This document shows, one piece after another, positions 1 through 62,737 of a stretch of 62,737 bases of DNA (position 1 is the first letter of the stretch; the number at the start of each line of letters is the position of its first letter). The DNA is from Candidatus Woesearchaeota archaeon (GTDB lineage Archaea > Nanobdellota > Nanobdellia > SCGC-AAA011-G17 > UBA489). Made by a program: the position numbers and the translations under genes. Under the pieces are notes generated by a model. The model was not told where the DNA came from and made no database searches. It saw only the letters and a program-made list of their open reading frames with translations. Location of the stretch: positions 1-62,737 of the forward strand of contig JABHVN010000002.1 in assembly GCA_018658265.1 (NCBI GenBank), written 5' to 3'.

Positions 1-2
1 CC

Positions 3-10
3 TTAAAAGA
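3..10 (+). promoter_or_regulatory. TATA-like box (TTAAAAGA) about 26 nt upstream of the tRNA 5' end
   Basis: A/T box at the spacing expected for an archaeal TATA element relative to tRNA position 1 at nt 32; no other support. Confidence 0.3.
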
Positions 11-31
11 GAACTATCAGTCCTATAGCGT

Positions 32-106
32 AGCGAGGTAGGACAGTTAGGAGTGTCCGTCGGGCTCATAACCCGGAGGTCGCTGGTTCAAATCCAGCCC
101 TCGCTA
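32..106 (+). tRNA. tRNA-Met (anticodon CAT), initiator-like
   Basis: Manual cloverleaf: acceptor AGCGAGG/CCTCGCT, D stem GGAC/GTCC, anticodon stem TCGGG/CCCGG with loop CTCATAA, T arm GCTGG-TTCAAAT-CCAGC, discriminator A, 75 nt, no encoded CCA, no intron. The A1:U72 pair and three G:C pairs closing the anticodon stem are archaeal initiator hallmarks. Confidence 0.9.
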
Positions 107-115
107 CTTCTCAAA

Positions 116-1033
116 ATGGAGTTCCCAAAACTAGAAAACAAATTAATCCTAGCCCCTATGGCCGAAGTTTCAACACTTCCATTTAGAATTCTCTGTAAAA
201 AATATGGGGCTTCAATGACATTCACAGAACAAATATCTGCATTAGCAGTTACAAGAGGTTCTGAAAAGACTATTGAAATGGCTTCAACTTCAAAAGAAGA
301 TTCTCCAGTAGGGTTACAATTGTTCGGAAGAAATCCAAAAATATTAGTAGACGCTGCTAAAAAACTTCATAAAAAATTTGACACAGTTGATCTCAATTTG
401 GGATGTCCTTCAAAAAAAATAGTAAAAGAAGGTTATGGTTCAGCATTATTAAAAGAAAAAGATAAAATAAAAGAAATAATAACTGCTTTAGTAAAACATA
501 TTCCCAAACCAATAACAGTTAAGATGCGTTCTGGATTCAAAAAAGAAGAAGCATTAGAAATTGCAAAGGTTATTGAATCTGCAGGATGTTCTGCAATAAC
601 AATTCATGCAAGAACCCAAGAACAGGGTTATTCTGGACATGCAGATTGGAACTTAATAAAAAAATTAAAAGATAATCTATCAATTCCCATAATAGGCAAT
701 GGTGATGTAACAGATCCAATTTCTGCTGAAAAAATGTTAAAAGAAACTGGTTGTGATTACATCATGATTGGACGTGCAGCAAGAAATAATCCTTGGATCT
801 TTAAACAAATTTTACACTATTTTGAAACGGGAGAAATAATTCAACAAAGCATTCAAGAAAAAATAGATTTATTCGATGAATATAAAAAATTAGAAAAAGA
901 TTTTAAACTACTCAAGATGAGATCATTAGACTTCACAAAGGGCATTCCTAATAGTCATCATTTAAGAGATGAGTTAAGTAGAACAAAAAATATTCAAGAA
1001 ATAGAAGAACTATTAAACAAATTAAACAATTGA
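116..1033 (+). CDS. tRNA-dihydrouridine synthase (Dus family, FMN TIM barrel)
   Basis: ORF track 53..1033 (GTG start) trimmed to the first ATG at 116 because 53..106 is the tRNA. Dus motifs LAPMAEVS..PFR, DLNLGCPS (catalytic Cys), ITIHARTQEQ. Confidence 0.85.
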   Translation: MEFPKLENKLILAPMAEVSTLPFRILCKKYGASMTFTEQISALAVTRGSEKTIEMASTSKEDSPVGLQLFGRNPKILVDAAKKLHKKFDTVDLNLGCPSKKIVKEGYGSALLKEKDKIKEIITALVKHIPKPITVKMRSGFKKEEALEIAKVIESAGCSAITIHARTQEQGYSGHADWNLIKKLKDNLSIPIIGNGDVTDPISAEKMLKETGCDYIMIGRAARNNPWIFKQILHYFETGEIIQQSIQEKIDLFDEYKKLEKDFKLLKMRSLDFTKGIPNSHHLRDELSRTKNIQEIEELLNKLNN

Positions 1034-1039
1034 AATAAA

Positions 1040-1687
1040 ATGAAAGTATGTGGGATTGACGAAGCAGGAAGAGGACCAGTAATTGGACCTTTAGTAATGG
1101 CAGGTGTAATGGTTGAAGAAGAAAATGTTCAACAACTAAAAGACATGGGATGTAAAGATTCTAAGATGTTATCAAGAAAGAAGAGAGAAGATCTTTTTGA
1201 TAAAGTTAAGGCAATTTCTCAATACTGCATTCTAATTGTAGAGCCTGCAGAAATTGACGCAGCATTAAACAATCCAGATTTAAACTTAAACAAATTAGAA
1301 GGATTAAAAATAGCAGATATAATTAATAATTTGAATCCTGACAAAGTAATAATTGATGCACCTAGTAACAACATTGAAGCCTTCAAAGAATTTGTAATTC
1401 AATTTACAGAAGATAAAGAAGTTGATATGATTCTAGAACATAAAGCAGATGAAAATTATGCAGTATGTTCAGCAGCCTCAATTCTCGCAAAGGTTACAAG
1501 AGATAGAGAAATTGAAGGATTACAAGATAAACATGGCGACTGCGGTTCAGGTTACCCTAGTGACCCAAAAACAAAACTATTTCTAAAAGAAAATTGGGAT
1601 AAATGTCCAGAAATATTCAGAAAAACTTGGTCAACATATGAAAAAGTTGCTAACACTAAAAAACAAAAAAGTTTAGCAGACTATTAG
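1040..1687 (+). CDS. rnhB: Ribonuclease HII
   Basis: N-terminal GIDEAGRGPVIGPLV motif, DSK, typical ~215 aa length; ends in TAG. Confidence 0.92.
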   Translation: MKVCGIDEAGRGPVIGPLVMAGVMVEEENVQQLKDMGCKDSKMLSRKKREDLFDKVKAISQYCILIVEPAEIDAALNNPDLNLNKLEGLKIADIINNLNPDKVIIDAPSNNIEAFKEFVIQFTEDKEVDMILEHKADENYAVCSAASILAKVTRDREIEGLQDKHGDCGSGYPSDPKTKLFLKENWDKCPEIFRKTWSTYEKVANTKKQKSLADY

Positions 1688-2634
1688 GCTGCAGAAAGAT
1701 CCATTATACCTTCTTGTTTATCCCTTACATAGGAGATTATGTCATGTAGTGGCATTGCATTAACTATTCCTGTAAAATTTCCTTGTGTTTCTCTAAGTTC
1801 TAAACTAGAAGACAACCTTCTAAGATCAGCTTCAGCATTAGAATAACAACTTCTCCAAAAATCTATAGCTTTTGGACTGTCCATAAAATCAAATAATGTA
1901 ACTTTATCTTTATCTTGACCTGTAGGTTTGCCACCCTTATCTGCATTTCCAAAAACATCATAAACATCGTCTCCCATTTGATATGCAATTCCCAAGTTAT
2001 GTCCGAATGATCTTAAAATTTCAATTTCATTTTCGGGCGCACTTCCTGCAATTCCGCCTATAACTGCGGCCGCAGCAAATAAATCTCCAGTTTTTTTACG
2101 ATGTAATTCGATAACCTCATCTAAACTATGGGGGGCGTTGTGTAAATCATCAAATTGTCCAACACACAATCCATCAGCCGCTCTAGCAAATTCAGATTGT
2201 ATGTTAGTTCTCATTTCAGGAGTAAGATATAAATTAGTTGAATTTAATTTTGGAGCAATAGAATTAGTTAGTTCCAATGCAACTAAAACTGCCTTATCAG
2301 TACCATATTTAACATGAAAACTTGCTTCACCATTCCTTGTATTGGAATTGTCCATAAATGGAGCATCATCAAAAATTAAGGAAGCTGCATGAACTAATTC
2401 TGTCCCTGCTGCTGCAGGCATAATATGATTTCTAGGCTCACCATAAACTTCTCCAGACCTAATTGCAATTTGTGGCCTCAATAGTCCGCCTTTTCTTAAG
2501 GCAACCATTTTAATCATTTCGCCCATTTCGCCATCTAAACCAGATAGTTCATTTGTTAAATAACTTCTAATTTCAGTTTTAAGATCTACAGCATTCATCT
2601 GTTTGTCAACCCCCAAAGCGACATATAAGCTCAA
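1684..2634 (-). CDS. trans-polyprenyl diphosphate synthase (GGPP/FPP synthase family)
   Basis: First Asp-rich motif HAASLIFDDAPFMDNSNTRNG and second motif YQMGDDVYDV; the start could instead be the Met at 2598. Confidence 0.85.
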   Translation of the reverse strand: MSLYVALGVDKQMNAVDLKTEIRSYLTNELSGLDGEMGEMIKMVALRKGGLLRPQIAIRSGEVYGEPRNHIMPAAAGTELVHAASLIFDDAPFMDNSNTRNGEASFHVKYGTDKAVLVALELTNSIAPKLNSTNLYLTPEMRTNIQSEFARAADGLCVGQFDDLHNAPHSLDEVIELHRKKTGDLFAAAAVIGGIAGSAPENEIEILRSFGHNLGIAYQMGDDVYDVFGNADKGGKPTGQDKDKVTLFDFMDSPKAIDFWRSCYSNAEADLRRLSSSLELRETQGNFTGIVNAMPLHDIISYVRDKQEGIMDLSAA

Positions 2635-2753
2635 ATATATACGTTTAAAAAGTAGTATGTAGCAATATACTGCTGACTAAGAGCCTAAAACATCAAGATA
2701 GAACAACATTTATAAAAGAAGAAAACTATTCAAAGAAAAAGAAGTGACATATC

Positions 2754-5700
2754 ATGGCTATAATTAAATCTATGAACCTTAAGGGGTTCAAAAGTTTCGC
2801 TAAACCATTAGACTTGCAATTTGGTAAAGGTTTCAACTGCATTATAGGTCCTAACGGTTCAGGTAAATCTAACGTAATGGATGCACTTTGTTTTGTTCTT
2901 GGAAAACTTTCAGCTAAATCAATGCGTGCAGAAAAAAGTTCTAACTTAATTTTTAATGGTGGTAAAAAGGGTTCGCCTCAAAAAGAAGCAGAAGTTTCAA
3001 TAGTTTTTTCAAATGATGATAATGAATTTCCAATTGATGCAGACGAACTAAAAATTACAAGGGTTATAAAAAACACAGGTAATTCTGTTTACAAAATTAA
3101 TGATCAAATATTAACAAGGCAACAAATTCTAGAAGTTTTAGCGGCAGGAAAGATTGATCCAGACGGACATAACATTATCCTTCAAGGAGACATTGTAAGG
3201 TTCATGGAAATGAAGCCATTACAAAGAAAAGAACTCATTGAAGAAATAGCAGGAATTTCAATTTATGAAGATAAAAAAAACAAAGCAATGAATTCATTAA
3301 CAAGGGTCGAATCACAAATAAATGATGTTAGTTTAATTCTAAAAGAACGTGAAGCATACTTAAGAGAACTAAAAAAAGAAAAAGAACAAGCAGAAAAATA
3401 CAGAAAATTAGAAAAAAATATCAAATCGAATAAGGCTACGTACCTTCATGTACAAATAACCGAAAAAGAGAAGAAATTAGATGACGTTAAATCAAAAATA
3501 GCTAAACAAGAGTCCCAATTAAGTAAATTTACTGAAAATGAAAAAGATATTCGTGAAAAAATCTCCACTAAGAAAAAAGAACTACAAGATCTAAATGATG
3601 ATATTGAAGAAAAGGGAGAAAAAGATGCCATTGTCCTTCAAGATGACATAGAGAAGCTTAAAACAGACACTGCTAAAAATACAGAAAGACTTTCTTCATG
3701 TAAATCCGAAGTAAATAAAATATCTGAAAGAAAAAAGCAATTAGAAGTTTCTATAGACGACACTACCAAAACTATCAAGGGCCTTGAAGAAAGTAAAAAA
3801 GAACTTTTAGAAGAAATTAAACTACTAAAAGAAAAAGAAATCAAACAATCTCAAAAAATTAATCAAATTAAGTCCAAATTAGGATATTCTGACAACACTG
3901 AACTAGAAAAAGTAGAAACTATCCTTGATGAAAAATTAAAGAGTTATGAAGACTTCCAATTAAAAAACCAAGAATTACTTCAAAAGAAATTCAAATTAGA
4001 TGCAGAAATAAGTACATTAAATGAAAAAATAAGTTCTGTTGAAAAATTAGAAAAAGATACTAGTTTGCAACAAACTAAGAAAGAAGTTGAAAAGATAGCA
4101 AAAGAACTAGACAAAAGATTAACCGAAGATACTGTTTTATTCTCCCAATTAAAAAAAGTAAAAGAAGATTATTCGATTCTAAATGAAAGGCTTTTCAAAA
4201 TTCAAACTCAAAAAAGCAGCATGAGGGCTTCTGCATCAGTAGATTTGGCAATTAGAAAAATTAAGGAATTAAAAAACCCACAAATATTTGGAACTGTAAG
4301 TGAACTAGGTGAAGTAGAAAAGAAATTCTCAACAGCATTAGAAGTTGCAGCAGGACCAAGAACAAGATCCTTAGTTGTTCAGGATGATAAAGTTGCTGCC
4401 GAATGTATCCGAACATTAAAAGCATCCAGAACAGGTATTGCAACATTCCTTCCAATGAATAAAATAAGAGGAAGACAAGTTACAAGAATAAAAGGTCCAG
4501 GAGTATATGGTTCTGCAATTGAATTAATTGATTTTGACCCAAGATTCAAAGAAATATTCTCCTACGTTTTTTCAAATACCTTAGTTGTAGAAAACATCGA
4601 AACTGCGAGAAAAGTAGGAATAGGCAAGGTTAGAATGGTAACTCTCGAAGGAGACCTTGTAGAAGTTTCAGGTGCAATGAATGGAGGATACAGAACTAAA
4701 AGAATAGGTCTTGGATTCCAAGAAAAGAATTTATCTTCAGATTTAGACAAATTAAGTGAAAAAATTGACAAGGCAGCTGCATTAAAAACTACTTTCGAAA
4801 ACAGAAAATTAGAAAACGAAAATAAAATATCCGAATTAAGAAACCTAAAAGCGCAATTAGAAGCAGAGGTAATCAAACACGAAAGAACTTCTTCAGGAAT
4901 AAGTCTAACAGAATTAAAGAAAGAAAGAGACTCAAATAAAATCAACCCCGTATACCAAGAATTCTCAGAACTTGGAAAGATTATGAGTACATTAAATAAT
5001 GAAATTCAAAAATTAAAAGCGGAAAGAATCAAACTAAAGGGAGATTCAAGTCCTTCCGAAGGAAAAGATGAGTTAGAATCCTCAGAAAGTAGAAGATTAA
5101 AAACAAGAGAAGAAGTTGTTGAAAAGAATACTCAAATAAAAAACATTGAAATACAAATAGCAAATATTTACATTCCAGAAAAAGAAAAAATACACCAGTT
5201 AATAAAAAATTGTGATAAGGAAAAAGAAGAGTTCAAGAAAGAAGTAAAAACATTGGAAGAGCTTCTAAAAGACCAAAGTTCTAGATTAAATAAAAAAGAA
5301 TCAGAAAAATCTAAATTCCAAAAATTATACAAAGATTTATTCTCAAAAAGAAACAAAATAAGTGAAAACATTCAAAAATTAGAGGCAAGTATACTTCTAG
5401 AAGCAAGTAAGGAAAAAACAATCAAAGACAGAATAAATGATCATGCAATCATCAAGGCTAAAGTAACTGCTGAGGTAGAAGCCCTAAACAGTGAATTTGA
5501 AGAGTTTAAGGGTGTACAACTAAGAAGAAGTCACTCCGTAGAAGAACTTAAACTTGAAATTAAGAACTTTGAATCAATGTTAAGCAAAATTGGAAATGTT
5601 AATATGCGTGCTTTAGAAGTATATGAAGAAATATTAAACGAATATACTAAATTAGTTGAAAAAAGAGATAAATTGAGCACAGAAAGAGAAGATGTTCTAA

Positions 5701-6179
5701 CTATGATTACAGAAATTGAAAAAAATAAAAAATCAATTTTCATGAAAACATTCAAAATATTAAACAATAATTTCAGTAGAATATTTTTAACGCTATCAAA
5801 AAAAGGAAATGCTTCTATGGAACTTGAAAACAAAGAAGACCCATTAAGCGGAGGAATAGATATTAGAGTTAGAATAACTGGCAATAAATTCCTAGACATT
5901 AAATCTCTTTCAGGCGGAGAAAAAACAATGGCAGCGTTAGCATTTATTTTTGCAATTCAAGAACATCAACCAATGGCATTTTACCTATTAGATGAAGTAG
6001 ATGCAGCATTGGATAAAAGAAATTCAGAATTACTTTCAGAACTAGTTTCTAAGTATTCAGAAACGGCACAATATATTATGATTTCCCATAATGACAATGT
6101 AATCTCTGAAGCAGACTGTGTATATGGAGTAAGTATGCACGAAACAGGAATCTCTAAAGTAGTAAGTTTAAAATTATAA
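2754..6179 (+). CDS. smc: SMC chromosome segregation ATPase
   Basis: Walker A GPNGSGKSN, two long K/E-rich coiled-coil arms, central hinge, signature LSGGEKT, Walker B LLDEVDAALD, 1141 aa. Confidence 0.95.
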   Translation: MAIIKSMNLKGFKSFAKPLDLQFGKGFNCIIGPNGSGKSNVMDALCFVLGKLSAKSMRAEKSSNLIFNGGKKGSPQKEAEVSIVFSNDDNEFPIDADELKITRVIKNTGNSVYKINDQILTRQQILEVLAAGKIDPDGHNIILQGDIVRFMEMKPLQRKELIEEIAGISIYEDKKNKAMNSLTRVESQINDVSLILKEREAYLRELKKEKEQAEKYRKLEKNIKSNKATYLHVQITEKEKKLDDVKSKIAKQESQLSKFTENEKDIREKISTKKKELQDLNDDIEEKGEKDAIVLQDDIEKLKTDTAKNTERLSSCKSEVNKISERKKQLEVSIDDTTKTIKGLEESKKELLEEIKLLKEKEIKQSQKINQIKSKLGYSDNTELEKVETILDEKLKSYEDFQLKNQELLQKKFKLDAEISTLNEKISSVEKLEKDTSLQQTKKEVEKIAKELDKRLTEDTVLFSQLKKVKEDYSILNERLFKIQTQKSSMRASASVDLAIRKIKELKNPQIFGTVSELGEVEKKFSTALEVAAGPRTRSLVVQDDKVAAECIRTLKASRTGIATFLPMNKIRGRQVTRIKGPGVYGSAIELIDFDPRFKEIFSYVFSNTLVVENIETARKVGIGKVRMVTLEGDLVEVSGAMNGGYRTKRIGLGFQEKNLSSDLDKLSEKIDKAAALKTTFENRKLENENKISELRNLKAQLEAEVIKHERTSSGISLTELKKERDSNKINPVYQEFSELGKIMSTLNNEIQKLKAERIKLKGDSSPSEGKDELESSESRRLKTREEVVEKNTQIKNIEIQIANIYIPEKEKIHQLIKNCDKEKEEFKKEVKTLEELLKDQSSRLNKKESEKSKFQKLYKDLFSKRNKISENIQKLEASILLEASKEKTIKDRINDHAIIKAKVTAEVEALNSEFEEFKGVQLRRSHSVEELKLEIKNFESMLSKIGNVNMRALEVYEEILNEYTKLVEKRDKLSTEREDVLTMITEIEKNKKSIFMKTFKILNNNFSRIFLTLSKKGNASMELENKEDPLSGGIDIRVRITGNKFLDIKSLSGGEKTMAALAFIFAIQEHQPMAFYLLDEVDAALDKRNSELLSELVSKYSETAQYIMISHNDNVISEADCVYGVSMHETGISKVVSLKL

Positions 6180-7244
6180 ATTTTCTTCCACTTTTCTCAT
6201 ATTACCTATTTCTTTAGAATATACTGCAAATAATATGATAATCATTATAATAATTGATAACAAGATGATCTTAAACTTGACAGGGCTCAATCCATAATTA
6301 CTAACTATTGCAGGTTTCTCAGTAAATGGCTCATAGCGTCCAACCACCAATATTTCTGAGTCAACCAGTACATTATTTGCATATCTTACTTCAACACCTA
6401 CAACGTACAATCCATCCCTCACAGGAGGCATAGTCAAAGTCTTATCAAAACTAGATTTATCTCGAATAGTCATAAACTGGGAAGTCCTAATTAATTCATT
6501 ATTTTCAGAATCTTTGATAAAATATATTATTTCCACAACATCTCCGTCAAATCCTGAAAGGTCAACAGAAATCAATATATCTCCCCCAGAATTAATCTGT
6601 TTAAATTCTTCAGGAATACTTAATTCTAAATTTCCTCTTGCATTAATTGAACCAACATTCAGGATGATAGGAACATAACTTTTTAGGCCACTACCACTAG
6701 CAGATAAATAACCCGTTATAACTCCTAAATCCTTACCCATAAATCTAACAGTTACTATTTCTGATTCACCAATAGCAATAGTAATATTTGAAGGATCAAC
6801 AACAATATAATCACTAAGACTTGTACCGAAACTTAATTCAATATCATAATTAGCATTATTTCTCACAACTAACTCTCTTTCAACAATCCCTTTGTAAATC
6901 ATATCTAATTCTAATCTACCTGGATTAAATCCTAGTTTTCCACCTGAAGTCAAAACTTCTCCATCAGTTGTTGCAGCAGCCACTACCTCTGAAGTTGTGT
7001 CATTTGTATCTTCAGTTTCAGCATTGGGATCTTCAGTAACAGTGATATTCAAACTTCCAGCAACATTACCAGTAACATAAGATCTTTCTATTTCATTTTC
7101 GCCAACAACTGCTAAAATCTTAGAAAAATTAATTAACAATAAAATTAATATTACTAAAAATAGAAGAGTAAATGTATTGGTTTTTCTGTAAAAATCATCA
7201 GAATTAAATTTCAAACGTTTACCCCTTCTTTTTGACACACCCAT
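6174..7244 (-). CDS. Envelope protein with N-terminal basic segment plus TM, two beta-rich domains and a C-terminal TM (last gene of the surface island)
   Basis: MGVSKRRGKRLK..LLFLVILILLLINF anchor; beta-sandwich-like segments (LELDMIYKGIVERELVVRNNANYDIELSF; GLYVVGVEVRY); C-terminal IILLSIIIMIIILFAVY helix. No family recognised. Confidence 0.65.
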   Translation of the reverse strand: MGVSKRRGKRLKFNSDDFYRKTNTFTLLFLVILILLLINFSKILAVVGENEIERSYVTGNVAGSLNITVTEDPNAETEDTNDTTSEVVAAATTDGEVLTSGGKLGFNPGRLELDMIYKGIVERELVVRNNANYDIELSFGTSLSDYIVVDPSNITIAIGESEIVTVRFMGKDLGVITGYLSASGSGLKSYVPIILNVGSINARGNLELSIPEEFKQINSGGDILISVDLSGFDGDVVEIIYFIKDSENNELIRTSQFMTIRDKSSFDKTLTMPPVRDGLYVVGVEVRYANNVLVDSEILVVGRYEPFTEKPAIVSNYGLSPVKFKIILLSIIIMIIILFAVYSKEIGNMRKVEENL

Positions 7245-7283
7245 TATAAAAAAATATAGAAATAGATATTAAATACTTTTCTC

Positions 7284-7688
7284 CTAAGGTTTTAGGTATA
7301 TTACCTTTAAATTTCCAGAATAAGTTCCTTTTTCGACACCTGGAGGAAGTTTAAGAACTAATTCTAAATTCTTTTTTTCACCAGCCAAAACCATAAAATC
7401 TGTATCTTCAACATACATATAATCTATCCCAGTAAGCTTAACTTTTACAGATATATCCACATCAGAACTAATAACTATGTCTCTTCTAAGCACCATATCC
7501 CCTCTTGCAGTACCAAAATGTATTGCATCTTCATCAAGATTAATTCCTATATGATCCCCTACAATATAATCCACATCATAAGTTTTGTACCCAATAATTT
7601 TAACATTAATATAAATAAAGAACAATAAAAAAATTAACAAAACAGAAACCAAAATGCCCAAGAGAGTTATTTTATAATTAAATTTCAT
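7284..7688 (-). CDS. Small membrane-anchored protein carrying one copy of the shared beta-sandwich module
   Basis: N-terminal TM (ITLLGILVSVLLIFLLFFIYI). Module motifs AIHFGTARGD, DISVKVKLTG and GTYSGNLKVIY are collinear with 8921..9571 and with the C-terminus of the giant protein; 4-nt overlap with the upstream gene. Confidence 0.65.
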   Translation of the reverse strand: MKFNYKITLLGILVSVLLIFLLFFIYINVKIIGYKTYDVDYIVGDHIGINLDEDAIHFGTARGDMVLRRDIVISSDVDISVKVKLTGIDYMYVEDTDFMVLAGEKKNLELVLKLPPGVEKGTYSGNLKVIYLKP

Positions 7689-8896
7689 TTTCCCAATTTA
7701 TCTTGTAATTGATCCATCTTATTGGAATAATCTTCTTTTTTATCGGATATATGGCCTTTTTTCCTTAAGGTTAACCAAAGAAAATTTGCAAAAATCAAAC
7801 ATACAATTAGAATTCCTGCAACCATTTCTTTTGTAAAGAATTTCTTATCACTGATAACTGAAAAATCAAATTTCTGTATTTTTTCAGAGCCGTTATACTT
7901 TATTGTAACAACCAATTGATAAGCTCCTTGATTAACATTGGAAATATCTAAATAAACAGGTACATTCTTTTCACCAAGAGCTTTCAAATCAAATCCATTT
8001 GAAATAGATCTTTCTGTAATAGGTACGCCATTTTTTTCAATATACGTTTCAATAACTACATCGTTAATAGCAATATTCCATTTATTATCCACAACAAACA
8101 TTAATTTCCTAATTCCTCCAAAAGTTGCATTAAAAGGATATTCAATAACTTCTACATCTTCATATCCAACTTTAAAAGTTATATTTCTATGGTCTGTTTC
8201 AATTCCGTCATAAGTTACAAAAGAGTCTGCAACAAATGTTCCACCGCCAATTTCAGAACTATCTACATTAATTGTCTTTGTAACTTTTACACCTGAAATT
8301 AAAGACGAAGCACTATCTTCAACTTCAAAAAGTTTCTCTTCGGTTGAAGGATCATAGATTATTAAATTAGATTTAAGTCCAAAAATATTTCCTTCTCCCT
8401 TGTTAGCTATATTGAAATTAAAATTCAATTCTTCCCCTTCATTTACATCTTCAACACTCAAACCATATTCTAAATACCTCTCAGGATACGGAACATCAAC
8501 AACAACTCTTGCAACTACCACCAATGAAGCAGATATACCTTCTTTTCTTTCAGTTATTTCTTGATTAACATTTAAATCATGATTAACTGGGCCATGGAGA
8601 TCTAAGCTAGCAGGAAAAGAATATTCTACAATATACTTTGTTGAAGACCCAGCCTTAACTTCTTGTACACCATTAACCATATTAAAATACTCAGAAAAGG
8701 GGCCTCCCAAATTAACTGAAGCATTAACAGATTCATCTCCGTTGTTTATTAGCATAATCTCAAAACTTCCTGCACCGTATGGTTCAAAGGAGATGTAGGT
8801 ATCACTTGGTGCAATTCCCAATGCATTAACTGTAGAAGTAAGAACTAATAAGAAAATTAAATAATTCAACACCTTCTTCATAGTTTTATTAAACAA
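7685..8896 (-). CDS. Secreted multi-domain beta-rich protein with C-terminal TM anchor (paralog of 9836..11041)
   Basis: Signal peptide ending NALGIAP, CARDB-like NIANKGEGNIFGLKSNLIIYDP, C-terminal helix GILIVCLIFANFLWLTL followed by RKKGH. Confidence 0.7.
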   Translation of the reverse strand: MFNKTMKKVLNYLIFLLVLTSTVNALGIAPSDTYISFEPYGAGSFEIMLINNGDESVNASVNLGGPFSEYFNMVNGVQEVKAGSSTKYIVEYSFPASLDLHGPVNHDLNVNQEITERKEGISASLVVVARVVVDVPYPERYLEYGLSVEDVNEGEELNFNFNIANKGEGNIFGLKSNLIIYDPSTEEKLFEVEDSASSLISGVKVTKTINVDSSEIGGGTFVADSFVTYDGIETDHRNITFKVGYEDVEVIEYPFNATFGGIRKLMFVVDNKWNIAINDVVIETYIEKNGVPITERSISNGFDLKALGEKNVPVYLDISNVNQGAYQLVVTIKYNGSEKIQKFDFSVISDKKFFTKEMVAGILIVCLIFANFLWLTLRKKGHISDKKEDYSNKMDQLQDKLGK

Positions 8897-8920
8897 AAAT
8901 AGTTTATAAATTTAACTAGA

Positions 8921-9571
8921 TTAAGCACCTAACGACCTTGCCGTGAACTGTATAAAGTCTCCAGCAGTACCATTAACTGTACTATTCAATGCAATAAGTA
9001 TGGAGATATTAATTTCGTCTGTGAATCCTCCAGCACTAGCATACGAAAAATTAGGACATACTGTTTTTTCTCCAGTGTCCAAATCCTGAGCAATTAATGC
9101 AAAAGCCATGTCTACTGATGCAGCACTATAACAAGACGAATTAGTCCATTTAGTTAAACTTGTATTCTCTAATCGATATTGATAACTTGGAGTGGGAGTG
9201 GAAAATAAATCTAAAGCTGTTTTTGTACTATTTATAGTTAGATTAACATAAACATTTCCATCATTTCTTAACCAAAAAGAAGTTGGACTTGAGAAACCAT
9301 TAGGATTAGCATTAGGTTCAGTGGAATTAATCAGAGTATTACCAGTAGTACTTACATACCCAGTTCCAAAATTAACATTTGAAGCCAATAATGCCACATC
9401 AACAGTTGTAGATACTGTTACATTAACAGATCCAGTTGTTTCATTAATAATATTAAATCCTGTTAATCCGCTAATTCCACCTGTAACAAATAAGATGGTA
9501 GAAATAGATCCAAGAACTACTAATAACGTAAGTAATCCTGTAAAATTTAAAACTCTGTCAGTAATTTTCAT
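8921..9571 (-). CDS. Small N-anchored or secreted, sequon-rich protein consisting of the shared beta-sandwich module
   Basis: N-terminal hydrophobic helix, more than 10 N-x-S/T sequons. Motifs NVNFGTGYV, FWLRNDGNVYVNLTINS and EINISILIAL..GDFIQFTA are collinear with the last ~160 aa of the 2,626-aa protein. Confidence 0.7.
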   Translation of the reverse strand: MKITDRVLNFTGLLTLLVVLGSISTILFVTGGISGLTGFNIINETTGSVNVTVSTTVDVALLASNVNFGTGYVSTTGNTLINSTEPNANPNGFSSPTSFWLRNDGNVYVNLTINSTKTALDLFSTPTPSYQYRLENTSLTKWTNSSCYSAASVDMAFALIAQDLDTGEKTVCPNFSYASAGGFTDEINISILIALNSTVNGTAGDFIQFTARSLGA

Positions 9572-9789
9572 GTGCTTCCCTCTTCAGTTTCAGGATTAGG
9601 TAAAATTTCTATATTAACTTTTGCACCTGTGTTATCTTCATATGATTCTTCTTCTTGATCAACAGTAACAGTATCCTCTTCAACATTACTAACAACTGTC
9701 CAAGTAATTAATAAACTAATAAATATAACTAAAACTAATAATGCAAAAACAAGTTCTCTCTTAACTACCGTCTTTTTCGCCCTAACCAT
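9568..9789 (-). CDS. Small single-pass membrane protein with acidic tail
   Basis: MVRAKKTVVKRE + LVFALLVLVIFISLLITWTV + Glu/Asp-rich tail; 4-nt overlap with the downstream gene suggests translational coupling. Confidence 0.5.
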   Translation of the reverse strand: MVRAKKTVVKRELVFALLVLVIFISLLITWTVVSNVEEDTVTVDQEEESYEDNTGAKVNIEILPNPETEEGST

Positions 9790-9835
9790 TGAACAAAACC
9801 TATTATAATGAATATATAAACTTTGCCATAGTTCT

Positions 9836-11041
9836 CTAATCTCTCCTTTTAAACCAATGCATCCAAACCAGATTAATCATAATTAAAATAATCAATATGC
9901 TTAATAATATCCAAGAAAGATTGCTAGTAAATTTATCCTCATAACCTTGTTTTACTCCTTCAACAACAAATTTATTTTCGTAAAACGTCGTTTCTATATT
10001 TTGTTCGATATCTTTGTTTCCATAATGCACTCTTAATTTAGTGATATATTCTCCTTCCTCTAAGTCTCCAACATCAATATGTCCTGTAAATTTTCCTTCT
10101 TTTCGTTTGGAAATGCTTTCCTTAGATGTGACAAATGAGCTTATTAATAAATTATTCAGATCATAAACACTTATTTCTGCATAAACATTATTTAATTCTT
10201 CATTCCAAATATTTTTAACAGTCACTTCGAATTTCACAGCATCTCCCAAAACTTCTCCCACAATTAAGTCATTAATACTCATTTTTCTTCCTTCAACAAT
10301 AAACTTATCTTCAAATTCATTAATTTTAGAATCGTATTCTAGAATAACATTAACAAAATACTCTCCAGGATTAACTTCAGTTGACCAAACTAATCTAATC
10401 TCTTTTCTTTCTCCAGTAACTATAGAAATAGATTTACTTTTTAGTTCATCAATAGTATTTTGTCCATCATGAATATTCAAAGCAACGCTAACTTTTGAAA
10501 GATTTTCTACACCCAAATTCTCAACAGGAATTACAAAAATAGTATTTGATCCTACGTCCCCCTCATAAATGTAAAAATCAGAAGAAATATATTTGGTATC
10601 ATGAGGTACTTTGACCCTCAGTAAACTAATCAAACCAACACTGGTACCTATTAAATTCTCTTTTAGATCTACAATTTCCCTAGCAGTAAAATAGATATCA
10701 TTATTTCCCTGAGAGATATCATTTTTTGAAAGAGTTTTTGGAATATTCAATGAATATTTGACAATAGTTTCTTTATTGGCCTCCAACGACAGAATATTTC
10801 CTTTTTCTAAAACTACATATTTAGACAATTCTCCTTCTACACCTATTGAAACCTTAGTAAACCTGTCTAAAGTATTAACTACTTTAAATTCCGATTCAAA
10901 ATTTAAGCCATCTTCAAAATCAACAATTTTTTTGGCAGGAGAAATGCCTAAAGCACTAACCAATGAAACAGTTAAAACTAACAAAGTAAAAACACTTAAC
11001 AAATTAAAAATAAATTTCTTACCCTCCATTGATTTCACCAT
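9836..11041 (-). CDS. Secreted multi-domain beta-rich protein with C-terminal TM anchor (paralog of 7685..8896)
   Basis: Signal peptide ending SALGISPA, CARDB-like VENLGVENLSKVSVALNI, C-terminal helix WILLSILIILIMINLVWMHW followed by FKRRD. The start overlaps the end of the giant ORF by 23 nt (alternative ATG at 11029). Confidence 0.7.
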   Translation of the reverse strand: MVKSMEGKKFIFNLLSVFTLLVLTVSLVSALGISPAKKIVDFEDGLNFESEFKVVNTLDRFTKVSIGVEGELSKYVVLEKGNILSLEANKETIVKYSLNIPKTLSKNDISQGNNDIYFTAREIVDLKENLIGTSVGLISLLRVKVPHDTKYISSDFYIYEGDVGSNTIFVIPVENLGVENLSKVSVALNIHDGQNTIDELKSKSISIVTGERKEIRLVWSTEVNPGEYFVNVILEYDSKINEFEDKFIVEGRKMSINDLIVGEVLGDAVKFEVTVKNIWNEELNNVYAEISVYDLNNLLISSFVTSKESISKRKEGKFTGHIDVGDLEEGEYITKLRVHYGNKDIEQNIETTFYENKFVVEGVKQGYEDKFTSNLSWILLSILIILIMINLVWMHWFKRRD

Positions 11042-14000
11042 ACCATGTTGTTAATTCCAAAATCATGCCCTTTGCGCCAGCCAATTCACCTACAGGGACA
11101 GATATATTAAAATCAATTCTAGCTTCATCAGAAGAATCATCTTTGCTTAAATTATTAATAAACTTTTCAGTAACTCCTGAGGCAGGCATAATTCTGTAAG
11201 TAATATTTGAATCTGCAGAATCAAAAGAAGATCCTTCTGTACCATCTCCAACTTTCACACTAAAATAATCTATACTATGAGGTAAACTTTGTGTATCCCA
11301 AAATGCAACAGTTGGCCCAGTAATATTAACATCCGCTAGAACATTTCCAGAGTTTTCAATCCAAATCGGACAAGGTGTAGGAGTTTGTGTTGATAAATCG
11401 CATCCAGAAGTTTCCGATCTAACCCCAACACCCAAACTACCAAAATCAACAACTTGATCTAAAATGTCTAATGCAATATAAGTAGACAAATTATAATTAA
11501 ATACTGTAGGTAAATCTTCTTCTTGTACATATGGATCTTCAGATTTTACTGTCCACCTATAAAAATTATTATCGTCATAAAATCTAGTTAATTCTGTAGG
11601 TAATGTAAAAGTACAATTATCTTCATTATCAAGATAACCATTAGCATTAGCATCACAATTCGTTGAATTTTCAACAACTAAATATTCTCTTTCGTCATCA
11701 CAAGTTCCACCTGCCACAACAAAACAACTAATGTTCAATGTATGGTTAACCTGATCTTGATCTGGATCAGATGTTCTACCTTGACAAAAGAAATTTCCTT
11801 CTGAAACGCAAGAAGTATTACTTACACTTGGCAACCTATCGAAAATATCAGAGGGAGTCCAATTAAACGTAGGTGTTCTGTTTGTGTAAGTTATTGTTTC
11901 ATCAGGGCCATTTAGTACTGCCGTGCCAGGTTCATAATTTTCAATAAAGATATATGATGAATTTTCTTGATCTGAAACACTGGACCTGGTATCGGTTGTA
12001 GTAATATTACAACTATAATTTTCAAAATGATTATATGTAAATGCCGAAAGATTATCCGTATATGGATATCCTGAAGTTAAACCTGTAGGAGTTTTAGTAG
12101 CGAACAAATCAGTACCATTGTAATACTTAATCGTTACATCTAATGTTGAATCCCAATCATCTAATGGTGTAAATGTACAATTAATACCTGTGGTTCTATT
12201 AACTCCTGTAGGGCCTATTGAGAGGGAATTAATTTCGGGTTTCCTATCTATTGTAAACATCCAAGAATCACTTTCATTTGAAAGTTTAGGTACATATTCT
12301 TCAGTATCGTAATCATCAACTTCAACAAACCAAGAATGATCTCCAGAAGGTAATCTATACATATCTAAAACTTCCGAAGCATTTAAACTTTTATTTAAAA
12401 TTGCAAATTCATCTATAGATCCATTAAATTCATAATCAATTAAACCTACGGCTGTTCTACCTACACCTATTAAAACAGCTGCATTATTGTTAGGCATTGA
12501 AGGAACTGTAAATGTACTATTAAAAACGCCATCTATGTAGATTGTTACTTGATCACTCTCATTAAAACTAACAACAATATGAGTCCATTCGTCTTTTTGA
12601 AAGACCCCATCAATAATGGGTGTACTCCCCTCTATTTTCAACCCAAAATCATCACCAACCTGTCTAATTGCAAAACCTGAAGAAACAGCAGCCCTTTTAT
12701 CAAATATTCCTCTTGTGTCACTTAAAATTCTTGGTTTGGCCCAGAAAGAATAAGAAATATTATTTTCACTTACCCAATTATCTTGATCCCCAAAGTTTAC
12801 AAGGTTATCTATAGATGTAGCCGTACTAAAAAATGTCCCCCCAAGTCTTCCCCCAGTTTTATTAATTCTTGCAGCACCCCCCATAGTTCCATTTTGAACA
12901 CCGTCAGAATCAGCAAAATCAAAAACATGTGTACTATTTTCCCCATATTTAGTATTATTATCAAAATGTGCCAACAATAAATAATTACTATCTGGAACTA
13001 AAACTGGAGCTGTCCAATTATAGGTAAGATATGTATTGTTTTGCCAACTAATGTTTTGATACAGCATATCTGAATATGAAACGTCAGATTTAGTTTGTCC
13101 ACTTGACCCATAAATCTTAACAAACATTAATGGATCTTCTGCATCTAACACAGTTGAATTCAATAAAATTTCTCCTACATCTGTGTAATTAGTAGTATTA
13201 ATTGGTGCAATTACAGTTGCATTGGGATGAGTATTCGTCACAACAGCACCTATGTCAAATTGAAATAAATCCGAATTATTAACTAACTGACTATCATCAC
13301 CAGAAGCATTCCAATAATAAGTTGTATCTGTTAATTTTAATGTTTGATTTATTTCTTCACTAGTTAAAGTTCTGTTTATTACAATAAAATCATCAATACC
13401 CCCATTCCAAGGAAGGGGATTACCACCATTATTAGAATTACTAGCTCCAATCCTAAAATTAAGAATTGCTGCAGTGTAAATTGCATGAGTATTTGTAAAT
13501 GTGTTATTCAATACACCATTCCTATATACTGCATATGACCCATTTTGAAATCTTGTAATGGCCATATGAACCCACTCGCCATTATTAAGAAAAAAACCTG
13601 GAGTAAGAGAAGTTGTATCACTTGCACCATTTCCTTGAATAACTGCCATATTTTTGCCATTTTGTCCAACAAAAAAACCAACATATTGTCCAGGAGCACC
13701 AGCAGGATCAAACACTCCCTGGGCAGCAAACATTCTTGATTGAGTTATATCGTCCGACCTAAGCCAACCCATAATAGTTAAATTCCACCTATGTTGAATT
13801 TCGGTATATCCAGGGGCAACTGTAACCCAGTCTCCTGTACCATCAAACTCAAAGTTTCCACCAAAAATATCATTACTATAATCTACTGCTGCATCGCCCC
13901 CCGGAGTACCATTTTTAACATCTGCCCAATCATAAACCTTTGTTGAAGATTCACCTTTAGATAAAATTTGATCAAAATGGAATCCAAATAATGTATCACT

Positions 14001-17000
14001 TACAATATCGAAAGGACGTTTACTAAAATTATAGCTTACTTTCGTACCATTGGTTACATTCGCCTTGTAAACTAAATCATCCAATTCAGGATTGCTATCA
14101 TTAGAAGCATAAATCTTCAAAGTAACATTATCCACAGGCAACAGGTCGTCAACAACTGTTACATTAAGCTCAACACCTGCAGTACCAGAATCATGATTAG
14201 TTGTATTTGCAGGAGCAGTAATTGTCACATTAGGTATTTCATTTGGATCTATAATGTGATCAAACTCTAAAAACGCAGTATTTAATCCATCATCATTAAT
14301 AACTTTCAAATCAAATGTATCATTCTCTCCAGACATAGCCGTCAAATAGGCCTTATAATACCCTTCAGAACTAATGTTATCAAATGTAGTAATTAAATTT
14401 GAAGTATTCTCTTCGTAAACCTTCACATGAGTATTCGCACTTTGATTATTCCTTACATAAATTTTAATGTGGTGTGCAGGAGTTAAATTTTGTTCAAAAG
14501 TTACCCTAACAATCTCAGTATTATTAATCATTTCAGTCCAATTACCATCCAAAGCATTAGTTTGATTATACACATCTGAAATAAAAGAATAATTTTCATC
14601 CAAATGTTGTGCAGCAGTTATATTTATTTCACCAAAACCTGGGTCATTAGGCGTGATAGTTATATTGTAATCTTGACCCGGAATCATCCCTTCTTTTAAT
14701 AACGTCCATGACCCTCCGCAAGATTGATCAGTATAATTCCAATCCGCACATTTATACAAAGTATTGGAAGTTGCAGTAACGGTTACCGTTGCATTTACAA
14801 AATTTTGTAGTTTGGGATTAATTGCAAATGTTTTTTGAAATTTATCTATTGGAACTGCTTTATCCAAATCAATAATTTGATTTACCCCATTAGACATGTT
14901 ATAATCTTCAAAAAGGATTTGTTTGATAGTTCCATCAATGGGTTTAAGAATAATATCATAAATTCCAGAAGATAAGCTCAAGTTGTGAATAGTTCCGTTT
15001 TGAGAATATACATTTCCTCCCCCATCACTATTAATTTCTAACGACACATTAACTGGAACACCATTTCCATCAACAACAGTTTCATTAACTGTCACATTAG
15101 AAGATTCTCCGCCACCAGAATAAGCTGGCCATTCAATTGTTTGAAAAGTATAATCTTGTATCTGTCCACTGTCAGATTGCCATAAATTTGCAGTAGAAGT
15201 ATCGGTTAGTTGAACTGCAACATATCCCCTTGGCCATGCCGTTCCAGTTCCACCGGACTGTGAACTAACACCTGCAATAGAAGTTTCTCCTAATCCGTAA
15301 GTTAAACCTGTAAGTGTTACTTGCCAATTATCTTCTTCCTCACCACCAGTTGGACGCGCAGTAGGATTATAATGAGTGACTTTCATAGGATAGTTTTCGG
15401 TTTGAGTATTAGAAATAACCCATGTTACCGCATTCATATTTGATCCCCAATTCGTAGTGCCCCTAGGCAAACTATAAGTAACTGTATTTGTTGCAGTCAA
15501 TTCAACTTCTGCACCACCTTGGATCAAACCATCATAATTATTTCCTGCTTCATTTCTCTGTTGAGTATGGAAAAATGCACGACTAATGGCACCAACATCA
15601 GTGATAGTATCATATTGGATTGCAGATGCATTAAAGGCATGCGCTACTCTTTGAACATTCCAATTTGAACCCTTATATTCTACAATTGCATAACTAATAT
15701 CGCAATTATCGCTTGCAGCTTCTCCCCTTGTAAATCTGGGTAAATCTGAAACGGCAACCCATGCAGAAGTTACCATACAAGATTGATGATCGTTTCTCCC
15801 TACATCAGAATTACTGGCGCCTGTCAAAAATACAACAACATCTGCATCATCAGTGGGAGCAATAATTGCTCCATCACAAGTTAAACTAGATGTTCCAAAA
15901 GAACAAGTTCCAGTATCAATAACATCCATTTCATTAGGATCTCCAATTGTTCCACTATACTCCCAGATTTCCCAAGAAATTCTATTGTTTGTTGCAGACC
16001 CACGTCTTGTAAATGTAATTGTCCCACTTCCAGCTGTAAGTCCTGTATCATCAGAAATGTAAGTAGTATAATCATCCACATTTTGGTTTCCTCCACCAGA
16101 TGTGCTTCCAACAGCATTGTTTCTTGAAGAAACCTGTTTAATAAAACAACTTCCAGTACATTGATTAAAGTCTACACCCTCTGTCAATATTCCAGTTAGG
16201 GATGCAGAACCCATGATCAATGAACCCCTTTGAATAGTAAAGTCGCTTGTACCACTAGGATCTACAATATAATCAAATTTTACTTTACCGTCAATTATTT
16301 TCAAATCAAATGTATCTTGTACACCTGCAAGTCCAGATAAATAAACTTTGTTAAATTCATCATTTCTAATAGCAACAAACTCAGCTATAATTTCTTTCCC
16401 ATCGACAGTATAAATTTCAATTTTTGGAGACCCTTCAATAATTTGAGGATAAATTGTTATATCGTTATCAGATCTTAAGTTTTTTTCAAAAGTTACTCTT
16501 ACATATTCACCATCATTTATTGTCTCACTCCAAATTCCATCTAATTTACTTACATTACTGTAAATATCTGACATAAATGTCCTATTTACATCTAAATGCA
16601 ATGCATTAGTAATTACAATTATTTCATAAGTTTCATTATTTTCTAAAAGTGGTACAACCCATTCAACATAGTCAACAAGACCATCTTGATTATTATCTTT
16701 TAATGAAAAGTTGTGTTTTTGTTTAATTTCTTTCCCAGTAAATGTGTCTAAAATTATTCTATAAAGATTAACTTTATCAGCCTCGCTTTCAGGAATGTTA
16801 ACAAAAGATAATACATTTTCATAAGTTAAATCTGATTTTAATACTACCCTCACACCTTCGGAGATATTTTCTACCTCTAATGTGGGACCAGGCGTTTCAT
16901 ATTCAATCTCAACAGTTTCAACTAGATCATCAACTTTAACTATATCTACCTCTGCACTAAGATTTGAATCATTCACAATTGTTTCTTGTAAAGGTAGGGT

Positions 17001-18899
17001 CTCTATCAAAGGAACTTCAGAAACGACCATCCCTGTTATTGAATTTCCGGTTATTGAATTCAAAATTCCTTTTGTAAATCCTTCTGAAGAATCTCCAGTT
17101 AAATTAATAATCGTCCCATTACCTTCATCCAAACTAGCAGAAACAATAGGGGCAGTTTTTCCATTAACTATTTTATTCAAAGTTATATTCTCAGCTACAT
17201 CAGGAAGTTCAAACTCAACCTTCTCTTTAGCAGCATCAAGCATTATTTTTTTCTTCCATTTTACAGGTTGACCTATAATCGCACCGTACTGTATTGTTTC
17301 TTCAGTAACATTTCCAACAGTAGAAACTATGGTAGTTGTTTTGGTAACATTTATCAAAGTTTCAACAATAATCTCTGGTTGAATATGTTCAACTCCAAGG
17401 ATAATTTTTCCTTGTCCATCATTAAAAGATAAAGAATAGTTAACTCCTTCTAAAGATTCATACTCACTTTTAATCAAACTTAAATCCAAAACTGAATCTT
17501 TAATATAAAATTTCAAAATAAAATTATTACTTAATACATTCTTTAATTTACAAGTATCTTCGCATCCAGAATCAAATGAATTTATAGTATAATCGCTAAC
17601 ATTCATAATATCTAATAGGTTAACCAAAAAATCTTCTTTCCCTACTTCAATTTCTTCTTCAGATTCAATTTCTAGATCTTCTTCAATATCTTCTAATTCA
17701 AATACTCCTTCTGCAAATGCCATAACCTCTCTAGCTAAATCTGCAGTATAATTTTCAGAATTGTTAATATCGAACAAATATATCCAATCAGTTAAACAAA
17801 TACCAAATTCAAAATCCCAGTAACTACAACCATACAAAAAGTCTCCTTCAGATTGTGCACTAAAAGAAGTATTAGTTTCATTAAAGGCAGTAAGGTTCAA
17901 TCCACTAAAATCAAACCCAAATACTCTTTCAAAAGATATGTTATTTGGTTCAATTAATCCCTTAGAAGAATACTCTTCATATGCAAACCACCCTTCTTTT
18001 TCAGGATATTCTATTTCAATAAAATCATCAAGTTCAACAACAGCAGTACCATTGCTCCCATTCAAAGATTCATACTTAACTTTTTTACCTCGTGAATCAA
18101 TTACATTAAAACCAGTTAATAATGATGCAATTTCCTTGTAATTCTTAATATTTTCAACAGGGTCTTCAAGAACAGCATTACCAGTTATACCTATTGAATC
18201 AAAAAAACTTTCATCATTAGATTCACTATCATAAACTAAATATGTATCTCCTGAATCAACATCAGATAAAAATATTTTAGCTACACCTTCTTCGAAAGAA
18301 GCAGTTCTTCCAGATAGCTTCAAACTCTTTAGTTTTTCAATTCCATTAAAATTTAAACTATACTCAGAACTTTCACTAACTAATAATGAGATCTTATGTT
18401 CTCCTTCTTCAACAGGCTTTGCTTCAGAAAAAATAAAATCTCCAGTTATTTTATTTCCTTCAGAAACTACATTACCAGTTATAGGGATTCCATCTTCGAA
18501 GCCTTCTCTAGCAATATCTGAAAATGTTTTAAATTCAATAGCAAAACCACCACTAATATCGTTACTGTTATCAACATTAAGGATACCTCCAAAATGCATA
18601 AATCCTACTAACATAGTTATCAAAACAAAAGACAAGAATATTCTATCTTTCATATGTACATCATGATCTTTAATTAAGATAAGATGTGTTCGAGGATTTA
18701 ATGTTTTTTTCAGGGTTGCACTACTTCTTTTATGGACCGATTTAGAACTTTCTTTCTTTAATACTTTTAATTTCTGTCCGGCTTTCTTTAAATCACTACC
18801 AAGATAAACAGATTTAACTTTTCCATTTTTCAGTCTAATACTATCGTAATAGTATGGACCTAATTTTTTACCCCTTTTTGTAATATACTTCTTATACAA
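11019..18899 (-). CDS. Giant (2,626 aa) membrane-anchored surface protein: two Ig-like+LamG units, a duplicated ~120-aa module, a Cys-rich region and a C-terminal beta-sandwich module shared with two small neighbours
   Basis: Uninterrupted 7.9-kb ORF. TTG start at 18899 preceded by AGAGGGA. Residues 1-82 are Lys/Arg-rich with GPYYYDS..NGKVKSVYLG. The first ATG (18653) opens the hydrophobic helix MKDRIFLSFVLITMLVGFMHFGG. LamG-type (Laminin_G_3-like) C-terminal signatures are GGIDDFIVINRTLTSEEINQ (~13345..13405) and GSIDEFAILNKSLNASEVLDMY (~12355..12420). Dozens of N-x-S/T sequons. Confidence 0.85.
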   Translation of the reverse strand: MYKKYITKRGKKLGPYYYDSIRLKNGKVKSVYLGSDLKKAGQKLKVLKKESSKSVHKRSSATLKKTLNPRTHLILIKDHDVHMKDRIFLSFVLITMLVGFMHFGGILNVDNSNDISGGFAIEFKTFSDIAREGFEDGIPITGNVVSEGNKITGDFIFSEAKPVEEGEHKISLLVSESSEYSLNFNGIEKLKSLKLSGRTASFEEGVAKIFLSDVDSGDTYLVYDSESNDESFFDSIGITGNAVLEDPVENIKNYKEIASLLTGFNVIDSRGKKVKYESLNGSNGTAVVELDDFIEIEYPEKEGWFAYEEYSSKGLIEPNNISFERVFGFDFSGLNLTAFNETNTSFSAQSEGDFLYGCSYWDFEFGICLTDWIYLFDINNSENYTADLAREVMAFAEGVFELEDIEEDLEIESEEEIEVGKEDFLVNLLDIMNVSDYTINSFDSGCEDTCKLKNVLSNNFILKFYIKDSVLDLSLIKSEYESLEGVNYSLSFNDGQGKIILGVEHIQPEIIVETLINVTKTTTIVSTVGNVTEETIQYGAIIGQPVKWKKKIMLDAAKEKVEFELPDVAENITLNKIVNGKTAPIVSASLDEGNGTIINLTGDSSEGFTKGILNSITGNSITGMVVSEVPLIETLPLQETIVNDSNLSAEVDIVKVDDLVETVEIEYETPGPTLEVENISEGVRVVLKSDLTYENVLSFVNIPESEADKVNLYRIILDTFTGKEIKQKHNFSLKDNNQDGLVDYVEWVVPLLENNETYEIIVITNALHLDVNRTFMSDIYSNVSKLDGIWSETINDGEYVRVTFEKNLRSDNDITIYPQIIEGSPKIEIYTVDGKEIIAEFVAIRNDEFNKVYLSGLAGVQDTFDLKIIDGKVKFDYIVDPSGTSDFTIQRGSLIMGSASLTGILTEGVDFNQCTGSCFIKQVSSRNNAVGSTSGGGNQNVDDYTTYISDDTGLTAGSGTITFTRRGSATNNRISWEIWEYSGTIGDPNEMDVIDTGTCSFGTSSLTCDGAIIAPTDDADVVVFLTGASNSDVGRNDHQSCMVTSAWVAVSDLPRFTRGEAASDNCDISYAIVEYKGSNWNVQRVAHAFNASAIQYDTITDVGAISRAFFHTQQRNEAGNNYDGLIQGGAEVELTATNTVTYSLPRGTTNWGSNMNAVTWVISNTQTENYPMKVTHYNPTARPTGGEEEDNWQVTLTGLTYGLGETSIAGVSSQSGGTGTAWPRGYVAVQLTDTSTANLWQSDSGQIQDYTFQTIEWPAYSGGGESSNVTVNETVVDGNGVPVNVSLEINSDGGGNVYSQNGTIHNLSLSSGIYDIILKPIDGTIKQILFEDYNMSNGVNQIIDLDKAVPIDKFQKTFAINPKLQNFVNATVTVTATSNTLYKCADWNYTDQSCGGSWTLLKEGMIPGQDYNITITPNDPGFGEINITAAQHLDENYSFISDVYNQTNALDGNWTEMINNTEIVRVTFEQNLTPAHHIKIYVRNNQSANTHVKVYEENTSNLITTFDNISSEGYYKAYLTAMSGENDTFDLKVINDDGLNTAFLEFDHIIDPNEIPNVTITAPANTTNHDSGTAGVELNVTVVDDLLPVDNVTLKIYASNDSNPELDDLVYKANVTNGTKVSYNFSKRPFDIVSDTLFGFHFDQILSKGESSTKVYDWADVKNGTPGGDAAVDYSNDIFGGNFEFDGTGDWVTVAPGYTEIQHRWNLTIMGWLRSDDITQSRMFAAQGVFDPAGAPGQYVGFFVGQNGKNMAVIQGNGASDTTSLTPGFFLNNGEWVHMAITRFQNGSYAVYRNGVLNNTFTNTHAIYTAAILNFRIGASNSNNGGNPLPWNGGIDDFIVINRTLTSEEINQTLKLTDTTYYWNASGDDSQLVNNSDLFQFDIGAVVTNTHPNATVIAPINTTNYTDVGEILLNSTVLDAEDPLMFVKIYGSSGQTKSDVSYSDMLYQNISWQNNTYLTYNWTAPVLVPDSNYLLLAHFDNNTKYGENSTHVFDFADSDGVQNGTMGGAARINKTGGRLGGTFFSTATSIDNLVNFGDQDNWVSENNISYSFWAKPRILSDTRGIFDKRAAVSSGFAIRQVGDDFGLKIEGSTPIIDGVFQKDEWTHIVVSFNESDQVTIYIDGVFNSTFTVPSMPNNNAAVLIGVGRTAVGLIDYEFNGSIDEFAILNKSLNASEVLDMYRLPSGDHSWFVEVDDYDTEEYVPKLSNESDSWMFTIDRKPEINSLSIGPTGVNRTTGINCTFTPLDDWDSTLDVTIKYYNGTDLFATKTPTGLTSGYPYTDNLSAFTYNHFENYSCNITTTDTRSSVSDQENSSYIFIENYEPGTAVLNGPDETITYTNRTPTFNWTPSDIFDRLPSVSNTSCVSEGNFFCQGRTSDPDQDQVNHTLNISCFVVAGGTCDDEREYLVVENSTNCDANANGYLDNEDNCTFTLPTELTRFYDDNNFYRWTVKSEDPYVQEEDLPTVFNYNLSTYIALDILDQVVDFGSLGVGVRSETSGCDLSTQTPTPCPIWIENSGNVLADVNITGPTVAFWDTQSLPHSIDYFSVKVGDGTEGSSFDSADSNITYRIMPASGVTEKFINNLSKDDSSDEARIDFNISVPVGELAGAKGMILELTTWYGEINGG

Positions 18900-18974
18900 A
18901 CGTATCCCTCTTCTTAAAAGTAATAAAAAAAGGTTGCACTACGGCATTATAAACATTATGGTTAAAAAAATAAA

Positions 18975-20582
18975 TTAATAAATTGGCAAATTATTAGTTC
19001 CGTTTAACCAAAAGGTATATTCAAAGGCAGTCCTTCCATTAAATGCGCTGTTTAGGTCACTAACAATATATTTTATATCTGCTTTATTATTATCTGTCAC
19101 AATTTCATAGTATCCGGAATCTGCTGAACCCCAAATTCCTTTATTATAATCTGCAACGCCATTATTATCGTAATCCATTACATCTTTGAAGCAATTTAAT
19201 TTTGACCAAGGCGCTCCAACACCAGAAGATTTTCCACCAGAGATATAATACACTCCATCACCTTGATTATTTGCATCTTTTTTTTCACCAATAGTTGCTA
19301 CATGATCATGACTCAAAAAGAAAAATTGGCCATTATACTTTTTCATTAATTTGTGCAATGTTGCTTGCTCTCCTAAAAAGGTACCATTAACTTCTCCATT
19401 ATCCGTAGCCTTCAAACTACTTCGCCCATAAAAATAACAAGATATTGATGAATTTGGATCAGTTACTCCTCCATCTATATGCTCAATAAATACAAACTTC
19501 CATTTTCTATCAGAAGTTTTCAAAACCTCTTCAAACCACGATAATTGTTGGGTACCCAAGGTCCATTCATTAACATTTTGAGGAATATCCTCGGGACCGC
19601 CCATAATATCTAAAACTATTATTTGAACATCGCCAGAAGAAAAAGTATAATACTGACCTTCGGGATTACCAATAAATACTTCGCTAGGATTAGGTAAATA
19701 TTTCATTCGTGCATTATGGCTTAAATTTGCAATTTTATCAGAATGATCACATTGGTCAAGTGCACTATTGGGGTCTCCAAAACTAGTTTCTCCATCATGA
19801 TTTCCTAACTTGTAAATCATTGGTGCAGAATCAGTAATTGCACCATAAACATCCTCGCCAAGGATTAATTCATATCTTAATTCTGCTTCTCTTGCATTTT
19901 CAACAGAGGTATCTCCAGAATCTTCACCATTAATATTACACCTATCACACCCATTACAATGAGTCATAGCTTCATCTCCACCCATTACAAAAAATTCTGC
20001 TTTAGGGGAAATATCAATTATATTATTCAATGTTTGTTTATGTAAATCCATTCCATCTATAGCCCTTTGATTTGGAACTCCAGGAGCACAAACCTCATTC
20101 CTATTTCCCCTGGAATATAATCCATAATAATGGGAGTCTGCCATTGCTACAAAGGTAACTGGATTAGTATCATCCCTATCTCTTAAGGTTCTAAATGTAT
20201 ATTCTTCTCGAACTCCAAAACTAGTTCCATTAGCTTTTTTACATCTAGTTCTATAAAAATATCTTTTTCCAGGATCTAATCTATCTAATTTGAAAGTTAC
20301 TCTTTCTCCTGCTAAAACAGTTTTAATAGAAGTACTCGCTAAATATTTTTCTCTTTTATAACCCTACTCAATGTAAACATCCGCATCTTCTTTTGGAACC
20401 ATACTAACATCCATGGTAGTTAATTGGGGATTAGATAATGTTTCTTCAATAGTAAACTCTACATCGCATAAATACTTTTCAGAACTAACTAAACTTTGTG
20501 CATAAATTGATTGAATAGAAACAACTGCTACAAATAAGAATATTACTACAGAAAAAATAACCGATGCTTTCTTTGAATACAT
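18975..20582 (-). pseudogene. Secreted purple-acid-phosphatase-like metallophosphoesterase interrupted by an in-frame TAG at 20364..20366
   Basis: ORFs 20364..20582 (signal peptide MYSKKASVIFSVVIFLFVAVVSIQSIYA) and 18975..20144 share one frame. The 73 codons between them are open and encode GERVTFKLDRLDPGKRYFYRTR..EYTFRTL (PAP N-terminal Fn3-like domain) running into the metallophosphatase motifs FVAMADSH, GGDE, GNHD, FIEH, LSHDH. Confidence 0.75.
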
Positions 20583-20603
20583 AAATAAAATTAAAATTTA
20601 AAG

Positions 20604-20612
20604 TTTATAAAA
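20604..20612 (-). promoter_or_regulatory. TATA-like box (TTTTATAAA on the minus strand) upstream of the phosphoesterase ATG
   Basis: Sits about 25 nt upstream of the ATG at 20582, implying a leaderless or near-leaderless transcript; sequence only. Confidence 0.3.
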
Positions 20613-20636
20613 CTTTCACTAAGGAATAAAAATAAG

Positions 20637-20659
20637 AAAAAAAGAGGGGTTAACCTCTC
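20637..20659 (-). terminator. Hairpin plus T7 tract directly after the S-layer-like gene
   Basis: Minus strand reads GAGAGG-TTAA-CCCCTC (one mismatch) followed by TTTTTTT, starting 5 nt after the TAA of 20665..21987. Confidence 0.45.
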
Positions 20660-20664
20660 TTTAT

Positions 20665-21987
20665 TTAGTTTCTCGGATAATATTGATAATAGGTTTGACC
20701 TTCAAGAGCGCTTGTCTCTTCATCTTCATCATCATCGCTTCTAACTTTTCTAAAAGCAATAACAATAGCCAAAACTACCAATACTATCAACAAGATAAAG
20801 AATATTGCAGTTAAAACAGATTTAACAGTATCGTTAGATTGTTCTACAGTATTCTCAACTTCCACTTTAGTAGTAAAAACTAGTTCGCTTAGAACATCAG
20901 TTCCTAGCATAACTTTTGCTACCCATGTATGACTTGCAGCATCTACTGAATCATATGGTGTCACAGTAATTGTAACTTCACCAGTTGAATCCGGCATAAT
21001 AGTCAAGAAACTTGGTTGAACTACAGCTTCTCCCCATGCAGATACACCATCTACAGTTACGGAATAAACTCCAGGTTCTAATCCTAAGTTAGCCATCATC
21101 ACCTTATATTCTACTGATTCGCCAGCATTAACTACTTTTGAACTTGAATCACTATTGATTACAGTTTGTGCGCCAGCAGCTTGTGCTGTACCTTCAACAT
21201 TAAGGCTTAGAGTCTTAGTCAAAAAGCTATGACCTCTATTATACTCAATATCTACTTGTACATCATAAGTACCTGTTGCAGCATCAGATGGAATTCTTAA
21301 AAGTAAATCCATTTGCTTACTGTTATCGTTTCTTAAATGATCTTCATTCTCTTCATCAAATTCGGTGTTAAGCTCGTCAAGATAATTAACTGTGCTTATA
21401 CCTAAAGCTGGAATGGATACAGTAACTTTAACATCGTTTTCTTCTGTTTCACCTAAGTTTTCTAATCTAACTGTGGTAAACAAAGAGTTACCTGCAGCGA
21501 TTGTGCTACTTGGGTTCAAAAGAACGTCAAAAATTGCTAAGCCGTGTCTCTGCTCGTCAATAAATAAACCGAATGTTGCAGTTTCTTCATTATTTTGATC
21601 AGATGCTTCAATTCTTAATGTATAATCTTCAGAAGCTTCGATGTCTTCAGGAACATACAAAGTTAGAGTCTTTTTGTAAGTTTTTCCTTCATCAAGATTG
21701 AATAATCCTGTTGAATCTGAAATACTTCCATACTCATAACCATTAATTTTAGCGGTGATTTCAACATCTTCTACAGTTGCATTTGCAATTAACCATACTT
21801 CAATGTCTAATCTCTCTCCCCTTTCTATATCAAGGGCTGTGTTTACGTCAGTTTCTAAGCCGTTTACTTTGATTATATCAAATGAATAATCATTTGTACT
21901 TGCGCTAACAGATACAGCTGTACCTACCAATGCTACCAAAGCTAGAACAAAGAAAGCTATATTTTTCATGTGTCTTGTCATTTTCAT
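20665..21987 (-). CDS. S-layer-like / CARDB-repeat surface protein with C-terminal TM anchor and acidic tail
   Basis: Signal peptide (..VGTAVSVSAS), beta-rich repeats with CARDB-like RLENLGETEENDVKVTVSIPALG, C-terminal helix LTAIFFILLIVLVVLAIVIAF followed by RKVRSDDDEDEE. Has its own TATA box, a GGGGGG Shine-Dalgarno-like element and a terminator. Confidence 0.75.
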   Translation of the reverse strand: MKMTRHMKNIAFFVLALVALVGTAVSVSASTNDYSFDIIKVNGLETDVNTALDIERGERLDIEVWLIANATVEDVEITAKINGYEYGSISDSTGLFNLDEGKTYKKTLTLYVPEDIEASEDYTLRIEASDQNNEETATFGLFIDEQRHGLAIFDVLLNPSSTIAAGNSLFTTVRLENLGETEENDVKVTVSIPALGISTVNYLDELNTEFDEENEDHLRNDNSKQMDLLLRIPSDAATGTYDVQVDIEYNRGHSFLTKTLSLNVEGTAQAAGAQTVINSDSSSKVVNAGESVEYKVMMANLGLEPGVYSVTVDGVSAWGEAVVQPSFLTIMPDSTGEVTITVTPYDSVDAASHTWVAKVMLGTDVLSELVFTTKVEVENTVEQSNDTVKSVLTAIFFILLIVLVVLAIVIAFRKVRSDDDEDEETSALEGQTYYQYYPRN

Positions 21988-22068
21988 CTTTAGTTAACCC
22001 CCCTAAAGGATCGTAATGTCAGTCTCTACATATAGTAGATTCTGTTACTATTGGTCGGTTAAGAATGC

Positions 22069-22076
22069 TATATAAA
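22069..22076 (-). promoter_or_regulatory. Consensus archaeal TATA box (TTTATATA on the minus strand) for the S-layer-like gene
   Basis: Exact TTTATATA about 85 nt upstream of the ATG at 21987, followed by GGGGGG about 10 nt before the ATG. Confidence 0.4.
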
Positions 22077-22181
22077 CCTTTCGATGGTAAATATATATTT
22101 CGTTACTCTCTAATAATCATATATTACAGAGCCTCTATTTACCATACGCTAATACTGCTAATTAAAGTAAATCAAGAAAGC

Positions 22182-22189
22182 TTTTAAAT
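22182..22189 (+). promoter_or_regulatory. TATA-like box (TTTTAAAT) upstream of tRNA-Trp
   Basis: Centre lies about 28 nt upstream of tRNA position 1 at 22214. Confidence 0.35.
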
Positions 22190-22213
22190 CACATGGTCAA
22201 ATAATCACTCGAA

Positions 22214-22287
22214 GGGGATATAGCATAATCTGGTTAGTGTTGCCGCCTCCAGAGCGGCGTGTCCAGGTTCAAATCCTGGTATCCCCA
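22214..22287 (+). tRNA. tRNA-Trp (anticodon CCA)
   Basis: Manual cloverleaf: acceptor GGGGATA/TATCCCC, D stem GCAT/GTGT (two G:U pairs), anticodon stem GCCGC/GCGGC with loop CTCCAGA, T arm CCAGG-TTCAAAT-CCTGG, discriminator A, 74 nt, no intron, no encoded CCA. Confidence 0.88.
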
Positions 22288-22289
22288 GA

Positions 22290-22673
22290 TCATTCTTCTT
22301 CTTTGAATGTTGAGGCAATATCAATGATGTATTTTCCTTCAGATAACTTATACACTAAAGGTTCACCCTTAAACAAATCTACTAAATCAATTTCAAAATG
22401 TCCAGGTTTCAAAACACGGATAGATTCTAAGTCTAAAACTACTGGCAAATCTTTTTTGTTCTCATCGTCACTTTTTTCGCCAACAAGTTCCATGGCATCT
22501 TTTTCCATTTGAACTTTGTCAACAGTACTTAGACTAGTAGTAAGTTTTTTTGCTTCTTCAATGGATTTTTCTTTCATGAAGAAAAAGAATTTTCCACCAC
22601 AAGTACATCCTGTAAGAACTTCTCTAGAACCATCTTCATATAACTTAGAACATCTTACACATTGGTGAGGCAT
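22290..22673 (-). CDS. Zn-ribbon protein (archaeal DUF2072-like)
   Basis: N-terminal CVRC..x14..CTC zinc ribbon (MPHQCVRCSKLYEDGSREVLTGCTCGGKFFFF). Lies in the conserved archaeal neighbourhood with a DUF2073-like protein and a small GTPase. Confidence 0.7.
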   Translation of the reverse strand: MPHQCVRCSKLYEDGSREVLTGCTCGGKFFFFMKEKSIEEAKKLTTSLSTVDKVQMEKDAMELVGEKSDDENKKDLPVVLDLESIRVLKPGHFEIDLVDLFKGEPLVYKLSEGKYIIDIASTFKEEE

Positions 22674-23158
22674 TAGCGTTTCCTCTTAACTGTTCTTGCA
22701 GTTCTTTTCTTAACTGTTTTTCTAGAAGTTTTCTTTGCCGTTTTTTTCTTTGTTACCTTTTTAGGTTTAGCTTTAGACCTCATACCACCCATTCCAGGTA
22801 GAGTAAATAACTCAATCTTATTTGGATTTCTTCTAATTTCCTTAACAACTGTAGAAGGACCTATTATAGTAATACCATCTCTTTGGCCAATCAAGAACTT
22901 GACCATTTCTTTTTTTACTTTGTTAAAAAACTGTAAATTATTTTCTTCAGGGTAAATAGTGCAAATTTCAACACCCCTAAAGCTCTTATTAATTTGAGAC
23001 ATAGTTTCCATAATCAACAATGTTTCCTCTTCAGGTTTTAATCTTCCTTGTAAAAGAACTATCTTCTCTTGTTTAACTATATCTAATAATTTCAAAACTC
23101 TATCCTTTGAGGGGAGATTCTCTATTTCTCCATAAGGTACAAATTGTATTGTTAACAT
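22673..23158 (-). CDS. DUF2073-like archaeal protein with a Lys/Arg-rich C-terminal tail
   Basis: MLTIQFVPYGEIENL..LLQGRLKPEEE core recalled as DUF2073-like; the last ~35 aa are KAKPKKVTKKKTAKKTSRKTVKKRTARTVKRKR. Confidence 0.65.
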   Translation of the reverse strand: MLTIQFVPYGEIENLPSKDRVLKLLDIVKQEKIVLLQGRLKPEEETLLIMETMSQINKSFRGVEICTIYPEENNLQFFNKVKKEMVKFLIGQRDGITIIGPSTVVKEIRRNPNKIELFTLPGMGGMRSKAKPKKVTKKKTAKKTSRKTVKKRTARTVKRKR

Positions 23159-23170
23159 CTAAATCACCTC

Positions 23171-23956
23171 TTAAATAAGTCTAAACAAAGACTCATAAAA
23201 CTCCTCCATATTCTTTCCCTTTTCTGCACTTATTCCAACAACCTCATATTGAGGGAATGCATTTTCAACCCTTCTAATGTTGGACTTTTTCAAATCAGCT
23301 TTATTAGCAACAATTAATACAGGAATATCTCTTGCAGCAAGGTTGCCTATTATAGTAACGTTAACTTGTGAATATGGATTCTCAGTTGAATCTAATACGA
23401 CTAAACAAACATCAACTTCATTCAACCATTTAATTGCTTCAATAACTCCCTTGGTTGCTTCTTTAGCTCTTTCTTTAGCTTGCTTATTCTTCATCTTGTA
23501 AGTCAAAAATTCTTCATAATCAATTTTAGTTGCAATACCTGGAGTGTCTACAATATTAAATGACATTTCCTTGCCATTATATTTGATTGTAACTTGTTCC
23601 TTAACTTGAACATTTCTAGTCTCGTGAGGTATTTTAGAAACGGAACCCATTCTTTCGCCCAACCAGTCCGTACAAATCTTATTTGCAAGGGTAGTTTTTC
23701 CTGCATTAGGTGGACCATAAATTCCCAATTTGATATTTTTCTTCTTAGCAAACATTTTGCCAATCATTCTATTAACAAAATTTCTAATAAATTTGATAAC
23801 TAGTCCCTCTTTAGGCTTAGTTTCTTTTTTATCTGTTTTAACAGCCTTTTTTGTAACCTTTGCAGTCTTCTTTGCTTTAGCTGCCTTAGAATTTCTCGGT
23901 TTAGCTTGACTTCTCTTAGTTGTCTTTGCCCTTTTTCTAGCTTTTTTTGCTGCCAT
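23171..23956 (-). CDS. Small P-loop GTPase with a ~50-aa Lys/Ala-rich N-terminal extension
   Basis: G1 GPPNAGKTTL, G3 DTPG, G4 NKADL; N-terminus MAAKKARKRAKTTKRSQAKPRNSKAAKAKKTAKVTKKAVKTDKKETKPKEG. Confidence 0.85.
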   Translation of the reverse strand: MAAKKARKRAKTTKRSQAKPRNSKAAKAKKTAKVTKKAVKTDKKETKPKEGLVIKFIRNFVNRMIGKMFAKKKNIKLGIYGPPNAGKTTLANKICTDWLGERMGSVSKIPHETRNVQVKEQVTIKYNGKEMSFNIVDTPGIATKIDYEEFLTYKMKNKQAKERAKEATKGVIEAIKWLNEVDVCLVVLDSTENPYSQVNVTIIGNLAARDIPVLIVANKADLKKSNIRRVENAFPQYEVVGISAEKGKNMEEFYESLFRLI

Positions 23957-24040
23957 TAATTAATCATCCCTTTTACGCTTAAAGATACTCTAAAATTATG
24001 TTGGATATTTTTAAGCATTTCGTTGCTAAAAACCTTATAG

Positions 24041-24463
24041 TTAAATATCCAAGACAATAGTAGCCTTGTATCCCTCTTTTTCCTTCTTCAAACTAAACAT
24101 ATGCATTGTAACTGCTTTCACATCAGTGTTTAATTCTTGTTTTTCCTGGTTTATTTTATCTCCCATAAATTTAGCTTTAATTTTATGATTTTCAGTGATT
24201 TTTACATTACATTTTTTGAAAATTAAAGATTCTGTATCTTTCAAATAAACAATTTCTTCTAAAAATTCATACAATAAATCTTCAATATTTTCATTTTCAG
24301 CTGTGTATGTATAGGTTTCTGTATCATTCAAAGTATCTAAATCTGCAATTGTTTCAAAAACAGCATCGCCGCATGCCTCAAAGACTTCATTCAAATTGCT
24401 CCCTGTTGCTTCAAAAGCTACATCAGCAATTGCTACATCTTCTAAAAATTTATGAGATTTCAT
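24041..24463 (-). CDS. Archease (RtcB activator)
   Basis: FLEDVAIADVAFEATGSNLNEVFEACGDAV N-terminus, ~140 aa, overlaps the rtcB stop by 4 nt. Confidence 0.88.
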   Translation of the reverse strand: MKSHKFLEDVAIADVAFEATGSNLNEVFEACGDAVFETIADLDTLNDTETYTYTAENENIEDLLYEFLEEIVYLKDTESLIFKKCNVKITENHKIKAKFMGDKINQEKQELNTDVKAVTMHMFSLKKEKEGYKATIVLDI

Positions 24464-25920
24464 CCTTTAACATTTCCAATTGGATTAAATCCAACAACCT
24501 TTCTTGCAATACCATATGCATCTAATATATCCACTACAGAATTAATATCTTTGTAAGCCTTACCTGCTTCTTCTGCAAGTCCATTCATACTTGAAGATCT
24601 AACATAAATTCCTTTCTTCATCATTTGTTCTTGTAATTCCTTTCCTTTGAATTCTTGTTTAGCTTTTGTTCTTGACATTGTTCTTCCTGAACCATGTGCA
24701 GTACTTCCAAAAGTTTCATCCATTGCCTTTTGAGTTCCAACTAACAAATGTGAACCTGTTTCCATACTTCCACCAAGAATAACTGGTTGCCCAACAGATC
24801 TATATTTAGGACACAACTCTCTATGTTTTGGAGGGAATGCTCTTGTTGCACCCTTTCTATGGACAACAACTTTTTTTATTTTGTTATCAATTTTATGTTC
24901 CTCGACTTTAGCGATATTATGTGCAACATCATAAACTAAATTCATTTCCATTTGTTCTTGAGTTTTTTTGAAAATACTTGAAAAAGCCTCTCTAATTCTA
25001 TGAGTTATCACTTGTCTATTAGCGAAAGCCATATTCGATGCACAAGCCATTGCTTTGTAATAATCTTGCCCTTCATCTGAATTAAATGGTGCACAGGCTA
25101 ATTCTCTATCATTAACTTTAATCCCATATTTATCCATAGACTTGTCAAAAACTTTCAAATAATCGGTTGCAACTTGGTGTCCAAATCCTCTTGAACCACA
25201 ATGAACCATAATAACAACTTGATCATCTCCAATGATTCCAAATTTCTTTGCGACATCCTCATCAAAAACATTCATTGATTTTGCTAATTGAATTTCTAAA
25301 TAATGATTTCCAGAGCCTAAAGTTCCTAATTGATTAATTCCTCTTTTTCTTGCTCTCTCTGAAACTTTCTCCACATCTGCTTGTTCTATTTTACCATAAC
25401 CTTCAGTATTCCACATATCACTTTCTACACCATAACCATTTTCAACACACCATTTAACGCCATCAACCATGATGTCATCAAACTGTTGATTATTTAATTT
25501 CAAAAAACCCTTACACCCTACACCAGAAGGAACCGTTGTAAACAAATTATCAACTAAATTTTTTAATTGAGGTTTAACTTCCTTATAACTCAAATTAGTT
25601 GTAATTAATCTCATACCGCAATTAATATCAAATCCAATTCCACCAGGACTAATAATTCCTTCATTAACATCAAACGCTGCAACGCCACCAATTGGAAAAC
25701 CATATCCCCAATGTCCATCAGGCATACAGAGTGCTTTTTTTTGTATTCCAGGTAAACATGCTATGTTTGTTACTTGATCAAAAACGCCCTTGTCCATTCC
25801 TTTCAAAAGAGCTTCATTAGCAATAATTCTAGCAGGAACATTCATTCCTTTTTTGTAACTAGCGGGCAATTCCCATTCAAATTCAGAAATCTTCTTTATT
25901 TCTTTAGGCACTTCAGACAT
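24460..25920 (-). CDS. rtcB: RtcB RNA 3'-phosphate ligase (tRNA-splicing ligase)
   Basis: 486 aa; motifs PDGHWGYGFPIGG, GFDINCGMR, GSGNHY, HCGSRGFGHQ, HGSGR; normal length, no intein. Confidence 0.95.
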   Translation of the reverse strand: MSEVPKEIKKISEFEWELPASYKKGMNVPARIIANEALLKGMDKGVFDQVTNIACLPGIQKKALCMPDGHWGYGFPIGGVAAFDVNEGIISPGGIGFDINCGMRLITTNLSYKEVKPQLKNLVDNLFTTVPSGVGCKGFLKLNNQQFDDIMVDGVKWCVENGYGVESDMWNTEGYGKIEQADVEKVSERARKRGINQLGTLGSGNHYLEIQLAKSMNVFDEDVAKKFGIIGDDQVVIMVHCGSRGFGHQVATDYLKVFDKSMDKYGIKVNDRELACAPFNSDEGQDYYKAMACASNMAFANRQVITHRIREAFSSIFKKTQEQMEMNLVYDVAHNIAKVEEHKIDNKIKKVVVHRKGATRAFPPKHRELCPKYRSVGQPVILGGSMETGSHLLVGTQKAMDETFGSTAHGSGRTMSRTKAKQEFKGKELQEQMMKKGIYVRSSSMNGLAEEAGKAYKDINSVVDILDAYGIARKVVGFNPIGNVKG

Positions 25921-25999
25921 AATCCAGATTAGTTTAAAACTTATTTAAATGTTCTGTAGAGTTAGTTAAGCTTATTAATATAGAGTAATCCATTAATTT

Positions 26000-26212
26000 A
26001 TGTTCCATAGAATAAAAAAGTTAAAACCTTTCAATCAAGCAATGTTTACTTTGATGATTGGTTTTGCAGTTGTTGCTTTTTGGAGAGGTACTTGGGGTTT
26101 GATGGATGTATACCTTCTTCCAGACAACTATGAATTAAGTTCTTGGGTTTCTGTAATAATTGGATTATTTGTACTTTGGATAACACACCATTGGACAAAA
26201 GAATTAGCTTAA
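26000..26212 (+). CDS. Small two-TM membrane protein
   Basis: Two hydrophobic helices (FTLMIGFAVVAFW; WVSVIIGLFVLWI); no recognised family. Confidence 0.45.
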   Translation: MFHRIKKLKPFNQAMFTLMIGFAVVAFWRGTWGLMDVYLLPDNYELSSWVSVIIGLFVLWITHHWTKELA

Positions 26213-26231
26213 TTAAAAAAAGTTAACCCTA

Positions 26232-26575
26232 TTAACCATAAATTAAAGCGCCTACAATTATGAAAATATAACAAATTTCCCAAAGAATATATGTTATAAC
26301 CAAAGGCTTTTCTTTATGTACAATTCCATAAAAGATCATTACCAAAGCTACAAAAAATAAGATATCCAAGAAACTACAGAAATTCCTGCCACATTTTTTT
26401 CAACCCATATTTTTAAGATTTGGGGAATAGTCATAACCAAACCAAAAAAACCAGCAGCATAAACCAGTTTATCCAAATTATTTTTTAGTTTATTTGGATG
26501 AGGATACTTTTCAAATTTTGTATGTACCCGTTTTCTAATATGTTGATGACTCTTTACATGCGTATCATGAACCAT
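26232..26575 (-). pseudogene. PQ-loop / SemiSWEET-like 3-TM transporter split by a -1 frame change at T6 (T TTT TTG TAG)
   Basis: The 0-frame ORF 26348..26575 carries TM1 with the PQILK motif and half of TM2, then stops at TAG 26348..26350. The -1 frame continues FFVALVMIFYGIVHKEKPLVITYILWEICYIFIIVGALIYG to TAA at 26232, completing TM2 and TM3. Confidence 0.65.
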
Positions 26576-26645
26576 ATTCAGAATTCAAAATAAAAACTAT
26601 ATAAAACTACCCATAAACGAAATTAAAAAATAAAAATTGAGGTTA

Positions 26646-27227
26646 CTATAACCTCTTTTCAACTTCTTCCCAATTAATTATTTTGAAGAAATTTTCGATC
26701 CATTCAGCTCTTCTGTTTTGATATTTCAAATAATATGCATGTTCCCATACATCGCAAACTAAAAGAATTTTGTATCCGGGAATGAAAACTTTTTGATGAT
26801 TCTCAACAGAGAATATTTTCAAATCTCCACTAGGACCTTTTGCTAAAACTCCCCAACCTGAACCTTCAACAGTCAAAGTCACTTTAGAAAATTCTTCTTT
26901 AAATTTATCAAAACTTCCAAAAGATTCTTCAATAGCTTCAAAAGTAGCACCTGTTGCAATATTATCTTCACTTCCAGATCTTAAATTGTTCCAGAAATAG
27001 CTATGTAATACATGTCCTGCACCATGAAATGCCAATTCCTTTTCCCAATGCTTAACTAAAGTATAGTCTCCTTTTTCACGACATTCTTTTAATTTAGCTA
27101 CAGCATTGTTCAAACCAGCAACATATCCTGCATGATGTTTAGTATGATGCAATTCCAAGGTTTCCTTATCATAATAAGGTTCCAAGGAATCATAACCATA
27201 ATTTAATTCTGGTAATTTATATTCCAT
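26646..27227 (-). CDS. sod: Fe/Mn superoxide dismutase
   Basis: LPELNYGYDSLEPY..ELHHTKHH, DVWEHAYYLKYQNRR; 193 aa; ends in TAG at the expected C-terminus. Confidence 0.95.
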   Translation of the reverse strand: MEYKLPELNYGYDSLEPYYDKETLELHHTKHHAGYVAGLNNAVAKLKECREKGDYTLVKHWEKELAFHGAGHVLHSYFWNNLRSGSEDNIATGATFEAIEESFGSFDKFKEEFSKVTLTVEGSGWGVLAKGPSGDLKIFSVENHQKVFIPGYKILLVCDVWEHAYYLKYQNRRAEWIENFFKIINWEEVEKRL

Positions 27228-27228
27228 T

Positions 27229-27807
27229 TTATATTTTACCTACTAAATCCATTCCAGGTTTTAATGTATCATTTCCAGGTTCCCAATTAACAGGGCAAAC
27301 TTGATCGCCATGCTCTTCAACAAATTGTGCAGCCTTAATTTTTCTTAACAATTCATTAGTACTTCTACCAATAGAATTATCATGTAATTCGTAAGCTTTC
27401 AAATTTCCTTCAGGATCAATAACAAAAGTTCCTCTTAATGATAAACCTTCATCACGGATGTAAGTTCCATAATTTCTACACATTCTTCCAGTTGGATCAG
27501 CAATCATTGGAAAATTTATTTTCTTAATTGTTTCAGAATTATCTTTCCAAGCCTTGTGTACAAATGCAGTATCTGTGCTTACACTTAAAATTTCTGTATT
27601 CAGTGCCTTAAATTCTTCATACTTGTCTGCTAAGTCTCCAAGTTCTGTTGGACAGATAAATGTAAAGTCTGCAGGATAGAAAAATAGTACTACCCATTTA
27701 CCCTTGTAATCACTAAGACTTACTTTTTTAGTATCATTTCCAACTAAAGCTTCAGCTGTAAAAGCCGGAGCCATTGTACCTATTTCTAATTTAATTTCAT
27801 CAGTCAT
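27229..27807 (-). CDS. Typical 2-Cys peroxiredoxin (AhpC/Prx1 family)
   Basis: Peroxidatic Cys in FYPADFTFICPTEL, resolving Cys in DQVCPVNW. Confidence 0.93.
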   Translation of the reverse strand: MTDEIKLEIGTMAPAFTAEALVGNDTKKVSLSDYKGKWVVLFFYPADFTFICPTELGDLADKYEEFKALNTEILSVSTDTAFVHKAWKDNSETIKKINFPMIADPTGRMCRNYGTYIRDEGLSLRGTFVIDPEGNLKAYELHDNSIGRSTNELLRKIKAAQFVEEHGDQVCPVNWEPGNDTLKPGMDLVGKI

Positions 27808-27909
27808 TTTATTCCTCCAAGAATGTAATGTGCCTAAAAAAGGCGTGTAATCGTCGATTTAAGCAGCAATTTACATTTATTAAGATTTATATGCTTCAGT
27901 AAACAATTG

Positions 27910-28509
27910 TTAATTTTTACTTACAAAATAGGCCAAAACTACACCTACAAGAGATCCAAAGAAGTTAAAGATCAAATCAAACATTGTATTGAACCATTCC
28001 CCATTAACAAATTCAGTATTAATATCTCCCAATCCATGGCCTAAAACACCTGCACCTTCACCTACAAAGAAATAACCTCCAAATTCTAAGAATTCTACAA
28101 AAACACCAAAGCCCATTGCAGCTAATACGGCAATAGTACATAAGTAAAATGTGGATAATTTTCCATTAACAAAGAAATTAGATTTATTCAAATAATTAAA
28201 AACAAACACTCCCATTCCCAATTCCCCAAAGAAATGTGTTACATGGTCCCACTGTATGAATACTGGCGAAACATTGTAAAATCCAAATACTCCAAAATTA
28301 TGTAATAAAAATCCAAATGCAATTAACAAATAACTCCAAACATTTAATTTCAAAGAAGATCTACCTAAATAAAGAAGAGTTAATAAAAAAATTAAGATAA
28401 CTCCATCATTAACATAATCCTTAACATTAGTAATAAATGCTATAATTATCAAAGATAAAAATACAATTAAAGATAAAAAATAACTTTTGTCTAAACTACT
28501 CAATTTCAT
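27910..28509 (-). CDS. Integral membrane protein (about 6 TM; possibly YjdF/DUF2238-like)
   Basis: Six hydrophobic segments and the motif WDHVTHFFGE; the family assignment is weak. Confidence 0.55.
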   Translation of the reverse strand: MKLSSLDKSYFLSLIVFLSLIIIAFITNVKDYVNDGVILIFLLTLLYLGRSSLKLNVWSYLLIAFGFLLHNFGVFGFYNVSPVFIQWDHVTHFFGELGMGVFVFNYLNKSNFFVNGKLSTFYLCTIAVLAAMGFGVFVEFLEFGGYFFVGEGAGVLGHGLGDINTEFVNGEWFNTMFDLIFNFFGSLVGVVLAYFVSKN

Positions 28510-28524
28510 ATAAAAATAAGAGGA

Positions 28525-28800
28525 TTACTTCCTCTTAAATTTACTTATTGACTTGCTTAAACTAACAAAAGGAAATGGTCTTTCATTACTTACAAAGGTT
28601 ATATATCTCAAAAAGACATATGTCTGTGTATTCCATATTTCACTAAATTGAGCTAATTCTTTATTTCTTCTATTAGTGAATAAAGTTATAACAAAATTAA
28701 CTGCAGTGAAAACCATTATTAGTGCCTTCCAAACATGTAAAATTATGCCGGAAACAAAACAAACAACAATACGCATTAAAGTTTCAGTTCTTTCACTCAT
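28525..28800 (-). CDS. Small membrane protein, DUF4389-like
   Basis: RIVVCFVSGIILHVWKALIMVFTAVNFVITLFTNRRNKELAQF..YVFLRYITFVSNERPFPF resembles the DUF4389 pattern as I recall it. Confidence 0.5.
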   Translation of the reverse strand: MSERTETLMRIVVCFVSGIILHVWKALIMVFTAVNFVITLFTNRRNKELAQFSEIWNTQTYVFLRYITFVSNERPFPFVSLSKSISKFKRK

Positions 28801-28909
28801 ATTAAATCCCCCTAAATTGTGATGTTCCCATTAAAACGTTGGAATATTATAAATCTTTCCAAGACTGAAAAACTTTATAAACCTTCTAAAAAGAAGTTAG
28901 ATCACTAAA

Positions 28910-29440
28910 ATGGGCATCCAAAACAAGATCAGAAATATCAAGATGTTCGGCTTCAGCAGCATTATGCCAAAAAAAAGCCATCAATTTGTAATAGGCATTA
29001 TTCTAGTTGCAGTATTCTTTTCTCTTGGATTTTTCTTTAATGGAGAAAACTCACCAACAATTACTGGAAGAGTAATAGAAGATACTATTCAAGACAATAC
29101 TGCCAACAATCCTTCTTTAAGCAATGAAGATACTCAAAATCAAGAAGAATCTACTGAAGAAGATCCATATGAGGTTTATGAATATTATGAATATGGCGGA
29201 GAATGTTCTTTCGATATTAAACAAGCAGAAGATGACGTTAATGACATTCTTTCGTATCTAGGTGAGAACGATGATGAATACCAAAAAATCAAAGAAGAAT
29301 ATGATAACAAATTAGAAAGCTTAAAAAACGAATATGAACCTAAATTAGAATACGCTAGAGAAGATACAGATCAAGATCAAGAAAATCTTCACGAAGCACA
29401 ATCAAAATTGCGCGAACTTCAAGAAGTTTGTTCATTTTAA
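28910..29440 (+). CDS. Membrane-anchored acidic coiled-coil protein
   Basis: TM FVIGIILVAVFFSLGFFF followed by a D/E/Y-rich coiled-coil-like region; start ambiguous (Met at residues 1, 12 or 19). Confidence 0.5.
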   Translation: MGIQNKIRNIKMFGFSSIMPKKSHQFVIGIILVAVFFSLGFFFNGENSPTITGRVIEDTIQDNTANNPSLSNEDTQNQEESTEEDPYEVYEYYEYGGECSFDIKQAEDDVNDILSYLGENDDEYQKIKEEYDNKLESLKNEYEPKLEYAREDTDQDQENLHEAQSKLRELQEVCSF

Positions 29441-29468
29441 AAAAAAGGTGGTCTAACGGAGGAATAAT

Positions 29469-29903
29469 ATGGACCAAAACAAACAATTACACATTGCATT
29501 AGGCATTGTAGTCACACTCATTTTACTTTTGAGCATTTTTACATTTGGATGGGTTATTGGAGATTCAGACGAATCAACAAATACAAATCAACTACTTGTA
29601 GTGAATAGCCTAAGAACAGTTAACACAGCAACTCAACCAGTTGTACAAGAAACTAAGTTACCTAATTTAGGACAATCATTAACTGATCAAAGTAGACAAA
29701 ATGTTGAAACAACGAACAATAATATAGAAATTAATATTCACAATTCTGGATATTATGGCAGAGGATACAACTATTATCCTAGAAGTTCGCACACTTACAG
29801 CCCATACAGAACCAGATACTACAGTGGATACCATCCTTACTACAATCATGGATTTTCATACCAAACAAGTTATGGTAATGGATTTAACTATAAATATTAT
29901 TAA
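29469..29903 (+). CDS. Membrane-anchored protein with a Tyr/Gly/Asn-rich low-complexity C-terminus
   Basis: GGAGG 8 nt upstream of the ATG; TM LHIALGIVVTLILLLSIFTFGWVI; last ~55 aa SGYYGRGYNYYPRSSHTYSPYRTRYYSGYHPYYNHGFSYQTSYGNGFNYKYY. Confidence 0.6.
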   Translation: MDQNKQLHIALGIVVTLILLLSIFTFGWVIGDSDESTNTNQLLVVNSLRTVNTATQPVVQETKLPNLGQSLTDQSRQNVETTNNNIEINIHNSGYYGRGYNYYPRSSHTYSPYRTRYYSGYHPYYNHGFSYQTSYGNGFNYKYY

Positions 29904-29934
29904 AGTATATAAATAGAAAATTCTTAACAAAGAT

Positions 29935-30879
29935 ATGCTAAAAAGAGGTGAGAAAATAGTTATCGCACTAGGTGGTAACTCCTTAATTAAGAAAGGTGAA
30001 AAACCCACTATTTCTAATCAATTCAAAAACGCTAAAAAAACAATGGAATACTTAGTTCCATTAATTAAAAACCATAAAGTTGTAATTACTCATGGAAATG
30101 GTTTCCAAGTGGGAAATATTCTCATCCGTGTTGAAGAATCTTTAGGCAAGGCTTACTCTATTCCTCTTGAAGTCTGTGTGGCAGAATCTCAAGGTGAACT
30201 GGGTTACATGATTGAACAAAGTTTACAAAACACATTAGCAAAAAACAAAATTAAAACTCCTGTTGTAAGCATTTTAACACAAGTACTTGTTGACAAAAAA
30301 GACCCTGCATTCAAAGATCCTACAAAACCAATTGGTCCATTCTATACTAAATCTCAAGCTCAAAAACTAATGAAGAAAGGTTTCAAGTTAGTTGAACAAA
30401 TTGGAAGGGGTTGGAGAAAAGTTGTAGCATCCCCTAAACCTATAAGCATAGATGATATAAAAATAATTGACTTATTATTGAAAAATAAAACAATTGTAAT
30501 TGCAGCTGGCGGAGGAGGAGTTCCAATAATCAAAGAAAAAGGTAAAATAACTCATGGAGTTCCAGCAGTTATTGACAAAGATCTTGCATCTGCATGTTTA
30601 GCCAATTCAATTAAGGCTAAAACATTAATAATTTTAATGAGTGAACCTTCTGCATATCTTAATTATAAGAAAAAAAATCAAAAGCCAATAAGAAGTTTAA
30701 ACATAAAAGAAGCTTCTAAATTGCTAAAAGAAGGTCATTTCCCAAAGGGTTCAATGGGCCCTAAGATTGAAGCCGCAATACAATTTATAAAAAATGGCGG
30801 AAACAATGTAATAATTACTTCCTCAAACAACATACAGAAAGCATTAATAGGAAAAAGTGGAACAGTAATAAGAAGGTAG
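29935..30879 (+). CDS. arcC: Carbamate kinase
   Basis: IVIALGGNSL, VITHGNGFQVGN, IAAGGGGVPI, VIDKDLASA; 314 aa. Confidence 0.92.
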   Translation: MLKRGEKIVIALGGNSLIKKGEKPTISNQFKNAKKTMEYLVPLIKNHKVVITHGNGFQVGNILIRVEESLGKAYSIPLEVCVAESQGELGYMIEQSLQNTLAKNKIKTPVVSILTQVLVDKKDPAFKDPTKPIGPFYTKSQAQKLMKKGFKLVEQIGRGWRKVVASPKPISIDDIKIIDLLLKNKTIVIAAGGGGVPIIKEKGKITHGVPAVIDKDLASACLANSIKAKTLIILMSEPSAYLNYKKKNQKPIRSLNIKEASKLLKEGHFPKGSMGPKIEAAIQFIKNGGNNVIITSSNNIQKALIGKSGTVIRR

Positions 30880-30887
30880 GTGAAAAG

Positions 30888-32222
30888 ATGGTGAAAAAGA
30901 ACGTAATTATAATGGGTGCAGCTGGAAGAGACTTCCACAATTTTTTAGTTTATTTCAAAGATAATCCTTATTACAAAGTTATAGGATTTACTGCAGAACA
31001 AATTCCTGGAATTGTTGACAGAAAATTCCCTGCTAAACTTGCAGGAAAGTATTACAAAAAAGGAGTTCCAATTTATCCAGAATCACAATTAACAAATTTA
31101 ATTAAAAAGAATAAAGTAAGCAAAGTATATTTATCTTACTCCGATCTACCGCACTTAGATGTAATGAACAAGGCTTCAACAGTTTTGGCTGCAGGGGCAA
31201 ACTTTTGTCTACTAGGTACTGATGAAACTCAAATAAAATCTAAAGTTCCGTTAATTTCAGTTACAGCAGTAAGAACTGGTGCAGGAAAATCTCAAACATC
31301 TAGAAGAGTTGCAGAAATTCTAAGAAAACAGGGTTACAAAGTAGTTGCAATTAGACATCCAATGCCCTATGGAGATTTAGTAAAACAAGAAGTTCAAAGA
31401 TTTACTACTTATGAAGACATGATCAAACACAAATGCACTATTGAAGAAAGAGAAGAATATGATCCATGGGTAAAATTAGGAATTCCTATTTATGCAGGAG
31501 TTAATTATGGTAAAATTCTAAAAGAAGCTGAAAAAGAAGCTGATGTAATCATATGGGATGGAGGAAACAATGACATGTGTTTCTACAAACCAGATCTAAA
31601 TATTGTAGTCTTAGACCCTCACAGAGCAGGACACGAGATGTTATACTATCCTGGAGAAGTTAATTTCAAAGCTGCAGACGTAGTAGTTATCAACAAAATG
31701 GATTCTGCACCTAAGGAAGGTGTAAAACAATTATTAATTAATTTAAAGAAATTCAACCCAAAAGCCAAACTAATCAAAGCTAATTCTCAATTAGTAATTG
31801 AAAACCCTAAATTGATGAAAGGTAAAAAGGTTCTAATTGTTGGAGACGGACCAACCTTAACTCATGGAGGAATGAGTTTTGGGGCAGGAACAATTGCCGC
31901 AAAGAAATATGGTGCTAAGATTATTAAACCACATAAATTTATCGTGGGAACATTAAAAGACACTTACAAAAAGTATCCTCATTTGTTACAAGGGAATGAA
32001 CTTCCTGCAATGGGATATACTCCTAAACAAAACAAAGAATTGGAACAAACAATCAATAAATCCAATGTGGATTTGGTTCTTGACGGTACACCTGTTAGTC
32101 TTAAAAGACAAATAAAAATAAAAAAACCTTTGATGGAAGTTAACTATGTCTTAAGAGAAATAGGAAGGCCCAACTTAATGGATGTAATCAAAAAAATAAA
32201 AATAAAAAAGAGGAAACGATGA
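30888..32222 (+). CDS. COG2403-type predicted P-loop GTPase (cyclic 2,3-diphosphoglycerate synthetase-like family)
   Basis: N-terminus VIIMGAAGRDFHNFLVYFKDNPYYKVIGFTAEQIPGI and P-loop TAVRTGAGKSQTSR match my recollection of COG2403; function unknown. Confidence 0.7.
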   Translation: MVKKNVIIMGAAGRDFHNFLVYFKDNPYYKVIGFTAEQIPGIVDRKFPAKLAGKYYKKGVPIYPESQLTNLIKKNKVSKVYLSYSDLPHLDVMNKASTVLAAGANFCLLGTDETQIKSKVPLISVTAVRTGAGKSQTSRRVAEILRKQGYKVVAIRHPMPYGDLVKQEVQRFTTYEDMIKHKCTIEEREEYDPWVKLGIPIYAGVNYGKILKEAEKEADVIIWDGGNNDMCFYKPDLNIVVLDPHRAGHEMLYYPGEVNFKAADVVVINKMDSAPKEGVKQLLINLKKFNPKAKLIKANSQLVIENPKLMKGKKVLIVGDGPTLTHGGMSFGAGTIAAKKYGAKIIKPHKFIVGTLKDTYKKYPHLLQGNELPAMGYTPKQNKELEQTINKSNVDLVLDGTPVSLKRQIKIKKPLMEVNYVLREIGRPNLMDVIKKIKIKKRKR

Positions 32223-33151
32223 AGAATTTAGTAAGCTTAAGCAACATAAGTCCAAAAGATTTTCAAGGATTAATAGACAAGGCAATTGAAATAAAAAGTA
32301 GAAAATCTATGTACACTAGAAGTTTATTTGAAAAGTCTCTAATTATGATTTTTCAAGCACCTTCTCTAAGAACAAGAGTCTCATTTGAAGTTGCAATGAC
32401 TCAACTACATGGAAGCGCTATAAACTATTATTCTGAAAACTCCCCCTGGGGCCTAGGAAAGGAATCTATGGAAGATGTAGCTAGAACTCTAAGTCAATAT
32501 TGCGATGTAATATCCGCTAGAATATATTCTCATTCAGAACTAAAAAAACTAGCAAAAAATGCTTCAGTACCCGTAATCAATATGATGACTAACGATGGAC
32601 ATCCTTGTCAAATCTTAGGTGACTTCTTAACAATTCAAGAAAAATTAGGAAAAACCAAGGGACTCAAAATTGCTTATTTAGGAGATGCTGAAAATAATGT
32701 TACTTATTCACTAATGCGGGCATGTGCACTAACAGGAAATAGCTTAACAATTGCATGTCCAAAAAACAAAGAATATTCTCCAAAAGAAAGAGTGGTTACT
32801 GAAACTAAAAAACTAGCTAAAAAATACAAAAATAAAGCTGCAGTAATTACAACGGACCCATTAAAGGCAGCAAAAAATGCAGATGTAATTTACACAGATT
32901 CTTGGATGTCTTATAGAATTCCTCAAGAAGAAAAGAATAGAAGACTAAAAGACCTTAAACCATTCCAAGTTAATAAAAAAGTATTTTCACAAGCTAAAAA
33001 AACAGCAGTATTTATGCATTGTCTTCCTGCAATGAGGGGACACGAAGTTACAGAAGAAATAATAGATGGTAAAAAATCAATAGTTTTCCCGCAAGCACAA
33101 AATAGACTCCATATTCAAAAAGCAATTCTTATGAAATTACTTAATAAATAA
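32219..33151 (+). CDS. Ornithine-carbamoyltransferase-family transcarbamylase with an atypical substrate loop
   Basis: SLRTR (canonical STRTR), HPCQILGD and HCLPAMRGHEV are present, but the OTC ornithine-binding DxxxSMG is replaced by DSWMSYR; 4-nt overlap with the upstream gene. Confidence 0.8.
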   Translation: MKNLVSLSNISPKDFQGLIDKAIEIKSRKSMYTRSLFEKSLIMIFQAPSLRTRVSFEVAMTQLHGSAINYYSENSPWGLGKESMEDVARTLSQYCDVISARIYSHSELKKLAKNASVPVINMMTNDGHPCQILGDFLTIQEKLGKTKGLKIAYLGDAENNVTYSLMRACALTGNSLTIACPKNKEYSPKERVVTETKKLAKKYKNKAAVITTDPLKAAKNADVIYTDSWMSYRIPQEEKNRRLKDLKPFQVNKKVFSQAKKTAVFMHCLPAMRGHEVTEEIIDGKKSIVFPQAQNRLHIQKAILMKLLNK

Positions 33152-33152
33152 A

Positions 33153-34499
33153 ATGGCAAATAAACAAGCAGTTGAATATGCAAAAGAGTTAGCCAACAGA
33201 GGTTTTACAGCTGATGCAGCTAGAGAAATCATGCTTTCTAGAGGATTTAACCAAAAAGACACTGATGAAGCTATGGTTCTTGCTTCAAAACCTGAAAAAC
33301 AAACTAGCGTTAATAGCCTATTAGTCATAGCACTTGTTTTTGTTATTCTTTTAATTCCCATCATGTTTTTATTGACTAGTGGAGATAGTTCAGTTGATTC
33401 AAGTTCAGATGAAACTTCTTACGTACCTCAGGCACAAGATAGTTATGAAGAACAAGAATTAAACGAAGAATTTGCTTACGGCTGTTATTCTGATGAAGAA
33501 TGTTTATTCAATGAAAACTGTTTAAACAATGAATGTTCCCCACTATACTGTACTTCTTGCGAAGAAGCATTTAACCACGAATGTACACCTTTAGTTTGTA
33601 ATGACAATGAAACAAATACTTGGGATTACTGTTCTGAAGGAACATGTTTTAACGAGATTATAACTTCTTGTATCAACGAAGATGCTTTCTGTCCAGAAGG
33701 GTGTAATGAAACTACTGACTTAGACTGTTCAATTCAAATAGAATGTACTTCAGAACTAGATTGTGGAGATGGTGACCCAGAAACAATAGATACTTGTGAA
33801 TCTCCCTTCGAAGGCGCTCCAAAAGAATGCATCCATACATTTCCACTTTGCGTAGACTTAGATGGTTACTGTCCTTCAAATTGTACAACCTTAACAGATA
33901 GCGATTGTGAATCTATTTGTGGTAACGATGTTAAAGAAGACCCTGAAGAATGTGATGGTGATTGTCCTGTAACATTTTCGGATTGTAATGATAACAACAC
34001 TTGTACAACTAACACTCTCTTAGGCTCATCAGCCCTATGTACTGCAGAATGTGTTTATACAGAGATTACAATGTGTAACTCCAATGATGGATGCTGTCCA
34101 TCTTCATGCACTTATTCATTAGACAATGACTGTGCCCCTAGTTCAAATTTACTTGCTACTGGAAGTTTTACTTCAGTACAAAGAATAGCCTCTGGAGATA
34201 TTGAGCTACTCTACTATGAAAGTGGAGTCCATAAAGTAACATTTAGTGAATTATTTTCAATAACCAATACAAATTTAAATCCAGACTTAAACATATATTT
34301 GGCAGTTAAACAACAAGTTACAACTAAAGAAGATTTAGATTCGGGAAATTTACTACTTGAACCATTACAATCCATTTCAGGCGGACAAGAATACGAAATT
34401 GCAAGTTATATTTCTAACATACAAACTTACAACAGCATAGTAATCTTCCAAGATAACTTAAATGCGGTTTACGCATATTCAACAATAAATTATAATTAA
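33153..34499 (+). CDS. Membrane-anchored Cys-rich surface protein with a C-terminal DM13-like domain
   Basis: Helical N-terminal domain, TM LLVIALVFVILLIPIMFLL, repeated CP..C..(T/L)xDxDC units (FCPEGCNETTDLDCS, YCPSNCTTLTDSDCES, CCPSSCTYSLDNDCAP). The C-terminus GSFTSVQ..SGDIELLY..VTFSELFSITN..NPDLNIYLA resembles DM13. Confidence 0.65.
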   Translation: MANKQAVEYAKELANRGFTADAAREIMLSRGFNQKDTDEAMVLASKPEKQTSVNSLLVIALVFVILLIPIMFLLTSGDSSVDSSSDETSYVPQAQDSYEEQELNEEFAYGCYSDEECLFNENCLNNECSPLYCTSCEEAFNHECTPLVCNDNETNTWDYCSEGTCFNEIITSCINEDAFCPEGCNETTDLDCSIQIECTSELDCGDGDPETIDTCESPFEGAPKECIHTFPLCVDLDGYCPSNCTTLTDSDCESICGNDVKEDPEECDGDCPVTFSDCNDNNTCTTNTLLGSSALCTAECVYTEITMCNSNDGCCPSSCTYSLDNDCAPSSNLLATGSFTSVQRIASGDIELLYYESGVHKVTFSELFSITNTNLNPDLNIYLAVKQQVTTKEDLDSGNLLLEPLQSISGGQEYEIASYISNIQTYNSIVIFQDNLNAVYAYSTINYN

Positions 34500-34500
34500 G

Positions 34501-35214
34501 ATGATAGGCAGAACAACAGTACTAACAGCAATATTCTTAGTAGTAGTTGCATTTATGTTTTATCAACCTTCCGAGAATGTAGGAGAAGTTATTCAACAGA
34601 AAGTTACACTTCAAGTTTCCGAAGAAATTTCACTATATGGAGATTTTTACCCAGAAAAGTCCAATAAAGGAATAATTCTAATTCACATGTATGGGGAAGA
34701 TAGAACTTCTTGGGATTTTTTAATACATGAACTTAGAGAGAAAGAATACAATGTACTTACTTTAGACTTAAGGGGCCATGGTGAAAGTAAACCTAACAGA
34801 GAATTAACGCAAGATGATTTTGATAGTATGTCTTCAGATCTAACTTCTGCAACAGATTATTTAATTGAGAAAAAAATTAATGAAATATCTATAATGGGTG
34901 CATCTCTTGGAGCCAATGTAGGTCTTAATTTCATTTTAAACGAGCCCAAAGCCCATAGATTAGTTCTTTTATCCCCAGGAATAGAATATCGAGGAATAAA
35001 TGTTCTTGAAAGTGCAAAATACTACGATAGACCATTATTGATTCTTTCCAGTATAGGGGATGAATATTCTTGGGACTCCTCAAATCAAATATTTAATTTA
35101 TCTCCTAGCAGAGTTAGATTAGAACCTTATGAAGGAAATATCCATGGAATTAATATTCTTAAACAAATTCCAAAATCAAAAGAATTATTATTTAAATGGC
35201 TAGAAGAGAATTGA
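34501..35214 (+). CDS. Alpha/beta hydrolase with N-terminal anchor
   Basis: Nucleophile elbow GASLGAN, HGES, C-terminal His in NIHGI; N-terminal TM. Confidence 0.75.
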   Translation: MIGRTTVLTAIFLVVVAFMFYQPSENVGEVIQQKVTLQVSEEISLYGDFYPEKSNKGIILIHMYGEDRTSWDFLIHELREKEYNVLTLDLRGHGESKPNRELTQDDFDSMSSDLTSATDYLIEKKINEISIMGASLGANVGLNFILNEPKAHRLVLLSPGIEYRGINVLESAKYYDRPLLILSSIGDEYSWDSSNQIFNLSPSRVRLEPYEGNIHGINILKQIPKSKELLFKWLEEN

Positions 35215-36048
35215 TTATTTAGACTCCAAAAGGCTATACAAATAATCGATAAAATCACAAGCACTCTTTCTTAAAAGACTTATTTCTTTAGGAGCAAGAT
35301 CATTCCCATTTCTTAAAAAAGATTTAAGTTCATAAATCTCTACCATAAAATCAGAATATTTTTTTGAGAGATGCAAAACTCCATTCTCAAGCAGGACCTC
35401 TTTTTGTTTGATTATAGAGGGATCTATATAACGCAAATAATTTAAAAAAGATACTAAAACATTGTATATTATGCCTTCAGCATATTCTTCTTTTGAAAGG
35501 GGAAGAGATTTCTTTTTGTAGACCATCATTCCAGAATCTTCAAAATAAACTCTAGAAAATGCAGACCTATTTAATATATTGGACTTGTTAATATCCCAGT
35601 CTTGGATCAAATCTTCTTTTTTTAATTCTTTTAGTGGAGTGAGATCTTTAAGAGGGGTTCCAAAAAAGAATTTACAAAAATTTACCCAATCAAAAGATAC
35701 AGTTTTACGTTTTCTATTTTTCCAAGTTTCTAGATCATATATCAATAAATGAAGTTGTACAACTTTTCCAGAACAAGGGATTTGTGGCTTTAGTGGCCCT
35801 ATCCTATTCTCGACAATGATATTAATTTCGTCAGTTGTAAGTGATTCGGCAAGAGTAATAAATTTTGAATTTATTTTAGAATAAATTTCAGAAGTGAGTT
35901 GGTTCACAATAATTATGATATCTACATCATTTACAACATTAAGAGAATTAGCATATTGAAAAGATCCCACCAAAGAAAGATTGATCAGATCATCCATTTT
36001 TAAATTATTAATTTCAGATATTAGTTTTTCCTTAAATTTAAATACCAT
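35215..36048 (-). CDS. Nucleotidyltransferase-fold protein (Pol-beta/MNT-like N-terminus)
   Basis: GSFQY..x12..DVDIIIIV (GS...DxD NTase signature) with a ~170-aa helical C-terminal region. Confidence 0.65.
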   Translation of the reverse strand: MVFKFKEKLISEINNLKMDDLINLSLVGSFQYANSLNVVNDVDIIIIVNQLTSEIYSKINSKFITLAESLTTDEINIIVENRIGPLKPQIPCSGKVVQLHLLIYDLETWKNRKRKTVSFDWVNFCKFFFGTPLKDLTPLKELKKEDLIQDWDINKSNILNRSAFSRVYFEDSGMMVYKKKSLPLSKEEYAEGIIYNVLVSFLNYLRYIDPSIIKQKEVLLENGVLHLSKKYSDFMVEIYELKSFLRNGNDLAPKEISLLRKSACDFIDYLYSLLESK

Positions 36049-36103
36049 GTTAAATCAACATATTAATTAAGTATTTAAAATATCTTCCAATTTAGGTTAA
36101 AAT

Positions 36104-36412
36104 ATGAACTTCCAAGAAAAATGCTACAAAGTACTAAAAACAGTGCCTAAAGGTAAAATAACAACATACAAAGAAATAGCTAAAGCACTTAATTCTAAAG
36201 CTTATAGGGCAGTAGGAACTGCAATGAACAAAAACCCTTACGCTCCAAAAGTACCATGTCACAGAGTAATAAATTCGAATGGAAACGTTGGAAACTTTGA
36301 TTCAGGAACAAAAAATAAAATAAAACTTCTAAAAAAAGAAGGAATTGAAATAAAAAATAATAAAATTGATCTAAATAAATATTTATTTAGACCTTACAAA
36401 CATCGCATTTAG
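36104..36412 (+). CDS. ogt: Methylated-DNA-protein-cysteine methyltransferase, catalytic domain only
   Basis: TYKEIAK..AVGTAMNKNP..VPCHRVI with the active-site PCHR; 102 aa; 3' end overlaps the convergent dehydrogenase gene by 26 nt. Confidence 0.85.
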   Translation: MNFQEKCYKVLKTVPKGKITTYKEIAKALNSKAYRAVGTAMNKNPYAPKVPCHRVINSNGNVGNFDSGTKNKIKLLKKEGIEIKNNKIDLNKYLFRPYKHRI

Positions 36413-37493
36413 CAAGAACTCTTTCTTTAGCAATATCCATACCGTATTTACGTGGAGAAATACCTTTCTCTTTAGCCCCATCAAGAACTAATTTAGTATT
36501 AACAATTATTTTTTCTTCAACCATCTTCCACATATCTTCTACAGAACCTTTAGTATACTCTACATAGCTACTAATAACTCCTCCAGAATTTGCAACAAAA
36601 TCAGGAACAATTAATACTCCTTTTTTATGGAATGATTCTTCGACCTCATGAATCATAGGAATATTACTCCCTTCAACAATTAACTTATATTTCATTTCAT
36701 CAACATCCCCAGCATTAATTAAGTCTGGAACTGCTGCAGTAATTAAAATATCTGCATTAACTGTTTTGATGTCATGACCAGGTAAAACTTTTCCACCTTC
36801 GTATTCAGTAACAGTTTTTTTATCTTTCTTAGCACTAGCTAGTTTTTCAAAGTCTAATCCATTTTCATCAAAGATAACTCCTCTTGAATCAGAAGCAGCA
36901 ACTAACTTAGCGCCAGCTTCGGTCATAAACTTGGATACAAACCATCCAACGTTTCCAAAGCCTTCAACAGCAAAAGTAACATCTTTCAAATCCATTCCTA
37001 AATGTTCAACTGCAACCTTAGTTGCATGGAATACTCCAAAACCAGTACTACCTAACTCATGAGGTATTCCTCCCATATCTGCAGGTTTTCCTGTACAAGA
37101 TTTCATATCTCCAATAGTTTCAGCAAATATTCTCATCTCAGGTTCAGCCATATTCATATCGGGAGCAGAAACATAATGTTCCGGACAGATAACTTTCAAA
37201 CCTTCCGCAAAAGCCTTAACGAATTCAGCTTTTTCTTCTGGACTCATATCTTTATCATTTCCAATAATTCCGCCTTTTCCCCCACCAAATGGCAAATCTG
37301 CCAAAGCATTCTTCCAAGTCATTGCTCTAGCCAATCTAGAAACTTCATGAGCTGTAACTGTTGGAGTCATTCTAACTCCACCTTTAGCAGGACCTAAGGC
37401 AGTACTATCAATTACTACAAATCCTCTCATCCCAGATTTAGGATGGTAAACTTCCAGAACTTTTTCTGGACCATAACTATCATATTCAATCAT
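36387..37493 (-). CDS. Glu/Leu/Phe/Val-family amino-acid dehydrogenase (short form)
   Basis: GPAKGGVRM, LPFGGGKGGI (catalytic Lys), Rossmann VEGFGNVG; 368 aa. Confidence 0.88.
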   Translation of the reverse strand: MIEYDSYGPEKVLEVYHPKSGMRGFVVIDSTALGPAKGGVRMTPTVTAHEVSRLARAMTWKNALADLPFGGGKGGIIGNDKDMSPEEKAEFVKAFAEGLKVICPEHYVSAPDMNMAEPEMRIFAETIGDMKSCTGKPADMGGIPHELGSTGFGVFHATKVAVEHLGMDLKDVTFAVEGFGNVGWFVSKFMTEAGAKLVAASDSRGVIFDENGLDFEKLASAKKDKKTVTEYEGGKVLPGHDIKTVNADILITAAVPDLINAGDVDEMKYKLIVEGSNIPMIHEVEESFHKKGVLIVPDFVANSGGVISSYVEYTKGSVEDMWKMVEEKIIVNTKLVLDGAKEKGISPRKYGMDIAKERVLAKCDVCKV

Positions 37494-38392
37494 TTTTTTA
37501 ACCTCGTAATATAATTGTAAACACCTTGTGCTGCAATACTTCCTTCTGATGCAGATGTAATAAACTGTTTAAGTTTAGTTGAATCTGTTATATCTCCTGC
37601 TGCAAAGAAACCTTCAACATTAGTTGCACCTTCTTTGTTAACTTCTATGAATCCATGTGAATCCAATTTAACTCCCACATTAACTGCAAGTTCATTCAAG
37701 GGAATATGCCCAATCTCAATAAACAAACCATCAAGTTCTAATTCATTGCCATTATCTAACTTAACTTTAGTCATCATCTTATCGCCAAGTACTTCAACAA
37801 CATTAGCATTATGAATAACTTCAGTTTTGTCATCAGCATAAACCTGTTCAGAATTAAATGGTTCTGCTCTTAATTTATCTCCCCTATAAACAACATATAC
37901 TTTCTTAGCATAGTCTTTCATGAATATTGCTCCTAATGCTGCAGAATCGCTTCCACCAACAACAGCAACAGTACTATCTTTATACAAAGGACCATCACAA
38001 GTATAACAATAATGAACACCCTTTCCTGAAAATTCTTTTTCACCAGGAATTCCTAATTCCCTATGTTTCATCCCCATTGCAAAAATAACGGATCTTCCTT
38101 GATAACTTTCCTTTTCACAAATTACTTCAAAGCCACCTTCAATTTTTTTTATCTCTTTAACAGTATCCGTAATTAGGGGAACTTTGTACTCTTTAACATG
38201 TGCAATAAATTTATCCATTAATGCCATTCCACCTATTCCAGGTTCTCCAATCCAATTATCAACCTTATGGGCAATATTTCCAGTCCCGCCCATCTCTTTT
38301 GCAATACAAATAGTATCCAAACTAAATCTTGCAGAGTACAATGCTGCACCTAATCCAGCTGCTCCGCCTCCAAGAATAATAACATCTTTCAT
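37490..38392 (-). CDS. trxB: Thioredoxin-disulfide reductase
   Basis: FAD motif IILGGGAAGLGAA, redox-active CYTCDG, NADPH motif VVGGSDSA, GDIT. Confidence 0.9.
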   Translation of the reverse strand: MKDVIILGGGAAGLGAALYSARFSLDTICIAKEMGGTGNIAHKVDNWIGEPGIGGMALMDKFIAHVKEYKVPLITDTVKEIKKIEGGFEVICEKESYQGRSVIFAMGMKHRELGIPGEKEFSGKGVHYCYTCDGPLYKDSTVAVVGGSDSAALGAIFMKDYAKKVYVVYRGDKLRAEPFNSEQVYADDKTEVIHNANVVEVLGDKMMTKVKLDNGNELELDGLFIEIGHIPLNELAVNVGVKLDSHGFIEVNKEGATNVEGFFAAGDITDSTKLKQFITSASEGSIAAQGVYNYITRLKK

Positions 38393-38479
38393 ATATTTTC
38401 AAAATCCAAATATCTATTTAAGGATTATGTTGATGTGAATTAATAAAATGCATTAGAAGAAGATAAAACTAGTTTTAAT

Positions 38480-38809
38480 CTATTTTGCATAAATCGGATC
38501 TACAAAACTCTTTTTGAAAAATCTTAAGAAAATTCCAAATCCAACAAATACTAAGATAAATGCTACATGATCTAGAACTATATGACTCATTGCTCCTTCA
38601 GGAGGCAGTATTGTATAAATTCCTAATACTTCAATTGCTTCCAACAAGTGATATATTGCTGCAGGAACCATACTAAAGAATAACCATCTCAATGCACTAA
38701 GAAGTCCATCTTTATGGCCATTGTAAATTTTAAATGAATAGTATAAGGGAAATAATATTGCTAAAAAAGTAATTCCATGTACGATTGCTTCTAAAATTGT
38801 ATCTTCCAT
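38480..38809 (-). CDS. Small 3-TM membrane protein
   Basis: Three hydrophobic helices; no recognised family. Confidence 0.5.
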   Translation of the reverse strand: MEDTILEAIVHGITFLAILFPLYYSFKIYNGHKDGLLSALRWLFFSMVPAAIYHLLEAIEVLGIYTILPPEGAMSHIVLDHVAFILVFVGFGIFLRFFKKSFVDPIYAK

Positions 38810-38856
38810 TCACCTCAACTCCATATTAAAGAAATTTATTCAATATTTAAACTTAT

Positions 38857-39519
38857 TTATTCTTCAACAACTCTTTTTTCATGATGTTTCTCTTCAGAAC
38901 CATAGTAAGGTTCATTTTTATCAAAACCTTCATCCGTTTTCTCTTGACTTCCACCATTAGAAGGATAATACTCTTTTGTTTCTGTAACTATTTCTTCTTC
39001 TCTTTCAGGACCATTCAAAATTTCAGCAATCTTCTTACCAAATTCATTAGAAGCTTGAGGACCATCAGCAGTAACGATTTGTCCATCTACAACAACATGA
39101 CTATCTGAAGTAATTGCTCCAGCTTCATCCAAAGTACTTAGCTCAGACTCAAAAGAAGTTGCATCTTTTCCAGCTAAAACTCCTGCCCTTGCTAAAATTC
39201 CAGGAGCAATACAAATTGCACCCAATAATTTACCTTGTTCAATAGTTTGATAACACATCTCTAATACTTTTTCATTCTCAAAATACACACTTGCACCCGC
39301 ACCACCTACAAAGACAAGAGCATCATAATCTGCAACATCAGCTTCGTCAATTAACACATCTGTAACAACCTGCTTACCTTCAACAGAAGTAGCTGTATCT
39401 TGTAAACTAGAAACTAAAACTTTATGACCTGCTTTTTCAAGCTCTTCTCTAACCAAAAAGTATTCCTCATCTTTGAAATCTTGAGGTGCAATAACGATTA
39501 AAATGTCTGCCATTAGCAA
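38857..39519 (-). CDS. DJ-1/PfpI family protein with an acidic ~50-aa C-terminal extension
   Basis: LVFVGGAGA and nucleophile elbow AICIAPGILA; start may be the Met at 39513. Confidence 0.85.
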   Translation of the reverse strand: MLMADILIVIAPQDFKDEEYFLVREELEKAGHKVLVSSLQDTATSVEGKQVVTDVLIDEADVADYDALVFVGGAGASVYFENEKVLEMCYQTIEQGKLLGAICIAPGILARAGVLAGKDATSFESELSTLDEAGAITSDSHVVVDGQIVTADGPQASNEFGKKIAEILNGPEREEEIVTETKEYYPSNGGSQEKTDEGFDKNEPYYGSEEKHHEKRVVEE

Positions 39520-39566
39520 TCAATGCTAAAAACAGTCTTTTTAATATTTTTGTTTATAAAGAAATA

Positions 39567-39812
39567 CTAATTCTTTCTTTTTTGGATTCTAAGAGAGCCA
39601 CCGCGCTTGTAAGGACTTCCCCCACCGCCTTTTGCAACCCTTTCATTGGGATCTGCTTCATATTCTAGACTTTCATCAAATCCACATTCCATACAAACAA
39701 CATAACTAAAAAAATCATCCCCTTCTACTTCCACATGGGAACTTTTACACCTAGGACACTTTTTATTATCTTTAGAACAAACTTTTCCTTCAGTCATAAG
39801 ACATCTTTCCAA
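39567..39812 (-). CDS. Zinc-ribbon protein with a Gly/basic tail
   Basis: CPRC..x19..CMEC ribbon and C-terminal GGGGSPYKRGGSLRIQKRKN; 23-nt overlap with the upstream gene. Confidence 0.55.
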   Translation of the reverse strand: MERCLMTEGKVCSKDNKKCPRCKSSHVEVEGDDFFSYVVCMECGFDESLEYEADPNERVAKGGGGSPYKRGGSLRIQKRKN

Positions 39813-40236
39813 TTTTCTCAGATAAAACGGAAGCTTCTTTTCCAGAAAGAATTTTTCTTTCGAAGTTAGAATCTAGATTGACATCTGCACCACAAGCACA
39901 CTCAATAGATAATGATTGGTTTACCTTAACCTCAAACTTAGAAGCTATTGAAAAATTATCGGATTTAAGAATTTCAGATTTCTTCATAAAAATTTCACGA
40001 TTCCCATTAAGCATTAGTTGAGATTTTGCTTCTAAACCACTTCTCCAAAGTTTATCATCTAATAATTTGTTTTTCACATCATTTACAACAATTTTATTTC
40101 CATCAATACTCAAAAAATTAACTTGAGCATTATCACAATTAGAAATATGATTCTTCCAGTTAGTACTTAAATTCATTGCATCAGATAATGCAGTTCCATG
40201 TGTAAATTCTTGTTTAATAGTCATTTTAATCTTCAT
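39790..40236 (-). CDS. Hypothetical protein
   Basis: 148-aa ORF overlapping both neighbours on the same strand; no recognised motifs. Confidence 0.5.
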   Translation of the reverse strand: MKIKMTIKQEFTHGTALSDAMNLSTNWKNHISNCDNAQVNFLSIDGNKIVVNDVKNKLLDDKLWRSGLEAKSQLMLNGNREIFMKKSEILKSDNFSIASKFEVKVNQSLSIECACGADVNLDSNFERKILSGKEASVLSEKIGKMSYD

Positions 40237-40414
40237 GATAGAATGGACTTAAAGTATCGTCCACTTCATATCCCTCATAATAATCTAAAAGCATATTAAA
40301 TGCATCATCAAAAGCAACATCTTCAATAGACTTAGCAGTATTAATTACTTCACTATCCTCATTGTTTTTTATTGCCATTTTCAACAATTCTTCGTTAAGA
40401 TCTGCATCTTTCAT
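40226..40414 (-). CDS. Small highly acidic hypothetical protein
   Basis: 62 aa, D/E-rich; 11-nt overlap with the downstream gene. Confidence 0.45.
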   Translation of the reverse strand: MKDADLNEELLKMAIKNNEDSEVINTAKSIEDVAFDDAFNMLLDYYEGYEVDDTLSPFYHED

Positions 40415-40450
40415 ATATACTCAAAAGGTATTGTTCTATTAAAAGGTTTA

Positions 40451-40711
40451 CTAGACGATTTTATTACCTTCTTCATCATAAATATGTATTACATTCACTG
40501 GACATGCCTCAGCAGACTCTAAAACTCTCTCCAGCTCCTCTTCAGTGAACTCATATTCAAAAACGCCAGGTTTAGTTTCCACGCCACCAAGTAAATTTGC
40601 TTTCCCATCCATATCAGAAATTTTCCATCTTTCTTCCAATAATGCTGCACATGCACCTGCACCAATACAAGCATTTCTTTCATAAACTACTTTAAATTTT
40701 GCCATTATCAT
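40451..40711 (-). CDS. Single-cluster ferredoxin-like protein (three-Cys variant)
   Basis: CIGAGAC...CPVNVIHI; paralog of 41553..41795 but the middle Cys of CxxCxxC is Ala. Confidence 0.75.
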   Translation of the reverse strand: MIMAKFKVVYERNACIGAGACAALLEERWKISDMDGKANLLGGVETKPGVFEYEFTEEELERVLESAEACPVNVIHIYDEEGNKIV

Positions 40712-40739
40712 TAAAACTAAAAAGACAATATAAGGATAT

Positions 40740-41504
40740 CTAAACTAAATAAGATACAATTCCACTTAATAGATGTCCTGCATAATAAGCCACTGTTGTT
40801 GCCAATGCACCAATCAATACCATTTCGACACCACTCTTAACCCAATTTCTTCCAGTAAAATGTGTTTTGGCAGCACCTGCTAAAAATAAAATTCCTAATG
40901 AAGAAAAAATTGCAAATTTTAATGCAATGTCTAAAGGTAATAAGAAAAAGGAAGACAGAGGAATTAAAGATCCAAAAATAAAAGCAAAAAACATTACTGT
41001 TCCTGCAGTAAATGCATTCTCCATTTTAGAGCTACTTAGTCCCAATTCTTCATTAACTAAAACGTCTAACCAAATACTTTTATTAGATGTTAATTTATTA
41101 ACAACTTTATCCAGTTGCACACCGCTAAACCCCTTGTCCTTGTAAATTTCTCTAACATGACTCTTTTCTAAATTAGGTAATCTTTCCATATCTTCTTTTT
41201 CACGCTTAACTTCTCTTTTGTAAAATTCAATTTGACTTTTGGTACTAATGTAAGTTCCTAATGACATTGAAATTGCACCTGCAATCATTTCAGTAACGCC
41301 TGCAATGAGAACGATATTTTTTGATAAGTAGGCCCCAGTTAAACCTGCAGTCAATGCCAAGACACTAACCAGTCCATCATTCATTCCAAAAATAGCATGC
41401 CTCAAAAACTTTCCAGCAGGAACGTGAAGTTCCCTATGTTCTTCCAAAGTCATATCTTTAGAAGATCTCGAATAAGTTTTAAAAAAATCCATACCTCTTA
41501 CCAT
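40740..41504 (-). CDS. VIT1/CCC1-family Fe/Mn transporter
   Basis: FGMNDGLVSVLALTAG, central metal-binding helical region (EKEDMERLPNLEKSHVREIY), 5 TM. Confidence 0.85.
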   Translation of the reverse strand: MVRGMDFFKTYSRSSKDMTLEEHRELHVPAGKFLRHAIFGMNDGLVSVLALTAGLTGAYLSKNIVLIAGVTEMIAGAISMSLGTYISTKSQIEFYKREVKREKEDMERLPNLEKSHVREIYKDKGFSGVQLDKVVNKLTSNKSIWLDVLVNEELGLSSSKMENAFTAGTVMFFAFIFGSLIPLSSFFLLPLDIALKFAIFSSLGILFLAGAAKTHFTGRNWVKSGVEMVLIGALATTVAYYAGHLLSGIVSYLV

Positions 41505-41552
41505 ATCACACCTTCAAATAAAACAAAGCAACTACCTATTAAAGGATAGCGA

Positions 41553-41795
41553 TTAAATTAACTTTTTATCTTTTTCATATAAATGAATACAATTCACTGG
41601 ACAAGCCTCAGCAGCTTCCATATCACTACCTAACTCTTCAATTTCTAATACTTCGTTAGTACCATCCATTTCGCATCCAACTACATCTGACTTACCGTCT
41701 TCTGTTGACATAACCCAATGTTTAGGATTAATTGCAGCACATACGCCACAACCTATACAAGTGGGCCTATCGTGAATTATCTTAAAATCTGACAT
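41553..41795 (-). CDS. Single [4Fe-4S]-type ferredoxin
   Basis: CIGCGVCAA...CPVNCIHL, 80 aa. Confidence 0.8.
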   Translation of the reverse strand: MSDFKIIHDRPTCIGCGVCAAINPKHWVMSTEDGKSDVVGCEMDGTNEVLEIEELGSDMEAAEACPVNCIHLYEKDKKLI

Positions 41796-41802
41796 AGAAT
41801 TC

Positions 41803-42957
41803 TCATTTCTTAATTTTACTTATAAATTTATCCATACGTCTCAATGCTTCTTCTATTTTATTATACTCTGTAGCATAACTACAACGAATATATCCTTCAC
41901 CAAATCTTCCAAACTCCCTTCCAGGAACAACTCCAACCTTTGCTTTTTTTAGCATATCAAACGCAAACTTAAAACTATCATCTGACAAATGACTAATGTC
42001 TGACAAAGTATAGAATGCACCATTAGGAGTAACTGTATTCAAACCAATTTGATTTAATCCCTTTACAATCATTTTTCTTCTTCGATCATATTCCCTTACC
42101 ATCTTATCCAAATAAGATTTTTTTAATTTCAATGCGTCCACAGCCACTTTCTGAGATAATGTCGGAGCGCAAGAAGTAGTATAAACATGAGTCTTATTCA
42201 TAGCCTCAATTAAAGGAGTTGGACCTACAGCATAACCGACCCTATATCCGCACATAGCATAAGTTTTACTGAAGGTATGCATAGTCACAACATTTTTACT
42301 CATACCATTAAATGAACCCATGCTGTGATGCTTTTTACCATAAACTAATTTTTCATAAGCTTCATCACTAAACACATAAAGATCATTATCCACTGCTATG
42401 TCTGCAACCTCTTCCAATATTTTCTTAGGTAAAACATTTCCAGTCGGATTTCCAGGAGAGTTAATCAGAATTGCTTTTGTTTTTTTATTAATTAATTTCT
42501 TCAGTTCATCAGGATTAACATGCCACCCATCTTCTGCTTTCAATTCTAATGCTACAGGAAATGCATTAAACAATTCAAACATAGGCAAATAACCTAAATA
42601 ACTAGGATTAGGAATAATTACTTGTTCGCTTACATCCAATGTACAGGCAGTGGCCAATAATAATGCCTCTTGACTTCCATTTGTTACAATTACATTATCC
42701 GGATGAGCATCAATATTATTTTCTTTTTTTAATTTCTTAACTAATGCTTCTCTAAGCTCAACTATTCCGCCAGGAGGACTATAATGATTACTTGTTGCTG
42801 CATGCTTCTTTACAGATGCAACTAAGGGTGCTGCCAAATCAAAATCAGGTTCACCAGGACCTAAAGAAACTACATTCTTATCTTCTACAGCAGCCTTCAT
42901 TAGTTTACCAATTACTGCGTTGGGCAAATCAAACTCTCTTTCAGATATATGTGTCAA
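41803..42957 (-). CDS. Class I/II PLP aminotransferase (aspartate aminotransferase-like)
   Basis: GPGEPDF, NSPGNPTG, PLP-lysine motif FSKTYAMCGYRVGY, C-terminal R in GYIRCSY. Confidence 0.9.
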   Translation of the reverse strand: MTHISEREFDLPNAVIGKLMKAAVEDKNVVSLGPGEPDFDLAAPLVASVKKHAATSNHYSPPGGIVELREALVKKLKKENNIDAHPDNVIVTNGSQEALLLATACTLDVSEQVIIPNPSYLGYLPMFELFNAFPVALELKAEDGWHVNPDELKKLINKKTKAILINSPGNPTGNVLPKKILEEVADIAVDNDLYVFSDEAYEKLVYGKKHHSMGSFNGMSKNVVTMHTFSKTYAMCGYRVGYAVGPTPLIEAMNKTHVYTTSCAPTLSQKVAVDALKLKKSYLDKMVREYDRRRKMIVKGLNQIGLNTVTPNGAFYTLSDISHLSDDSFKFAFDMLKKAKVGVVPGREFGRFGEGYIRCSYATEYNKIEEALRRMDKFISKIKK

Positions 42958-43189
42958 ATGCTAACCTCTCAATCTTAATAAACAAATTAAACTTATATAA
43001 ATTCTTGCTTAAATAATAAAAGTTTATTACCACTTTACAATTAAAAATTCTCTAGTGCAGATAACTATAAATATAAGTTTCACTTTCAATATCTTCCGAG
43101 AGAAAAAACAAAAAGAGAAGTGATTTTTTACATCCTTCTAGGCAAAAGCAAACATCTGCAACGCCAAAAACATCATAGTCATGGACGCA

Positions 43190-43235
43190 GGCAGGGGGTT
43201 CCTATCTTTCCCTAACACCTCTTTTTCCCTCTGCC
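43190..43235. other. GC-rich hairpin in an unusually long intergenic region (candidate structured RNA or regulatory element; strand unknown)
   Basis: GGCAGGGGG (43190..43198) pairs with CCCTCTGCC (43227..43235): 9 bp including one G:U, 28-nt loop. Local GC is far above the surrounding AT-rich spacer. Confidence 0.2.
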
Positions 43236-43315
43236 TCCTCCAAGACAAACACCAAAATTAAATTCTATTTTACATAAAACAAATCTTTAAAAATATACCA
43301 AAGTAACTTTCTGGC

Positions 43316-43612
43316 ATGAGTGAATACACAAAAGAGGAACAAGAACGAAACGCCGATAACGAAAACGTGGGCATCTATTCCAGCAAAGGCCGAGAGGAAT
43401 TAATGGAAAAAGATGACGAAATAACCGACGTTGACGAAGGCTTCATGAAAGGATACAATGAATATGGCAGTGGAACATCACGCTGTAAAAATTGTAAAAC
43501 AATCCTTGAAGGGCATGAAACCATTGAGCACGAGTTCAAAGGCACTAGTTGCAAATTCTGTTCCCAACACTGTTTAACAGAATTTGAAATTGACCAATCA
43601 GAAGAAGAATAA
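43316..43612 (+). CDS. TRASH-like (C-x2-C-x21-C-x3-C) metal-binding domain protein with an acidic N-terminus
   Basis: CKNC...x21...CSQHC matches the TRASH spacing C-X2-C-X19-22-C-X3-C. Confidence 0.55.
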   Translation: MSEYTKEEQERNADNENVGIYSSKGREELMEKDDEITDVDEGFMKGYNEYGSGTSRCKNCKTILEGHETIEHEFKGTSCKFCSQHCLTEFEIDQSEEE

Positions 43613-43657
43613 CTAAATTCTATTCTTTTTCATAGACACTTCTACCCAATTTAAGAA

Positions 43658-44419
43658 CTAAAACATATTGTCAATTATATCTTCTAAAGGATTTTCAATA
43701 GGATGTTCTTCCGTAAAGAAGTCTTGAGATTTAGTCCAAATAGATTCATTTATTTTATATTTATCTTTAAATGTACCTAACCTTCTTAACATCTCAGCAC
43801 TAAACTCACCATTATGCAGAACTAATGTTTCGGCATTATATTCTCCAGTTTTTCTAATTACTTCTTGTACATCTTTCAAATCTTTTAATGACTCTACAGG
43901 TTTTGTAACATCAATATTGTTGTCATAATATCTCCATGCGTTTCTTATTCTTTCAAAAGAAAGTGCACCTTCAGATTTTTCTTGAACTGCTAAAAGGCTA
44001 ATTTTCCCATTAGGCCCATAAAATCCAACTAGTGAAAGTGGACTTGTAACTACACCCGTATCTGCAGCCTGATGCATCCTATGAATGTTTAAATCTGCAA
44101 AATCATCTGCTGAAATTGCTCCAGGTGCATTTGAAGCTTTTTTTCCAATTTCTCCATGAAAATGTAAATCTAAAAAAGTAAATGTTCCATCTAAGATTCC
44201 ATAATTTTCTGAAGAAAGATTAATTCCGCCCTCATCGCCAAATTGAACCCCATTAACAACATAATCCCTGTCCTCAGGATACTGTGCATCTCTTCTAAAA
44301 GTATTTCTTGCAACAGTAAATCCTGTTTCGGCATGTGTTTTCTTGCAACTATCTCTTGCTTCGATTAATCTATCTATAAAATCCTGTTCTCTAAATAATT
44401 GTTGATAAGCATTTTTCAT
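43658..44419 (-). CDS. Hypothetical protein (weak JAB/MPN-like HxH...SxxD pattern)
   Basis: HAETGF ... LDLHFHGE ... ISADD; the spacing is non-canonical, so the family call is tentative. Confidence 0.5.
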   Translation of the reverse strand: MKNAYQQLFREQDFIDRLIEARDSCKKTHAETGFTVARNTFRRDAQYPEDRDYVVNGVQFGDEGGINLSSENYGILDGTFTFLDLHFHGEIGKKASNAPGAISADDFADLNIHRMHQAADTGVVTSPLSLVGFYGPNGKISLLAVQEKSEGALSFERIRNAWRYYDNNIDVTKPVESLKDLKDVQEVIRKTGEYNAETLVLHNGEFSAEMLRRLGTFKDKYKINESIWTKSQDFFTEEHPIENPLEDIIDNMF

Positions 44420-44420
44420 C

Positions 44421-44900
44421 TTAAAACACTACTCCAAATAACACACCTTGAATATCTTCGAATCTTCTTACGCCATCATCAATATTAAAATTATTATCTC
44501 CCTTAGTTACAAAATAAATTCCAAATTCGTCTTTTCCAATTTCAACAACCCTATGAATATAAACTTCATCTCCATAACCAAAAGATATTACGTCACCTAA
44601 ATGAATGTCATTAACATCAGTAGGAATAAATTCTAAACCATTATGGCCTTTGTCAATTAAAGGATTCATAGAATTAGTATCTTCAAACTTAGACCATCTT
44701 AAATCATAATTAGTATCAATAAAAACAGAATTTCCGGTCAAAGAGATTCTACTTTCTTCAACATGATCATAAGAGCTTAATTTTTCCGGAACATTTGATG
44801 CATAACTTTCAGCAAATCCCCCAATAAAAACACCTAAAACTAGTCCAAATAGGATAGCTACAAATAATATACTCTTTCCAAAACTTCTGTGATAATGCAT
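44421..44900 (-). CDS. Signal peptidase I (archaeal/eukaryal Sec11-type, S26B)
   Basis: N-terminal TM, catalytic-Ser box TNSMNPLI, GDVISF, IHRVVEI, TKGDNN. Confidence 0.8.
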   Translation of the reverse strand: MHYHRSFGKSILFVAILFGLVLGVFIGGFAESYASNVPEKLSSYDHVEESRISLTGNSVFIDTNYDLRWSKFEDTNSMNPLIDKGHNGLEFIPTDVNDIHLGDVISFGYGDEVYIHRVVEIGKDEFGIYFVTKGDNNFNIDDGVRRFEDIQGVLFGVVF

Positions 44901-44969
44901 TTTTCCACAAAAGTAGACTACAAAAATAGCTTAAAAGTCTTTCTATTTGTCACAACTAATAAGTAACAA

Positions 44970-46871
44970 CTATCTTAACCTAACATTCTCTAAGTTCTTT
45001 GGACAAGTAGTTTCTAATCTGTAACTCTTATGCATGCTAGAAGCTAAATCTAAACATCTGGAGCTCTCTCCATGTTGTACGATTACTTTCTTGGGCCTAG
45101 GGCTTAAATCCTTAACAAAATTCATTAATTCATTCCTACCTGCATGACCAGTAAAGTCGGTAATTGAATGGATGCCCATCTTAATCTCAACTTCTGAAGC
45201 TCTTCCTTCATCAGTAAAGATTATTTTTCTTTCACCATCTTGAATTCTTCTACCTAATGTTCCTTGACCTTGGTATGTAACCATAACTAAACTATTTCTA
45301 GCATTTCCTGCCATCTTTTTGAAATATTCTAAACTTGCACCAGCATTAAGCATTCCAGCAGTTGCTAAAATTATACAAGGTTCTTCATTTTCCATAATTT
45401 TTTCTTGTTCTTTTCTACTTCCAACTTTCTTGAAAACATCACTTAAGAAAGGATTTTCATCCTTATGATAAATCATTCTTCTCAAATCTTTATTCAAAAA
45501 GTCTGGATAAGCTGTATGAATTGCAGTAATGTCCCACACCATTCCTTGAACGTAAATAGGCATTTTCTTAATTTTTCCTTCACGCATTGCTGCTTCTAAA
45601 ACTAATAATAATTCTTGTGCTCTTCCAACACCTAAAACTGGAATCAAAGTTTTACCTTTATTCTTCCTAGTATCTTCAATAATCTTAACTAAATCTTCTT
45701 CAGCTTGTTCTCTAGAACCTAATACACTTTCTTTATTTCCATAAGTACTTTCAATCATTAAGGTTTCTAATCTTGGGAATTTAGTATGTGCTTTGTTCAA
45801 AACTCTAGTATCTAGATATTTCATATCGGCAGTGTACAAGAAATTATGTGCACCATTTCCAATATTCAAATGAGTCATAGAACTTCCTAAAATATGTCCT
45901 GAATTATAGAAAGTCATTCTAATATCCGGTGTAATATCTGTAACTTCTTCCCAATCTAAAGTAATAGTATGTTTAACCATTTCTTTTACATCTTGTATTT
46001 CGAATAAATTCTTCTTTGCTTGTTTAAATGAAACTCCAATTGCATCTAATGAAGATAATGCTGAGATATCTCTTGTAGGTTTAGTTGCATAAACTGGTCC
46101 TCTGAAACCCATCTTATACAAGAAAGGGATAAATCCACAGTGATCCATATGTGCGTGTGATAAAATAACTGCATCTAAATCAGATAACTTAAACTCAGGT
46201 GCATCTAAAAGTGGATAAGATCCAGGTCCTGCATCAATTCCAGGATTAATACCGCAATCTAAAAGCACATTACTTTCATTTGTTTGAAGCAAAATACAAC
46301 TTCTTCCTACTTGTCTACCTGCTCCAAGCATACTAACTCTAATCCAATCTTCTTTTTTCTTATCAGATTTAGCGCCATAAATGCTATGACCTACCTTGTT
46401 TAAGAATTTCTTTCTATAATCATTATTTTGATATAAAACACTTCTAATATTTTCAATAATTTGACTTTTAATAATTGGAGTTCTAATTACAACTGGAACC
46501 CACAAAGTTTTTTCTTTAATTTCTCTTAAAATTTCCCCTTGTTTGCCTATTACAGATCCTGGCTTTTCAGCTTCAATCATTACAATAGATCTTTGAGGAT
46601 CAAAAATAACATTTGTTACAACTGCATCCTTAGGTGCAAGCTTTTTAATTTCTTTTTCTGCCTTTTCTATTTCCATACATAAGCTTGGATCAGGTCTTAA
46701 TTCAATTCTTTTCTTTACTTTTTGAACAACTTTTCTAATGGTATCTCCTTTATTCAAAAAGAAATCCTTACTAGTTGTGTAAATAATAATATTTGCACCT
46801 TCAAAATAGGTGTCACTAACCTTAGCCTCGCTAGGTAGTTCTTTTAATATTTCTGCTATAATGTCTGCCAT
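44970..46871 (-). CDS. aCPSF1 (FttA) beta-CASP ribonuclease with N-terminal KH domains
   Basis: KH-like N-terminus (GSVIGKQG), metallo-beta-lactamase motif HAHMDHCG, beta-CASP region, 633 aa. Confidence 0.93.
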   Translation of the reverse strand: MADIIAEILKELPSEAKVSDTYFEGANIIIYTTSKDFFLNKGDTIRKVVQKVKKRIELRPDPSLCMEIEKAEKEIKKLAPKDAVVTNVIFDPQRSIVMIEAEKPGSVIGKQGEILREIKEKTLWVPVVIRTPIIKSQIIENIRSVLYQNNDYRKKFLNKVGHSIYGAKSDKKKEDWIRVSMLGAGRQVGRSCILLQTNESNVLLDCGINPGIDAGPGSYPLLDAPEFKLSDLDAVILSHAHMDHCGFIPFLYKMGFRGPVYATKPTRDISALSSLDAIGVSFKQAKKNLFEIQDVKEMVKHTITLDWEEVTDITPDIRMTFYNSGHILGSSMTHLNIGNGAHNFLYTADMKYLDTRVLNKAHTKFPRLETLMIESTYGNKESVLGSREQAEEDLVKIIEDTRKNKGKTLIPVLGVGRAQELLLVLEAAMREGKIKKMPIYVQGMVWDITAIHTAYPDFLNKDLRRMIYHKDENPFLSDVFKKVGSRKEQEKIMENEEPCIILATAGMLNAGASLEYFKKMAGNARNSLVMVTYQGQGTLGRRIQDGERKIIFTDEGRASEVEIKMGIHSITDFTGHAGRNELMNFVKDLSPRPKKVIVQHGESSRCLDLASSMHKSYRLETTCPKNLENVRLR

Positions 46872-46922
46872 TTTAATATTTCTTGGGTGTACTCTCGTAC
46901 AATAAAACTAATTAGAATAAAT

Positions 46923-47579
46923 TTAACAAGTGATCTTTGTGTTCAACTTTTCTGCAAATACTTTTTTGACTCCTTGTTTTGTTATGGTGTAAACATCTAT
47001 TCCCTCACCAGTTGCAGTGTCTCTCTGCATTGCCGCGTTAATTGCTTTAACTGCTAGCTTTACTGCATCATTTACTTTCATGTCTTTTTTATGAAGTGTA
47101 TCTAAAACTCCAAAAGCCATCATAAATCCGCTTCCGTCAGTAACGTAATCATCGTGTTCTAAAACACTTCCATCAACACCAATGTCGAATAAGTGGAATC
47201 CGTCTTTATCTGCACCACCTAATAAAAATCCAGTGATACCCATAATTGGACTCATTCTTCTAATATTTTGATAAACTATTGAACCTAGCATGCTGGATGT
47301 TTCGGTTACATTTGCATCTTTTCCAGTTCTATATTTTTTTAATCTTAATTCTGCTGTAATCAATTTTGAAATTAGTTGAGCATCTGAAACAACACCTGCC
47401 ATAGTTACGGCTATATTGTCTGCAATAGGATATACTTTTTCAACTGTCTTGTTACTAATAATTCTTCCACCTAAGGTAGCTCGCTTATCAGCTGCAAGAA
47501 CAATACCATCAGAACATTTAATTCCAACTGTAGTGGTTCCTTTCTTTGTGTGTTCTTTTAAATCGTCATTCACGCTCAT
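46923..47579 (-). CDS. psmB: Proteasome beta subunit
   Basis: Propeptide followed by GTTTVGIK (catalytic Thr), GSG, 218 aa. Confidence 0.93.
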   Translation of the reverse strand: MSVNDDLKEHTKKGTTTVGIKCSDGIVLAADKRATLGGRIISNKTVEKVYPIADNIAVTMAGVVSDAQLISKLITAELRLKKYRTGKDANVTETSSMLGSIVYQNIRRMSPIMGITGFLLGGADKDGFHLFDIGVDGSVLEHDDYVTDGSGFMMAFGVLDTLHKKDMKVNDAVKLAVKAINAAMQRDTATGEGIDVYTITKQGVKKVFAEKLNTKITC

Positions 47580-47662
47580 TAGATTTCACCAAATGTGTAT
47601 TCAGAATAGATTAGTAATCTTTAACCAGTTTATAAAACTTTCTGTACCCATATCCCTCCAAA

Positions 47663-48667
47663 TTATAAAGGTTTTTTGTTTGCCCAGATTTCAAAGTCAT
47701 CCCAATACATCTGAAGGGTTTTGTCGTTTTCAGACATATAATCAATTAAATCATCTGAAGTATATAGTTTCATAGGATTAAATCTATTGAATCCGTCTGG
47801 GCAAGGATCATTTGGATGATAGGTATATCCAGTAATGTCAAAAATAGTTTTCTTATTTCCAGATTCATCAGTAACCTTGAACACAAATCTCCCTTCGGTT
47901 TCGTTTCCCTCTACAAGATAGGTTTCAATTGTTATCCATTGATTATTAGGCACAGCATATTCTTTATTTATAGAATCCCATATATTGTTCCACTTTCCTT
48001 TCTCTTTAGTTTGAGCATGAGTTCCAAAGTACAAATTACCATTTCCTGAAACTGTTTTTCTTAGATTTAATGTTACTCTAAATGGGAATTTTTTGCCAGT
48101 TGCATCATTCCAAAATTCTTGAAGAGTCAACCAATTTATTTTTTTAGGATATGATTCAAGTTGTTCGAAATCATCGGATAAGAACACCCTTTGTTTCATG
48201 TAAAAGGAACGCAAATTGTTATTATTAACTATACTAGCTTGAATTCTTCCTTTTTTCTTAATTACATCATAATTAATATGTGGCTCATTCATCCAAAAGT
48301 GAAGCACTTTATTATTCGAATTAAATGGATCATCAATAATTCTTGCATATCTTTGAGATGCATCTCCTTCTTCATACCATATATTAAAATTACCAAATAA
48401 AGGATGTTCACTAAAGCTTTTTTTCCAGTTATTATGTGATGGAAAACTTGTATCTATGCCAGTTATCTTTTCATGAGCGTTGTTAGGAGATCCAACAGAA
48501 CCACCTTCAAAACCTGATTGGAATACAAGACCTTCTTCTAAAAATTCATTTTCAGTAGAACAGTTATTATTTCCTTTTTTAGAACCTGTATTGAAAAAGA
48601 ATGCAAAAATAACTAACAAAATAATAATGCTTAATATAATTTTAAAACTTGAATTTTTTAAACCCAT
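47663..48667 (-). CDS. Secreted jelly-roll protein, polysaccharide-lyase-like
   Basis: N-terminal anchor or signal. HFWMNEPH, GRIQASI, WLTLQEFW, RVTLNLRK and WITIETYLVEGNETEGRFVFKV resemble the concanavalin-like polysaccharide-lyase pattern; weak. Confidence 0.45.
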   Translation of the reverse strand: MGLKNSSFKIILSIIILLVIFAFFFNTGSKKGNNNCSTENEFLEEGLVFQSGFEGGSVGSPNNAHEKITGIDTSFPSHNNWKKSFSEHPLFGNFNIWYEEGDASQRYARIIDDPFNSNNKVLHFWMNEPHINYDVIKKKGRIQASIVNNNNLRSFYMKQRVFLSDDFEQLESYPKKINWLTLQEFWNDATGKKFPFRVTLNLRKTVSGNGNLYFGTHAQTKEKGKWNNIWDSINKEYAVPNNQWITIETYLVEGNETEGRFVFKVTDESGNKKTIFDITGYTYHPNDPCPDGFNRFNPMKLYTSDDLIDYMSENDKTLQMYWDDFEIWANKKPL

Positions 48668-48762
48668 GTAGAAGATTAACCTTTAATCCCATTTAAAAAT
48701 GTTATCTCTTCTTAGGAGCACATCTTGTAAGTGTACCTGGAATCCTCTTATCACAAGAAATT

Positions 48763-49104
48763 TTAACTCAAGTTCTCAAATGCATCTTTGGCAAATATAA
48801 CTGCAACAAGAACACATACGGCAAAAAGAGGTAATAAAGCAACTTGCGCAACTGTAACCATTCCGCCAACATAAGCTTCTAAACCAGTACTAGCAAAGAA
48901 ATTTGGAGCTGCTTCTTTAGACAAAGATAGAACATCGATACCCTTGATAATTGCCATCATCAATAATCCAAAAATAAGTGCGTTAACACTATTCTCAAAA
49001 GCACTTCGCTCATACTCTCTATTTCTAACTAATAATATTAAAGATAAAACTACTAATGCTAGTGTTAACACGTCCAACATAAATACTGTATTACTTACGG
49101 CCAT
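48763..49104 (-). CDS. Small 3-TM membrane protein
   Basis: Three hydrophobic helices; 14-nt overlap with the upstream gene. Confidence 0.5.
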   Translation of the reverse strand: MAVSNTVFMLDVLTLALVVLSLILLVRNREYERSAFENSVNALIFGLLMMAIIKGIDVLSLSKEAAPNFFASTGLEAYVGGMVTVAQVALLPLFAVCVLVAVIFAKDAFENLS

Positions 49105-50458
49105 TCTTACTCCTTACTTTCTTTTTTGCAGAATAAACTTTTTCGGAAACTATTTCTCCAAAATCTTTATCAGACCTATCTTTAGTAGGTTCTTCTAATT
49201 GTTTATTTAATCTAACTTGAAGTATACTCACTTCTTTATTCTTTCTTGCTATTCTTCTTTCAAGAGCGTCAATATCTCTTTTCCTTCTAGAAAGTCTTGC
49301 TTCAAAAGTATTTAATTCTGATTCCCTATTAACTAATTCCGCCTTACTTTTCAAATATGAATCTTTTACACGTTCTGTTTTCTTCTCTCTACGAATAATT
49401 TCAGAACTATCCTCTACAAATTCTACTTGGTTCTTCTTCAAAACTCTTTCATCCTTTGCAAATTGTTTCTTTAATATCTGTAAATTATCCATTGATTCAT
49501 TAATCTCTGATTCTTTAATCCTAAGTTTTGAAAATCTTGCTTCAACTTCTTTCTCTCTTTTTTCCATTAATTTAATTCTAGGATTGAAATTTTTCTCTCT
49601 TCTTGTAACATCCCTCTTTAAGCTTCCTAACTCTGTTTTAGCAATATCTAGTTTTCTTTCTCTATCTTCAATTTCCTTAATTGCGTTATCCCTAACTTCG
49701 GACAAAACTTCTTTTGTTTTTTTAGAAATATCTGATTTTTGAGATCTAACTGAAATTTCTAAATCTTTTTTTCTTTTCTTAACTTCTGAAATTTTCAATT
49801 CTAAATATTTTTCACGCTTAGTAATATTATTCCCTTTCTTTTCTAAATCTTTTTTAGAATCAATTATTTTACTTAATTCAACATTAACTGATCTTGATTT
49901 TTCTTCAGAGTTTTTCTGATTTTTCTTAATGAAATCACTTAATTCATTATTTATTTTTAATTTTTCATCAATTGCTTTCTCTTTAGCCTTCAAAACTTTC
50001 ATTTCTTTTAACTTTTCAGAACTAAATTTCTTTTTCTCTTTGGCAATTTTCACTTCTGTTTCTTTTAATTTTTTAATCTCTGGTAAAACAATTTTTTTTG
50101 CAAATTCATACTTAATTGGATGTTTTTGAGCACCCTTCATCATGTCTTTCAAATCCTTAACTCTTTCAGCACTATTTTTTTTATCGAACTTAAACAATAC
50201 AATGAACATTATTAAGAAAATTAATGCTAATAAGAAACTATTTCCTACCCTGGCAATATCTTCAGAGAAAAAAGTGAGATTACCAACAATAAATGGTAAG
50301 ATTGCTAAAACCATTATAGTATAGACCCTATTTATTCTCAAAGAATCCAAACCTTCCTCACCCCTATTCTTTCTTAGTAATAGCCACATAAAGGCTGCAA
50401 CGAATAGTAGTAGAACTGTTACATATCTTTGGACAGGAATTAATACTTCAGGTATCAT
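49091..50458 (-). CDS. Membrane-anchored K/E-rich coiled-coil protein
   Basis: Three N-terminal TM helices followed by ~330 aa of heptad-like K/E/R-rich sequence. Confidence 0.6.
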   Translation of the reverse strand: MIPEVLIPVQRYVTVLLLFVAAFMWLLLRKNRGEEGLDSLRINRVYTIMVLAILPFIVGNLTFFSEDIARVGNSFLLALIFLIMFIVLFKFDKKNSAERVKDLKDMMKGAQKHPIKYEFAKKIVLPEIKKLKETEVKIAKEKKKFSSEKLKEMKVLKAKEKAIDEKLKINNELSDFIKKNQKNSEEKSRSVNVELSKIIDSKKDLEKKGNNITKREKYLELKISEVKKRKKDLEISVRSQKSDISKKTKEVLSEVRDNAIKEIEDRERKLDIAKTELGSLKRDVTRREKNFNPRIKLMEKREKEVEARFSKLRIKESEINESMDNLQILKKQFAKDERVLKKNQVEFVEDSSEIIRREKKTERVKDSYLKSKAELVNRESELNTFEARLSRRKRDIDALERRIARKNKEVSILQVRLNKQLEEPTKDRSDKDFGEIVSEKVYSAKKKVRSKNGRK

Positions 50459-50591
50459 GTTTTTTTATCACCACTATAAAGTGTTATCAAATTTACATCT
50501 AAGAATATATAAAAGTATCTGAGATTTGTTTATAAAACAGTTAGTTTCAATCAACATATTTAAAAGTGGACTAAAAAGCAAATTTGTTAAA

Positions 50592-51299
50592 ATGTCTGAA
50601 GAAGTAACATTTCCAAACCATATAGGAATTATTATTGACGGAAATAGAAGATTTGCTAAAAAACTTATGTTAAAACCTTGGCAAGGTCATGAGATGGGTG
50701 CAAAAAAATTAGAAAAAGTTCTAGAATGGTGCCAAGAAAGCAACATAAAACAATTAACAATTTATGGTCTTTCTGTTGAAAATCTTAGCAGACCTAAAGA
50801 AGAACTAAGCCATTTAATGAAGATCTTTAAAGATACATTTGAGAAATATATAAATGATCCAAAAATAGAAGAAAATGAAGTACAAATAAATTTTGTAGGT
50901 AATCTCCATTTACTTCCAGAAGATTTACAAGAATCAATTAAGATTTTAGAGTTAAAAACAAAAAATCATTCAAAATACATCCTTAACATTGCAATGGCTT
51001 ATGGAGGAAGAGATGAAATAATCAACGCTACTAAAAATATTTCTAAAGATATCGAAGAAAATAAAATAAAATCTTCAGATATAACCAAAGAATTATTCGA
51101 ATCATATCTTTCTATCAAGGGAGAACCAGACTTCATTATAAGAACTGGGGGAGATATCAGATCTTCTAATTTCCTATGTTATCAGTCAGCTTATTCTGAA
51201 TGGTTTTATTTGGAAAAAACTTGGCCAGAGTTTGAAAAAGAAGACCTCACCAAGTGCATAGAAGAATTCTCTAAACGAAAACGTAGATTTGGCAAATAG
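50592..51299 (+). CDS. uppS: cis-prenyltransferase (undecaprenyl/dolichyl diphosphate synthase family)
   Basis: HIGIIIDGNRRFAKK, AMAYGGRDEI, RTGG..RSSNFL. Start moved from the TTG at 50526 to the ATG at 50592, which gives the canonical N-terminus. Confidence 0.9.
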   Translation: MSEEVTFPNHIGIIIDGNRRFAKKLMLKPWQGHEMGAKKLEKVLEWCQESNIKQLTIYGLSVENLSRPKEELSHLMKIFKDTFEKYINDPKIEENEVQINFVGNLHLLPEDLQESIKILELKTKNHSKYILNIAMAYGGRDEIINATKNISKDIEENKIKSSDITKELFESYLSIKGEPDFIIRTGGDIRSSNFLCYQSAYSEWFYLEKTWPEFEKEDLTKCIEEFSKRKRRFGK

Positions 51300-51338
51300 C
51301 ATCAAAAACTATATATAGACAACATCTACAATCTAATT

Positions 51339-53033
51339 ATGACAAAAGAGATATTTAGCGACCATACACTAAACTTAATGAAAGGTTTTGTTCTAGAAAA
51401 TTTAGAAAAGTATGGCGAAGCTAATGCAAAAGCAATTTTAGGCAGATTACTGGGTTCAAATCCAGACCTTAAAACAAAAATAAAAGAATTAAATCAAGAA
51501 ATAAATGAAGTAATAATTAATTTCTCAGGATTATCTAAAGAAGAATTCAAAGAGTTACATTCGAAATACACTGCACATCTAACAAAGATGCCCGCTAAAG
51601 AAAAGAGAAAAGGTCTACCAAAACTAAAAGAAACAGATAGAGATTATTGTCTTAGATTTTCACCTTCTCCCTCTGGCCCATTGCATATTGGACACTCCAT
51701 GCCGTTATTGTTAAACAGTGAATATGCAAAAAAGTACAATGGCAAGTGCATTCTTAGGCTAGAAGATACAAACCCTTCAGGAATTTCATTAGAAGCATAC
51801 AAAACATTACAAGAAGATGCTAAGTGGCTCACACAAAATAACATTACAGAAGTAATTGTTCAATCTGAAAGAATAGATCTATATTACAAATACGCAAACG
51901 AACTAATCTCTAAAGGTCATGCATATGTTTGTCAATGTCCTTCAGAAGAATGGAAAGAAACTGTTTCAAACAAAGAAGATTGTCCATGTAGAAATTTAAC
52001 AATTGATCAACAAAAAGAAAGATGGCAAGGAATGTTAACAGATTTTGAAGAAGGTTCATCTGTACTTAGAATTAAAACAAATATGCAACATAAGAACCCT
52101 GCAATAAGAGATTGGCCAGCATTTAGAATAACGGAAGAAGAACATCCACTAGTAGGTAAAAAGTATAGGGTATGGCCTCTAATGAACTTTTCAGTAGCAA
52201 TAGACGACCATGAATCTGAATTAACACATGTTATTCGTGGAAAAGATCATTTAACCAATGCGGAAAGACAGGCATACATTTTCAAATATTTCAATTGGTT
52301 TATTCCCGAATATATTCACACAGGTAGAATTAATTTTGAAGGAATAAAAGTTTCGGCATCACAATTTTGTAAAGATATTGAAGATAAAAAATACACTGGA
52401 AGAGATGACTCCAAACTCCCAACAGTTGCAGCTTTCAAAAGAAGAGGAATCAATGCAGAAGCATTCATACAATATACTCATGAAGTTGGACCTTCAAAGG
52501 TAGACAAAACAGTTTCCTATGAAGAGTTCATGAAAGCAATTTATGCATACAACAGAACAATTATCGAACCCAAAGCAAACAGATATTTTATTATTGAAGA
52601 TCCAATTGAAATTGAAGTAAATAATATTCCTGATAACATCAAGGCAGAAATTCCATTACATCCAAACTTTCCAGAAAGGGGAGTAAGAAAATTCAAAAAA
52701 TCAAGTAAATTCTTTGTAGAAAAGAAAGAGGATATCCAAGACAAAAATTACAGATTGATGCATTTATGTAATTTCTCAGGAAAAGATTTCAATTTCATAT
52801 CTCAGAATCCAGATAAAGAACTAAAGACAAAAACAGTTCACTGGCTTCCAACAAATGAAGAAAATATCAAAGTTCTAGTAAAGACCCCTCATGGGAATGA
52901 CATTAAAGCCATTGGAGAACCAGCTTTAAAGCATATTAAAGAAAATGACATAGTTCAATTCGAAAGAAAATTCTTCGCAAAATTCGATTCTATGGAAGGA
53001 GACACATATGTCTTCTATGAGACCCATAAATAA
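51339..53033 (+). CDS. gltX: Glutamyl-tRNA synthetase (archaeal type)
   Basis: RFSPSPSGPLHIGH (HIGH), KVSAS (KMSKS-like), 564 aa. Confidence 0.92.
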   Translation: MTKEIFSDHTLNLMKGFVLENLEKYGEANAKAILGRLLGSNPDLKTKIKELNQEINEVIINFSGLSKEEFKELHSKYTAHLTKMPAKEKRKGLPKLKETDRDYCLRFSPSPSGPLHIGHSMPLLLNSEYAKKYNGKCILRLEDTNPSGISLEAYKTLQEDAKWLTQNNITEVIVQSERIDLYYKYANELISKGHAYVCQCPSEEWKETVSNKEDCPCRNLTIDQQKERWQGMLTDFEEGSSVLRIKTNMQHKNPAIRDWPAFRITEEEHPLVGKKYRVWPLMNFSVAIDDHESELTHVIRGKDHLTNAERQAYIFKYFNWFIPEYIHTGRINFEGIKVSASQFCKDIEDKKYTGRDDSKLPTVAAFKRRGINAEAFIQYTHEVGPSKVDKTVSYEEFMKAIYAYNRTIIEPKANRYFIIEDPIEIEVNNIPDNIKAEIPLHPNFPERGVRKFKKSSKFFVEKKEDIQDKNYRLMHLCNFSGKDFNFISQNPDKELKTKTVHWLPTNEENIKVLVKTPHGNDIKAIGEPALKHIKENDIVQFERKFFAKFDSMEGDTYVFYETHK

Positions 53034-53654
53034 CTAAACATCTTTAATTTTTTTAGCCCTTACAATTAAAATTTCTCCAAATGATACAGGAGTAAGAGAT
53101 AATGGCCAGATTTTTTTACTATGGAATATTATCCCATTTGTTTTTTTACCTGTAATTTCAAAACCACTAACTGCTAGAAGTTTTTTTAAATAACCAAAAT
53201 TAAAATCTTTAACATGTGTTTGAAAATCTTCACATCCATCTTCTCTTGCCATTGCGCAATATTCGGGCATCAATCCCAATAAAACACGAAATCTATTTTT
53301 TAATGAAGCTACATTTGGTGTAGAGATAATAACTTCGCCACCAATTTTTAAAACCGAATTACACTTCTTTAGAAAACTAACAGGGCTAATCATATGTTCA
53401 ATTAATTCTCCCGCAATAACTGTATCCACAGCATTACTCTTTAAGGGAATTTTATCTTTATTTAAATCGCAAACGATAGTTGGCTTAAGATGTTTGAAGC
53501 CATCAAGAGTAATAAGTTTGCCAATATTCAATCCATTAGATATTGCATTTTCACCAACACCCATATCTAAAACAGTTTTTTTAGAAACGTCATCAATTAA
53601 TTCCCTCATTTTCAAAAATCTAAGACGGGTCTGTATATTGAATTCATCTTCCAT
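53034..53654 (-). CDS. Class I SAM-dependent methyltransferase
   Basis: Motif I VLDMGVGEN and post-I acidic residue; 206 aa. Confidence 0.75.
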   Translation of the reverse strand: MEDEFNIQTRLRFLKMRELIDDVSKKTVLDMGVGENAISNGLNIGKLITLDGFKHLKPTIVCDLNKDKIPLKSNAVDTVIAGELIEHMISPVSFLKKCNSVLKIGGEVIISTPNVASLKNRFRVLLGLMPEYCAMAREDGCEDFQTHVKDFNFGYLKKLLAVSGFEITGKKTNGIIFHSKKIWPLSLTPVSFGEILIVRAKKIKDV

Positions 53655-53787
53655 TTATCCAAAACCACCAAATTCATTTAAATAAGTTTCTTATACTTCC
53701 AAATCCGATAAAAACACCTACCCAAATCTTTAAAAACCTAAATCGAACGATTTAGTCTATTAACAATCCTATCAGGAGGAAAAACCA

Positions 53788-54297
53788 ATGACTGACGAAA
53801 ATATAACAAATAAAGCATATGAAGCTATTGAATTAGCAGCAAAAACAGGTAAAATAAAGAAAGGTACCAATGAAGTTACCAAAGCAATCGAAAGAGGAGT
53901 TGCAAAATTAGTTCTAGCAGCAGCAGACGTAAATCCTGCAGAAGTTATTCTTCACTTAGAACCTCTTTGTAAAGAAAAAGGAACTCCTTTTGTAAAAGTT
54001 CCAAGCAGAGAAGAGCTAGGAGCAGCAGCCGGTTTAGGAATAACCACTTCAAGTGTTGCAATTATAGAACCTGGAGAGTCTACAGGAGTAATTAAAGAAA
54101 TTACAAAAGAATTAGCTCCAAAGGAAAAGCCTAAGGAAGAAGCTCCTAAAGAAAAAGTAGCTGAAAAGAAAGCACCTAAGGAAGAAGTTAAGGCTGAAAA
54201 GAAAGAAGAGCCTAAAGCTGAAGCAACTCCAAAGGAAGAGCCAGAAGCTAAAGAAGAAAAGGCAGCGGAAGAAGCACCTGTAGAAAAGAAGGAATAA
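53788..54297 (+). CDS. rpl7ae: Ribosomal protein L7Ae with a ~60-aa Lys/Glu/Pro/Ala-rich C-terminal extension
   Basis: GGAGG 8 nt upstream; core [23 protein letters not shown]; tail from about 54109 with reiterated PKE units. Confidence 0.92.
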
Positions 54298-54301
54298 TCA
54301 A

Positions 54302-54574
54302 ATGGCCGAAGATAAAAAACAAACTGAAAAGAAGAAAACCTCGGGAGTAGCATTCACAAATGCTTATCCAGCAGAAGTACAAGAAATTGTAGGAAGAACT
54401 GGAACAAGAGGAGGAATTACTCAAGTTAGAGCTAAGGTTCTAGATGGTAATGACAAAAATAAAATCTTAAGAAGAAATGTTAAAGGCGCTATTGCAGTTA
54501 AAGACATTATTATGCTAAGAGAAACTGAAATTGAAGCAAGATCATTAAGAGTTTCTAAAAGAGGAAAGAGATAA
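54302..54574 (+). CDS. rps28e: Ribosomal protein S28e with an N-terminal extension
   Basis: [32 protein letters not shown] core preceded by ~25 extra residues. Confidence 0.9.
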
Positions 54575-54744
54575 TGGCTAAATGTACTTTTTGTGGAAAA
54601 GAAATTGAAATCGGTACAGGAACATTATACATTAAAGACGATTCTAAGATGTTTAATTTTTGCACATTAAAGTGTAAGAAAAACCATTTAAAATTAAAGA
54701 GAAACCCGGTTCATACTAGATGGACATTAAGATTCAAAAAATGA
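54574..54744 (+). CDS. rpl24e: Ribosomal protein L24e (56 aa; absent from the ORF track, probably because it is under 60 aa)
   Basis: My translation: [57 protein letters not shown]-x2-C..C-x3-C zinc-ribbon pattern; the ATG overlaps the S28e TAA (TAATG). Confidence 0.88.
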   Translation: MAKCTFCGKEIEIGTGTLYIKDDSKMFNFCTLKCKKNHLKLKRNPVHTRWTLRFKK

Positions 54745-55235
54745 TTGAAAGAACTCTAGTCCTAATCAAACCTGATGGAGTAGAGAGAGGTCTAATCGGT
54801 GAATGTATCAAAAGATTTGAACAAAGGGGTTTCAAAATAATTGGTATGAAAATGGTCTGGACAGACAAAGATCATGCAATGAGGCATTACACCGAAGACA
54901 TTGCAAAAAGAAATGGTGAACACGTTAGAAATTATCTTTTAGAGTTTATTACTTCTGGACCAGTTGTAGCAATGGTAATTGAAGGAGTTAATGCTATTGA
55001 AAACATTAGAAAATTAGTAGGTTCAACAGAACCAAAATCAGCAATCCCTGGAACAATTAGAGGCGACTTTACACATGTAAGTTATGAATATGCAGACTCT
55101 AAAAAAATTGTTGTTAAAAATTTAATTCATGCTTCATCTGATAAAACTGATGCAGATACTGAAGTACATTTATGGTTCAACGATAATGAGCTTCATGGAT
55201 ATGATCTAACCCACGATAAGCATATAAAGGAATAA
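54741..55235 (+). CDS. ndk: Nucleoside diphosphate kinase
   Basis: MIERTLVLIKPDGVERGLIGE, catalytic His in NLIHASD. Start placed at the ATG at 54741 (ATGA overlap with the L24e stop), not at 54720. Confidence 0.92.
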   Translation: MIERTLVLIKPDGVERGLIGECIKRFEQRGFKIIGMKMVWTDKDHAMRHYTEDIAKRNGEHVRNYLLEFITSGPVVAMVIEGVNAIENIRKLVGSTEPKSAIPGTIRGDFTHVSYEYADSKKIVVKNLIHASSDKTDADTEVHLWFNDNELHGYDLTHDKHIKE

Positions 55236-55249
55236 TTTCTAATACATTT

Positions 55250-55657
55250 ATGGCAAAAAGGGGTGCTAAGAGAGACATTAAGTTCTCTGTCGAAATTAAT
55301 ACTGAAGGTATCAACAGTTTTCTAAAAAAAATTAAGAAAAAGAAAGATAAAACTATTAGAAAATTAAGCAACATAACCAAAAGATTTTCCAAATACGAAG
55401 AACCATTCTGTGAAATAAGACAAAATCACAAAAGAATGAAAATTGTAATAAAACTTCCGGATGTTAAAAAGAAAGACATTCTTCTAAATGTTTCTGATGG
55501 AAAGATTGAAATTAAAGCAGAAGCAAGAGAAAGAAATGGTAAAATAATAAAAACATTCCATAGGATAATTGATATTCCAAAATGTAGCGTACCTAAAAGA
55601 ATGAATGCTAACATCAAAAATGAAACTTTAAAATTAGATTTGCCATTTAAACTGTAA
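55250..55657 (+). CDS. Small heat-shock protein (Hsp20/alpha-crystallin domain)
   Basis: Alpha-crystallin core IVIKLPDVKKKDILLNVSDGKIEIKAE..FHRIIDIP..ANIKNETLKLDLP. Confidence 0.8.
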   Translation: MAKRGAKRDIKFSVEINTEGINSFLKKIKKKKDKTIRKLSNITKRFSKYEEPFCEIRQNHKRMKIVIKLPDVKKKDILLNVSDGKIEIKAEARERNGKIIKTFHRIIDIPKCSVPKRMNANIKNETLKLDLPFKL

Positions 55658-55659
55658 AA

Positions 55660-55673
55660 AGGCCAGTTGGCCT
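55660..55673. terminator. Perfect palindrome AGGCCA-GT-TGGCCT between convergent genes
   Basis: 6-bp GC-rich stem starting 3 nt after the hsp20 stop and overlapping the stop of the small minus-strand ORF. Confidence 0.35.
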
Positions 55674-55830
55674 AAGAACAATCTATTACTTTATCTTTGT
55701 CAATGGCAATAATCACTGCCTTATCTTTAATCCTTTTTCTAATCAATTCATTTGATAAGAATTTACGCTTATCAAAATTCCAGTTTTCACTAAGTTCAGA
55801 CTCAGACTGTATACTAATATTGTACACCAT
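55672..55830 (-). CDS. Small hypothetical protein (52 aa; absent from the ORF track, probably because it is under 60 aa)
   Basis: My translation: MVYNISIQSESELSENWNFDKRKFLSNELIRKRIKDKAVIIAIDKDKVIDCS. Strong GGGGGTGA Shine-Dalgarno-like element 5 nt upstream of the ATG; competes with the plus-strand ORF 55697..55879. Confidence 0.4.
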   Translation of the reverse strand: MVYNISIQSESELSENWNFDKRKFLSNELIRKRIKDKAVIIAIDKDKVIDCS

Positions 55831-55976
55831 AATCTTCACCCCCATGAAAGATTCGATATTTTTAGCTAAATTCTACTAAAAGTAATGTTTATATACCAAT
55901 ATATACTTATTCAATATAGAAAATATACTCTATATTTTCCCACTAAATCAGTTAAAAACATAATGGAGTTTTTCTC

Positions 55977-56957
55977 ATGGAATACAGAAAATTAATCAAA
56001 TTTGGAAATAGTTCCCATGTAATCTCCATTCCAAAGGATTGGCTAAAAAGAAACAATATGAGTAAAGGAGATGTTGTTTACTTTGAAGAAGATGACAAAG
56101 GAGATATTGTTATTTCATCAAAAAACCCTGAAGAAAGAGAAGAAAAAAAGATTGTAAACATAAACATTGATGACCTTTCTACAAAGGAAATTGAGCTTGA
56201 AATAGTTGCAAGTTATATGAAAGAATTCAACACAATAAACATCAAGGGGAAAGAAATCAAAAAGAGAGAAAAGGAAATTAGAGAAATTCTAAAAAGATTA
56301 GTTGCAATTGAAGTTATTGAACAAACTGATAAAAAAGTAGTTGCAAAAGACTTCTTAAACATTAAAGAAATAAGGCTTGAAGATCTTAGAAAAAGATTAG
56401 ACATTGTAATTAAAAGCATGCTCCATGATTCCAAACTAGGCAATGGTAAGGGACAATTTGAAAGTGTTATTACTAGAGATTTAGATGCAAATAGATTCGC
56501 ATATTTACTATTCAGAGTACTTAGAAGATGTATTGAAAAACCTGGAATAAAAAAAGAAGTAGGTTTAACATCATTAGAAGTAGTAAATGAACAAACATTA
56601 GTTCTTACAATGGAAAGAATTGGAGATTTAGCTAAAAGAGTTTCTAGAGAAGACAGTAGGGCAAAACTATCCTCTTCAGAAATAAAAGAACTTAATGGAC
56701 TATATGATAAGATAACTGAAAATTACAATAACGCAATAAATGCATATCAGAAAAAGGATTATGACATATCTAGAAAAGTTTATTCAGAGAATAAACTAAT
56801 TCAAAAATCGTGCGACAAATCAAAAGATAAGATAAAATCTCCAAATGCATTCAAAGTACTCAACCTCATAAGGGAAATGTCAAATAACATCTCACTTATC
56901 GGAGAAGTAGGTATAATGAATTCTCAAAGTACATTAACCAATGTTTCTTTTGAATAA
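55977..56957 (+). CDS. AbrB/SpoVT-domain plus PhoU-domain regulator
   Basis: N-terminal swapped-hairpin motif LIKFGNSSHVISIPKDWLKRNNMSKGDVV; helical PhoU-like C-terminal repeats. Confidence 0.8.
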   Translation: MEYRKLIKFGNSSHVISIPKDWLKRNNMSKGDVVYFEEDDKGDIVISSKNPEEREEKKIVNINIDDLSTKEIELEIVASYMKEFNTINIKGKEIKKREKEIREILKRLVAIEVIEQTDKKVVAKDFLNIKEIRLEDLRKRLDIVIKSMLHDSKLGNGKGQFESVITRDLDANRFAYLLFRVLRRCIEKPGIKKEVGLTSLEVVNEQTLVLTMERIGDLAKRVSREDSRAKLSSSEIKELNGLYDKITENYNNAINAYQKKDYDISRKVYSENKLIQKSCDKSKDKIKSPNAFKVLNLIREMSNNISLIGEVGIMNSQSTLTNVSFE

Positions 56958-57010
56958 GAAGATTTATAATATCTCAAAAAGAGCTTGCCACATGACTAAG
57001 GGTAAAAAAA

Positions 57011-58732
57011 ATGATCAGACAACCAATTGTAGTAATAGCAGGGCATATTGACCACGGTAAATCAAGTATTCTAGAAAGAGTTAAAGGCATTTCCATCACA
57101 AAAGGTGAATCTGGAGGAATAACCCAATCAATTAAATCATATAACATTCCAATCCAATCCATAGAAAAATGCTGTGGATCCCTTCTAAAAAGCCTTAATC
57201 AAGAAATTACAATACCTGGATTACTTTTCTTAGACAGTCCAGGTCACGCCGCATTCAATAATATGAGGAAACGTGGCGGAAACCTTGCAGATTTAGCAAT
57301 TCTTACAATAGATATCAATGAAGGAGTAAAAGATCAAACAATCGAATGTATTCAAATCTTAAAGGAATATAAAACGCCATTCATAATTGCATTAAATAAA
57401 ATTGACCTAGTTCATGGATGGAGATCCAATGACAAAAAAAACATTCTAGATAATATTAATTCCCAAGCCGAAACTGTTAGGCAGCAAATGGATACTAAAC
57501 TATACGAAGTTCTAGGAGTTTTAGCAGAACATGGAATTAATTCAGAAAGATTCGATAGAGTGACAGATTATACTTCTCAAGTTGCAATGGTGCCTGTTTC
57601 AGCAAAAACAAATGAAGGCATTCCAGAATTATTTATGGTATTAACTGGATTAGCACAAAAATATTTGGAAAAATCCCTTAACATTTCTGAAGAAGGTGAA
57701 GGGAAAGCAACAGTTTTAGAAATCCAAGAAGATGTGGGCGTTGGAACTACTTTAGATGTAATATTATATGACGGTCAACTAAAAAAAGGAGACCAAATAC
57801 TTGTAGGAACTTTAGACGGTCCAGTTGTTACAAAAATTAAAGGATTATTTGAACCTGAAGGTAAGAAACTAAAAAATGTTGATAAGATCCATGCAGCTTA
57901 TGGAGTTAGAATTTCAGCTCAAGACGTTAAAGGCGTTGTTGGTGGTATGCCATTGATTGTTGCAAACACAAATTTAGAACAAAAAGCAGCAGAACTTCAA
58001 ACTGAACTTGAAGGCGTAATGATTGACACTGAAAAAGAAGGTGTAATCGTAAAAGCAGATACATTAGGAAGTTTAGAAGCACTTACAGCATTGTTAAAAA
58101 AAGAAGATATCAAAATAAAAAAAGCATCCATAGGAAATATATCTAAAAAAGATTTAGCAGAAGCATCTTCAGAAAATGAAGTTGCAAATAAGGTAATTCT
58201 TGGATTTAACATTAAATCTTGTGAAACTGACCCTCAAGTAAAAACAATTCTTAATGGAGTTATTTACAAAATAATTGAAGATTACACTGAATGGAAAGAA
58301 CAGTTAAGCAAAGCTGCAGAAACAAAAAACTTAGAAGAACTTACAAGACCCTTCAAAATAACAATTCTAAAAGGATGCATATTTAGACAATGTGGACCTT
58401 GTGTGGTAGGTGTAGGTATTGAAGGCGGAATTCTAAAAACAAATTCAAAACTAATGAAAAAAGATGGATCAAAGGCATCCTATGTAAAAAGTATTCAACA
58501 TGAAAAAGAAAACATCCGTCAAGTTGAAGCAGGAAAGGAAGTAGCAGTATCTATTCCAGATTTAACTGCAGGAAGACAAATCAATGAGAATGAAGTTCTT
58601 TATTCTAACTTAACAGAAAACGAATTCCTCGAACTTAAGAAAATGAAGAAATTACTAAAGCCTCAAGAAATTGAAATTCTTAAAGAAATTGCAGTAATCA
58701 AAAGAAAAGATAAGCCCTTATGGGGAATCTAA
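57011..58732 (+). CDS. infB: Translation initiation factor aIF5B (IF-2)
   Basis: RQPIVVIAGHIDHGKSSILE, DSPGH, NKID, 573 aa, no intein. Confidence 0.93.
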   Translation: MIRQPIVVIAGHIDHGKSSILERVKGISITKGESGGITQSIKSYNIPIQSIEKCCGSLLKSLNQEITIPGLLFLDSPGHAAFNNMRKRGGNLADLAILTIDINEGVKDQTIECIQILKEYKTPFIIALNKIDLVHGWRSNDKKNILDNINSQAETVRQQMDTKLYEVLGVLAEHGINSERFDRVTDYTSQVAMVPVSAKTNEGIPELFMVLTGLAQKYLEKSLNISEEGEGKATVLEIQEDVGVGTTLDVILYDGQLKKGDQILVGTLDGPVVTKIKGLFEPEGKKLKNVDKIHAAYGVRISAQDVKGVVGGMPLIVANTNLEQKAAELQTELEGVMIDTEKEGVIVKADTLGSLEALTALLKKEDIKIKKASIGNISKKDLAEASSENEVANKVILGFNIKSCETDPQVKTILNGVIYKIIEDYTEWKEQLSKAAETKNLEELTRPFKITILKGCIFRQCGPCVVGVGIEGGILKTNSKLMKKDGSKASYVKSIQHEKENIRQVEAGKEVAVSIPDLTAGRQINENEVLYSNLTENEFLELKKMKKLLKPQEIEILKEIAVIKRKDKPLWGI

Positions 58733-59614
58733 ATCATCTAAATAATATTTTAGAGAATAAATTATATCTGAAGAGCTAGTTACAATTCCCATATTATTCA
58801 CCGTACCATCATCGATATCATATGTTCCAGTTGCAAGACCAAAAAAAATGGGATTTTCTTCAAGGGGATTGATAAAGCTTGGAGTTCCACTATCCCCATG
58901 ATTTATTTTGAGAGATATAAAACTAAAACCTCTCTTTGTAGAATCATCTAAGGAAGGACCCTTATGTTTTTTAGGAAAATCATCTTGAAGATTAAACAGT
59001 GCATGTTCTGAACAAATCACTGTACCGCCTTCATGAACAACAGATTCATAGGGCGAAACTAAAGAATACGTAAAAAAACCAACAATTTCCCCACATAAAG
59101 ATTTAGAAGTATTTACAAATTTTAAAGGATGAGTTTTAGGATCTTTTCCCGTTTCAGCAACTAAGACTGCATAGTCTAAAGATTCACTGATAAGTTCTGT
59201 TCTTCTAATGGGATAAACATTTCCTTGATAATCAATAATTGACCCATTGACAATACCTTCACGATTAACATGACGAGCCATATGTTCAACAGTTAAAACA
59301 AGCCCACTATCATCGATTAAATATCCGTGGGCAATCTGTCCTGAAGCCTTAATCAAAACTAAATTATCCCTAACATTGTTTTCAAATATATTTTCATCCA
59401 ATGAATCATCAAAAAAATTTCTTAATGCATCTAATCTAATGGGATCATCGGCCAAAGAATATTTATCTCTACTCATCAAACCTTCCAATTTACTTGATTC
59501 TTTAGATTCAATAACGGGAGGAATTAATTGAGAATCCAATATTTCCAATCCAGGATTAGCACAGCTAAGCCCTGCCAATAACCCTCCAGCTAAAAAAAGT
59601 CTGTTCATACTCAA
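58718..59614 (-). CDS. Secreted trypsin-like (S1/chymotrypsin-fold) serine protease
   Basis: Candidate triad TVEHMA / DYAVLV / NHGDSGTP; N-terminal signal LFLAGGLLAGLSCANP with a lipobox-like Cys. Confidence 0.65.
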   Translation of the reverse strand: MSMNRLFLAGGLLAGLSCANPGLEILDSQLIPPVIESKESSKLEGLMSRDKYSLADDPIRLDALRNFFDDSLDENIFENNVRDNLVLIKASGQIAHGYLIDDSGLVLTVEHMARHVNREGIVNGSIIDYQGNVYPIRRTELISESLDYAVLVAETGKDPKTHPLKFVNTSKSLCGEIVGFFTYSLVSPYESVVHEGGTVICSEHALFNLQDDFPKKHKGPSLDDSTKRGFSFISLKINHGDSGTPSFINPLEENPIFFGLATGTYDIDDGTVNNMGIVTSSSDIIYSLKYYLDDLDSP

Positions 59615-59699
59615 ATCACTAAACTATCCAAGATTAGTCGATTTATAAAAATTTCCCGTAGTAACCTTTAAAAACCCAAAATAACCTGCTTTTGAAACA

Positions 59700-60110
59700 A
59701 TGGCAGAAGAAATCAAATGTAATATCAGTAGCCCTAAAGATGGTAAAACCTATTCTAAACCAGTAGAACAAACACTTCTATCAGGTAGAAAAGTTGGAGA
59801 AACTATTCCAGGAAACTTATTTGGTTTAACAGGTTACGAATTAAAAGTTACAGGCGGTTCAGACTCTGCAGGTTTCCCAATGAGACCAGAAATAGAAACA
59901 ACTCACAGAAAAAGAATTTTAGTTCAAACAAGTGTTGGCGTTAAAGTAAAGAAGAAAGGCGAATACAGAAGAAAAACAGTTAGAGGAAATATTATTAGTG
60001 AAGCAACTGCTCAATTAAATTTATTAGTTTCTAAGTACGGAACAAAGCCAATTCCAGAACTTCTAAATCCCGAAGTTAAAGAGGAAGCTCCTGAAGAGAA
60101 AAAAGAATAA
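59700..60110 (+). CDS. rps6e: Ribosomal protein S6e
   Basis: GYELKVTGGSDSAGFPMRPE, RKTVRGN; short acidic C-terminal extension. Confidence 0.92.
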   Translation: MAEEIKCNISSPKDGKTYSKPVEQTLLSGRKVGETIPGNLFGLTGYELKVTGGSDSAGFPMRPEIETTHRKRILVQTSVGVKVKKKGEYRRKTVRGNIISEATAQLNLLVSKYGTKPIPELLNPEVKEEAPEEKKE

Positions 60111-60112
60111 TT

Positions 60113-60609
60113 CTAAGGATATGGATGTTTTTCTTTAGCATACATTATCAATTCACAAACTTCCCTAACTGCACCATTACCACCTTTTCTCTGAGTAACG
60201 TAATCTGCAACTTTCTTGACTTGATCAAATGCATTACCCGTAGCAATACCTAATCCTGATTTGTTTATAACTCCAATATCATTTAAATCATCTCCGACAA
60301 AACAAACTTCATCAAATTTCTACTTTTTATCTCTTCTAAAAAGTTTCCTAATTTATCATTCAGTCCATGAGTGCAAGGTATCTTTAATTTTTTAGCTCTT
60401 GTGGCAACAACTTTATTAGTTTCTCTTGATAGAATTACAACATCGATCCCACAATATTTTCTAACAAATTCTAAGCCCAATCCATCAGCCCTATCACATT
60501 TAACAGATTCTAAATTATCTTCACCAACATAAACACCTCTGTCTGTCAAAGTACCATCAAAATCTAAGCAAAGAAGTTTAATCTTTGCAAACTTCTCCTT
60601 AATCCCCAT
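60113..60609 (-). pseudogene. KdsC-like HAD phosphatase (subfamily IIIA) split by a -1 frame change at A AAT TTG
   Basis: The 0 frame (ORF 60283..60681; likely start at the ATG at 60609) gives LCLDFDGTLTD...SRNL and then runs out of frame to TAA at 60283. The -1 frame from 60319 gives KFDEVCFVGDDLNDIGV..GGNGAVREVCELI ending in TAG at 60113, which is the missing HAD motifs III/IV. Confidence 0.7.
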
Positions 60610-60716
60610 TTCCAATCCATCGAATAATGCTTTCATAAAATAAAAGTAATCTAAATCCCTTTTAAAAGTTGTCAAAATCAAAAACCCTTATAAACAGCCA
60701 ATTGAAGTATCTAAAT

Positions 60717-61970
60717 ATGCCTACAGCTAAAAAAACAACAAAGAAAGTAACTCAACCAGAGATAAGTATAGGACTTGTAGGTCATGTAGATCACGGAAAA
60801 ACAACTTTAACAGAACGATTCTCAGGTAAATGGACAGATACTCATTTTGAAGAAATCAAAAGAGGAATTACCATTAAATTAGGTTACGCAAATTCATCAT
60901 TCTATAAATTCAAAAATAAGGAAACAGGAAAAATAGATTATTCTTCTAAAGAAATTGGCCCTAACAAAGAAAAAGGCGAACTAACAAGAACTGTTTCTTT
61001 CATCGACGCTCCTGGACACGAGTCCTTAATGGCAACAATGATTTCTGGAGCAGCAATTATGGATGGAGCTGTTTTACTAGTTGCAGCAAATGAAAAATGT
61101 CCACAACCTCAAACTGAAGAACATCTAATGGCATTAGAAATAATTGGTTGTAAAAACATAGTAATCGCACAAAATAAAATTGATTTAGTTACAGAAAAAG
61201 AAGCTCAAGAAAACCACAAACAATTGAAAGCATTCCTTAAAGGAACAATTGCAGAAAATGCACCAATAGTTCCAATCTCGGCACAAAGAGATATTAATGT
61301 TAATCACTTAATTAATGCAATCGAAGAAACAATTAAAACTCCAAAAAGAGATACTAAAAAAGATCCTGTGATGTATATTGCAAGAAGTTTTGACGTTAAC
61401 AAACCTGGAACAGAGATTAACACTCTTGTCGGAGGCGTCTTAGGCGGTGCATTAAAAGAAGGTCAATTCAAAAATGGAGAAGAAATTACAATATTACCTG
61501 GAATGCCAATTGACAAAGACGGTAAAAGATTATGGCAACCCATCAAAAGTAAAATCATTGGGCTTCAAACAGGAAGAGATCCAATCGATGCAGCCGGACC
61601 AGGAGGTTCAATTGCAGTTCTAACTTCACTAGATCCTTATTATGTTAAGGGAGATGCATTACGTGGAAACCTTGCGGGTCATGAAGGTAAAATGCCAAAT
61701 GTATGGCATGAATTCACACTTAAAACAAAATTATTAGACAGAGTTGTTGGAGATAAAGAATCAAAAGATGTTCAAGCAATCAAACTATCAGAACCATTAT
61801 TATTAAACGTAAATTCTGCAGCTACTATGGGAATAGTAACTCAACTAAAAAAAGATGCAGTTAATGTTAAACTTAAGCTTCCAGTTTGTTGTACAAAAGA
61901 AGATAGAATAACTATTTCTAGAATGATGGGTAACCGTTGGAGACTTATTGGTTACGGAACCATTGAGTAG
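60717..61970 (+). CDS. eif2g: Translation initiation factor aIF2 gamma subunit
   Basis: GLVGHVDHGKTTL, DAPGH, NKID, a single residual Cys (EKCPQP) where many aIF2-gamma carry a zinc knuckle. Start at the ATG at 60717 with CTTATAAA about 25 nt upstream, not at the TTG at 60669. Confidence 0.93.
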   Translation: MPTAKKTTKKVTQPEISIGLVGHVDHGKTTLTERFSGKWTDTHFEEIKRGITIKLGYANSSFYKFKNKETGKIDYSSKEIGPNKEKGELTRTVSFIDAPGHESLMATMISGAAIMDGAVLLVAANEKCPQPQTEEHLMALEIIGCKNIVIAQNKIDLVTEKEAQENHKQLKAFLKGTIAENAPIVPISAQRDINVNHLINAIEETIKTPKRDTKKDPVMYIARSFDVNKPGTEINTLVGGVLGGALKEGQFKNGEEITILPGMPIDKDGKRLWQPIKSKIIGLQTGRDPIDAAGPGGSIAVLTSLDPYYVKGDALRGNLAGHEGKMPNVWHEFTLKTKLLDRVVGDKESKDVQAIKLSEPLLLNVNSAATMGIVTQLKKDAVNVKLKLPVCCTKEDRITISRMMGNRWRLIGYGTIE

Positions 61971-62034
61971 CTTATAAATTATTATTCCCCAGTATATATT
62001 TCTTTAAATATTAACTTAGCTTAAAACTAGTATA

Positions 62035-62430
62035 GTGACTGAGTCCGAATTTGATGTAAGAGTTGAAGAGTATATTAATTGGCAAGATAGTCCATACAGT
62101 CATTCTATAAGTCCAGCTAATCCGGAAAGAATAAATGGTGTGGGAGACGCATTGAGATCATTGGGCGTTGAACCTACAAAAGAATTATCTCTTGAAAATG
62201 TTGCAGTCATAAGAAACCCTTTGCAAAAATATGCTATGACAGATAATCAAAGAATTGCAATACGATTGGGAGCAAATTTTATGAGAACTCAGGTAACTTT
62301 TGAATGTGTTGCTGATGAAAGTTTAACTACAATACTAGATGCATTAGGCGTAGAAAAAGCTAAACAGGGCGCAAATAATGATTTAGCAGCAATAGATCTT
62401 TGCAGAAAAATATATTTTGGAGATTATTAA
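62035..62430 (+). CDS. Hypothetical protein
   Basis: 131-aa ORF with GTG start; no recognised motifs. Confidence 0.4.
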   Translation: MTESEFDVRVEEYINWQDSPYSHSISPANPERINGVGDALRSLGVEPTKELSLENVAVIRNPLQKYAMTDNQRIAIRLGANFMRTQVTFECVADESLTTILDALGVEKAKQGANNDLAAIDLCRKIYFGDY

Positions 62431-62737
62431 ATTTCTTCAGCTTTTAATCTCGCATTATCTACAAAACCTGTGGGTGTCCAAAATCCTTTAAGGAAAGTTT
62501 CATCAATTTTCTTCCTTCCTTCGCCTTCGTAAACAACACCTTGTCTAAAAAATTCTTCCAATGCTCTTTGAACAGGCTGAGCACAGTACCTGAGTTCTGC
62601 AACAGAGCCAGCATTAAGGTTTCCTTCTGAATCAAAATTACTCCTGTTTCCTTCCACAACATGAAATCCATATGAAGGATCGATAGCCACTTCATTTAAC
62701 AGCCTCACTTTTTCAGCACAAACTTTGGGATCGTTCG
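62427..62737 (-). CDS. Hypothetical protein, 5'-partial (runs off the window end)
   Basis: The frame is open from the window edge to the stop at 62427; no recognised motifs. Confidence 0.4.
   Translation of the reverse strand, partial: NDPKVCAEKVRLLNEVAIDPSYGFHVVEGNRSNFDSEGNLNAGSVAELRYCAQPVQRALEEFFRQGVVYEGEGRKKIDETFLKGFWTPTGFVDNARLKAEEI

Follow-up and report, generated by a model that had tools for sequence, protein, structure and literature searches.

The window, meaning the whole stretch of 62,737 nucleotides that was analysed, belongs to a small (~0.6 Mb, 32% GC) DPANN-type archaeon that is marine and symbiotic in type. Translation of 18975..20582 on the reverse strand gave 535 codons with a sole internal stop, a TAG at 20364..20366 (codon 73) in the context att gag TAG ggt tat. 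The 72-aa ORF in front of this stop (20367..20582) and the 389-aa ORF further downstream (18975..20144) share one frame. An in-frame scan of the 73 codons in between (20145..20363) detected no ATG, GTG or TTG and no stop; this stretch is translatable only by reading through the TAG. The original prediction had described the two ORFs as parts of one secreted metallophosphoesterase gene with a purple acid phosphatase (PAP)-like product, split by a single TAG that is followed by 73 stop-free codons. Translation confirmed the common frame and the stop-free stretch, and the single gene was borne out by the 535-codon frame and by a full-length orthologue. The features of the locus are listed in Table 1.

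Table 1. Features of the interrupted phosphoesterase gene, with positions in the window.
Feature	Position	Strand	Description
Whole ancestral gene	18975..20582	-	535 codons + stop; FN3-like domain, then calcineurin-type metallophosphoesterase domain; interrupted once
Premature TAG, codon 73	20364..20366	-	TAC (Tyr) in orthologues; predicted strand 67-74, pLDDT 93-97
72-codon 5' stub	20367..20582	-	Signal-peptide-like N-terminus and first three FN3-like beta-strands
Putative export signal, residues ~1-29	20496..20582	-	MYSKK, hydrophobic run, IYA/QS; read from sequence
73 codons with neither stop nor start	20145..20363	-	Remaining four FN3-like strands and catalytic strand beta-1
389-aa ORF with catalytic domain	18975..20144	-	All metal-binding motifs intact
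D149-x-H151 motif	20130..20138	-	Invariant/near-invariant alignment columns
G202-D203 motif	19974..19979	-	Invariant/near-invariant alignment columns
G260-N261-H262 motif (D263 next)	19797..19805	-	Invariant/near-invariant alignment columns
H368	19479..19481	-	Invariant/near-invariant alignment column
H425-D-H427 motif	19302..19310	-	Invariant/near-invariant alignment columns
TATA-box-like TTTATAAA	20604..20611	-	~22 nt upstream of ATG

The final ~40 nt upstream of the ATG are identical in the window and in the intact orthologue, and the TTTATAAA box is a putative promoter element of the gene. Within 20583-20664 (reverse strand), a hairpin, GAGAGGTTAACCCCTC, and then a T7 run follow directly after the S-layer-like gene. 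The hairpin is conserved in the orthologous contig L006 and separates the S-layer-like gene from the TATA-like box that the phosphoesterase gene has of its own.

Full-length homologues of 519-540 aa were found in a collection of 5.8 billion proteins, including P0002 (536 aa) with 82% identity over 100% of the query length. A 15-sequence alignment showed a hydrophobic N-terminus in all aligned homologues. The ancestral product is predicted to be secreted or anchored, and its signal peptide would probably be cleaved at IYA/QS. In the same alignment, the window protein carries intact all five metal-binding motifs of the calcineurin-like metallophosphoesterase superfamily (DxH, GD, GNH[DE], H and GHxH). 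With Pfam, PF00149 matched 12 of the 15 aligned homologues, and the window protein itself gave no match at E <= 0.01. The Pur_ac_phosph_N model (PF16656) matched across the stop (residues 49-132 or 53-132) with 24.8 bits against a cut-off of 30, and the PhoD model (PF09423) matched the read-through product with 16.7 bits, under its cut-off of 27. A usable family name for the phosphoesterase was not obtained from NCBIfam.

An AlphaFold2 model was built from the 15-sequence alignment (pLDDT 85, pTM 0.86; pLDDT 93-97 over residues 41-140). It consists of a low-confidence N-terminal helix (residues 6-27) that corresponds to the export signal, a seven-strand sandwich (43-50, 57-63, 67-74, 87-89, 95-99, 107-116 and 128-131) and a catalytic domain that opens with strand beta-1 (residues 142-147). 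In the original prediction the stop separated the signal peptide from the catalytic domain, and the model corrects this position: codon 73 falls in strand 3 of 7, inside the FN3-like sandwich and between no domains.

Whole-length Foldseek comparison returned metallophosphoesterases at the top, with PhoD (2yeq) at E 7.9e-22 and TM 0.62-0.64 and plant PAPs at E ~1e-19, while the PDB profile search ranked PhoD behind a plant purple acid phytase, its top hit with E 1.9e-12. The order of domains, with the FN3-like sandwich at the N-terminus and the metallophosphoesterase domain behind it, is that of the PhoD alkaline phosphatase/phosphodiesterase of Bacillus subtilis, which is exported; in contrast to PhoD, to which sequence identity is 12%, inspection of the N-terminus MYSKKASVIF revealed no twin-arginine (RR) motif, and the metal site and substrate of the window protein are putative. 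Although 2yeq is the best PDB fold match, the sub-threshold PhoD model and the missing RR motif make the window protein a structural relative of PhoD and not a demonstrated member of that family. The same two-domain fold occurs in plant PAPs and phytases (6git/6gja, 3zk4 and 2qfp), which gave the best PDB sequence-profile match, but motif I of the window protein is D-S-H, the canonical metallophosphoesterase form, instead of D-x-G, and motif II reads GDEAM, in which the chromophoric Tyr ligand of GDxxY is missing. The set of seven invariant PAP ligands, Tyr among them, is incomplete in this protein. Because of these two motifs, the earlier term "PAP-like" is valid for the fold only, and the protein is not a true PAP.

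The syntenic orthologue P0002 is encoded on contig L006 (84 kb) among the same neighbours as in the window, namely the GTPase/OapB/OapC triad, the S-layer-like gene (~440 aa) and the giant LamG protein. Codon-by-codon comparison of the two genes showed TAC (Tyr) in P0002 at the site of the TAG, and TAC also stands at codon 73 in G008, a species of the same genus. Of the 15 aligned homologues, at least 90% have Tyr at position 73, as part of a conserved V/I-E-Y-G strand. A single C-to-G substitution in the coding strand accounts for the TAG. A recent nonsense mutation had been among the explanations first proposed, with the orthologous codon as the check, and the TAC found in L006 and G008 supports it, as does the frameshifted or deleted state of the gene in relatives (see below).

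A base-call or assembly error, with a sense codon in the organism, had been proposed as well, and the consensus of a metagenome-assembled genome (MAG) can contain errors. However, the same TAG was present in 12 separately fetched contigs (L014-L024 and L042), some of which may come from the same samples. They comprise ENA MEGAHIT assemblies, JGI 3300028706, two NCBI MAGs (including GCA_018661155.1) and the Logan assemblies SRR3724508, SRR3725354 and SRR3725726, and thus different pipelines and projects. Over the 1608-nt gene, ten of the contigs L014-L024 were 100% and one was 99.94% identical to the window, TAG included, and L042 carries the same 72-aa gene call. The exact 72-aa stub product is recorded on 44 contigs (75 index blocks), and an exact look-up of the Y73 version of the window protein found none on record. 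A pattern scan of metagenome contigs for any codon at position 73, which covered only records less close to the window, returned no match and carries no weight here. With the identical codon in so many assemblies, an error at this site is extremely unlikely. The flanking DNA differs by 0-0.18% among the assemblies (6 kb compared), and the population variants in the gene are two singleton amino-acid changes and zero synonymous changes, which are too few for pN/pS. The population is near-clonal, and the TAG is older than its scant diversity. In another assembly of the same population, GCA_018668905.1, contig JABJAZ010000095.1 (locus L010) ends inside the gene at about window position 20199, 165 nt downstream of the TAG. 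This truncation yields a 407-aa partial protein, P0003, which is the representative of a 90% cluster.

If the TAG were decoded as an amino acid, by a changed genetic code or as pyrrolysine, full-length proteins would be made, and two 535-aa versions with Q73 (P0028 and P0031) are indeed present in public collections. The possibility that these represent a CAG allele or a revertant was rejected: their DNA has TAG, and the translation matches only with TAG=Q. They arose where gene callers read TAG as Q on short contigs (~2.0-3.2 kb; among L018-L024, from ENA and Logan) and are a database artefact, that is, spurious "intact" proteins. In the genome set (617 kb, 47 contigs, 92% complete, ~32% GC), the ORFs of at least 200 aa end with TAA in 213, TAG in 80 and TGA in 72 cases (n = 365). 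TAG therefore terminates 22% of the long ORFs in the genome and 10 of 44 in the window, where it had rightly been called a genuine stop. ARAGORN runs with and without introns (33 and 20 tRNAs) found no CUA anticodon in the 92%-complete genome. PylS was also absent there, the best PylS_Cterm match reaching 17.9 bits against a cut-off of 178 while the M. acetivorans positive control passed. The search for suppressor tRNA or pyl genes that had been suggested thus came back empty. An in-frame UAG between same-frame archaeal ORFs is also known from the pyrrolysine-containing methyltransferase genes of methanogens, but in the present case PylS and tRNA-Pyl are missing, the enzyme class is unrelated, and the orthologues have Tyr, not Lys or Pyl, at position 73 with no conserved UAG. 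The genome contains no pyrrolysine decoding system in the 92% covered and does not use a TAG-reassigned code, and the probability that this TAG is recoded is close to nil.

In intron mode, ARAGORN placed tRNA-Tyr(GTA) at C16:6941-7062 with a 50-nt intron; it also made a probably spurious call of a tRNA-Pro(GGG) at C17:8799-9758 that would have an 864-nt "intron". A genome-wide scan returned 33 same-frame ORF pairs split by one stop, of which the phosphoesterase gene alone combined an amber stop with a long stretch free of start codons. The one other long pair, split by TAA at C19:37078-38172 (reverse strand), looks like a low-complexity spurious frame over a repeat and not like a second split gene. 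It consists of a small YfcE-type metallophosphoesterase ORF (214 aa), the TAA, and 150 in-frame start-less codons of Ser/Cys/Phe low complexity.

Among 40 related genomes, the protein was matched in only two others, G008 and G002. The G008 orthologue (C2:71690-73293, reverse strand; L004) is 70-75% identical and is split into two frames by a 1-nt deletion, at which the sequence reads GCAGA/TTCTTTGTAATGG (TTCTTT after the slash) vs GCAGAATTTTTTGTAATGG / GCAGAATTTTTT in the window. G008 also has an additional 141-aa ORF that separates its S-layer-like gene from its phosphoesterase gene. In G002 an intact gene with 35% identity occupies the same slot, and a second copy is present elsewhere. No remnant of the phosphoesterase gene was found in G003, G004, G005, G006 and G007, where the S-layer-like and giant genes are only ~75-245 nt apart. 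A maximum-likelihood tree of the S-layer-like neighbour gave the topology (G008,((window, intact species),(G005,G003))) with starred support. In this one small clade, a single species retains an intact phosphoesterase gene, one carries the amber mutation, one the frameshift, and at least one deletion has occurred. The frameshift and the deletions in relatives indicate that the gene is dispensable in the genus and is being lost through different lesions in different species.

The dN/dS between the window gene and its intact orthologue is 0.096 (dS ~1.1), with 0.12 before the TAG, 0.15 from the TAG to motif I and 0.08 in the catalytic part. Relaxed selection on the window branch was not significant in a relative-rate test (33 amino-acid changes vs 24 in the orthologue, p = 0.29), for which G008, with saturated dS, served as the outgroup. 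The low dN/dS, the intact motifs and the intact 40 nt upstream indicate that purifying selection acted on the gene almost throughout the period since the two species split, and hence that the stop is recent.

The preserved state of the gene bears also on leaky read-through, in which the UAG would occasionally be decoded by near-cognate tRNA-Tyr(GUA) or tRNA-Gln(CUG), giving a little full-length exported phosphatase, and the allele would be tolerated or kept as a low-expression variant. In its favour, the promoter-proximal DNA, every catalytic motif and the rest of the gene have stayed intact, but a recent mutation explains this equally well. The TAG allele is the sole one on record for the population; the genome encodes tRNA-Tyr(GTA) and tRNA-Gln(CTG, TTG) according to ARAGORN, and the ancestral protein would be regained if Tyr were inserted. 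The codon itself, however, has no special context, since TAG is a common terminator and is followed by G at 12 of the 80 ordinary TAG terminators, and no stimulatory RNA fold was found in the 123 nt from the stop onward when compared with shuffled sequence (z = +0.47). The frameshifted or deleted copies of close relatives argue for dispensability, and according to a review, Sec and Pyl are the only cases in which archaea have been shown to read through termination codons (PMC8211752). The read-through offered as one explanation in the original prediction therefore gained no support from suppressor tRNA, PylS, RNA fold or stop usage, and we regard it as unlikely. It is somewhat more doubtful still that the amber codon owes its persistence to near-cognate decoding at a low level, e.g. 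by tRNA-Tyr, which would keep supplying a trickle of full-length exported phosphatase; as the gene is intact apart from the TAG and the diversity of the population is almost nil, selection after the mutation is not measurable. If true, it would be a case of archaeal read-through by neither Sec nor Pyl, of a kind not listed as demonstrated in PMC8211752. Read-through, if shown, would raise the importance of the locus, but nothing points there.

Another reading is that the downstream ORF is expressed alone as a cytoplasmic phosphoesterase that starts at the ATG at 20144 (389 aa) or at one further on (358 aa), so that the gene would be remodelled and not killed. The original prediction had held that this ORF lacks both an export signal and a full active site. 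The first part is correct; the second is not, since the ATG at 20144 encodes M147, two residues before D149-S-H151, and the 389-aa product would keep every metal-ligand motif. It is also predicted by gene callers in many assemblies. On the other hand, such a product would be missing strand beta-1 (142-147), from which the chain enters D149, as well as its signal peptide and its N-terminal FN3-like domain. In PhoD and the plant PAPs, the nearest structural matches over the full length, this domain is integral to the protein. The nucleotides preceding the start codon (gtt acc ttt gta gca ATG) show no ribosome-binding-like sequence, and the truncated architecture was found in no homologue except the calls on this broken locus and the frameshifted G008 copy. 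Independent expression is therefore very improbable.

We consider it highly probable that the TAG is a real, recent and fixed TAC to TAG nonsense mutation which inactivated an accessory exported metallophosphoesterase gene of PhoD/PAP fold, in the ordinary course of gene decay. A single C-to-G change would have turned the TAC of Tyr73 into TAG and become fixed in the near-clonal population. Translation would then end after residue 72, leaving a stub of the signal peptide and three of the seven sandwich strands that would be unable to fold, and the catalytic domain would not be made in exported form. Termination at the TAG is presumably efficient, with no useful product made. With a sense codon one substitution away, a real lesion and a gene that is dispensable in relatives, the locus can be classed from its sequence as a probable young nonsense pseudogene. 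It resembles the young amber pseudogenes of reduced or drift-prone prokaryotic genomes in its single-step lesion, otherwise intact gene, fixation and independent loss in relatives. Nothing essential differs from these; the same allele recurs across the assemblies of several projects, and the intact, point-broken and deleted stages stand side by side in one genus.

The finding is ordinary in kind, and its importance lies mainly in annotation: the locus is best labelled as one pseudogene instead of two genes, whereas gene calls at present list its stub and fragments as products of 72, 389, 358 and 407 aa. It also offers a small but clear picture of reductive evolution within one DPANN-type genus, in which an accessory gene of a surface island is intact, amber-mutated, frameshifted or cleanly deleted among sister species.

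About 6 kb away in the window, a PQ-loop/SemiSWEET-like gene (26232-26575, reverse strand) contains the sequence tct tat ttt ttg tag, a T6 run and then TAG. This gene appears to need a change of frame to continue and may be a second disrupted gene in the window.

Follow-up and report, generated by a model that had tools for sequence, protein, structure and literature searches.

In the window, by which we mean the whole 62,737-nucleotide stretch of DNA analysed here from a Candidatus Woesearchaeota archaeon, a gene of the SemiSWEET transporter family is split over two reading frames. The locus is probably a young, fixed pseudogene of a dispensable SemiSWEET gene that arose by deletion of a single nucleotide, its slippery look being a by-product of that deletion. 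A first-pass annotation had read the site as one of programmed -1 frameshifting and named a homopolymer length error or a pseudogene as more mundane alternatives. It is the pseudogene that our analysis favours, given a break that is real in the DNA, intact relatives, a stimulator that is not predicted and recurrent decay of the gene. Programmed -1 frameshifting itself gained no support, with the relatives intact and devoid of a slippery site and with no structure predicted downstream.

A SemiSWEET gene interrupted within its second transmembrane helix

The upstream part of the gene, ORF A, encodes an N-terminal head rich in His, Arg and Lys, then TM1, the first transmembrane helix, which bears the PQ motif TIPQILKIW, and finally the initial half of TM2, where it breaks off as ...GISVVSWISYFL* (Table 1). 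It closes with the codons tat (26359-57), ttt (26356-54) and ttg (26353-51), directly followed by tag (26350-48). Reading of the ORF thus bore out what had been said of the 0 frame in the first-pass annotation, namely a His-rich head, TM1 and half of TM2 before a TAG, and likewise its description of the heptamer T TTT TTG as in phase, of the X XXY YYZ type and with a stop codon next to it. The -1 frame is open from 26399 to its TAA and overlaps the open 0 frame by 49 nt only; the remainder of TM2, the conserved HKEKP loop and TM3 are encoded in it. The expectation that this continuation completes a 3-TM PQ-loop unit also held, as the 114-aa protein obtained by joining the two parts gives a gapless alignment with relatives of the same length, at up to 81% identity (E = 1e-56). 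Judged by this alignment, the homology of the joined protein is far beyond chance.

Table 1. Features of the interrupted gene in the window and damaged copies of the gene in other genomes of the order.
Feature	Position	Strand	Remarks
ORF A, 75 aa	26348..26575	minus	ATG at 26575; TAG stop 26350..26348
Frame junction T TTT TTG (T6 run + G), TAG directly after	26351..26357	minus	1 base short relative to the intact gene
-1-frame continuation, ...VALVMIFYGIVHKEKPLVITYILWEICYIFIIVGALIYG*	26232..26351	minus	TAA stop 26234..26232
TATA-box-like element TTTTATATA	26598..26606	minus	23-31 nt upstream of the ATG; identified by eye
Damaged copy in G220 (L063)	G220:C15 ~3361-3400		1-nt frame break at CAGGGGTTT, TM1-TM2 loop, near column 64
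Damaged copy in G234 (L066)	G234:C266		two in-frame stops
Damaged copy in G172 (L064)	G172:C14		short remnant with stops
Damaged copy in G113 (L065)	G113:C20		short remnant with stops

In the family alignment, the invariant W70 and the nearly invariant Y73 fall in frame 0 and the VMI.YG block in frame -1, and the switch of frames must therefore sit within TTT TTG. Which base is missing there is ambiguous: an added T would give T7 and YFFVA, whereas an added G would give TTG GTA and YFLVA. As the nine closest relatives have V, L or I in the column of the ambiguous residue, Leu (TTG GTA) fits better and is at least as likely as T7. The T7 named in the first-pass annotation is thus one of two possible repairs. 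YFFVA would not be the product of a slip, as had been assumed, because the residue inserted by tandem -1 slippage on U UUU UUG would be Leu (YFLVA). The peptide spanning the junction of the joined protein would be ...SWISYFLVALVMIFYGIVHK, or its Phe variant. Decoding by an alternative genetic code was considered and discarded: the 0 frame past the TAG reads CTT TGG TAA TGA, and it is the other frame that encodes the homologous residues. Upstream of the gene, the TATA-box-like TTTTATATA would fit an archaeal promoter and a (near-)leaderless transcript.

With the Pfam PQ-loop model PF04193 (cut-off 22 bits), ORF A alone scored 22.0, right at the cut-off, and the joined protein 23.5. A family profile built from 17 intact relatives and matched to solved structures covered all three helices, with 4QND first (E = 4.7e-13, profile positions 30-112), then 9KON, 4RNG (1.2e-7), 4QNC and 4X5M (5.3e-6). 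By these profile matches, the family is of the SemiSWEET type (PQ-loop, 3-TM), with an added basic, His-rich N-terminal head. It shares with the solved bacterial SemiSWEETs (Vibrio sp. 4QND, Leptospira 4QNC, Thermodesulfovibrio 4RNG, E. coli 4X5M/4X5N) the PQ motif in TM1 and a core of similar size, but the archaeal family adds a head of ~35 residues outside the aligned region and the window copy is, in addition, interrupted in TM2. The nearest named homologues come from records of 'Candidatus Pacearchaeota', 'Candidatus Woesearchaeota' and an unclassified archaeon. In the window copy, the 3-TM unit does not lie in a single frame, with a TAG after residue 75 and the remainder in the -1 frame; the locus is a broken member of the SemiSWEET family, not a working one, unless recoding occurs.

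As regards the head of this subfamily, the ~35 His/Arg/Lys-rich residues (window 26470-26575 in ORF A) follow the consensus HHQHxRKR, in which H10, R14 and K15 do not vary. One may guess that the head binds metal or serves as a positive-inside anchor.

Could the fragments be functional as they stand, be it the 75-aa peptide alone or a split transporter whose C-terminal piece is initiated separately (at TTG 26369 or ATG 26339)? There are start codons in the -1 frame near the junction, and the downstream part is undecayed, as such an arrangement would have it. However, none of the relatives is organised in this way, the 45-aa piece is called in no assembly, and a transmembrane helix is cut in two by the break, while the match to SemiSWEET structures extends across all three. 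We consider functional fragments extremely improbable.

The break is present in the DNA of a nearly clonal population

The exact 75-aa truncated product was found on 32 contigs elsewhere, and a one-residue variant of it on one more. Ten contigs (L014-L023) from five JGI samples and five ENA assemblies, named in the styles of three assemblers, match the window at 99.92-100% identity over 2-6 kb, and each has the same T6-G-TAG. The contig occurs, for example, in JGI samples 3300024243, 3300022916 and 3300000216 and in ENA ERZ4200986 and ERZ27250149. An eleventh contig (L035), with one base different over 574 bp (99.8%), has T6 too, and each contig differs from the window by at most two bases. 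Besides, in-frame runs of T7 and A7 elsewhere in the same gene were assembled consistently. The repaired 114-aa protein, with either Phe or Leu at the junction, was absent from a collection of ~15 billion proteins, and the best full-length match to the joined sequence had 81% identity.

These observations bear on the reading that the break is an artefact of sequencing or assembly and that the true gene is contiguous and encodes 114 aa. While a break at a homopolymer, in a metagenome-type assembly of 47 contigs, is what such an error would look like, the recurrence of T6 in several samples, on 11 other contigs named in three assembler styles, the T7 and A7 runs assembled in frame and the lack of a repaired version among the proteins make a one-off assembly error very unlikely. 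The length error suggested by the first-pass annotation is thus contradicted by identical sequence in those 11 contigs, and we regard any artefact as a highly improbable cause of the break. The broken allele appears to be fixed in a nearly clonal environmental population.

Productive transcriptional slippage generally needs runs of ~8-9 or more A/T. This matters for another reading, in which the site would be a T6/T7 on/off contingency locus, or in which stutter of RNA polymerase would yield some cells or transcripts with the gene in frame. The break does lie in or beside the T6 run, and homopolymers are the classical substrate of both DNA slippage and RNA polymerase stutter (PMC5009743). Yet every contig has T6, there is no intact allele on record, the run is shorter than what transcriptional slippage generally needs, and a G may have been lost just as well as a T. 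Such rescue at the homopolymer is therefore very improbable.

Relatives are contiguous at the site

A search of 40 related genomes yielded 11 matches, all of them contiguous. T6 occupies the site in one match only (G002), and there it is in frame (GTA TTT TTT GTT). The nine closest relatives, all metagenomic and 62-81% identical, are contiguous as well and read TAT TTT GTT ATT, TAT TTT CTA ATT, TAT ATG GTT ATT and similar at this position. None of these nine has a T run at the junction site, and a stop was found there neither in the nine nor in the 11 matches. The break at this site is also absent from the other 48 matching genomes of the order (240 searched). The first-pass annotation had asked for conservation of heptamer and frame break among orthologs; instead, the orthologs are intact without a slippery site, an outcome that it had itself named as refuting its reading.

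Weighing frameshift signals

The principal rival of the pseudogene is -1 frameshifting, either corrective or programmed, in which a ribosome that has reached U UUU UUG, and has UAG in its A site, would pause and slip back by one base. The slip could be a tandem one of the Phe and Leu tRNAs or one of the P-site tRNA-Leu; translation would then proceed with GUA GCU... through ..SYFLVALV.. to a protein of 114 aa, made at a low or regulated level. Several observations at the locus agree with this: the heptamer has the right phase and is formally a valid X XXY YYZ, the stop directly after it could lengthen the pause while in the A site, the downstream frame is intact with a dN/dS of 0.125, as continued translation would give, and the broken allele is fixed in all samples. 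With tRNA-Leu(UAA) and tRNA-Leu(CAA) present in the genome, a P-site or tandem slip is also chemically conceivable.

Published measurements of the motif point both ways. When a pseudoknot is supplied in eukaryote-type assays, U_UUU_UUG is one of the most efficient motifs (PMC4066793). In E. coli, which is not the archaeal host, UUUUUUG is a weak motif, shifting at 0.118% (i.e. ~0.1%) without a stimulator, at 0.247% in a second tabulated condition and at 0.765% with the IS3 pseudoknot (PMC4066793). As for a stimulator at the present locus, the predicted folding energy of the 101 nt 3' of the site is -14.7 kcal/mol, no better than that of 200 shuffles of the same stretch (-14.87 +/- 2.89; z = 0.06), so the downstream structure that the earlier reading had called for is not predicted.

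The elements of the site turned out to be common in this genome. T TTT TTG occurs in phase 24 times in host-genome ORFs of at least 200 codons, which counts against a special meaning of this one instance. Stops in the +1 frame arise at ~0.09-0.11 per codon, in the SemiSWEET gene and genome-wide, and as ~9-11% of +1-frame codons are thus stops, a TAG as the next codon is unremarkable. What is more, a 1-base deletion in TAT TTT TT(T/G) GTA GCT yields T TTT TTG TAG of necessity, and heptamer and stop are therefore automatic consequences of a deletion at this spot. Together with the absence of the site and of the two-frame layout from every relative examined, and with breaks of the family elsewhere at different, non-slippery positions, this leaves frameshifting as an unlikely explanation.

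A scan of the whole genome for homopolymer-linked frame switches returned 93 candidates, nearly all of them noise from antisense or off-frame ORFs, and none of these 93 was a further break of the T-run-plus-stop kind in a recognisable gene. The most striking candidate, a G6 run at ~12,842, was rejected as a frame break, for it belongs to an off-frame ORF inside an intact ORF of 2626 aa. The latter (window 11019-18899, minus strand) is a single, Asn/Thr/Ser-rich reading frame whose product is apparently a giant repetitive surface protein. In a DUF3604-family gene on another contig of the host genome (G000:C19 ~52960-53080), a signal-peptide ORF and the main ORF lie in different frames that overlap near ...ATTGGGGCACATATGGGAAAAC..., possibly a second 1-nt frame break in that genome.

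Selection on the two parts of the gene

We compared dN/dS (Nei-Gojobori) upstream and downstream of the break, using the nearest relative, L024, as the reference; the population itself is 99.8-100% identical and holds no usable polymorphisms. The values were 0.126 upstream and 0.125 downstream, and the window copy has acquired no further stop or indel downstream of the break. Such a pattern would be expected of a very recent lesion and of continued selection alike; from the standard errors we estimate, roughly, that the lesion is younger than ~0.09 substitutions per site. Because dN/dS is ~0.125 on both sides of the break, low-level corrective slippage retains a small probability. The broken allele is the only one seen in every sample, and hence is not strongly counter-selected.

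Loss of the gene across the order and its genomic neighbourhood

The SemiSWEET gene was found in 3/8 other genomes of the genus, 7/24 of the family and 49/240 of the order. Four other genomes have damaged copies, with lesions at other places (Table 1). Only that of G220 is frame-broken like the window copy, and its break site is non-slippery. Thus, the gene is dispensable and prone to decay, and its recurrent loss is the background pattern in the order.

The host genome (617 kb on 47 contigs, metagenome-type assembly; 32.5% G+C; 92% complete) holds no second SemiSWEET copy on any of its 47 contigs. In this 92%-complete assembly, ARAGORN called 33 tRNA genes, including those for tRNA-Leu(UAA) and tRNA-Leu(CAA), and found none for tRNA-Phe, tRNA-Cys or tRNA-Tyr; the missing ones may lie on absent contigs, or may be intron-containing or split and escape detection.

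In the window, the SemiSWEET gene adjoins genes for an Fe/Mn superoxide dismutase and a 2-Cys peroxiredoxin (26232-27807). In G017, which belongs to another genus of the same family, an intact homologue is flanked by a peroxiredoxin gene (61% identity) and a superoxide dismutase-like gene (L003/L041, G017:C1:187722-191063). These neighbours are common to the window locus and G017 only and differ in all other loci examined. Copies from another family of the order (L036 and L037, from G223 and G228; f28) share 57-58% identity with the window gene, and those of its own genus (L004, L005, L009), which sit in another genomic context, share only 38-46%. As the gene contexts differ, strict orthology with these same-genus copies is doubtful. 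The departure of the SemiSWEET gene tree from taxonomy suggests paralogy or horizontal transfer.

Discussion

On the reading that we prefer, that of a recent pseudogene, the single SemiSWEET gene of the host would be missing one base from an original TAT TTT TT(T or G) GTA GCT. This loss would move the ribosome to the ancestral +1 frame, where it would meet a TAG at once and terminate after 75 residues, in the middle of TM2. The resulting fragment would have neither the second half of TM2 nor any of TM3, and for this reason could not fold into the bundle of three helices, two copies of which pair to make a SemiSWEET pore. The mutation would then have become fixed in an almost clonal population, too recently for further decay to be visible, and the 'slippery heptamer plus stop' would be a by-product of where the deletion fell, not a signal. 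We infer that the gene is non-functional and that the deletion, neutral or slightly deleterious, was fixed by drift or hitch-hiking.

In most respects the locus resembles ordinary young pseudogenes of reduced genomes, with a single disabling indel, intact orthologues, a patchy distribution and copies at a later stage of decay (G220, G234, G172 and G113). The sole notable difference is that this lesion happens to make a textbook-looking slippery site.

Established -1 sites offer a second comparison. The A_AAA_AAG sites of bacterial dnaX and of IS3/IS911 have X XXY YYZ in the 0 frame and a protein that continues in the -1 frame, as here, and the same holds for archaeal candidates, i.e. the Mg-chelatase A_AAA_AAR in Methanocaldococcus and a possible case in Sulfolobus. 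Known sites are, however, kept across relatives by purifying selection, and most are accompanied by a Shine-Dalgarno-like element, a stem-loop or a pseudoknot (PMC5009743; PMC4066793), whereas the site in the window is unique to one near-clonal population, lacks a predicted structure and consists of a motif that is weak in E. coli.

Closer in kind are the instances of corrective or 'savior-indel' frameshifting from mitochondria, long-term endosymbionts and the G-run of the herpesvirus thymidine kinase gene, which share with the present locus a 1-nt indel in or beside a homopolymer and, in part, a reduced genome (PMC5009743). Small-genome endosymbionts and mitochondria have been described to retain indels for which frameshifting partly compensates (PMC5009743), and here, too, occasional slippage might in principle yield a little full-length product (PMC5009743). 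Yet the products of those other genes are demonstrably needed or have been detected, while the gene discussed here is dispensable in most relatives. We judge it improbable that this reduced-genome (DPANN-type) archaeon keeps the deletion because slippage at U UUU UUG/UAG, unaided by a stimulator, supplies the little transporter that it needs. If true, this would be a rare instance of an archaeal chromosomal gene whose deletion is compensated by -1 frameshifting.

In summary, the present locus, if a pseudogene as we think probable, would be a textbook case of how a 1-base deletion in or near a homopolymer can mimic a programmed frameshift site, and as such would matter little by itself. It may rather serve as a calibration: a heptamer and an adjacent stop are not independent evidence of recoding when both follow from the deletion. 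For the SemiSWEET family, it would add a data point for the ongoing loss of these genes in small archaeal genomes.

Follow-up and report, generated by a model that had tools for sequence, protein, structure and literature searches.

The window examined here (a 62,737-nt stretch of DNA from a Woesearchaeota-type DPANN archaeon) contains genes for a carbamate kinase and a transcarbamylase separated by a gene for a P-loop protein, and no arginine or agmatine deiminase is visible beside them. The locus raises the question of what carries out the deimination step and why a P-loop protein should sit between the other two enzymes. The host belongs to a genus of very small, symbiont-type archaea; its assembled genome is 617 kb, 92% complete and low in GC (32%), and it is probably not a thermophile.

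The three genes are tightly packed on the plus strand, and an ORF check confirmed the initial annotation in its coordinates, its 8-nt gap and its 4-nt overlap. The first, arcC (29935..30879, 314 aa), encodes a carbamate kinase that scores 372.1 bits against the TIGR00746 equivalog (cut-off 358.25, residues 7-312), with the Pyrococcus furiosus (1e19, 264 bits), Enterococcus (1b7b) and Giardia (3kzf) carbamate kinases as its best solved structures. It is followed by the P-loop gene, designated arcE below (30888..32222, 444 aa; predicted arginine synthetase, or ATP-forming arginine deiminase), and by arcB (32219..33151, 310 aa), a putative catabolic ornithine carbamoyltransferase (OTC). From a TATATAAA box located ~21-28 nt upstream of the arcC ATG we infer a possible promoter; scans for bacterial promoters and terminators gave matches no more numerous than in shuffled sequence.

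The P-loop protein and the deimination step

The absence of a deiminase and an antiporter from the flanks, remarked on at the outset, was upheld in roughly 30 flanking genes scanned, which contain no deiminase or transporter. The search was also extended to the whole host genome (92% complete), where neither the arginine deiminase (ADI) profile PF02274 nor the agmatine deiminase profile PF04371 found a match; a canonical arcA or aguA elsewhere was thus not detected. Positive controls were matched by PF02274, and four genus relatives within our phylum sample were negative for the same profile.

The P-loop protein had been considered of unknown function. Its sequence, however, places it in the ArcE family, whose reaction was published in 2024 for TK2200 of Thermococcus kodakarensis (Michimori et al., PNAS 2024, PMC11032458). 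The window protein aligns with the representative (P0171) of an at-least-90% cluster of 201 Thermococcus/Palaeococcus proteins at 58% identity and 79% positives over 434 of 444 aa (533 bits). A homology search that started from the Aciduliprofundum copy retrieved named Thermococcus, Pyrococcus and Palaeococcus proteins, and a 106-sequence tree nests the Thermococcales with the window protein in one tight family. The orthology rests on proteins of these three genera, which are reported carriers of arcE (PMC11032458); T. kodakarensis is absent among the 15 cluster members listed. Across 43 homologues the Walker A motif R129-T-G-x-G-K-S135 is invariant and D224-G-G-N-N-D229 is invariant or nearly so, with G225 present in at least 90%. 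TK2200 is an ADP-forming arginine synthetase (Arg + ADP + Pi <-> Cit + NH3 + ATP), as established both biochemically and genetically in T. kodakarensis (PMC11032458). By homology, the window protein would be the missing "deiminase", with a predicted arginine synthetase activity that is known biochemically only for TK2200.

Genomic distribution was assessed in 301 genomes sampled from the phylum, with ArcE present in 26 and ArcC in 20. ArcE accompanies ArcC in 19 of the 20 ArcC holders, the single exception (G276) having an ADI, and is found in none of the seven ADI holders; all 19 genomes with both ArcE and ArcC also encode an OTC above cut-off. Within these 19, arcC and/or arcB lies within 8 kb of arcE in 18, and likewise in 29 of the 80 closest loci from many phyla, all of them from MAGs. 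Gene order varies by group, being arcE-arcC-arcB in Aminicenantes and arcC-arcE-arcB in Woesearchaeota, and the latter block recurs across many families: of 20 DPANN loci fetched, 17 have all three genes within a few kb and 14 the strict order. The linkage of arcE to arcC and arcB, flagged early on as a point to check for COG2403 proteins, is strong and is not due to chance. The position of the P-loop gene, initially unexplained, makes sense if ArcE supplies the deimination step of the same pathway.

Proposed pathway and its direction

Combined, these data make it very probable that the trio constitutes a complete arginine synthetase pathway (ArcE-ArcB-ArcC) running in the catabolic direction. 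In place of an arginine deiminase, ArcE would catalyze the attack of phosphate on the guanidino carbon of L-arginine with departure of ammonia, and the resulting O-phospho-isourea form of citrulline would donate its phosphoryl group to ADP to yield citrulline and ATP; this mechanism is proposed by analogy to CTP synthase and adenylosuccinate synthetase chemistry. ArcB would then phosphorolyze citrulline (citrulline + Pi -> ornithine + carbamoyl phosphate), and ArcC would convert carbamoyl phosphate and ADP to ATP and carbamate, for a predicted net reaction of Arg + 2 ADP + 2 Pi + H2O -> Orn + CO2 + 2 NH3 + 2 ATP. The initial annotation described the locus as the ATP-yielding half of a deiminase-type pathway. 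The ATP-yielding part of that description stands; the word "half" does not, as ArcE would fill the deiminase step and complete the pathway.

With the pathway in print since 2024, the trio cannot count as a discovery; the novelty lies in its host, which belongs to a Woesearchaeota-type DPANN genus. In T. kodakarensis the pathway comprises ArcE (TK2200), ArcB (TK0871) and ArcC (TK2158) (PMC11032458). The same three enzyme families are used in both organisms, both lack arcA, carbamoyl phosphate synthetase (CPS) and argG/argH, and in both settings ArcE and ADI stand in for each other in genomes that carry arcC. Unlike the scattered genes of T. kodakarensis (2200, 0871, 2158), those in the window form a compact arcC-arcE-arcB block in a low-GC DPANN archaeon with a 0.6-Mb genome. 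Also unlike T. kodakarensis, this archaeon lacks pyrB, and so has no visible biosynthetic use for carbamoyl phosphate, and lacks ornithine cyclodeaminase, and so has no proline route. The classical arcABC system with ArcD, as in Pseudomonas aeruginosa, Halobacterium salinarum and Giardia, shares the OTC and carbamate kinase steps and, overall, likewise turns arginine into ornithine, CO2 and 2 NH3 while forming ATP at the substrate level. It differs in its hydrolytic ADI (PF02274), replaced here by an unrelated P-loop enzyme that would conserve the energy of deimination (two ATP rather than one), and in its ArcD-type (DcuC-family) antiporter, which is absent here.

The direction of flux deserves separate consideration. 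The ArcE reaction, as measured on TK2200, is near equilibrium (deltaG0' about -7 kJ/mol; PMC11032458), so that its direction depends on metabolite levels. The host genome (92% complete) has no CPS, argG or pyrB, no ornithine-making genes were found, the genome has no class-III aminotransferase, and the proteins scanned gave no amino-acid kinase match other than arcC. From these absences the catabolic, ATP-yielding direction is most likely in vivo. The same three enzymes could in principle run anabolically as a two-ATP salvage route from imported ornithine, in which carbamate kinase consumes ATP to join CO2 and NH3 into carbamoyl phosphate, OTC forms citrulline and ArcE aminates citrulline to arginine at the expense of ATP. 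ArcE does work in both directions, in T. kodakarensis it sustains the formation of arginine from citrulline in vivo, a biosynthetic role has been suggested for some bacteria without argG/argH (PMC11032458), and argG is missing from the host genome as well. We nonetheless regard this arrangement as unlikely: the lack of ornithine-making genes in the host genome speaks against it, and a host-dependent cell is likelier to obtain arginine or peptides than ornithine. The carbamate kinase equilibrium, moreover, favors ATP formation. The arc blocks of relatives also have catabolic neighbors, namely an M42 aminopeptidase, a class-III (ornithine-type) aminotransferase, an aldehyde dehydrogenase, a proline dehydrogenase and a glutamate dehydrogenase (GDH). 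For ornithine catabolism, the host genome itself has no ornithine cyclodeaminase, class-III aminotransferase or aldehyde dehydrogenase.

A second possibility is that carbamoyl phosphate for biosynthetic use (in pyrimidines or [NiFe]-hydrogenase maturation), and not ATP, is the main output of the pathway. There is precedent in T. kodakarensis, where pyrimidine prototrophy without CPS was shown in 2026 to require arcE and arcB, and not arcC (PMC13260591), and the host here is likewise without CPS. This role is very unlikely for the window locus, as the OTC is the sole transcarbamylase of the genome, leaving no aspartate carbamoyltransferase to consume carbamoyl phosphate, and nearly all DPANN holders keep arcC in tight association with arcE. 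ATP formation from arginine remains the preferred function of the trio.

Substrate of ArcB and fold of ArcE

An unusual transcarbamylase substrate had also been entertained for this locus, and we found no sign of one. ArcB exceeds the cut-offs of both OTC models (TIGR00658 equivalog, 331.8 bits against 280.85; PRK00779, 350 bits against 306). It carries SLRTR (in place of STRTR) at residue 49, HPCQ at 128 and HCLP at 267. The D-x-x-x-S-M-G ornithine-binding loop is missing and DSWMSYR is found instead, as in all DPANN ArcBs examined; bacterial ArcE-linked OTCs retain SMG. The best PDB match is the catabolic Giardia OTC 3grf (262 bits), followed by the P. furiosus OTC 1a1s. The Giardia protein, deposited as an ornithine carbamoyltransferase, has a similar S-Y-H variant of the loop, and the Giardia-type S-Y-R loop sets the window ArcB apart from the T. 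kodakarensis system. The ArcB loop is, at the sequence level, compatible with an entry annotated as an OTC and, by analogy to the Giardia enzyme, ArcB would be specific for ornithine despite the loss of SMG.

These features bear on whether the pathway acts on another guanidino or carbamoylated compound (agmatine/putrescine, N-acyl-ornithine), in which case the transcarbamylase would not be an OTC. The replaced SMG loop and a score of 251 bits against the putrescine carbamoyltransferase model are what such a reading can draw on. That score falls far below the model cut-off of 500, whereas the OTC equivalog cut-offs are exceeded, the loop variant is shared with an annotated OTC, and TK2200 is inactive on agmatine, D-arginine and guanidine (PMC11032458). 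A substrate other than arginine is, on balance, highly improbable.

For ArcE, no curated family exists in Pfam or NCBIfam, which yield only weak CobW/HypB/LpxK P-loop matches, and a PDB sequence search returned no ArcE structure. An AF2 model (pLDDT 93) has its best Foldseek matches in the cyclic 2,3-diphosphoglycerate synthetase (cDPGS) entries 8ork/8oru (E ~1e-16; 17-18% identity in the structural alignment) and in LpxK (4ehy, E = 2e-8). The same two folds are reported for TK2200, which has an LpxK-like nucleotide pocket (entry 4ehy cited) and a distant similarity to cDPGS (PMC11032458). The Methanothermus fervidus cDPGS (8ork, 8oru, 9sxb) is the closest solved fold and the source of the database label, and it differs from ArcE in substrate and genomic context. 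That the window protein is a cDPG synthetase or a HypB/UreG-like GTPase chaperone lying between arcC and arcB by accident is scarcely credible: the best fold match, the weak CobW/HypB matches and homologue names in NCBI and UniRef ('cyclic 2,3-diphosphoglycerate synthase' or 'GTPase') point that way, but its similarity to true cDPG synthetase (9sxb) is marginal (E = 0.003, 19.8 bits, a partial stretch only) against 533 bits to the ArcE clade, identical labels are carried by Thermococcus proteins of the family shown to be arginine synthetase, and the arc linkage and complementarity with ADI point to arginine.

Energy metabolism, transport and neighboring genes

ArcE is present in all nine genomes of the genus, and none of the nine was found to encode ATP synthase A/B, phosphoglycerate kinase (PGK), pyruvate kinase or acetate kinase. 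These data bear out the initial view that substrate-level ATP synthesis would be important to an organism with sparse energy metabolism. ADP-forming acetyl-CoA synthetase is absent from the window genome, and a profile search for the ATP/ADP translocase (PF03219) matched no control genome. We tentatively suggest, short of favoring it outright, that the arcC-arcE-arcB block may be the main, perhaps the only, ATP-generating system in the genus. If so, these archaea, with genomes of 0.6-0.8 Mb, would subsist on arginine drawn from the host or from peptides, gaining two ATP per molecule. The block would then parallel, in archaea and with greater efficiency, the arginine deiminase system that ultrasmall episymbiotic Saccharibacteria are reported to have acquired (PNAS 2022, PMC8764695). 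On that account both are arginine-to-ATP modules in reduced, host-dependent cells with little other energy metabolism, one bacterial (CPR) with a classical ADI and the other archaeal (DPANN) with ArcE.

A main role for the block would also explain why arcC had been noted in such genomes by earlier studies that found 'no full energetic pathway'; one of them, published in 2020 on a 679-kb Woesearchaeotal genome, recorded arcC and concluded that no energy pathway could be reconstructed. Homologues are still annotated as "GTPase" or "cyclic 2,3-diphosphoglycerate synthase", and DPANN reconstructions consequently miss a complete two-ATP pathway. Our literature search found no paper tying arginine synthetase to DPANN. 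Given the retention of ArcE in 9/9 genomes, in none of which ATP synthase or the glycolytic ATP steps were found, arginine is a testable candidate for a host-supplied nutrient and a possible handle for enrichment or co-culture of the genus.

Transport of arginine in and ornithine out probably proceeds through the single APC-family permease of the genome, encoded at C24:8169-9338, whose best-scoring assignment is a general or cationic amino-acid transporter. An orthologue of this permease is present in 14 of the 19 genomes with ArcE and ArcC (it is absent from the other 5) compared with 25 of 275 ArcE-negative genomes, and abuts the arc operon in one genome (G184). No dedicated arginine/ornithine antiporter and no ArcD-type DcuC-family match was found in the host genome.

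Upstream of arcC lie two plus-strand genes for small membrane-anchored low-complexity proteins (176 and 144 aa; 28910..29903) with no Pfam or NCBIfam family. They occupy this position in the genus only (6/8 and 4/8 relatives, respectively), are possibly co-transcribed with arcC and lie outside the pathway. Downstream, also on the plus strand (33153..35214), a 448-aa Cys-rich membrane-anchored surface protein without a family and a 237-aa alpha/beta hydrolase (Hydrolase_4/Abhydrolase) are each encoded by an ORF that starts 1 nt after the preceding stop. The two genes follow arcB in the genus only and are genus-specific passengers. The 448-aa ORF was considered as a hidden deiminase and rejected on its surface-protein character and genus-only conservation.

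Two minus-strand genes lie further downstream. One (36387..37493; PF00208, PF02812) encodes a GDH-like Glu/Leu/Phe/Val-type amino-acid dehydrogenase, and a gene of this kind recurs close to the arc genes, both in relatives within the genus and in two further families (L104, L111). The other (41803..42957; PF00155, 229 bits) encodes a class I/II aminotransferase. In another family of the same order, 54% identical orthologues of this aminotransferase abut arcC directly upstream at two loci (L113, L114), and another lies nearby at a third (L115).

Identity of the P-loop protein and its partners

The block consists of three plus-strand genes, arcC (29935-30879, 314 aa), arcE (30888-32222, 444 aa) and arcB (32219-33151, 310 aa), joined by an 8-nt gap and then a 4-nt overlap; the ORF calls agree with the initial annotation on all of these positions. 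The arcC product passes the TIGR00746 carbamate kinase equivalog (372 bits, cut-off 358) and the arcB product both the TIGR00658 ornithine carbamoyltransferase (OTC) equivalog (332 bits, cut-off 281) and PRK00779, while the arcE product matched no curated family. The source genome comprises 616,901 bp in 47 contigs (~92% complete by estimate, GC about 32%), with the window on contig 5. Judged from the archaeal genes around the trio (OapB/OapC, RtcB with archease, FttA and a proteasome subunit) and from the nearest homologues, found in Woesearchaeota, Pacearchaeota and "Nanoarchaeota" MAGs, the host is an ultrasmall DPANN archaeon.

Michimori, Yokooji and Atomi (PNAS 2024, PMC11032458) reported that many archaea carry arcC without arcA. 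The gene chosen to fill this gap, Thermococcus kodakarensis TK2200, had been annotated as a "hypothetical/putative GTPase"; its product catalyzes L-arginine + ADP + Pi <-> L-citrulline + NH3 + ATP (Keq ~10 at 80 C), is specific for L-arginine and free ammonia, and was named ArcE, arginine synthetase. The same work predicts a fold like LpxK (4EHY) and distant kinship with cyclic 2,3-diphosphoglycerate (cDPG) synthetase, and notes that arcE adjoins arcB and/or arcC in certain genomes.

The initial annotation had described the 444-aa protein as a P-loop protein of unknown function and its insertion as unexplained, a description superseded by its 58% identity, across 434 of 444 residues (533 bits), to P0171, which represents a cluster of 201 Thermococcales sequences at 90% identity or above. 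Searching for homologues of the Aciduliprofundum copy (L018) retrieved named Thermococcus, Pyrococcus and Palaeococcus proteins at 80-83% identity. The connection to TK2200 is made through genus-level orthologues stated in PMC11032458 to carry arcE, T. kodakarensis itself not being among the 15 cluster members listed. The Thermococcales nest within the short-branched family of the window protein in a maximum-likelihood tree (106 sequences), with no deep paralogue split between them. This family is very large (>8,000 clusters scored) and its conservation is unusual: DPANN members are 55-65% identical to those of Aminicenantes, Chloroflexota or Thermotogota. Across 43 sequences, the Walker A motif R129-T-G-x-G-K-S135 and the motif D224-G-G-N-N-D229 are invariant or nearly so, G225 occurring in at least 90%. 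P-loop matches in profile searches were weak (CobW, E = 2e-4; HypB; LpxK, under its cut-off). An AlphaFold model from the 43-sequence input (pLDDT 93, pTM 0.91) returned the cDPG synthetases 8ork/8oru as top PDB folds (E ~1e-16, 17-18% identity), followed by LpxK 4ehy (E = 2e-8) and further SIMIBI-class P-loop proteins, which is the pattern reported for TK2200 (PMC11032458). On these comparisons of sequence and predicted fold, the window protein is assigned to the ArcE family and the trio to the already published arginine synthetase pathway.

Family members at NCBI and UniRef are named 'cyclic 2,3-diphosphoglycerate synthase' or 'GTPase' (P0006, P0020, P0030, P0116, P0171 and others), Thermococcus orthologues of the characterized enzyme included, and the Pfam and NCBIfam copies searched contained no ArcE model. 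We reject the cDPG synthetase label for the window protein, as its sole PDB sequence match, to that enzyme, has E = 0.003 against 533 bits to P0171. Two genus relatives carry arcE matches with a single in-frame stop apiece, TGA and TAA (G260:C2:84494-85825 and G303:C53:31-1068), which may represent sequencing errors, pseudogenes or recoding.

The best solved relative of ArcB is the Giardia lamblia OTC 3grf (262 bits), followed by the P. furiosus OTC 1a1s. The window enzyme has HPCQ and HCLP, SLRTR in place of STRTR (as in most bacterial ArcE-linked OTCs), and a DSWMSYR loop where the canonical D-x-x-x-S-M-G is expected. An S-Y-[RHKNQ] loop occurs in all DPANN ArcBs examined (window and L096-L115), S-Y-R in the window and S-Y-H in Giardia, whereas bacterial ArcE-linked OTCs keep SMG. 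We treat the window ArcB as an OTC of known but unusual loop type with predicted specificity. The loop may define a separate catabolic OTC subfamily common to DPANN archaea and a eukaryote, shared perhaps via transfer.

Linkage and distribution of arcE

The initial annotation raised linkage of the COG2403-type gene to arcC and transcarbamylases in other genomes as a check, and such linkage is found. In a collection of species-representative genomes, 29 of 80 loci have arcC and/or arcB no more than 8 kb from arcE, and 15 have both. The genes run arcE-arcC-arcB in Aminicenantes and arcC-arcE-arcB in Woesearchaeota, a difference which argues for selection for linkage and not common descent of one operon. 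Of the 20 DPANN loci fetched, 17 have all three genes within a few kb, 14 with the strict arcC-arcE-arcB order.

Among 301 evenly drawn genomes of the window's phylum, each at least 90% complete, ArcE occurs in 26 and carbamate kinase in 20, 19 of which hold ArcE; all 19 also have an OTC above cut-off. The lone ArcC holder lacking ArcE (G276) carries a classical arginine deiminase (ADI), and none of the seven ADI holders has ArcE. The ArcE/ADI complementarity that prompted the discovery is thus reproduced in a lineage absent from the main text of PMC11032458.

Direction of the pathway and energy context

Run catabolically, ArcE, ArcB and ArcC would convert arginine to ornithine + CO2 + 2 NH3, yielding 2 ATP. 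Searches of the source genome found no argininosuccinate synthetase, ornithine cyclodeaminase, class-III aminotransferase, aldehyde dehydrogenase or carbamoyl-phosphate synthetase (one ATP-grasp match was sub-threshold), and the window's OTC is its only transcarbamylase, hence no pyrB. With no route to ornithine and ArcC as sole consumer of carbamoyl phosphate, the economical interpretation is that the pathway runs catabolically. A supply of carbamoyl phosphate, the role demonstrated in T. kodakarensis (2026, PMC13260591), is unlikely here given the lack of pyrB. The classical ADI pathway is rejected: the initial annotation saw no deiminase in the flanks, and neither ADI nor agmatine deiminase was found across the source genome.

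Gene context in relatives agrees with the catabolic direction. Four loci have an M42 aminopeptidase immediately upstream of arcC; the block is accompanied by an aldehyde dehydrogenase at seven loci, by a class-III (ornithine-type) aminotransferase at four or five, and by a proline dehydrogenase at one. The loci where aldehyde dehydrogenase and class-III aminotransferase (proline dehydrogenase once) adjoin arcC-arcE-arcB are L101 (in G304), L105, L107, L108, L109, L113 and L114, which suggests that these other members of the order and class have a complete arginine -> ornithine -> glutamate route, missing from the window's genome. Two further recurrent neighbours of the block are a GDH-like dehydrogenase and a class I/II aminotransferase, at 36387-37493 and 41803-42957 in the window. 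The former is short (368 aa): its match to the archaeal GdhA model begins only near position 55, and it scores far under the glutamate dehydrogenase cut-offs, which leaves its amino-acid substrate uncertain.

No DcuC-type ArcD was found in the source genome, which has one APC-family permease (C24:8169-9338) scoring best against general and cationic amino-acid transporter subfamilies and weakly against arginine/ornithine antiporter models. Orthologues (E <= 1e-75) occur in 14 of 19 ArcE+ArcC genomes versus 25 of 275 ArcE-negative genomes of the phylum sample; the G184 copy is 1.1 kb away from arcC, and the G086 copy 5.6 kb away from the block. This association is suggestive only, related genomes being non-independent observations.

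ArcE is present in all nine genomes of the genus, and none of the nine yielded ATP synthase A/B (PF00006), phosphoglycerate kinase, pyruvate kinase or acetate kinase, every control having matched; for the ATP/ADP translocase no control matched, so that search carries no information. No ADP-forming acetyl-CoA synthetase was found in the source genome, nor a PPDK/PEP-synthase-type enzyme, which two of the nine do carry. For a 679-kb Woesearchaeotal MAG, a 2020 preprint recorded arcC but "no full energetic pathway". From the universal ArcE and these absences in draft genomes, it is plausible that the arc block serves the genus as its main source of ATP. New here are the DPANN lineage, the compact gene order (arcC-arcE-arcB), an OTC loop of the Giardia type and an apparent absence of other ATP routes; the trio alone is less notable than this physiological inference, if true.

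Flanking genes

The block lies inside a longer array conserved within the genus. Upstream of arcC are two small membrane-anchored low-complexity proteins (28910-29903), the second ending in a Tyr/Gly/Asn-rich low-complexity tail, …YYGRGYNYYPRSS…YKYY. A 448-aa protein with no Pfam family (33153-34499) starts 1 nt past the arcB stop and is kept there in five genus relatives; it is a surface protein with its N-terminal head in the cytoplasm, a single membrane helix and an outer part that is very Cys-rich and also rich in Asp/Asn/Thr. An alpha/beta hydrolase follows at 1-nt spacing. None of these genes is conserved beyond the genus, and we therefore take them to be passengers. TATA-like boxes stand ahead of the first small gene and of arcC, which at 32% GC is weak evidence. 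Around the block (26646-27807 and 37490-39519) lie oxidative-stress genes for an Fe/Mn superoxide dismutase, a peroxiredoxin, a thioredoxin-reductase-like flavoprotein and a DJ-1/PfpI protein, a cluster notable in a presumed anaerobic symbiont.
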